DNA of 32,000 bases from Halalkalibacterium halodurans (GCF_004376175.1 NZ_SNUY01000039.1:7092-39091); one strand, 5' to 3'. Numbered from the stretch's first letter, positions 1 to 32,000 are shown. The notes: a model not told the origin generated them from the sequence alone. Program-made: numbers and translations.

Positions 1-174
1 TCGGTTTGGCATAAAGGAAAAAATTGCTTGAAACCTCTTCTAGTATATCCTCGTATTTTTTGGATATACACCCTAACTATAATTCTTCATCCCATCTGGC
101 ATTCCTTCTGCTTTTTCCGAATAACTATGTTAAAATATAGTGATGTATAGCCTTATGATAAAGGAGATCTCAAC

Positions 175-888
175 TTGAATAAACGATATTGGTTGGTCAT
201 ACTTACATATGGATTAACTCAAGTTTCCGCCTTTATAGGAGTTCCTCTGCTATTAATACTAGGGTTCCAACAAGAGCAAATTCCAGGCATTTGGAGCTTT
301 ATTTCGTTCCCGATCGGATTGGCGATTATTCTCTGGCTTTTGCGACCAGATTTCCGAAATCGTCACATGATTCGCAACCGTTCCTCACGGGGGGAGGCAG
401 TCGCTTGGTCGATTCTTGGTGTTATATTGGTGTTTGTCGCCCAAGCAATCGCAGCTTATATTGAAATGACTGTATTTGGGATTGAGCCTGGATCGGAAAA
501 TACGGAGATGATCGTTGAAGTCACTAGAGCCTTCCCTGCATTCATCATCGTCACGTCCATTATTGGCCCAATTTTAGAGGAAATTGTTTTCCGAATGATT
601 ATTTTCGGCGCCTTGTATAAACGATTTAATTTTTGGATTGCCGCGCTTTTAAGCTCGTTCATTTTCGCCGCCGTCCATCTCGACTTCACCCATTTACTCG
701 TCTATACAGCCGCTGGCTTTGCATTTGCCTTCCTCTACGTAAAAACGAAACGGATTCTCGTTCCAATTGTTGCCCATGTGGCCATTAACGTCTATGTCGT
801 GCTCGTCAACCTCATTTTTTATGACAAAATTATGGATCTACAAAGACAGCTAGAAGAACTACAAATGTTTATTGGAGGGTTGTTATGA
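175..888 (+). CDS. CPBP (CAAX) family intramembrane metalloprotease, YdiL-like
   Basis: 237-aa polytopic ORF with CPBP motifs EEIVFR, FAAVH and a C-terminal AHVAIN histidine. TTG start lies 8 nt after AAAGGAGA. Confidence 0.85.
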   Translation: MNKRYWLVILTYGLTQVSAFIGVPLLLILGFQQEQIPGIWSFISFPIGLAIILWLLRPDFRNRHMIRNRSSRGEAVAWSILGVILVFVAQAIAAYIEMTVFGIEPGSENTEMIVEVTRAFPAFIIVTSIIGPILEEIVFRMIIFGALYKRFNFWIAALLSSFIFAAVHLDFTHLLVYTAAGFAFAFLYVKTKRILVPIVAHVAINVYVVLVNLIFYDKIMDLQRQLEELQMFIGGLL

Positions 889-1082
889 AGATCAGTCCTA
901 CCTTTTTAACCCTCCTGTATTTTACGATGGCAGGGTTAGTCACCTTTTTTGCGATTCACGTCGTGAATGAAAATGGCTGGAATTTATGGGCGTGGATCAT
1001 GATTGCCATGGCTGCCTATAATGTAATTATCGCCATTCGCTTCTACCAGCTTGGAAAACAACTGAAAAAAAGAGACCGGTAA
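885..1082 (+). CDS. small two-TMS membrane protein, YdiK-like
   Basis: 65-aa hydrophobic ORF. ATGA start/stop overlap with the upstream CPBP gene, GGAGGG RBS 6 nt upstream, basic C-terminus. Confidence 0.6.
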   Translation: MKISPTFLTLLYFTMAGLVTFFAIHVVNENGWNLWAWIMIAMAAYNVIIAIRFYQLGKQLKKRDR

Positions 1083-1096
1083 GCTTTTACCAAACG

Positions 1097-1128
1097 AAAA
1101 AGGGGGGATTCTCAGCCCCCCCCTTTTT
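1097..1128. terminator. bidirectional rho-independent terminator between convergent genes
   Basis: AAAAAGGGGGG-attctcag-CCCCCCCCTTTTT hairpin, with an A-run on one side and a T-run on the other. Confidence 0.8.
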
Positions 1129-1429
1129 ATATTTTTGAAAAACGTTCAAACACATCCATTAACTCGGCGATTGCTTCTTCGCTCTTCCCTTTTTCCACTG
1201 CATCAACCACGCAATGACTCGTATGACGCTCCAACAAGTTGAGGCTGACCTTCTTTAGCGCCGCATCGATCGCCGACAATTGGACGAGAATATCAATACA
1301 GTATCGATCGTCATCGATCATTTTTTGGATTCCGCGCACTTGCCCTTCAATACGCTTCAACCGATTCATTAATTGTTCTTTTTCCTTTTCATCTCGTGGA
1401 TGTGATGGGCTTTTGTGTTCATGCGCCAT
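1127..1429 (-). CDS. csoR: copper-sensing transcriptional repressor CsoR
   Basis: CsoR/DUF156 signature RLKRIEGQVRGIQKMI, YCIDIL and HTSHC (Cys-His-Cys ligand pattern). Start chosen at ATG 1429 (MAHEH...), 8 nt after GAGGGGGG; the longer ORF to 1492 would overlap copA. Confidence 0.9.
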   Translation of the reverse strand: MAHEHKSPSHPRDEKEKEQLMNRLKRIEGQVRGIQKMIDDDRYCIDILVQLSAIDAALKKVSLNLLERHTSHCVVDAVEKGKSEEAIAELMDVFERFSKI

Positions 1430-1457
1430 CTTAGCACCCCCCTCTAACCTTTCAATA

Positions 1458-3878
1458 TTATTTAATTTGGAAACGCTGCAGACGTAATGCATTCAAGACG
1501 ACGGAAACAGAGCTGAACGCCATTGCGGCTCCCGCTACCCATGGTGCTAATAAACCGGCAGCAGCAATCGGAATTGCAGACGTATTATAGACGAAAGCAA
1601 AAAATAAATTTTGCTTAATGTTTCGCATCGTTTTTTGGCTCATGAGGACTGCATCTGCAACCCGATGCAAGTCATCCCCAAGCAAGGTCAAATCAGCGGC
1701 CTCGATGGCAATGTCGGTCCCTGAACCGATCGCCATCCCTACATCGGCCGTTGCTAATGCTGGGGCATCATTTAATCCGTCGCCAACCATGGCGACCGTT
1801 CGTCCTTGTTCCTGCAGCTTACGGATTTGTTCACTCTTATCCTTCGGTAAAACTTCAGCAATCACCTGTTCAATTCCAACATCATTCGCAACAGCACGGG
1901 CCGTCCGTTCATTATCCCCTGTTAACATGACAATGTCCAATCCAAGCGCCTTTAACCGTTCGATGGCCTTTTTAGAAGATGGCTTCAACTGATCGGCTAC
2001 GGCCACATGAGCTGTTAGAATGCCGTCAACAGCCATGAACATCACCGTTTCCCCTCGGGCTTCTCGCGCTTCGGCACTCGAAAGCGCTTCTTTATAATCA
2101 ACCTGATGCTCGGCCATGAGCTTTCTCGTTCCAACGAGCACGTTCCTTCCAGCAACCATCGCTTCAACACCATGTCCCGGAATCGCAGAAAACGAGTCAG
2201 CCTCCAAGCGATCCACGCCTAGCTGTTTCATCCCGTCCACAATCGCTGTCGCTAATGGGTGTTCAGATCGCCGTTCTGCTGCATAAAGCATGGTGGCCAT
2301 TTCCTTCTCGTCAGCTGATCCGTACGTGACGAACTCAGTAAGCGACGGTTTTCCTTCCGTCACCGTTCCCGTTTTATCGAGAACAACTGTATCAATTCGC
2401 TGCGTATGTTCAAGATGTTCACCGCCTTTAAACAGCACACCTAACTCTGCGGATCTACCCGAACCAGCCATAATGGATGTCGGCGTTGCAAGCCCTAGAG
2501 CACAAGGGCACGCGATGACCAAAATGGAAATCGTCGGAATGAGTGCACTTGTGACGTTGCCTGGATCAATCACCATATACCATACGAGAAACGTAAGGAC
2601 GGAAATAGCAACAACGACAGGAACAAAAACACTAGAGACTTTATCGACCGCACGTTGAATATCTGCCTTTGAGCCTTGCGCTTCCTCGACCACTTTCACA
2701 ATTTGCGCGAGGGCCGTATCTTTTCCGACTCGCGTGGCTCGAATACGAAGTGACCCGTTATGATTAACGGTAGCACCGATGACTTGATCGCCAACATCTT
2801 TTTCGACTGGGATGCTCTCCCCGGTAAGCATTGACTCATCCACGGCAGAGTAGCCTTCCACCACTTCTCCATCGACGGGAATTTTTTCGCCTGGTTTGAC
2901 GAGAAGGAGATCCCCTGTTTTCACTTCTTCCAACGGAATTTGCTCCTCTTTCCCCTCTCGAATGACGCGGGCTGTTTTCGCCTGCAAGCCAAGAAGCTTA
3001 CGAATCGCCTCACTCGTACGGCCCTTCGCTCTTGCTTCAAAGTATTTTCCAAGAACAATAAGGGTAATGATAATCGCTGATGCTTCAAAATATAATTCCG
3101 GCATCATCCCCTCCCGCGTCCCATACAACCAATCATAGCCGAGATACATGCTGTAAAAATAAGCAGCCGATGTACCGAGGGCGACGAGTACATCCATGTT
3201 CGCGCTCTTATGGCGAAGGGCTTTATACGCTCCAACGTAAAACGGAGCCCCTATATAAAACTGAACGGGTGTCGCAAGCAACAATTGAACCCATGGATCC
3301 ATAAATAGATGAGGCATCCAAATGAACGAAGTGAATTCAAAATGTGTCACCATCGACCAGAGGAGGGGAAACGTTAAAACCGCTGAAATCCAAAAGCGGC
3401 GCTTCTGTTTTTGTAATTCACGTTCCCGTACATCTCCTTCTTCAGCGTCACCTGTTTTGCGCTTTAGTGTGTAACCTATCTGCTCGATCGCCTGTTCCAA
3501 ATCAGACGGTGATACACTTTCCGGTCTGTATTCGACCGTAGCCGTTTCAAGCGCAAGGTTAACAACCGCTTTGTGGACTCCTTCAAGACGATTCAGCTTC
3601 TTTTCAATTCGGTTAGCACAAGCGGCACACGTCATTCCAACCACGTCAAATTCCACTCTGTCGATTACCACTTTGTACCCGAGCTGCTCTACTTTTTCAA
3701 TAACCTGCTCTGGCTGAACCTTCTCTGGATCATACACTACCGTCGATCGTTCAAGCGTTAAGTTTACATTTGCCTCTTGAACGCCATCCATCCGTTGTAA
3801 GCCCTTTTCGATTCGATTGGAGCAAGCGGCACATGTCATCCCCTGAATATCCAACGTTAATTCTTTTTGATTTTTCAT
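1458..3878 (-). CDS. copA: copper-exporting P1B-type ATPase CopA
   Basis: Two N-terminal HMA domains ([24 protein letters not shown]), CPC transmembrane motif, DKTGT phosphorylation site, GDGLNDAP hinge. ATG 3878 lies 7 nt after GGAGG; the ORF track starts at GTG 3884, inside the RBS. Confidence 0.97.
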
Positions 3879-3891
3879 TCTCACACCTCCC

Positions 3892-3910
3892 TATACCCCT
3901 ATTGAGTATA
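3892..3910 (-). promoter_or_regulatory. CsoR-type operator overlapping a putative copA promoter
   Basis: Plus strand TATACCCCTATTGAGTATA, a GC-cored pseudo-palindrome (ATAC..GTAT) almost identical to the site at 4191-4208. On the minus strand it follows TTGACG-18-TATATA with a TG extension. Confidence 0.6.
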
Positions 3911-3922
3911 TAACATTTCGTA

Positions 3923-3946
3923 TAAAAAGCCGTCAATGAGACGGCA
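3923..3946 (-). terminator. hairpin plus T-run between copZ and copA (terminator or attenuator)
   Basis: Minus strand GCCGTC-TCATT-GACGGC followed by TTTTTATA. Confidence 0.5.
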
Positions 3947-3950
3947 AAGC

Positions 3951-4154
3951 TTATTCTACATCATATCCCTGGTCTTCAATTGTATCCTTAATTTTATCAA
4001 TCGAGACTTGATCCTCTTTATAGCTCACATTAACTGTTCCTTTATCTAACTGAACAGTAACTTTTTCTACCCCTGTTAATTGCCCGACGTTTTCTTCAAC
4101 TGCTTTCACACAATGTTGACAAGACATTCCTTTTACATTTAAAGTAGTCTCCAC
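3951..4154 (-). CDS. copZ: copper chaperone CopZ (HMA domain)
   Basis: 67-aa ORF with the GMSCQHC metal-binding motif. GTG start 7 nt after AAGGAGGGG. Confidence 0.93.
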   Translation of the reverse strand: METTLNVKGMSCQHCVKAVEENVGQLTGVEKVTVQLDKGTVNVSYKEDQVSIDKIKDTIEDQGYDVE

Positions 4155-4190
4155 TTTTTACCCCTCCTTTTCTCTTCTCTCACAATGTAC

Positions 4191-4208
4191 TATACCCCCC
4201 TATTGTAT
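4191..4208 (-). promoter_or_regulatory. CsoR-type operator upstream of copZ
   Basis: Plus strand TATACCCCCCTATTGTAT; minus strand ATACAATAGGGGGGTATAGTA, which resembles the GC-rich pseudo-palindromic B. subtilis copZA operator. TTGACA (4208-4213) spans the glxK stop codon. Confidence 0.6.
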
Positions 4209-4209
4209 G

Positions 4210-5352
4210 TCAAGTGCTTTTATTCCATGATGAAACTACCGCTATATTTCGGGCTGCTTGTTCTAGTAATGAATCGCCTTGTTGCATCGCTTCGTCCAAT
4301 GACATGATCCGCGGAACGAGAGAAAAAGCAGCATCAATTCCATGCTCAAAAACCGCTTCATAACCTTGGCCTAAGCTTCCGGCAATCGCAATGACCGGCA
4401 CACCATATTGTTTAGCCGCCTTTGCTACCCCAATAGGTGTTTTCCCATACACCGTTTGTTGATCGATTCTTCCTTCACCTGTAATGACGAGGTCTGCATC
4501 CTTCACGAGCTCATGAAAATTAGTTGCCTGTAACACGAGCTCCACTCCTGGGCTGAGCATTGCGTCAAGAAAAGCGATTAGCCCTGCCCCTAATCCTCCT
4601 GCCGCACCCGCACCTGGAATCGAAGCCACTTCTTTTCCTAACTCCTCTTCAATGATGTTGGCAAAGTGCAAAAGCTGTTCATCCAGTTCGCGGATCGTTG
4701 CTCGCGTGGCTCCTTTTTGCGGCCCATAAACAACCGCCGCTCCCTTTTCACCCACTAACGGGTTGTCTACATCACATGCCACTTGAAGCTTCACCTGTTG
4801 GATTCTTGGATCTACCTTACTCATGTCGATTCGTGCAAGCTCCTTTAGTTTACCTCCACCTTTTCCAATCGGCTCCCCGTTTTCTTTCAGCAGCCTGACA
4901 CCGACTGCCTGCGCCATGCCGGCACCGCCATCGTTTGTGGCGCTCCCTCCAATTCCTAGGATGATTTGCTCTACACCTTCATCGAGGGCATCGATGAGCA
5001 ATTGTCCAGTCCCATAGGTAGATGTCCATAGCGGATTCCGCTTTTCCTTCGGTACGAGATGAAGACCAGACGCCTGTGTCATCTCAATAACAGCGATTTT
5101 TCTATCTCCCGAAAGGCCATATTCAGCCTCCACCGTATCTCCTAATGGTCCCTCGACTTTAACTACCTTTCGCTCACCTTGAAGAGCATCAACGATCGAT
5201 TGGATCGTCCCTTCTCCACCATCGGCCATCGGAATGAGCCGATAGTTAGCATTAGGAATAACACGCCTGAATCCTTTTTCTATCGCTCTTGCTGCTTGTA
5301 AAGCGGTCATGCTCTCCTTAAAAGAGTCCGGTGCAATTACGATTGTGTTCAC
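4210..5352 (-). CDS. glxK: glycerate kinase
   Basis: Family-typical N-terminus IVIAPDSFKES and GIGGSATNDGGAGMAQA. GTG 5352 lies 9 nt after AGGAGG; the TTG 5361 used by the ORF track abuts the RBS. Confidence 0.92.
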   Translation of the reverse strand: MNTIVIAPDSFKESMTALQAARAIEKGFRRVIPNANYRLIPMADGGEGTIQSIVDALQGERKVVKVEGPLGDTVEAEYGLSGDRKIAVIEMTQASGLHLVPKEKRNPLWTSTYGTGQLLIDALDEGVEQIILGIGGSATNDGGAGMAQAVGVRLLKENGEPIGKGGGKLKELARIDMSKVDPRIQQVKLQVACDVDNPLVGEKGAAVVYGPQKGATRATIRELDEQLLHFANIIEEELGKEVASIPGAGAAGGLGAGLIAFLDAMLSPGVELVLQATNFHELVKDADLVITGEGRIDQQTVYGKTPIGVAKAAKQYGVPVIAIAGSLGQGYEAVFEHGIDAAFSLVPRIMSLDEAMQQGDSLLEQAARNIAVVSSWNKST

Positions 5353-5489
5353 CTTTTTCAACCTCCTATGCTTACATAGTCACTGAACTACTCCAAAAAT
5401 GAAGTTCGATCGTCGCGCGGCATTTACTTAGACGTTCTTCCATGTTTACTCCCTTACTTCCTGCTGTTGTGCTAAAGTGGTCCTCCGAT

Positions 5490-5520
5490 TAAAAAAAGAC
5501 CAAGGCGTCTTCCCTTGATC
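5490..5520 (-). terminator. rho-independent terminator after the MFS gene
   Basis: Minus strand GATCAAGG-GAAGACG-CCTTGGTC followed by TTTTTTT. Confidence 0.75.
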
Positions 5521-5533
5521 TTTTGTTCAACCA

Positions 5534-6961
5534 TTAACTTGCCGTGGAATTGACCCGCTCTTGTTCACCTTGCTTCGCTTTTTTTTCCAACCAGTATGCA
5601 GCTGGGATGGAAAGAGCCGTGAGGAATCCAACAATGAAAAAACCTTCATTGATTGCCTGCAAAGTCGCTTCCTCAAAAGAGGTAGAGATAAGGGCAAGCT
5701 GGCCGCGGCGTACCTCAAAGAACACAGAGATAAACACAATCCCGAACGCCGAGCTCATTTGTCGCAACACATTGTTCATTGCTGACCCACGGGAGATAAG
5801 TCCTTCAGGAATAGCATTCATCCCTGTCGTAGTTGCTGGCATCGTCGTCAATCCCATACCTACCCCGCGAATCGCCATCCAAGCAAAAATATACCATAAG
5901 CCCGTCTCAAGATGAAGGTAGCCAAGAGCGAACGTACCAACAGCCGCAATCATCATCCCGGCCGTCATAATCCCACTCGGGCCACGCTTATCCAACATAC
6001 GGCCACCGATCGACATCGTCAGTCCCGTAAAAAGGGCAGAAGGTAAGAATACAAGTCCTGTCATAATCGGGCCATAATCGTATACTTGCTGGAGCAAAAG
6101 CGGCACGAGAAAAATTCCCGCAAATAATCCGATCGATGAAATACCTGCTACCCATATACTTAAAGAATAGGCTGGGATGCGAAAAAGGCTCAAATCTAAA
6201 AGTGGCTGCTCTGCACGTTTCTCCACTTGCACAAACACGTACAGACACAACGCTCCAAGTAACAGTAAAACCCCGTTTATCCATTCGGTTAAATGGGTTA
6301 AATCCGACATCCGACCGAACGCTAAAAGAATCGAGCCAACTCCGGCCGTCACAAATAAAAAGCCCCAACGATCCAGTTTGATTTGTCCACTTCGCGCGAT
6401 TTTTGGTAGATAAATGACGGCGGCAATAATGCCGAGTAGCCCAAACGGAATGTTAACTAAAAAGAGATATTTCCAATTGGATGTCTCAACAATAAATCCG
6501 CCAAGAGTCGGGCCAATGGTCGGCGCCATCATGGAGGCAACGCCCCATACGCCCGTTGCTAAGCCCCGCTCATTTCGCGGAAACGCATCGAAAATGAGCG
6601 TCATGGACAAAGGCATCATGATCCCACCACCAATTCCTTGCAATCCGCGGAAGACGATCAAGGAAGGTAAATTCCATGACAATGCGCCAAGCAAAGAGCC
6701 GAGCACAAAAATGCCAAGACCGAGAATATATGCCTCTTTTTTTCCGATCTTATCACCTAGATAGCCTGTGAGCGGCATCGTCATCCCCATCGCGACCATG
6801 AAGATCGTGATGACCCAGCCGGTGGCAACGGCATCCGCTTCAAAGACGTTCATCAATTGAGGGATGGCAGGGTTAAGCATACTATTATTTAAAATCATCG
6901 TGAATGAACCGAACAAGACGGCACAAACGACCATCCATTTTTTCGGAATGTTTTTCATCAT
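5534..6961 (-). CDS. MFS transporter, DHA2 (EmrB/QacA-like, 14 TMS) drug:H+ antiporter family
   Basis: 475 aa with about 14 hydrophobic segments. MFS motif A-like GYLGDKIGKK and motif C-like APTIGPTLGG. Confidence 0.9.
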   Translation of the reverse strand: MMKNIPKKWMVVCAVLFGSFTMILNNSMLNPAIPQLMNVFEADAVATGWVITIFMVAMGMTMPLTGYLGDKIGKKEAYILGLGIFVLGSLLGALSWNLPSLIVFRGLQGIGGGIMMPLSMTLIFDAFPRNERGLATGVWGVASMMAPTIGPTLGGFIVETSNWKYLFLVNIPFGLLGIIAAVIYLPKIARSGQIKLDRWGFLFVTAGVGSILLAFGRMSDLTHLTEWINGVLLLLGALCLYVFVQVEKRAEQPLLDLSLFRIPAYSLSIWVAGISSIGLFAGIFLVPLLLQQVYDYGPIMTGLVFLPSALFTGLTMSIGGRMLDKRGPSGIMTAGMMIAAVGTFALGYLHLETGLWYIFAWMAIRGVGMGLTTMPATTTGMNAIPEGLISRGSAMNNVLRQMSSAFGIVFISVFFEVRRGQLALISTSFEEATLQAINEGFFIVGFLTALSIPAAYWLEKKAKQGEQERVNSTAS

Positions 6962-7105
6962 CTGTCACACCATTTCGCTTTTCGAAATAACTATTATCCA
7001 TCTTAACAGATTTTCGATTAGAATGTCCTGATTTTAGCCCATGTTAGAACAGTTTCCATTACATTTTACTGTTACAGTTATCATGAGTTTGTCTTTCCGT
7101 TAATA

Positions 7106-7131
7106 GAAAAAAGAGCTAGTAAGCCTAGCCC
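7106..7131 (-). terminator. candidate terminator overlapping the tatC stop codon
   Basis: Minus strand GGGCTAG-GCTTA-CTAGCTC followed by TTTTTTC. The stem is short with one mismatch. Confidence 0.45.
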
Positions 7132-7886
7132 TCCTCCTGTCTATATTCTTCTTGCCTCAATTTCTCTAGCTTTTGTACTTTTCGATATGTTAAGTGTGAT
7201 ACCCAAATGCTAAATTCGTACAGCAGTAATAGAGGTACCGTAACCATTAAATGGGAAATTAGTTCAGGTGGTGTAATAAAACCTGCGACGACTAGTAAGA
7301 CAAAAAAGGCATATTTCCGTACACTGCGCAAAAATTCCGGGGTCACGATTCCAAGTCTTGTGAGGAACATAACCACCACCGGCAGTTGGAATAGCACACC
7401 GAACGGCATCGTAATCTGGAACAAAAACGTAAAGTATTCATTGATCCCATAAAGCTCGTTAATGTGTAACCGTTCCGCTAATCCCCCGATAAATTGGATC
7501 AGAAACGGAAACAAAATAAAATAGGCAAACGAAAGTCCACCAAGAAATAGGAAAAATGCAATCGGTATATACGCTAATGTGGCCTTGCGCTCGTTTTCAT
7601 GAAGACCTGGACTGACGAAGGCCCACAATTGATATAAAATAATGGGAAATACAAGAATAAACGCACTCGTAAAAGCAAATGTCATATAGACCCGCAATGG
7701 ATCTGTCAATTTGAATGCGTTCATCGGAAGGTCTTGTGCCGTCGGTGCGCCTTGTAAATACGTAATCATCGGTGTTGCCAGAAAAAATCCGACAACCAAG
7801 GCGATGGCAAAAAAGACGACGATGATTAAAATCCGCCGTCTTAACTCGGCGATATGGTCCATTAAGGACATGTCTCGTTCGTTCAT
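7125..7886 (-). CDS. tatC: twin-arginine translocase subunit TatC
   Basis: 253 aa, six TMS, N-terminal MSLMDHIAELRRR typical of TatC. GGAAGG RBS. Confidence 0.95.
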   Translation of the reverse strand: MNERDMSLMDHIAELRRRILIIVVFFAIALVVGFFLATPMITYLQGAPTAQDLPMNAFKLTDPLRVYMTFAFTSAFILVFPIILYQLWAFVSPGLHENERKATLAYIPIAFFLFLGGLSFAYFILFPFLIQFIGGLAERLHINELYGINEYFTFLFQITMPFGVLFQLPVVVMFLTRLGIVTPEFLRSVRKYAFFVLLVVAGFITPPELISHLMVTVPLLLLYEFSIWVSHLTYRKVQKLEKLRQEEYRQEEG

Positions 7887-7898
7887 ACAACTACCTTC

Positions 7899-8093
7899 CT
7901 ACTGTCCGTTCTGTTGATTCTCGTTCTTTTTCTTATCGTCGTCCTCGTCCGCTAAGCCCTTTGTAGCATTTTTAAATTCACGCAATGTGTTTCCTGCCGC
8001 TTTCCCAAGCTCAGGCAATTTTTTCGGTCCGAAAATAAGCAACGCAACAAGTGCAATAATAAGAATGCTACCTGCACCTAATCCTCCAGGCAT
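7899..8093 (-). CDS. tatA: twin-arginine translocase subunit TatA/E
   Basis: 64 aa: one N-terminal TMS, FGPKKLPELGK hinge/amphipathic motif, acidic tail. Confidence 0.92.
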   Translation of the reverse strand: MPGGLGAGSILIIALVALLIFGPKKLPELGKAAGNTLREFKNATKGLADEDDDKKKNENQQNGQ

Positions 8094-8123
8094 ACTGACA
8101 CCCCCTTCTTGTCCTATATCCTA

Positions 8124-8759
8124 TTATAAAGGATAATGCTTTAAAAAATAAATGAGCGCCTGCAATTCAACCGATAAGTCAATATGGTGAACACGAACGT
8201 GCTCTGGCACCGCAATTCTTGCTGGTGTAAAGTTCAAAATCCCTTTCACTCCAGCGTTTACGAGACGGTCTGCTGTTTTTTGGGCAACCGCAGCAGGCAC
8301 TGTTAAGATCGCCACCGATACGTCTGACGTTATTTTGTTCTCTAAATTGTCAAGATTTTCGATTTTTACACCACTAACAGTATTCCCTATTTTTTCCCGA
8401 TCTACATCAAACGCCATGACAATTTGCGTATGATTGTTTTTTGAAAAGTTATAGTTTAACAAGGCGGTCCCTAGATTCCCTACACCGATGAGCATGACCT
8501 TCGTCAGTTCATCCTGATGAAGCGTCTTTCGAAAAAAGGTTAGCAAATAATTGACGTTATAGCCGTATCCTTTTTTTCCGAGTGCACCAAAATAGGAGAA
8601 GTCACGCCGAATCGTCGCTGAATCCACCTTGACTGCTTCACTTAGCTCAGATGAGGAGACCCGTTGTTTTCCTGAAGCGTGCAAATTTTCAAGAAAGCGA
8701 TAGTATAACGGTAAACGTTTAGCCGTTGCTTGTGGAATTTTCGTTGGTTCGTTGTTCAT
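8124..8759 (-). CDS. rex: redox-sensing transcriptional repressor Rex
   Basis: [16 protein letters not shown] winged-helix N-terminus and GVGNLG Rossmann NADH-binding motif. Same position as in the B. subtilis rex-tatAy-tatCy locus. Confidence 0.95.
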
Positions 8760-8921
8760 AGTCTGCCCCCAATTATCTACACGTCCTTATTCATGTCGTT
8801 TACTATTGTACACTATTTTCTCAAACCATGTAATCGTTTTACTTTCAGAGTCGTTTGTTGTTGATCGACCGGTATTACGGTACACTTAAAATAGACAACA
8901 AATGAATGTAGGATGATAAAA

Positions 8922-10850
8922 ATGATTGTATTGCAATGTGTGAATATCACAAAATCGTTCGGGGCCGAAACGATTTTGTCGAACATTAAGCTTGAAGTAA
9001 AAACAGGAGATCGCGTCGCCCTTGTCGGCCGAAACGGAGCCGGGAAGTCGACGTTATTAAAAATCATCGCGGACAAGCTCTCCTATGATAGCGGTGATCT
9101 CATCATTCCTAAAGGTGTAGAAATCGGCTATTTAGAGCAGCATACAGGTTTAGAATCCGACCTCACGATATGGGACGAGATGCTGTCTGTCTTTGAACCG
9201 CTCCAGCAAATGGAACGGAGATTGCGGAAAATGGAAGAACAAATGGCAAACCCTTCTCTTTTAAACAATGCCTCGAGCTACGAAAAGCTCTTGGAGGAAT
9301 ATGACTCATTGCAAGTGGAGTTTAAAGATCGTGGCGGTTATCAATACGAGGCAGACATCCGCAATGTTCTCGCTGGTTTGCAATTTGCTGATTTTCCTTA
9401 CCATGAAACGAAAATCGCCACTCTAAGCGGTGGGCAAAAGACACGTCTTGCTCTCGGAAAGCTATTACTGACAAAGCCTGACTTGCTTATTTTAGATGAA
9501 CCGACGAACCATTTAGACATCGATACTCTATCATGGTTGGAGCAATATTTATCCGCGTATCCTGGGGCGATTTTGATCGTCTCCCACGATCGCTATTTCC
9601 TTGATAAGCTCGTGACGCAAGTCTATGAAATCTCACGAACGAAATCAACGAAATATGTCGGCAACTACAGTCACTATTTAGATGAGAAGGCACTTCGGTA
9701 TGAGCAGGAGTTAAAAGAGTTCGAAAAACAGCAAAAAGAAGTGGCAAAGCTTGAGGATTTTATTCAACGTAACATCGCCAGAGCGTCGACAACAAAACGG
9801 GCGCAAAGTCGACGAAAAGCCCTTGAACGGATGACGAAACTAGATCGACCGAACAGCGACGAAAAATCGGCTTCCTTTTTCTTTGATATCGAGCGACAAA
9901 GCGGTAATGATGTTCTCCGTGTTCGCGATCTTACGTTCAGTTATGACGGAGACCCCCTTTTTTCTAGGTTAGATCTTGACCTAAATCGCGGAGAAAGTGT
10001 CGCACTCATCGGACCTAACGGTGCAGGAAAGTCAACGCTGCTAAAGCTGTTAACTAAAAAGCTTCAAGCTGATCAGGGCACCATTGAGTACGGAAGTCAC
10101 GTAAAAATCGGCTATTATGATCAGGAACAGGCGAATTTGCACTCGAACAAACAAGTGCTATATGAGCTTTGGGATGATTACCCCCTTTTACCTGAAAGGG
10201 ACATCCGTACGGTTCTGGGAAACTTTTTGTTCAGCGGCGAAGACGTGCTAAAAGTGGTGTCTGATTTGAGTGGAGGCGAAAAGGCACGCCTAGCGCTCGC
10301 CAAACTTATGATGGAGAAAGCGAACTTGCTTATTATGGACGAGCCGACCAACCACTTAGATCTCGATAGTAAAGAAGTGTTGGAAAACGCGTTGATCGAT
10401 TATCCAGGAACGCTCTTGTTCGTTTCCCATGATCGTTATTTTCTAAACCGAATGGCGACACGAATTATCGAACTAGATGGAGGACAACCATCTGTCTTTT
10501 TAGGAGATTATGATTACTATTTAGAGAAAAAGCAAGAAATCAAAGAGCGGGAACGACTCGATGAATCACCTTCACATGCCGCAGCTGCCTCATCAAAGAA
10601 AGGGAGCTTTGAACAGGACAAGGAACAAAAGAAACGAGAGCGCCAGCGTCAACGGCGAATCGAACAAATTGAAGCCTCCATTGAGGAACTAGAGAAGCAA
10701 CTGTCTACACATGAAGAAGCCCTCTGTAATCCGGAAGTGTTTACAGATCATGAGAAAGCTCTCTCACATCAACAGACCATCGATGAAGCGAAAAAAGCCG
10801 TCGATGCCCTCATGGAAGAATGGGAGCTTCTCCATGCAGAAGAAGGATAA
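8922..10850 (+). CDS. ABC-F family ATPase (two ABC cassettes, no TMD), YdiF-like
   Basis: Two Walker A motifs (GRNGAGKST, GPNGAGKST), two LSGGQ-type signatures (LSGGQK, LSGGEK), an inter-domain linker and a charged coiled-coil C-terminus. ATG 8922 preferred over 8913 on RBS spacing. Confidence 0.93.
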   Translation: MIVLQCVNITKSFGAETILSNIKLEVKTGDRVALVGRNGAGKSTLLKIIADKLSYDSGDLIIPKGVEIGYLEQHTGLESDLTIWDEMLSVFEPLQQMERRLRKMEEQMANPSLLNNASSYEKLLEEYDSLQVEFKDRGGYQYEADIRNVLAGLQFADFPYHETKIATLSGGQKTRLALGKLLLTKPDLLILDEPTNHLDIDTLSWLEQYLSAYPGAILIVSHDRYFLDKLVTQVYEISRTKSTKYVGNYSHYLDEKALRYEQELKEFEKQQKEVAKLEDFIQRNIARASTTKRAQSRRKALERMTKLDRPNSDEKSASFFFDIERQSGNDVLRVRDLTFSYDGDPLFSRLDLDLNRGESVALIGPNGAGKSTLLKLLTKKLQADQGTIEYGSHVKIGYYDQEQANLHSNKQVLYELWDDYPLLPERDIRTVLGNFLFSGEDVLKVVSDLSGGEKARLALAKLMMEKANLLIMDEPTNHLDLDSKEVLENALIDYPGTLLFVSHDRYFLNRMATRIIELDGGQPSVFLGDYDYYLEKKQEIKERERLDESPSHAAAASSKKGSFEQDKEQKKRERQRQRRIEQIEASIEELEKQLSTHEEALCNPEVFTDHEKALSHQQTIDEAKKAVDALMEEWELLHAEEG

Positions 10851-10855
10851 TAAAG

Positions 10856-10894
10856 CTCCCCCAGAAGACAACACGTTTTCAAGGGGGAGTTTTG
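10856..10894 (+). terminator. candidate terminator of the ABC-F gene
   Basis: CTCCCCC-(20 nt loop)-GGGGAG followed by TTTTGTT. The loop is long, and the element overlaps the 3' end of the convergent gene. Confidence 0.45.
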
Positions 10895-13051
10895 TTACAT
10901 CTCTTTTCCTTCGCTCATCATTTTCCCATTTTGCATTTGGGCAAGCAGCCAATAATAGTTCGTGGACACGATGAAAAACATGGAGGTTGCAGCCGCTACT
11001 ACCCCTGAATCGTTTAACAACAATAGGGCTACTGAAGCAACAATGCCCCCTTTTAAGAACAACGATTGACCAGCGTCATATTTTTTGGCACTTTGCGTCC
11101 AGATCAGAACACCGAGAAGAAGGTAGCTCGTCACAAAAAGCTGTGTCCAGTTTGAATAGCGAAAAATCGTCATGTTCATGGCTACCTTTCGTTTCATTGT
11201 TTGAAGGACGTACTGGATATCTCCAGAAAGCAGCCGCTCATACGCGTCACCTATATGTGTAGACGGGCTATTCATTTGTAAAACAAACAGTAACAAAAGG
11301 GTGATGAGAAGTGCGCCCCCACTCACAATGACTAAATTCCACTTTGACAGCTGTTTTCCAATGAGCGTATAACCGACAAAGGCACACGCAATCCCCGCCG
11401 ACAGCGTAGCTCCAGCATTCGCTCCAAACTGACTCATTCCGAGCATCATGAGTGTAAATCCGCTCACCACAAACACAATCACTAGCCGTTTCCACAGCTC
11501 TGTTTGCCAAACAGCTCCTGTGATGAGAAGAACAGCTGCAGCTATGTACAATCCGGCAAATTCATTGCCAATCCCATAATAACGGGCCCCTATGATCGGA
11601 TCATAGCCAAGATACGAAGTGGCAATGAACGGGCCACCGTTCATTAAATCTATGCTGATCGCAGCAAATAAAAGAAATCCTAAAAGCCAGATCGGTTGTG
11701 CGCTTAGTTGTGTCGCCGTCCACCCCAAAATAAGGGAACATCCAATAACCGTGAGCACGAAGAGATATGGGCCAACTTCGTGCACGAATGGCGTCAATAC
11801 TAATAGCCAAAGTGGCGTACTAACGGCCGAAGCAAGAATCATTTTCATCCCTAATCGCCAGCGTGGGTTCCCTTTTTTTACCCAACTTCCGATGCTCGCC
11901 ACAAGAAGCATGACGACAAGCATTGTAATATAGCTAGATAAGACCGCCCCACGTGTACGAAAAATCGTAAATCGCTTATTCACTTCAGAGACAATTGCCT
12001 CTTTATCGTTTTCTACACTATCTACTTGAAACAGAAGGGGCCTCCCTGTCATTTGTGGGTCCGGACTAATATGAAAGTACGATAGGATCGTTGGCGCCAC
12101 GTCAACATTGGCAAGTACATCAGACCTGCGAGTAGAAGCAGAATACGGACTACCTTTAAAGCCGCTGCCCCAAAAATAAGTGGGGGCTAAACGCTTCTTT
12201 TGCTTATACGCCTCATCGTGCATGATCGGGGCAAGAAGCCATACATCAGAGGCAGAGCCTGTCGTCACGTTGTGAATAAATGTCTCTAGACGATAGAGCT
12301 CCTTAGCCCGCTTCTCTGCAAAAATAGCTGATGGCATGTTCTTTTTCTGATCAAATAATCGGTACAGATCCCCCCACTCAATTACAGTGAATGCTTTCGA
12401 ATCGGTTTGGTCACGCAGCTTTGAGAGCAGTGCCTCTTCGTTCATCGCCATTCCGTGCGGTGCACTCATTAGGGCTCGTACCGTTCCTTGTAGATCACCG
12501 GTAGCCCTTCCTTGACCATCCATGACAAACAAAGATCCGTAACGATGTGGTTCTGTTGCCGTATCGCTATGTCCAAAAACGTTCATTGTCACATCGTGTT
12601 GCTTTAGTAACGTTCCGAGTCGACCAACGAGATGGCCTTGAGCATTTTTTTTAACCAATTGAGGGAGGTAAGGATGAGAAAGCTGGCTTTCTTGCTTTTG
12701 ACTAAGCCACTGTTGCATGATGGCTTCCACCGGTTGTCCTAATACGAGCTCCCCTCGTTCAAACGCATTCCAATCACTTACCCCTTCTCCTCTCGCTCCA
12801 AGACTCAATGTCACTGTACTATTTAGGTAAGAGTACGGACCATCGGATCGAATATTCATCGCCGCCAAGTGTCCCGTTTCCCACATATCTGAATGCTGCC
12901 CATGTTCTAACAACCACTCTACTTCATCAAAAGAAAGGGATGGAACGAGAAGAAGAATCAGATTGCTTGTTTCATGTTCAAAGGCTTCAGCTAGCGACGA
13001 ACACCCTAAAATTAACATTGATGCTAATAAACACGAATAAAACCATTTCAT
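10895..13051 (-). CDS. hypothetical membrane protein: signal/lipobox, about 360-aa extracytoplasmic domain, then about 10-11 TMS
   Basis: 718-aa ORF. N-terminus MKWFYSCLLASMLILGCSS (lipobox-like ILGC). The ectodomain ends in VLANVDVAPTILSYFHI, which resembles the C-terminal signature of alkaline-phosphatase-superfamily enzymes. The C-terminal half is polytopic. Confidence 0.8.
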   Translation of the reverse strand: MKWFYSCLLASMLILGCSSLAEAFEHETSNLILLLVPSLSFDEVEWLLEHGQHSDMWETGHLAAMNIRSDGPYSYLNSTVTLSLGARGEGVSDWNAFERGELVLGQPVEAIMQQWLSQKQESQLSHPYLPQLVKKNAQGHLVGRLGTLLKQHDVTMNVFGHSDTATEPHRYGSLFVMDGQGRATGDLQGTVRALMSAPHGMAMNEEALLSKLRDQTDSKAFTVIEWGDLYRLFDQKKNMPSAIFAEKRAKELYRLETFIHNVTTGSASDVWLLAPIMHDEAYKQKKRLAPTYFWGSGFKGSPYSASTRRSDVLANVDVAPTILSYFHISPDPQMTGRPLLFQVDSVENDKEAIVSEVNKRFTIFRTRGAVLSSYITMLVVMLLVASIGSWVKKGNPRWRLGMKMILASAVSTPLWLLVLTPFVHEVGPYLFVLTVIGCSLILGWTATQLSAQPIWLLGFLLFAAISIDLMNGGPFIATSYLGYDPIIGARYYGIGNEFAGLYIAAAVLLITGAVWQTELWKRLVIVFVVSGFTLMMLGMSQFGANAGATLSAGIACAFVGYTLIGKQLSKWNLVIVSGGALLITLLLLFVLQMNSPSTHIGDAYERLLSGDIQYVLQTMKRKVAMNMTIFRYSNWTQLFVTSYLLLGVLIWTQSAKKYDAGQSLFLKGGIVASVALLLLNDSGVVAAATSMFFIVSTNYYWLLAQMQNGKMMSEGKEM

Positions 13052-13082
13052 GATAAATGCCCCACTTTAGCGATTTTTCTAC

Positions 13083-13266
13083 ATATCCACATTTTTCACA
13101 GGATTACTCACAGATAAAATTAAGTTTTTACAAGGAAAATAGGTGTTATCCCCAAAACACCCCATTTATACACAGCATTTTTGTGCACAACTTAAAGTCC
13201 ATTCCGTTCCCTATTTTTATTAGTTTTCCACTTCATCCACATGTTTGTGGATAAATATTATCCGGA
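13083..13266. promoter_or_regulatory. DnaA-box cluster
   Basis: One perfect TTATCCACA (minus strand, 13247-13255). Four one-mismatch boxes: 13083-13091 ATATCCACA, 13146-13154 TTATCCCCA, 13166-13174 TTATACACA, 13233-13241 TCATCCACA. At least five two-mismatch boxes in the same 184 bp. Confidence 0.75.
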
Positions 13267-13331
13267 CGATAGTCGGGACTTTTTTTCCTTAAATCCTCTA
13301 AAGAAAGAAAACTTACCGATGTCATAACAAT

Positions 13332-13370
13332 TAAAAACCCCTTTCTAGTTTTTACTCCTAGAAAGGGGTT
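13332..13370 (-). terminator. rho-independent terminator after tsaD
   Basis: Perfect 13-bp stem AACCCCTTTCTAG / CTAGAAAGGGGTT, followed by TTTTT on the minus strand. Confidence 0.9.
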
Positions 13371-13379
13371 ATACATCGG

Positions 13380-14396
13380 TTAATCGTTCTCTAGCTCTAA
13401 ACTTGGCTGGCCGTTTAAATCCATACCAGCAAACGTCTGTTGCTTGAATTTTATACTTGCTGCTGCACCAATCATGGCGGCGTTGTCTGTACAAAGTGAA
13501 AGAGGAGGAATCACTAAATCGATTGGCTCTTTAAAAAATGCTTCCTCTAGAGCAGTACGTAATCCTTTGTTGGCAGCAACTCCACCCGCAAGGAGCACCT
13601 GTCTGACCTTATACTCTTCTGCTGCTTTTTTCGTTTTTGTCACTAGTACATCAATCACACTGGCTTGAAAGCTGGCCGCTACATCCTCTGCCTGAACGTT
13701 TTCTCCTCGCTGCTTTGCATTGTGGAGCGTATTAATCACGGCTGACTTTAAGCCACTGAAGCTAAAGTCGAACGAGTCAGGCTCCAGCCACGCCCGAGGA
13801 AATTGGAGCGTATCCTCCCCGTTTACCGCTAGTCGGTCGATATGCGGGCCACCTGGATACGGAAGACCTAATGTTCGGGCCACTTTATCATACGCTTCCC
13901 CTACTGCATCGTCACGAGTTTCACCAATCACTTCAAACTCCCCGTGATTCTCCATATAGATCAATTCGGTATGGCCGCCGGAAACGACAAGGGCTAGTAG
14001 AGGGAACTCTAGCTCCTTTAGCAGGCGATTAGCATAAATATGCCCAGCAATGTGATGGACTCCGATAAGAGGGAGTTGATGGGCAAAGGCGATCGCTTTG
14101 GCCGCATTGACACCAATGAGCAAAGCTCCAACAAGTCCAGGCCCTTCGGTAACAGCAACCGCTGCTAGGTCAGCAAAGTCCACTCCCGCCTCATGCATCG
14201 CCTCCTCCACAATGACTGTAATTTGTTCCACATGATGGCGGGAGGCGATCTCAGGGACAACACCGCCAAACCTTTTATGGCTATCAATTTGCGACGAAAC
14301 AACATTACTTAAAATGGTGGTTCCATTTTCAATCACAGCTGCCGATGTTTCATCACAACTCGTTTCAATCGCTAAAATTAATTCTCGTTCATTCAT
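13380..14396 (-). CDS. tsaD: tRNA N6-adenosine threonylcarbamoyltransferase TsaD (Gcp/Kae1 family)
   Basis: [12 protein letters not shown]-terminus and the HHIAGH metal-binding motif. ATG 14396 forms an ATGA overlap with the rimI stop. Confidence 0.96.
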
Positions 14397-14857
14397 GACA
14401 ACATCACCCACATGACTAGTGCGTCCTCTTGATTATCGGTATAGTAGTTTTTCCGAATGCCCCCGGCTTGAAACCCAAATTTACGGTAAAGTCGTTGAGC
14501 AATTTCGTTTGAGATTCGCACTTCTAATGATAATTTTTTCGCTCCCAATAATCGGGCAAATTCCAGGATGTATCGAAGCAAAGCCTCACCGCGCTTTTCC
14601 CCACGATAGTCGGGATGGATCGCAATATTAGTAATATGAGATTCATCATAAACGACCCAAACACCACAATACCCGACAATTTGCTCCCCTACTTCATATA
14701 CGACATAGCGGGCAAATTGATTATTTGTAACTTCATTTATGAACGCTTCTCGACTCCACGGAACGGTAAATGTTTGCTCTTCTACACGAACCACCGCATC
14801 CACATCATCAACAGTCATAAAGCGGATGCGCTCTTTCTTCTCAGCCATTGTTTTCAT
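14393..14857 (-). CDS. rimI: ribosomal-protein-alanine N-acetyltransferase RimI (GNAT)
   Basis: GNAT acetyl-CoA motif [10 protein letters not shown]. Lies between tsaB and tsaD as in B. subtilis. Start MKTMAEKK (14857) or 14848; the longer ORF to 14926 would run deep into tsaB. Confidence 0.88.
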
Positions 14858-15551
14858 CCTGCCGTTTCGCTTCACGCCATTTTGCTTCTGCTTCTGCCAA
14901 TTGCAAATAGCTTGGTGCAAATGCATGAAGGTTTTCTATCGGTGAACGCTGTTGTCCTAAACGGCCAAGCTCCGCAGGACGAGGTAACGAGTGCGTGAAC
15001 GCGGCCCTTTTCACTTTTTCACCAAGCACAGCCGCAAATGTATCGTAATGCATGCTCACATCCTGACCGATCAGGAGCACATCTTCGCCTGCTTTAGCTA
15101 ACATTCTCGCTAGATCTCCTGCCAAAATCAGTCGGTCTGCTTCAACCACGTCTACTTCTTTCCCATTCCATCGATACGTCCCACTGTAAATTTGCCCCCG
15201 TCTCGCATCAATTAACGGGACAATTAATTCTTTCGCATAGTAGCCGTGCTGTGCCATCACCTCAAGACTCGACACCCCCACTAGCGAGATACCTAACGAC
15301 CAAGCCAACGTTTTGGCTGTTGTCACTCCAATACGAACCCCTGTATAAGAACCCGGCCCTTGGGCGACAACGATCCGCTCAAGCTCATTAGGAGCTACGC
15401 CCACTTCCTTCATTAATGACTCGATTGCAGGCATGAGTCGCAGTGAATGATTTTTTTTAAGGTTTGTCGTCACTTCTCCTACTAACTGGTTACCGTCCAA
15501 AATGGCAACTCCCATTACATAGGTGGACGTATCAATCGCTAACGTCTTCAT
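14841..15551 (-). CDS. tsaB: tRNA threonylcarbamoyladenosine biosynthesis protein TsaB
   Basis: MKTLAIDTST N-terminus, GPGSYTGVRIG motif, operon context. Confidence 0.93.
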   Translation of the reverse strand: MKTLAIDTSTYVMGVAILDGNQLVGEVTTNLKKNHSLRLMPAIESLMKEVGVAPNELERIVVAQGPGSYTGVRIGVTTAKTLAWSLGISLVGVSSLEVMAQHGYYAKELIVPLIDARRGQIYSGTYRWNGKEVDVVEADRLILAGDLARMLAKAGEDVLLIGQDVSMHYDTFAAVLGEKVKRAAFTHSLPRPAELGRLGQQRSPIENLHAFAPSYLQLAEAEAKWREAKRQDENNG

Positions 15552-16005
15552 GATCCAATAACTCCTTTAATACCTCTTCCCAGCGCTCTCCGTAGGCTGT
15601 AAATGAAAGCTGGCGTTCGTTTTCCCCTGCATGAGTAATCGTAATCGCTAAGCGAACAGGAGGCAGCCGCCCTTCAATCAAGCTGGCCCATTCCACGACC
15701 GTCACTCCATCCCCGTGGAAATATTCATCAAATCCAAGGTCCTCTTCCTCTTCATTTAATCGATAAACATCCATATGATAGAGGGGTAATCGTCCTTTGT
15801 ATTCACGAATAATTGTAAACGTCGGGCTCTTGACGACACGTTTTATGCCTAAGCCAAGAGCAAGTCCTTTTGTAAAGCTTGTTTTCCCTGCACCCAAATC
15901 TCCTTCTAGTGTAATCACATCTCCGGCAAGAAGCTTGTCTGCTAGCTTTTGCGCAAATGCCATTGTAGCCTCAGGCGACTGGGTTATCATCATCAACCGT
16001 TTCAT
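15532..16005 (-). CDS. tsaE: tRNA t6A biosynthesis ATPase TsaE
   Basis: P-loop GDLGAGKTSFTKG and SPTFTI motif. 20-nt overlap with tsaB. Confidence 0.93.
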   Translation of the reverse strand: MKRLMMITQSPEATMAFAQKLADKLLAGDVITLEGDLGAGKTSFTKGLALGLGIKRVVKSPTFTIIREYKGRLPLYHMDVYRLNEEEEDLGFDEYFHGDGVTVVEWASLIEGRLPPVRLAITITHAGENERQLSFTAYGERWEEVLKELLDHEDVSD

Positions 16006-16016
16006 TCCATCACCTT

Positions 16017-17003
16017 TTATTTTGCGAAATGATTATATCCACTTTTTTTCAATACGCTACGGGCCGTCCCTTCCTCCAACTCAACAACAGGACTCCCCGC
16101 CTCTACATAGCCGATCTCAGTCAAGGAAATCCCTCGCTGTATAGCTAGCTGTTGCAAAGAAGCAAAAGCGTCGACCGCTGCCGTACCAATCAATTGAAAA
16201 TCTTCGCCACCAAACAGCGCCCATTCAAGCTGTTGTTCCTTTGAAAAGGTCTCCATAGCAGGGTGGAGGGGAATGGTGTTAGCTTTGAGCACAAGCTTCA
16301 CTTTACTTGCCTGTGCTAATTCATTGGCCTCGCTTGCCACCCCGTCGCTCACATCGTTGAGGGCGATCCGATAGCCCGAACGAGCAAATAGGTGCCCTGC
16401 TTCCACCTGCGGCTGTGGCTGTTGATGGGCTAGAACGAGTAGCTCCTCTTCTTCTGTAAAGGGACCGTGAAGGCCTTTTTTATTTAAAAGCTCTAACCCT
16501 GCGGCAGATTGACCGACCGTACCTGTCAGGAAGACTACATCCCCTGGCCGAGCACGTTGCCGAAGCAAGCGAGTTCCTTTCGGGACATGCCCTACCGCTG
16601 TTACCGTCACGACAAGCTTTTCATTCGTCGAGACCGTATCTCCACCAATTAAATCCATTCGGTAGGGCGCTGCGCACTCAGCCATCCCTCTATAAAGAGT
16701 TTTAATCTCCCGATCAGACCATTGGGGAGGGACCGCAATGGACACGAGATAAAACTTTGGCGTAGCCCCCATCGCCGCTAAGTCGCTTATGTTGATCGCT
16801 AACGATTTGTATCCAATTTGAAAAGGCGTTAACGTGTCACGCCTGAAATGAATCTCTTCCACCATCGTGTCCACACAGAGCACTTCCTCCATTTCAGGTG
16901 CTCCTTCATAAATCGCAGCATCATCACCAATTCCAACATGCAATGAAGGTTGATGAACGTTTGCCGGAGAGATTGAACGAATAAGTGAAAACTCATCGCG
17001 CAT
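16017..17003 (-). CDS. thiL: thiamine-monophosphate kinase ThiL
   Basis: AIR-synthase-like fold motifs GDDAA and GGD. ATG 17003 follows AAGGAGGTGAT; the GTG used by the ORF track lies inside that RBS. Confidence 0.93.
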   Translation of the reverse strand: MRDEFSLIRSISPANVHQPSLHVGIGDDAAIYEGAPEMEEVLCVDTMVEEIHFRRDTLTPFQIGYKSLAINISDLAAMGATPKFYLVSIAVPPQWSDREIKTLYRGMAECAAPYRMDLIGGDTVSTNEKLVVTVTAVGHVPKGTRLLRQRARPGDVVFLTGTVGQSAAGLELLNKKGLHGPFTEEEELLVLAHQQPQPQVEAGHLFARSGYRIALNDVSDGVASEANELAQASKVKLVLKANTIPLHPAMETFSKEQQLEWALFGGEDFQLIGTAAVDAFASLQQLAIQRGISLTEIGYVEAGSPVVELEEGTARSVLKKSGYNHFAK

Positions 17004-17053
17004 GGGGATCACCTCCTTATGAAGCCCTTATCCGATCTGTTTCATCCTCTATT

Positions 17054-17082
17054 AGTGTAGCCGATTTTCTCTCCGTTCCCAA
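17054..17082 (-). promoter_or_regulatory. candidate sigma-A promoter of the thiL-tsaEB-rimI-tsaD operon
   Basis: Minus strand TTGGGA-17 nt-TACACT, about 50 nt upstream of thiL. Confidence 0.35.
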
Positions 17083-17123
17083 GCATAAAAGCAAAAATCT
17101 GTCCCCAGCACAAAAGAAGACAG

Positions 17124-17155
17124 TAAAAAATCCCCATTCTTCCACGAATGAGGAT
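17124..17155 (-). terminator. rho-independent terminator after the initiator tRNA
   Basis: Minus strand ATCCTCATTC-GTGGAA-GAATGGGGAT followed by TTTTTT. Confidence 0.8.
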
Positions 17156-17163
17156 ATTTGGTA

Positions 17164-17237
<74 letters not shown>

Positions 17238-17355
17238 TCGTTATAAAGTAAATGGATGTTGTTGTTCCTAAGGTCGCTTTCTCGGCAGATGCTTCGCTCG
17301 TTGCTCCACCCTGCGTCCTAATGATGTTGTTTCTATAATGGATGCAGTTAAAGCT

Positions 17356-17471
17356 GCTTGGCAACGTCCTACTCTCGCAGGGGCAAGGCCCCAACTACCA
17401 TCGGCGCTGAAGAGCTTAACGACCGTGTTCGGCATGGGAACGGGTGTGGCCTCTTCGCTATCGCCACCAAA
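17356..17471 (-). rRNA. rrf: orphan 5S rRNA gene (no adjacent 23S/16S)
   Basis: 116 nt, differing at 3 positions from the operon 5S at 27753-27868. Begins TTTGGTGGCGATAGC and ends GCCAAGC. Confidence 0.93.
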
Positions 17472-17494
17472 CAGTTTTTTTGACTGCAAAATAA

Positions 17495-17523
17495 ATAATA
17501 CCACACTGTTACATTCAATGCAA
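17495..17523 (-). promoter_or_regulatory. sigma-A promoter with extended -10 driving the orphan 5S and tRNA-fMet
   Basis: Minus strand TTGCAT-17 nt-(TGG)TATTAT. The -10 ends 23 nt before the mature 5S 5' end. Confidence 0.7.
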
Positions 17524-17555
17524 GGTCTTTCTCAATATTTTTTTCAATTAATCTA

Positions 17556-17584
17556 TTGCACAATTTAAAGTTCGGTAGTATGAT
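17556..17584 (+). promoter_or_regulatory. sigma-A promoter for the 52-aa ORF
   Basis: TTGCAC-17 nt-TATGAT, divergent from the 5S promoter. Confidence 0.55.
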
Positions 17585-17637
17585 TAAAAACATTCCAATA
17601 CTTTCATTGCTTTTTAGTTTAAAAAGGAGGGAATGTC

Positions 17638-17796
17638 ATGGCTAAGATCTTCTGGCAAGGAGCTCGCATCATGATATTAACGCCGGTTGGGCTCGTCTTA
17701 ACCGCCTTATTTTTACCCGTACTCCTATTTACCGATCAAATTCTGTTACTACAAGATTTCTTTGAATTTATCTTTCATACTCACAATAAGTCCTGA
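17638..17796 (+). CDS. 52-aa small membrane protein (below the ORF-track cutoff)
   Basis: Translated by hand: MAKIFWQGARIMILTPVGLVLTALFLPVLLFTDQILLLQDFFEFIFHTHNKS. AAAGGAGGG RBS 8 nt upstream, own promoter, terminator immediately downstream, one clear TMS. Confidence 0.6.
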   Translation: MAKIFWQGARIMILTPVGLVLTALFLPVLLFTDQILLLQDFFEFIFHTHNKS

Positions 17797-17799
17797 CGA

Positions 17800-17832
17800 A
17801 AAAAGCTGGCTCCTTTAAGAGCCAGCTTTTTT
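17800..17832. terminator. bidirectional terminator shared by convergent genes
   Basis: AAAAAGCTGGCTC-ctttaa-GAGCCAGCTTTTTT. The stop codon of the minus-strand gene lies in the loop. Confidence 0.85.
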
Positions 17833-18960
17833 AATGGCCTTATCGAACGCGGCCATGATGTCTTCAATATCTTCAATGCCAACCGAAATTCTTACTAGTT
17901 GCTTGTCGATTCCTAACTCTTGTCGAAGCGACTCTGGCACTGTTCGATGAGACGTTTGAATCGGATAAGACACGGTTGTTTCAACACCTGCTAATGTTGG
18001 TGCAATTTTCACCCAGTCTAATGATTCAAAAAAGGTTGCTGCCTCTACCTTTTCGGCTAGGCGTATCGTCACTATTGCCCCATTGCCGCGTTTCGATACA
18101 GTCGTCGGGTAGAACACTTGGGAAACCCCTGGATGGTCCGCAAAAAATGTGGCGAGAGCTTGAGCATTTTCCCCTTGTCGTCCCATTCTTAATGCCAATG
18201 TTTTTAATCCTCTCGAAGCGAGCCACGCTTCAAATGGGCTTAAGTTGCAACCCAAAGTCGCGACTTTTTGCCGAACTTGCTGAATGATTTCTGCAGATCC
18301 TACGACGACACCCGCTGTCACATCACTATGCCCGCCAATATATTTGGTTGCACTATGGACGACTACATCTACACCACATGTTAAAGGTTGAACAAAGTAA
18401 GGTGTGGCAAACGTATTATCAATAACAGTTGAAAGGCCGTGTTCCTTTCCTAGTTCAACGACCTGATAAATATCTTCCACCCGTAGCAATGGATTGGTGA
18501 CTGTCTCTGAATAGAGCACTTTCGTTTCTTTTCGAATCGCACGTTTCACCACTTCACGGTCTTGAAATGGAACAAAGCTGACATCGATTCCTAGCTTCGG
18601 AAGCTCCTCCGCCAACAGTTGATAAGTCCCACCATACAAATCATTCGCGGCGATCAAGTGATCTCCTTTTTCAAGTAAAGCTAGGAGTGCGACTAAAATG
18701 GCTGACATTCCTGCTGATGTGGCTACGCCATCCTCTGCCTGCTCTAAAGAAGCCACCCCTTTGCCAAGGTCATCACTGTTTGGATTCCCATACCTTGTGT
18801 ACAAATACTCCTTTTCCCCTCGGTAGAAGCTTTCCATATCATCTAAGTCTTGAAACACGAATGCAGATGTTTGATAAATGGGCTTAGATTTACTACGGTT
18901 TTTGCTTATTTCTTTTTCTGTAAAGTGAACCGATTTTGTTGCAAATTTTTTCTCTCTCAT
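17815..18960 (-). CDS. Cys/Met-metabolism PLP-dependent enzyme (cystathionine gamma-synthase / beta- or gamma-lyase family)
   Basis: Family motifs YTRYGNPN, SATKYIGGHSDV (PLP lysine) and ISVGIEDIEDI. ATG 18960 lies 8 nt after AAGGTGG. Confidence 0.9.
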   Translation of the reverse strand: MREKKFATKSVHFTEKEISKNRSKSKPIYQTSAFVFQDLDDMESFYRGEKEYLYTRYGNPNSDDLGKGVASLEQAEDGVATSAGMSAILVALLALLEKGDHLIAANDLYGGTYQLLAEELPKLGIDVSFVPFQDREVVKRAIRKETKVLYSETVTNPLLRVEDIYQVVELGKEHGLSTVIDNTFATPYFVQPLTCGVDVVVHSATKYIGGHSDVTAGVVVGSAEIIQQVRQKVATLGCNLSPFEAWLASRGLKTLALRMGRQGENAQALATFFADHPGVSQVFYPTTVSKRGNGAIVTIRLAEKVEAATFFESLDWVKIAPTLAGVETTVSYPIQTSHRTVPESLRQELGIDKQLVRISVGIEDIEDIMAAFDKAIKKAGS

Positions 18961-19157
18961 ACTCCTAGCCACCTTGTTTGCTTTTCTTTAGATTGTACAA
19001 AAGTTCTGCTTCTTCTGACAAGGATCGCTTTTTGATTTCAAGTTATTGGTTCTTGTCCAATAAGTTCTGGCATACTAATGAAAAAAGCCCACACTCTTTT
19101 CAAAAGGACCATTTCCAGTTACACTTTTGTAAAAAACGACCTTAAGGAGGTACTACC

Positions 19158-19877
19158 ATGCTGTATGAATTGCTCATTAAGCTTTCCCTCTCTCTCGTCC
19201 TTGGCCTCCTAATTGGGATTGACCGACAAATGAAACATAAACCACTTGGTCTACGAACAAGCATGGTTATTTGCGTTGCTAGTTGCTTATTAACCATTGT
19301 TTCGATTGAGCATATATCTCGGAGTGGGTTAATTTTTCATAATACGAACAATGTGGACCCTATGCGTTTAGCAGCGCAAATTGTTAGCGGGATCGGATTT
19401 TTAGGAGCCGGCGTCATTTTACGTCGAAACAATGATGTCATCTCCGGCCTGACCACGGCAGCAATGATTTGGGCAGCTTCCGGCTTAGGAATCGCAATCG
19501 GTGCAGGTTTTTATTTCGAGTCCTTTTTTGCCGTCATTCTTATTTTAATCGCGGTTAATGTCATTCCCATTATGTTTCGTTGGGTGGGCCCTGCTTCATT
19601 ACGCCATCGTGATGTAGGGGTTAAGATGGTACTAACGGAGCAAGCAAACATCGCAAATGTCATCGAGGCGATTAACCAAACGAGCGATACAACAAAAACG
19701 TTTCGAAAACGTAAAGACCGAGTGGATATTCGAAACCTAAAAATGAAAGACCTTGAAGCAAATAAGCAACAACTTCAATTCACGTTATCGATCCCGAGCC
19801 ATCAATACTCCGTTGAATTTTTTTACAAGCTTAAAGCAATTCCTTCAGTTGATTCAGTTGAATTAGGGGATTTGTAG
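19158..19877 (+). CDS. MgtC/SapB family membrane protein with a C-terminal soluble domain
   Basis: N-terminal MgtC domain (GLLIGIDRQ, KPLGLRT, GIGFLGAGVIL) with 4-5 TMS, then an ~85-aa soluble tail. AAGGAGG RBS. Confidence 0.85.
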   Translation: MLYELLIKLSLSLVLGLLIGIDRQMKHKPLGLRTSMVICVASCLLTIVSIEHISRSGLIFHNTNNVDPMRLAAQIVSGIGFLGAGVILRRNNDVISGLTTAAMIWAASGLGIAIGAGFYFESFFAVILILIAVNVIPIMFRWVGPASLRHRDVGVKMVLTEQANIANVIEAINQTSDTTKTFRKRKDRVDIRNLKMKDLEANKQQLQFTLSIPSHQYSVEFFYKLKAIPSVDSVELGDL

Positions 19878-19924
19878 CACTAAAAGATTAAGTCCGCCCT
19901 TGTTGCATCTCTGGCGTTTTTAAA

Positions 19925-19967
19925 GATCAAAATAAGGAGAGAAGCGTGAATCATAGCTTCCCTCCTT
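19925..19967 (-). terminator. terminator after the aldehyde dehydrogenase gene
   Basis: 12-bp stem AAGGAGGGAAGC / GCTTCTCTCCTT (one mismatch), followed by ATTTTGATCTTT on the minus strand. Confidence 0.55.
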
Positions 19968-19981
19968 TCGTCATTTAAGAC

Positions 19982-21488
19982 TTAATCCATATTCACCCAA
20001 ACACTTTTCACTTCAGTATAATTTTCTAATGCATAGCTCCCCATTTCCCGGCCAATCCCCGATTGTTTGTAACCACCAAACGGGCTCGCGGCATCGAATA
20101 CATTGTAGCAATTCACCCAAATGGTCCCTGCCTTGATTCGGTGGGCAATGTAGTGTGCTTTTTTAATATCCTGTGTCCAAACACCAGCAGCTAGTCCATA
20201 ATCAGAATCGTTGGCTTTATCAATTAGGTCGTCTATGCTATCAAACGGCATTGCGGCTACAACTGGACCAAAAATTTCCTCCTTGGCGATCGTCATGGAA
20301 TGATCCACGTCAGCAAAAATGGTTGGGGCGACAAAATACCCTTGATCATACGGAATGTTCCCACCTGTTAGTAGTTCTGCCCCTTCCTCAACCCCACGAT
20401 CGATGTAATTTTTCACTCGACTTTGTTGTTGATTTGAAATCAGAGGTCCCATGGTCGTTTGTTCTAATAATCCATCCCCTTGCTGAATCTCATTCGTTAA
20501 CGACACCAGGTCAGCAACGACATGATCATACTGTTTCTTTTGTACATATAAACGACTTCCTGCGCAACACACTTGGCCTTGATTGAACATAATGCCCATA
20601 AGTGAGCCAGGAACGGCCTTTGACAAATCAGCATCAGGTAAAATGATATTTGGTGACTTGCCCCCAAGTTCAAGCGTTACTCTTTTTAATGATTCACTCG
20701 CTTGTTTCATAATTAACTTTCCGACATCAGTCGACCCTGTAAAAGCCACTTTATCTACAGCTGGGTGATTCACAAGGGGAGCTCCAGCCGAATGCCCAAA
20801 TCCAGGGACAATGTTCACAACCCCTTTTGGAAAACCTGCTTCATTGATCAATTCTCCTAAATATAAGGCGGAAAGTGGAGTCTGCTCTGCCGGTTTTAAC
20901 ACAACCGTACAACCTGTAGCTAGAGCGGCACCAAGTTTCCAAGCAGCCATCAATAACGGGAAATTCCAAGGAATGATTTGGCCTACAACGCCAATGGCTT
21001 CATGGCGCGTGTAGTTAAAATAATGGCCTTGTACAGGGATGGTTTGGCCCACAATTTTTGTCGCCCATCCTGCAAAGTAACGAAAGTGTTCAATTACTAA
21101 TGGAATATCAGCATTGGCCGTCTCACGAATTGGCTTACCATTATCTAACGTCTCAAGCTGAGCTAACGCTTCTTTATGATCCTCAATCAAATCAGCCAGC
21201 TTGTATATGAGTCGACTTCTTTCCGCTGCACTCATTTTAGACCAAGGCCCTTCATCGAACGCTTTCCTTGCCGCTTTCACTGCAAAATCGATGTCCTCTG
21301 ACCCAGCTTCTGCTACGAGAGCTAATGTTTCTCCGGTTGCTGGATTCATCGTTTCAAAAGATTGTCCAGAGAATGAATCAACCCATTCCCCATTAATAAA
21401 TAGCTTCTTTGGTCCACCGTTTAAAAACGCCACTAACCTTGGATTTAATTTGCTATCGTTTGTTGAGATTTTTTGCATTCTTTTTTCC
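19982..21488 (-). CDS. NAD(P)+-dependent aldehyde dehydrogenase
   Basis: ALDH family motifs FTGSTDVGK, catalytic ELGGKSP and QVCCAGSR (catalytic Cys). ATG 21488 lies 7 nt after AAGGGGGA and 16 nt after the adh stop. Confidence 0.95.
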
Positions 21489-21504
21489 CCCTTATTCAAT
21501 CGTT

Positions 21505-22545
21505 TTAAGCCATTGTTAATACAACACGGCCGTTAATTTTTCCGTTTGCCATTCTTTCAAACACGTCATTGATTTTATCTAGCGGTTGAACTTCAATGTT
21601 AGTTCGCACTTTTCCTTGGGCCGCAAATTCGATTGATTCTTGCAAATCCTTTCGCGTACCTACAATTGAGCCTTTCACCGTTACCCCGTTCAATACTGTA
21701 TCGAAAATCGGAATTGGTAATTCATCATTTGGAAGACCGACCACTACCAATGTCCCTCCTCTTTTAACAGATCCGTAAGCTTGTTCAAATGCTTTTTTCG
21801 TTACTGCTACACTAATGGCCGCTTGAACTCCACCCACTTTTTCTTTAATTTCTTGAACAGGATCTACTTCCAATCCATTTACTGTTAAATCTGCTCCAAG
21901 ACTTTTTGCTAACTCTAATTTATCCTCCATAATATCTACGGCAATGACGTTATAACCCATCGCTTTTGCATACTGTAGAGCAACGTGACCTAGTCCACCG
22001 ATTCCATAAATGGCGACCCAGTCCCCTGCTTTGGCTTCTGCTACTTTCAGTGCCTTATAAGTCGTCACCCCTGCGCAAAAAATGGGTGATACTTCGGCAA
22101 AATCAAGATGCTCTGGAATTTTTACTACATAGTTTGCAGGAGCCTTACAATATTCTGCATATCCCCCATCCACTGAATATCCAGCATTTAATTGGTCTGG
22201 GCATAACGTCTCCCGGCCTGTCAAACAATACTCACACTCTCCACACGCAGAATAAAGCCACGGAATACCGACCCGATCCCCTACCTTTATTGAAGTTACC
22301 CCTTCTCCTATTTCCTTTACAATGCCTACCCCTTCATGACCAGGGATAAGTGGAAGCTTAGGCTTTACAGGCCAATCTCCATGAGCGGCATGCAAGTCTG
22401 TATGACAAACACCGCAAGCCTTAATTTTGACAAGCACCTCTCCATACTCCAATGAAGGTACCGGAACTTCCTTAATCTCTAATTGCTGTTTGAACTTATC
22501 CACGACCGCCGCTTTCATCATTCTTCGTTCGGTTATTTCACCCAT
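21505..22545 (-). CDS. adhA: zinc-dependent alcohol dehydrogenase (AdhA/propanol-preferring type)
   Basis: GVCHTDLH and GHEGVG catalytic-zinc motifs, structural-zinc Cys cluster CGECEYC, GIGGLG Rossmann motif. An alternative start at MKAAVV (22518) is possible. Confidence 0.95.
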
Positions 22546-22585
22546 GTAAAATCTCTCCCCTCATTTTGGTTTCACTACTTAAACA

Positions 22586-22601
22586 AGCAAGAATCGTGCC
22601 A
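22586..22601 (-). promoter_or_regulatory. sigma-54 (-24/-12) promoter upstream of adh-aldH
   Basis: Minus strand TGGCACGATTCTTGCT matches TGGCAC-N5-TTGC(A/T) with correct GG/GC spacing. It lies about 40 nt upstream of the adh start and directly downstream of a GAFTGA activator gene. Confidence 0.85.
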
Positions 22602-22719
22602 ACAAAAAAGCGCTTTCATCATGTGAGTTCCCTTCCTTGCGGCCAAAAAATCGGCTCTTTACGGCCGTATTCTTGGACAAAACATGACAACTTTTCGCGA
22701 AATCGGTAAACACGGGTTT

Positions 22720-22755
22720 AAAAATAAAAAAAGAACCCTTTTCATAAAGAGCTCT
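22720..22755 (-). terminator. rho-independent terminator after the response-regulator gene
   Basis: Minus strand AGAGCUCUUU-AUGA-AAAGGGUUCU (10 bp including two G:U pairs), followed by UUUUUUUAUUUUU. Confidence 0.8.
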
Positions 22756-22762
22756 CTACTCG

Positions 22763-24214
22763 CTATTCTGTATTCACTTTTTCATTTAAAAGATATCGGA
22801 GCTTTCTCGTCGAAATTTGCAACCGTTTTGCGGCTGCTTTTCGGTTGCCATGGGTAGCTTCTAACGTTTGTAAAATGAGAGCTTTGCCGAGTTGTGACTC
22901 TAACTGTTTAACTTGGGCAAGAACCTCTTCTAAATCAATCTCTTCTTTTTGTGAATAAAAACATAAAGCTTCATCCATCCATTTTTCAATATGCTCGTCC
23001 ATGCCCTCTCCCAGTGTTTCGGAACGACTGCTAGCTGTTAGCTTTTTAGAGGTGACCGAACGTTGACCTGTAAACGGAAGATGATCAGCAGTGATTTTCA
23101 CATGACCGGAATCAGCTAACGTAACGATCCTAGTAATGCAGTTTGATAATTCTCGGATATTCCCTGGCCATTCATAGCTTTGCATCGTTTTTACGGCGTC
23201 ATCCGAAAACGTGATTTCGATACTTGGATATCGTTTCAAAAAGTGTTCTATTAAGAGTGGGATGTCCTCTTTTCTCTCTCGAAGCGGCGGAATTTGTAAA
23301 TGGACGACGTTTAACCGGTAAAATAGATCTTCTCTAAATTTTTTCTGCTGCACCGCTTCTTGAAGATCTTCGTTCGTTGCCGCAAGCAGACGGGTATTTG
23401 TTCGAAATATTCGTTCTCCTCCTACACGCATAAACTCTCGTGTTTCAAGTACACGTAAGAGTTTCACTTGAATTGAAGTTGAGGCTTCCGCTATTTCATC
23501 AAGAAACAGCGTCCCCTTGCTGGCAATTTCAAAAAGGCCTTTCCGCATTTGTGTTGCCCCTGTAAAGGCTCCTTTTTCGTGACCAAAAAGCTCACTCTCC
23601 AATAAAGATTCGGATAGTGCTCCACAGTTTACCCCAATAAACGATTCGTAACTCCTTTGACTTGCCTGATGGATAAACCGTGCCAACACTTCCTTTCCCG
23701 TCCCTGTTTCCCCCTCAATTAACACATTTACATTTTTGCCTGCTACTTTATAAGCCGTTTGAATTAACTGTCTCATGGTCTCATTCTGTCCCACAATGAG
23801 CCCTACATTTATAGCCAAATCGAGAATGCGTTGCTCGTTGGAGGTTACATTGGAAATGAGCAAGTCGTCCACTTGGGCCTCTAACAAGTCAATATCATCA
23901 AATGGCTTCTCTATGTAATCACTTGCCCCTAACTTCATCGCCTCGACGGCTGTTTTTATTGTGCTGTAACCTGTCATGATAATCACTTTACAATGGGGTT
24001 GTCTCCTTTTCAAATGCTTGAGTAACACAATTCCATTAGCATCAGGTAATTTTAGGTCGATCATCGCAGCATGAAATGGCTGGTGGCTAAAGTCAATTTC
24101 ATTGAATTCCTTTCCACTATTTACAACAGTCACATTGTATCCCTTTGACATGAAGAGATGGGAAAGAAAGTTACCTACTTCTACTTCATCGTCAATGATT
24201 AATATGCTTGTCAT
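22763..24214 (-). CDS. sigma-54-dependent response regulator (REC, AAA+, Fis-type HTH; NtrC family)
   Basis: REC domain with IDLKLPD phospho-acceptor context. Walker A GETGTGKE, the sigma-54 contact loop GAFTGA, and C-terminal HTH AAKRLQISTRKLRYLL. Confidence 0.95.
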   Translation of the reverse strand: MTSILIIDDEVEVGNFLSHLFMSKGYNVTVVNSGKEFNEIDFSHQPFHAAMIDLKLPDANGIVLLKHLKRRQPHCKVIIMTGYSTIKTAVEAMKLGASDYIEKPFDDIDLLEAQVDDLLISNVTSNEQRILDLAINVGLIVGQNETMRQLIQTAYKVAGKNVNVLIEGETGTGKEVLARFIHQASQRSYESFIGVNCGALSESLLESELFGHEKGAFTGATQMRKGLFEIASKGTLFLDEIAEASTSIQVKLLRVLETREFMRVGGERIFRTNTRLLAATNEDLQEAVQQKKFREDLFYRLNVVHLQIPPLRERKEDIPLLIEHFLKRYPSIEITFSDDAVKTMQSYEWPGNIRELSNCITRIVTLADSGHVKITADHLPFTGQRSVTSKKLTASSRSETLGEGMDEHIEKWMDEALCFYSQKEEIDLEEVLAQVKQLESQLGKALILQTLEATHGNRKAAAKRLQISTRKLRYLLNEKVNTE

Positions 24215-25719
24215 ACCGCCCCTCCAATCTTGGTGCTAGCTGCTGGCAACCTTAAGATAAAGGTACTCCCTTTTTTAAGTTTGCTGTGAACATCAATTGT
24301 TCCGCCGTGCGATTTGGCGATACCAATACTGACAGATAACCCTAATCCTGTCCCTTCTTTGGATGATTTTGTTGTATGAAAAGGGTGAAAGATTTCTGCC
24401 AATCGTTCTTCCTCAATTCCGATTCCGTTATCTGTCACTGATAGATGAACTTCATTGTACTGAAACCACGTCTTAATGAGGACTTCCTTTTTGTCACTTA
24501 GGGCTTCTTCTAGTGCATCTTTCGCATTCAATAATAAATTAATAATAATTTGTTCAATCTGCGCTTGGTTACCTTCAATCAACGGGATATCTTCTTGTAG
24601 ATCTGTTTTGATCACAACTTCTTCTTTTTGTAATTGATACTTTAATAGGTTCAATGTTTCATTTACAGCATCATTAATTGCACAAGCCTTAAACACAAAT
24701 TCTTCCTGTCTCGAAAAGGTAAGTAGGCTATTAATGATTCGTTTGCAGCGATTACCACAATTTTTTATATCCGTTAAAAGTGGGAACAACGGGTCATGAT
24801 CTTTCACATCTCTAAGAATCAGTTGAGAATTCCCCAAAATAGCAGTTAACGGGCTGTTAAGTTCGTGGGCCACTCCTGCTGCCATTTCACCTATAGCCGC
24901 CAGTTTTCCAGAATGGATAAGTTGTACCTCCATTTTACGCTTTTCCGTGACATCCTTAATATAAGCAATAACCCCATAAATCACCTGTTCGTTATTGACA
25001 AGTGGGTACGTAGAAAGTTCGCAAATAATTTGATTGCGAAAATGAATTTCTTCATGTCCAGCTTTTTGTGATTTGAATGTTTCCTTCACAAGGGGTTCAC
25101 AGTGTTCGGCCAGTAAGGAAATCTTAGTTAATTTAGTACTCTGAAGAAAATGCTGGACAGCATCATTGAATTGAATCACGTTTCCTTTTTGATCAAAGAC
25201 TATGATCATATCATCTACTGCTTTAAATGTATCTTCCCACTCTTGTTTAGACCGTAAGACTTGGCCATATAATTCCACATTTTCGATACTAACTGCTAAA
25301 TGATCGGTAAGTTGCTCTAAAAACGCAAGATCATCCAAACTCCAATCTATCTGTTGTTTTCGGCCGATACTCAGGACACCTATCCTCTTGTTTTTACTAT
25401 AAATTGGTATCACCAAAATGGACTTTAGATCAAGAATAGCTAAATATTGTTTCTCGTAGAAATTATCTTGCGTATCTGTCAGACTTCGAAGAATGGTTTG
25501 TCTTTGATCTAATGTTGACCAATATAGAGACTGTTCTTTTGGAATGGTTGAACCAATATCGAGGGAATAGCTGCCTTTAGGATACACATGACTTAACTTC
25601 AAAGTCTCATTCGCTAGCAATAAAAAACTAATACGATCAAAGTGAACGAGCAGTTTTAGTTTATCGATCATGTTATTTATAATATCATCAAGTGACATAT
25701 CGATCTTAATGCTTTTCAT
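24211..25719 (-). CDS. cytoplasmic sensor histidine kinase (GAF, PAS, HisKA, HATPase_c); N-terminus apparently frameshifted
   Basis: H-box HELNSPLTAILG, N-box LLLNAKDAL, G-boxes DNGIGI and GTGLGLS. No TMS. ATGA overlap with the regulator gene. The ATG at 25719 has no RBS; see the fragment at 25737-25856. Confidence 0.9.
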   Translation of the reverse strand: MKSIKIDMSLDDIINNMIDKLKLLVHFDRISFLLLANETLKLSHVYPKGSYSLDIGSTIPKEQSLYWSTLDQRQTILRSLTDTQDNFYEKQYLAILDLKSILVIPIYSKNKRIGVLSIGRKQQIDWSLDDLAFLEQLTDHLAVSIENVELYGQVLRSKQEWEDTFKAVDDMIIVFDQKGNVIQFNDAVQHFLQSTKLTKISLLAEHCEPLVKETFKSQKAGHEEIHFRNQIICELSTYPLVNNEQVIYGVIAYIKDVTEKRKMEVQLIHSGKLAAIGEMAAGVAHELNSPLTAILGNSQLILRDVKDHDPLFPLLTDIKNCGNRCKRIINSLLTFSRQEEFVFKACAINDAVNETLNLLKYQLQKEEVVIKTDLQEDIPLIEGNQAQIEQIIINLLLNAKDALEEALSDKKEVLIKTWFQYNEVHLSVTDNGIGIEEERLAEIFHPFHTTKSSKEGTGLGLSVSIGIAKSHGGTIDVHSKLKKGSTFILRLPAASTKIGGAV

Positions 25720-25736
25720 TACTTCATTTATAATCT

Positions 25737-25856
25737 CTAATTGAATATTTTTTTTTTCAGTTGTTCGACTGTTTTCTTTAATTCTGTATAGTATGTTTTT
25801 TTCGATGAATCAACGCCTGTTAAGCGAGCAATCATTTTCTGTTTATCTTCCAACAT
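25737..25856 (-). pseudogene. detached 5' segment of the histidine kinase gene (39 codons), out of frame because of an A10 tract
   Basis: ATG 25856 lies 6 nt after AGGTGGTGA. It encodes MLEDKQKMIARLTGVDSSKKTYYTELKKTVEQLKKK. One extra A in the run at 25748-25757 would continue NIQLEIINEVMKSIKID into the kinase ORF. Confidence 0.7.
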
Positions 25857-25868
25857 TATTGTCACCAC

Positions 25869-27017
25869 CTATAAAACATTTTTTAATACTTGCTTTACTT
25901 GCTCAACATTCATGTCACGAGGATTCGTAATCATACATGCATCTTCTAACGCTACTTGGCTAATGTGATGAATCATTTCTTCTGTTATCCCTACCTCTCT
26001 AAATCTTGTGGGAATACCGATATCAAAGGACAGCTCTTTGACAAAATGGATTGCAGCATTTCCTGCTTCCCGTTCCGTCAATCCCCTTGTATCAATTCCT
26101 AAACATGTCGCTATGTCTAAAAATCGCTTAGGTGTTGCGATAAAATTAAAATCCATGACATAAGGGAGAAGAATAGCGTTTATTTCTCCATGCGGTAAGG
26201 GAAACTTCCCTCCAATCGCATGGGATATTGCATGCGCTGCCCCTAAAATGGCATTTGAGAAAGCAAGTCCTGCTTGTAAGCTAGCCATTGCCATCGCTTC
26301 CTTTGCCTCTGTATTCGTTTTGGAAGCAACAGAGGGTCGCAAGTATTGAGCACACAAGATGAGGGCATTTTTGGCCTGGACATCTGTAAGCGGGGTGGCC
26401 GCAATACTGACATACGCTTCGATGGCATGTGTCAGCACATCCATCCCCGTTGTAGCGGTTAGGCTACTGTCTTTCGTCACGAGTGTGTAAGGATCAATAA
26501 TGGCAATATCGGGAACCAATGTTTTTGATACAATGGTCATTTTCTTTTTTCGATTCGAATCAACTATGATTGAAAATTGCGATACTTCAGAACCGGATCC
26601 TGCAGTTGTCATAATCATAATCATTGGAGGAAGGGGTTTTTTTATTTTATCGATTCCTTCTTAATCACTAATAGCTCCACCGTTCGTTGCAAGGATGGCG
26701 ATCGCTTTCGCTACATCTAACACACTTCCTCCTCCAACCCCAATAATGGCATCACATTCATGTTGCACAAACACTTGACACCCTTGTTCAACCTCGCGAT
26801 CTTTCGGGTCTGTCGTCACACCGACAAACGTGGCAAATGGTAGATGTGACTCTTTACAAAGTTCTATTACTTTTTCTAACCATCCGGCATTTGCGACGCC
26901 CCTATCACTAACAATCAACACTTTTTTCGCACCAAGTCGAACACAAGCGTCCCCTGCTTGCCTTATTGCATGACCCCCGAAAATAATCTCTGGTGTTACA
27001 AATTTATTGATATTCAT
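25869..27017 (-). pseudogene. iron-containing (group III) alcohol dehydrogenase interrupted by one in-frame TAA
   Basis: The ORFs 26661-27017 (GGGSVLDVAKAIA motif) and 25869-26624 (TTAGSGSEV and the histidine-rich metal site) are in the same frame. They are joined by ...AISD-TAA-EGIDKIKKPLPPM... Confidence 0.85.
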
Positions 27018-27044
27018 TCCAATCTCCTTATGGAAAGTTGATTA

Positions 27045-27097
27045 ATTATAAACTTATCGATGCCGGTCTTAAATTCCTGCTTGATTGTGAGGAATTT
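27045..27097 (-). promoter_or_regulatory. candidate promoter region with an 8-bp inverted repeat upstream of the Fe-ADH gene
   Basis: Minus strand TATAAT at 27045-27050 with a weak -35. A perfect inverted repeat AAATTCCT-N11-AGGAATTT at 27071-27097 overlaps the -35 position. Confidence 0.35.
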
Positions 27098-27165
27098 AGA
27101 TGGTGATATTTTCCTATAAAAAATACCTCTAACAGCAAGAGTCCATTGAGACATTCCTCTTCCTC

Positions 27166-27326
27166 CGTCGTCTCTCTTGTCGTTTACGAAGAGAATGGGA
27201 TCGTCTCGCAGGGGGCATGATGCTTTTCTTTGTCGCCTTTTTCATGGTGTGACCCTCGGCTTTCCTTCGATGACTCTGCTCCTTCGGACCAACGCTCTTC
27301 AGCGCCTTTTCTACTTCAGATGACCG
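27166..27326 (-). repeat. rrn-trailer repeat module Y' (paralog of 27546-27716)
   Basis: By eye, mostly identical to module Y, with several substitutions and small indels. Purine-rich on the minus strand. Confidence 0.8.
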
Positions 27327-27432
27327 GCGAGCTTTTTTGTCAGCTACGCTCGTTCCCTCCTGTCACGTATGTTGATATACGCTCAGTCCGTCTCTCCCTT
27401 GCTTCCGCAAATCTCTTGGTCCTCCTTGTAGA
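27308..27432 (-). repeat. repeat module X' (paralog of the 23S-5S spacer segment 27871-27995)
   Basis: Near-identical to module X by eye, with scattered substitutions. Contiguous with Y' and has no 5S gene between them. Confidence 0.85.
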
Positions 27433-27454
27433 AACAATTTTACTTTTTGACACC

Positions 27455-27487
27455 TAAAAAAGCACAACCCGATTGGATTGTGCTTTA
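27455..27487 (-). terminator. duplicate copy (T2) of the 5S terminator
   Basis: Same hairpin as T1: AAAGCACAA-TCCAATCGGG-TTGTGCTTT plus TTTTTT on the minus strand. Confidence 0.8.
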
Positions 27488-27489
27488 TC

Positions 27490-27504
27490 GCTTGGCAGCG
27501 TCCT
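27490..27504 (-). pseudogene. 15-nt remnant of the 5S rRNA 3' end
   Basis: GCTTGGCAGCGTCCT is identical to 27753-27767 and is followed by unrelated sequence. Confidence 0.75.
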
Positions 27505-27545
27505 TGGGCTCCCCCTTTCTCTCCTACGGGGGTCTTTTACCACGC

Positions 27546-27716
27546 CGTTTCCCTCTGTCGTTTCTCACGATGTTTACGCAGAGAATGGGGTCGTCTCACA
27601 GGGGGGACATGACGCTTTTCTTTGTCGTCTTTTCATGTTGTATCCCTCGGCTTTTCAGTGATGACTCTGCTCCTTCGGATCAACGCTCTTCAGCGCCTTT
27701 TCTACTTCAGATGACA
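27546..27716 (-). repeat. rrn-trailer repeat module Y
   Basis: Paralog of 27166-27326, lying directly downstream of terminator T1. Confidence 0.8.
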
Positions 27717-27717
27717 C

Positions 27718-27750
27718 TAAAAAAGCACAACCCGATTGGATTGTGCTTTA
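27718..27750 (-). terminator. rho-independent terminator (T1) of the rrn operon
   Basis: Begins 3 nt after the 5S 3' end. 9-bp stem AAAGCACAA/TTGTGCTTT followed by a T6 run. Confidence 0.85.
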
Positions 27751-27752
27751 TC

Positions 27753-27868
27753 GCTTGGCAGCGTCCTACTCTCGCAGGGGGAAGCCCCCAACTACCATCG
27801 GCGCTGAAGAGCTTAACGACCGTGTTCGGCATGGGAACGGGTGTGGCCTCTTCGCTATCGCCACCAAA
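27753..27868 (-). rRNA. rrf: 5S rRNA (rrn operon copy)
   Basis: 116 nt, TTTGGTGGCGATAGCGAAGAGG...GACGCTGCCAAGC. Strong resemblance to Bacillus 5S. Confidence 0.95.
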
Positions 27869-27870
27869 CC

Positions 27871-27995
27871 TTTCTACGTCAGATGATCGGCGAGCTTTTT
27901 TGTCAGCTACGCTTGTTCCTTCCTGTCACGTATGTTGATATACGCTCAGTTCGTCACTCGCTTGCTTCCGCAAATCTCTTGATCCTCTTTGTAGA
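27871..27995 (-). repeat. repeat module X within the 23S-5S spacer
   Basis: Paralog of 27308-27432. A shorter related core also occurs in the 16S-23S spacer near 31173-31230. Confidence 0.8.
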
Positions 27996-28128
27996 TCATT
28001 TTCGGCTTCCGATCAACGTCGCACATGGTGCGATGTTGTATCGAAGCTTCTTTGGAGAACAAGATTCTCTCAAAACTAGATAATGGGACGCGTTCTCGAG
28101 TTCGAGACGTTGCTTTTGATTTGTTTTT

Positions 28129-32000
<3,872 letters not shown>

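Follow-up and report, generated by a model that had tools for sequence, protein, structure and literature searches.

Analysis of a 32,000-nucleotide stretch of Halalkalibacterium (Bacillus) halodurans DNA (hereafter the window, with positions counted from its first letter) points to a two-operon, alcohol-responsive circuit, in which an ErcA-like iron-type alcohol dehydrogenase (Fe-ADH), a soluble histidine kinase and an NtrC-type regulator would control a zinc-type alcohol dehydrogenase (Zn-ADH) and an aldehyde dehydrogenase (ALDH). We consider this reading likely. The circuit is real and widely conserved, and apparently undescribed so far. The genes and signals listed in the original prediction were all found through Pfam domains and motif matches, and all lie on the minus strand.

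An NtrC-type regulator and a predicted sigma-54 promoter

Pfam searches returned the expected domains for both the kinase and the regulator. The regulator gene (22,763-24,214; NP_241403 in strain C-125) encodes a receiver domain (Response_reg, 88 bits) followed by Sigma54_activat (231 bits), AAA_lid_14 and HTH_8 (33 bits) domains. The receiver residues D8/D9, D53, T81 and K103 are kept across 83 orthologues, and the Walker A motif GETGTGKE, the GAFTGA motif and FLDE are invariant, which is the make-up of a receiver joined to the AAA+ and HTH modules of a sigma-54 enhancer-binding protein (EBP). The protein is listed among the GAFTGA EBPs (Francke 2011), and C-125 has nine EBPs including this one. 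Its best NCBIfam match was AtoC, at 403.3 bits against an equivalog cutoff of 714. A search for sigma-54 itself (rpoN/sigL) located the gene in B. halodurans C-125 (NP_244430); for the exact strain of the window its presence is extrapolated from the species. The regulator gene overlaps the kinase gene by 4 nt (24,211-24,214), in agreement with the proposed ATGA coupling. The predicted terminator after the regulator gene was also located, as an intrinsic-terminator-like hairpin with a T-run at 22,730-22,757 that would end the regulator operon, but it is modest (-12.5 kcal/mol, z = -1.9) rather than strong. An equivalent hairpin occurs in Shouchella.

The -24/-12 promoter, originally called near-consensus, turned out to be an exact match to TGGCAC-N5-TTGCT. 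This element, TGGCACgattcTTGCT (22,586-22,601), lies 56 nt before the Zn-ADH start codon and is the only exact match in the 32 kb, where 0.03 would be expected. A gene-neighbourhood search revealed that the order Fe-ADH, kinase, regulator is conserved and that a -24/-12 element precedes the neighbouring adh gene: it was found upstream of the Zn-ADH in 80 loci, whatever the orientation, before a substitute Fe-ADH in six and before an ALDH-DUF779 pair in two. Its placement, its conservation and the presence of rpoN in C-125 qualify it as a predicted sigma-54 promoter.

Upstream of the promoter we identified a palindrome, GCCGA-N4-TCGGC, as the predicted binding site of the activator. Of 79 non-redundant orthologous promoters, 30 have it without a mismatch and 55 with at most one, while only 36 exact copies occur in 1.6 Mb of locus sequence. 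The main site of the window, GCCGAttttTTGGC (22,642-22,655), carries one mismatch, and its centre lies 47 nt upstream of the TGG of the -24 element. Among orthologous promoters, the distance between palindrome and promoter clusters at 47-49, 58-60, 68 and 78-82 nt, in steps of about 10-11 bp, which suggests that the putative activator site is held in helical phase with the promoter. An information profile anchored at the main site revealed a second conserved block beginning 21 bp further upstream. In the window, a weaker, half-conserved site (GTCCA-N5-ACGGC; 22,664-22,678), which we assign tentatively, lies about 21-22 bp upstream of the main one. At 47 nt, the putative enhancer stands closer to the promoter than classical NtrC sites do, a point against the proposed circuit.

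Between the activator site and the promoter lies a cre-like element, ATGAAAGCGCTTTTT (22,605-22,619), noticed by motif recurrence. Its pattern, TGWAARCGYT, is present in 15 of the 79 promoters, 14 times at 16-18 nt upstream of the TGG and once at 32 nt, against a background rate of 0.01 per 200 nt. By comparison with the published cre consensus, we propose it as a candidate CcpA site.

The Fe-ADH, kinase and regulator genes form a conserved triad

The order of the three genes is invariant in 80 further species. They are co-directional in 89 of 90 loci, that is, in all those spanning the triad (the one left out, L004, starts inside the kinase gene), with gaps of 12-20 nt where inspected, and a GTDB scan detected related systems in 197 species. 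The hosts include Peribacillus butanolivorans and B. methanolicus. Target genes move and change type between loci, while the Fe-ADH stays fixed as the first gene of the triad. In the distant species (loci L079-L090), Fe-ADH identity is 60-69%, compared with 44-50% for the kinase and 49-56% for the regulator.

The triad appears to have its own promoter. A candidate sigma-A element, TTAAGA-16-TATAAT (27,045-27,072), precedes the Fe-ADH gene; it is a consensus match only, with 10 of 12 positions in agreement. No -24/-12 element was found upstream of the triad, here or in any orthologous locus scanned. As judged from gene order and promoter motifs, the Fe-ADH is thus a member of the regulator operon and not of the target operon. 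The conserved association strongly backs the original wiring of a GAF-PAS kinase and an NtrC-type activator to adh-aldH, but not the inclusion of the Fe-ADH among the regulated genes.

Frame-disrupting alleles in the kinase and Fe-ADH genes

The main kinase ORF (24,211-25,719; BH0536 in C-125) was characterized by Pfam searches, clustering, alignment and an AF2 model of the orthologue P0162. It encodes 502 aa with GAF, PAS_9, HisKA and HATPase_c domains and the H-box AHELNSPL. Its best NCBIfam match was AtoS, at 238.6 bits against an equivalog cutoff of 646. We found no membrane-domain match in the kinase, and the model of the orthologue displayed the domain layout with no transmembrane segment, so that the kinase is predicted to be soluble.

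The 502-aa ORF lacks the N-terminal helix that is strictly conserved in the family (LTGVxSSKKxYYTELK...KKKNxQLEI). Comparison with the family revealed this segment in a 39-codon ORF (25,737-25,856; BH0535 in C-125), which is -1 out of frame with the main ORF and has a good Shine-Dalgarno sequence, GGTGGTGA. The frame break falls at a run of ten A residues (25,748-25,757; T10 on the plus strand) at the KKKN codons, the sole run of nine or more in the window. One extra A, or a -1 shift at the tract, restores a 548-aa kinase, and the junction rebuilds the invariant motif of the kinase family. Tract length differs between genomes. A11 is found in L001, P0122 and S. tritolerans, with the 548-aa protein present on 10 contigs; A10, giving 39 aa plus 502 aa, is found in C-125, S. 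clausii KSM-K16, S. rhizosphaerae and others; and A9 alleles can be deduced from 43-aa peptides ending in YSIRDYK or HSIRDHK. Some of these length calls may be homopolymer sequencing errors; the Sanger genomes, C-125 and KSM-K16, are both A10. Overall, most H. halodurans and S. clausii genomes, like this strain, have a kinase gene whose reading frame is broken.

These alleles have the marks of a contingency locus, namely a frame-toggling polymorphism in tract length among close isolates. They equally have those of recoding: a slippery homopolymer at the junction, two reading frames that are conserved as one protein in relatives, and a shifted state that different species have in common. Full-length kinase would be made in this strain only by slippage of RNA polymerase or the ribosome at A10. 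A run of ten A residues is long enough for appreciable transcriptional slippage.

The Fe-ADH gene (25,869-27,017) carries a second lesion. The original prediction of an Fe-ADH was borne out at the level of domains, but not as a single ORF: an in-frame TAA at 26,661-26,663 (Tyr119 to stop) splits the gene in the window into pieces of 118 and 251 aa (AISD*EGIDK in the in-frame translation), and the Pfam Fe-ADH and ADH_Fe_C domains match one piece each. In four other H. halodurans assemblies the codon is TAT (Tyr) and the product of 382 aa is intact. With a nonsense pseudogene for the Fe-ADH and a frameshifted kinase, this strain may lack a complete version of the circuit first described, and induction here is probably weakened or lost, since the Fe-ADH is truncated and the kinase depends on slippage.

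A serious alternative, to which we give somewhat less than even chances, is that the cassette is decaying in this strain and perhaps throughout the H. halodurans/S. clausii lineage. The lesions would then be plain losses of function, leaving the regulator unphosphorylated and adh-aldH silent or dependent on cross-talk or acetyl phosphate only. Six near-identical H. halodurans loci do contain three independent lesions (the Fe-ADH TAA in the window, the kinase A10 in five of the six and a 5-bp deletion in the Zn-ADH gene of L004), A9 and A10 alleles are widespread, and analogous alcohol-regulatory genes are frequently lost in laboratory evolution, namely yiaY in P. putida and DVU2394/2395 in D. 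vulgaris. If the out-of-frame kinase is truly null, this would argue that those genomes can do without the circuit. However, judging by its codon changes, purifying selection still acts on the orphan N-terminal ORF in different genera: between H. halodurans and S. clausii it has six synonymous differences spread over the whole ORF and three nonsynonymous ones, all within the first seven codons. In the window, the regulator, Zn-ADH and ALDH genes are undamaged, as is every cis element; A11 alleles still occur within the same species, and the capacity of A10 for slippage likewise argues against simple loss.

The Fe-ADH is probably a co-sensor

The top NCBIfam match of the Fe-ADH was ErcA (NF041833), over its full length and at 474 bits, below the equivalog cutoff of 550. 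For the triad Fe-ADHs of four genera ErcA is also the best model (463-496 bits, 120-150 bits above the next family), and the alternative Fe-ADHs found as targets likewise reach about 435 bits on it. 'ErcA-like' therefore denotes a family lean, not membership. As is characteristic of ErcA, the Fe-ADH gene is co-cistronic with a sensor kinase gene, directly upstream of which it lies in 89 of 90 loci. In Pseudomonas, ErcA/YiaY shares its transcript with a kinase, short-chain alcohols need both proteins to induce alcohol and aldehyde oxidation genes, and the enzyme presumably produces the signal or passes it on. Because its best family match is this regulatory enzyme, the Fe-ADH is probably a co-sensor, and by analogy it is more likely a part of the sensor than a member of a catabolic operon.

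With the same wiring, the Fe-ADH might instead be merely a third catabolic enzyme co-transcribed with the regulators, the kinase GAF and PAS domains binding alcohol, aldehyde or a redox cofactor directly, a mode of sensing that has been proposed for the one-component activator AdhR of Clostridium. We regard this as a minority possibility. Across 83 orthologues the protein retains its NAD-binding and catalytic residues, its metal ligands, the GGGS motif and Y119, and it is similar to dehydrogenases that are active on methanol, propanediol and ethanol. Furthermore, the kinase carries two canonical small-molecule sensor domains, the same GAF-PAS pair works in Clostridium AdhR with no partner enzyme needed, and the ErcA score cutoff is not reached. 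Against this, the Fe-ADH is invariably the first gene of the regulator operon in the 89 spanning loci and never has a sigma-54 promoter of its own, it has diverged less than the kinase and the regulator in the distant species, and in the Pseudomonas precedent such an enzyme is required for signalling.

A more far-reaching version of the co-sensor reading, which we think rather unlikely, is that the Fe-ADH is an enzymatic co-receptor docking on the N-terminal helix of the kinase, and that the A9/A10/A11 tract in the middle of this helix is a selected switch in Halalkalibacterium and Shouchella, setting the amount of signalling-competent kinase through phase variation, transcriptional slippage or both. 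If true, the alcohol regulon of these Gram-positive bacteria would be tunable or bistable. Independently of this reading, the homopolymer tract of the kinase offers an opportunity to test for phase variation or recoding in a gene of regulatory function.

Target enzymes and proposed circuit

The first gene of the sigma-54 operon encodes the Zn-ADH (21,505-22,545), with ADH_N and ADH_zinc_N domains in Pfam. It belongs to the AdhP type (NF006940, 428.5 bits against a cutoff of 344) and scores 575 bits against the Geobacillus ADH structures 1RJW and 3PII. The second gene encodes an NAD-dependent, non-acylating ALDH of 498 aa (19,982-21,478; Aldedh, 633 bits), whose relatives in the PDB are 5GTK, 4QF6 and ALDH2. 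Its ATG, at 21,478, has GGGGAG just before it and lies 26 nt after the Zn-ADH stop codon, not the 16 nt first reported. Many loci have the ADH without an ALDH.

It is improbable that the role of the operon is defence against aldehyde or solvent stress, or redox balancing, and not growth on alcohol, with a reactive aldehyde or the NADH/NAD ratio as the signal. In favour of such a role, the ALDH is of the non-acylating, broad ALDH2/betaine-aldehyde type, many loci have only the ADH, a reversible enzyme, and a C-G-x-R-C pair conserved in the kinase DHp domain may be thiol-reactive. Against it, the cre-like site suggests a catabolic role, the Zn-ADH is of the ethanol-active AdhP/ADH-hT type and the hosts include named alcohol users (P. 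butanolivorans, B. methanolicus), though these counter-arguments are not decisive.

In the two-operon circuit that we favour, the Fe-ADH, kinase and regulator genes would probably be transcribed from the sigma-A consensus match at a basal level. The Fe-ADH and the kinase, the latter laid out as N-terminal helix, GAF, PAS, DHp and CA, would together perceive a short-chain alcohol or its aldehyde, the Fe-ADH either turning alcohol over into a signal (aldehyde or NADH) or altering its contact with the kinase upon substrate binding. The kinase would then autophosphorylate and pass the phosphate to the receiver aspartate of the regulator, which would oligomerise on the tandem GCCGA-N4-TCGGC sites, 47-70 nt upstream and recognized by their conservation, and use ATP to open the sigma-54 closed complex at TGGCAC-N5-TTGCT. 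Transcription of the Zn-ADH and ALDH genes would lead from alcohol to aldehyde to acid, the predicted direction, and the cre-like site between enhancer and promoter would probably add catabolite repression.

Should this wiring prove correct, at least about 200 species of Bacillaceae and neighbours would share a sigma-54 regulon, among them Geobacillus, Anoxybacillus, Peribacillus, Priestia, Neobacillus and B. methanolicus. The model organism B. subtilis does not have the regulon, a possible reason for the lack of work on it. The wiring would also explain the induction of the much-used thermostable alcohol dehydrogenases of the ADH-hT type, and GCCGA-N4-TCGGC together with the -24/-12 element would make a small alcohol-responsive control region with which thermophilic and alkaliphilic hosts could be engineered. 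An Fe-ADH acting as the signal generator of a kinase would, if confirmed, extend this principle from Pseudomonas to Gram-positive bacteria, where a much simpler set of three genes would make its dissection easier.

Comparison with known systems

We found no description of the triad circuit in Bacillaceae in the literature, as originally claimed, but precedents exist elsewhere, in Desulfovibrio, Pseudomonas and Clostridium. AtoS/AtoC of E. coli, the best NCBIfam matches of the kinase and regulator at scores far under the cutoffs, likewise combine a PAS-containing kinase with an NtrC-type regulator that activates a sigma-54 catabolic operon for small carbon compounds. Unlike the Bacillaceae circuit, AtoSC responds to acetoacetate, has other targets and has no partner enzyme. 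AtoS is membrane-bound. In Desulfovibrio vulgaris, the mapped target of the sigma-54 two-component response regulator DVU2394 is an alcohol dehydrogenase operon, and DVU2394/DVU2395 share the logic of a kinase, an NtrC-type regulator and then adh. This system, however, belongs to another phylum, pairs its target adh with a heterodisulfide reductase and uses a direct-repeat binding site.

AdhR of Clostridium beijerinckii, which acts with SigL in the sigma-54 control of ADH genes, is also from the Firmicutes and shares the sigma-54 promoter before ADH genes, the multiple upstream activator sites and GAF plus PAS input. It is, however, a one-component GAF-PAS-AAA+-HTH protein serving alcohol synthesis, whereas the Bacillaceae system has its GAF-PAS pair on a kinase distinct from the activator, a receiver domain in the activator and an ALDH among its outputs, in the predicted oxidative direction.

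ErcA (YiaY)/ErcS (PP_2683) of P. aeruginosa and P. putida likewise place an iron-type ADH upstream of a sensor kinase, a likeness that comes from the Fe-ADH score, itself below the cutoff, and from gene order. ErcS is a hybrid kinase feeding the LuxR-type regulator AgmR/ErbR in a multi-tier cascade that targets periplasmic PQQ dehydrogenases. In contrast, the Bacillaceae kinase is a plain GAF-PAS protein, a sigma-54 EBP from the same operon serves as its regulator, and two cytoplasmic enzymes, the Zn-ADH and the ALDH, are the targets.

Layout of the cassette

The cassette lies on the minus strand, with an rRNA operon (16S, 23S and 5S) upstream of it. Fe-ADH (25869-27017) is followed by a 39-codon ORF (25737-25856), a GAF-PAS-HisKA-HATPase kinase (24211-25719) and, through an ATGA overlap, a REC-AAA+-HTH_8 regulator (22763-24214). 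Then come a hairpin with a T-run (22730-22757), a sigma-54 promoter with the exact sequence TGGCACgattcTTGCT (22586-22601), Zn-ADH (21505-22545) and an aldehyde dehydrogenase, ALDH (19982-21478). This promoter is the sole exact match across the 32 kb, with 0.03 expected. The genes and signals listed in the original prediction were all present and the observation was real, but the list needed correction: the ADH-ALDH gap measures 26 nt instead of 16 nt, and the terminator described as strong is modest (-12.5 kcal/mol). At the protein level the regulator shares 99% identity with one from Halalkalibacterium (formerly Bacillus) halodurans. Since the cassette DNA is only about 99.6-99.7% identical to that of five other assemblies, the window strain differs from the strains behind them.

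The regulator and the order of the sensor genes are conserved

Pfam domains and key residues of the regulator agreed with its earlier description as a REC-AAA+(GAFTGA)-HTH activator, the receiver signature residues, Walker A, GAFTGA and HTH_8 being conserved in 83 orthologues. An RpoN-box match was found in none of the fetched locus DNA. Presence of rpoN could be confirmed for the reference strain B. halodurans C-125, for which sigma-54 (NP_244430.1) and nine EBPs are listed (Francke et al. 2011); the cassette regulator (NP_241403.1) appears there as a GAFTGA EBP with no function given.

To compare the wiring across species, we took loci directly from H. halodurans, Shouchella clausii, Priestia, Peribacillus and Anoxybacillus, and scanned GTDB representatives with a kinase alignment. 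The scan returned 197 stretches encoding a relative, and the best 80 of the 197, from 80 further species, were kept. As one of the scan patterns crosses the kinase frameshift site described below, frameshifted H. halodurans and S. clausii representatives are under-represented in the scan set; such loci were covered by direct fetching. Mapping by tblastn revealed the co-directional order Fe-ADH, kinase, regulator (the triad) in 89 of 90 loci, which is every locus that spans the triad, the remaining one (L004, from a sister H. halodurans assembly) starting inside the kinase. Zn-ADH adjoins the triad in most loci at 72-95% identity, so the kinase-regulator-adh neighbourhood sought in databases does recur, with Zn-ADH in variable positions: convergent and 3' of the regulator in most genera, co-directional with the triad in Halalkalibacterium, Shouchella, Metabacillus litoralis and Halobacillus, and upstream of it in Ectobacillus, Aeribacillus, Lysinibacillus and Ureibacillus. 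In six loci Zn-ADH is replaced by a different, second Fe-ADH (~45% identical), accompanied by ALDH in four. Not every locus has ALDH, which occurs as two types; in one type DUF779 follows it.

A sigma-54 promoter and an enhancer follow the target gene

We searched every fetched locus with the promoter pattern TGGYAY-N5-YTGCN. A -24/-12 element was found 42-150 nt upstream of Zn-ADH in 80 loci, before the substitute Fe-ADH in each of the six loci that carry one, and before a separately placed ALDH-DUF779 in two. A second such element was sought upstream of the triad Fe-ADH, in the window and all fetched loci, and none was found. The promoter therefore tracks the target gene through rearrangements, which is good phylogenetic-footprint evidence. 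The two Ectobacillus loci L021 and L022 carry ALDH-DUF779 with its own -24/-12 promoter (~15595-15764) besides that of Zn-ADH, so the regulon can comprise two sigma-54 transcription units.

Upstream of the promoters lies a palindrome, GCCGA-N4-TCGGC, exact in 30 of 79 non-redundant promoter regions and present with at most one mismatch in 55; just 36 exact copies occur in the 1.6 Mb of fetched DNA in total. The window copy is GCCGAttttTTGGC (22642-22655), and a weaker second site begins 21 bp further upstream. Distances from the main site to the TGG of the -24 element cluster at 47-49, 58-60, 68 and 78-82 nt, in steps of about one helical turn, which is what a face-of-helix constraint on an activator contacting sigma-54 would produce. 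Taken with the gene order, these comparisons leave the regulatory interpretation well supported as a predicted wiring.

Between the enhancer and the -24 element of the window lies a cre-like element, ATGAAAGCGCTTTTT (22605-22619). The pattern TGWAARCGYT is found in 15 of the 79 promoters, the window included, and in 14 of the 15 it precedes the TGG by 16-18 nt, which suggests CcpA-type catabolite repression of the sigma-54 promoter. In the window strain the T-run adjacent to this site is longer by one T (22609), and a C/T change lies at 22641, immediately outside the enhancer palindrome.

The triad Fe-ADH is a probable co-sensor

Reading Fe-ADH as an enzyme of the oxidation pathway does not fit its position. 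The triad Fe-ADH always opens the regulator operon, lies 12-20 nt from the kinase in the loci inspected for this gap, and never has a sigma-54 promoter. In the distant loci L079-L090 it keeps 60-69% identity and is better conserved than the kinase (44-50%) or the regulator (49-56%). Its top NCBIfam match is 'alcohol dehydrogenase-like regulatory protein ErcA' at 474 bits, short of the equivalog cutoff of 550; triad Fe-ADHs of Anoxybacillus, Aneurinibacillus and Sporosarcina score 463-496 bits, also below the cutoff. The triad enzymes match ErcA 120-150 bits above the next family, and the alternative target Fe-ADHs best match the YiaY-type model PRK09860 instead.

ErcA and its partner ErcS provide a precedent for the pairing of an Fe-ADH with a kinase. 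In secondary sources on Pseudomonas, ercA/yiaY is described as co-cistronic with the kinase gene ercS/PP_2683, both ErcA/YiaY and ErcS/PP_2683 are needed for exa/ped induction by short-chain alcohols, the ErcA-type enzyme is presumed to be the source of the kinase signal, and the N-terminal regions of enzyme and kinase touch in AlphaFold3 models. Because the GGGS motif and the metal ligands are retained, the Bacillaceae triad Fe-ADH is probably catalytically active. By analogy, its reassignment from pathway enzyme to co-sensor is probable, and analogy together with synteny leads us to infer a sensor module of enzyme, kinase and activator whose output would be Zn-ADH, with or without ALDH.

In the window strain this gene is interrupted, which the original prediction overlooked in taking it for a single intact ORF. 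An in-frame TAA occupies codon 119 (26661-26663; '...AISD*EGIDK...'), where four other H. halodurans assemblies have TAT (Tyr) and an intact 382-aa Fe-ADH. Tyr119 lies within a conserved DYEG motif, and its change to TAA is unique to the window strain among six H. halodurans loci. With TAT in the sisters, the in-frame TAA marks the window gene as a nonsense pseudogene. L004 has a 5-bp deletion in Zn-ADH, equivalent to window 22319-22323, so that, across strains, this one cassette has been struck by several independent lesions.

The kinase gene is split at an A tract

The kinase ORF starts at an internal ATG and lacks the family N-terminus. The N-terminus, also overlooked when the ORF was taken as intact, is split off into the 39-codon ORF directly upstream, which has a good Shine-Dalgarno and encodes MLEDKQKMIARLTGVDSSKKTYYTELKKTVEQLKKK; the two pieces correspond to C-125 genes BH0535 and BH0536. 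The upstream ORF leaves frame at CTG-A10-TATTC (tract 25748-25757). One added A or a -1 shift would yield ...KKKNIQLEIINEVMKSIKI, joined to the kinase with the junction peptide …EQLKKKNIQLEIINEVMK, and in one sister H. halodurans assembly an A11 tract leaves the 548-aa kinase uninterrupted. Within the kinase family, the motif LTGVxSSKKxYYTELKxxVxxLKKKNxQLEIxN ranks with the best-conserved parts. In an AlphaFold2 model (mean pLDDT 78) of an orthologue sharing 70% identity, the chain begins with a short helix, a loop and a long helix (residues 19-49), which are followed by GAF (56-172), a linker helix, PAS (216-301), DHp and CA. The frameshift maps to the centre of helix 19-49 in this model, and a restart at Met47 would remove the helix. 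By sequence, then, the sensing half of the predicted circuit is damaged in the window strain.

The tract is the sole homopolymer of at least 9 in the window. Among orthologues with a readable site, all genera but Halalkalibacterium and Shouchella interrupt the Lys codons (for example AAAAAGAAAAAT) and are in frame. A11 is found in one H. halodurans assembly, in the 548-aa form on 10 contigs and in S. tritolerans. The window has A10, as do C-125, S. clausii KSM-K16 and S. rhizosphaerae, together with more than 60 contigs of S. clausii. For A9, 43-aa peptides with YSIRDYK or HSIRDHK ends point to such alleles.

Three readings fit this distribution. The tract may be hypermutable and toggle the kinase by phase variation. 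Transcriptional slippage or -1 frameshifting may rescue the A10 alleles; we found no paper on slippage at this tract. Recurrent inactivation of the cassette in the lineage would also fit, since sister strains bear other lesions, such as the Zn-ADH deletion. Between H. halodurans and S. clausii the orphan ORF differs by 6 synonymous and 3 nonsynonymous codons, and the confinement of all three nonsynonymous changes to the first seven codons argues that it is still under purifying selection. Sequencing error was rejected as the cause of the split, which is seen in two Sanger reference genomes, one from each genus, and again in more than 60 contigs of S. clausii.

The kinase also carries a C-G-x-R-C pair in the second DHp helix (residues ~366-370, window ~24750-24770). 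C366 is at least 97% and C370 at least 80% conserved in an alignment of 82 orthologues, and the pair could be a thiol-based redox or aldehyde-reactive element.

Genomic surroundings

The 700 nt between 5S and Fe-ADH (27239-27995) consist of partial direct duplications of the rrn 3' flank, comprising the 23S-5S spacer and the 5S 3' end with its terminator: 27308-27432 matches 27871-27995, and 27454-27504 is identical to 27717-27767. An Rfam scan of 27000-27780, duplicated rrn-flank sequence, gave no match. Sister assemblies break ~195 nt upstream of Fe-ADH, consistent with repeated sequence there. An orphan second 5S (97% identical to the first) and a tRNA lie ~10.4 kb downstream of the rrn operon, so the block of adh cassette, mgtC and Cys/Met PLP enzyme has direct 5S repeats on both sides (17164-17471 and 27753-27868). 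In S. clausii the cassette is directly downstream of ~5 kb without called protein genes, presumably an rRNA operon.

Elsewhere in the window, a 718-aa ORF (10895-13051, minus), flanked by an ABC-F ATPase gene and a tsaD-rimI-tsaB-tsaE cluster, had no Pfam match even at E = 0.01. A gene for a Rex-type redox-sensing repressor (Put_DNA-bind_N + CoA_binding; 8124-8759, minus) lies ~11 kb from the cassette in a conserved tatC-rex neighbourhood and showed no sign of a link to the adh operon.

Comparison with known systems

Zn-ADH passes the AdhP equivalog cutoff and is close to structure-solved thermostable Geobacillus ADHs; the database names of the kinase and regulator are generic. We found no paper on BH0534-BH0539 or on a Bacillaceae two-component sigma-54 adh system, in line with the earlier claim that no described Bacillaceae system matches. 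AtoS/AtoC, the top family matches of kinase and regulator, share their architecture, with scores far below the family cutoff. For DVU2394 of D. vulgaris, a sigma-54 two-component regulator, the mapped target is an adh operon; C. beijerinckii AdhR activates adhA1/adhA2 as a one-component GAF-PAS-AAA+-HTH protein with three upstream sites. EmaSR of Acinetobacter was rejected as an analogue because it pairs a LuxR-type regulator with a membrane hybrid kinase. No single one of AtoSC, DVU2394, AdhR and ErcA/ErcS (ErcS compared by description only) joins all the features of the cassette. The system is widespread and built from known kinds of parts.
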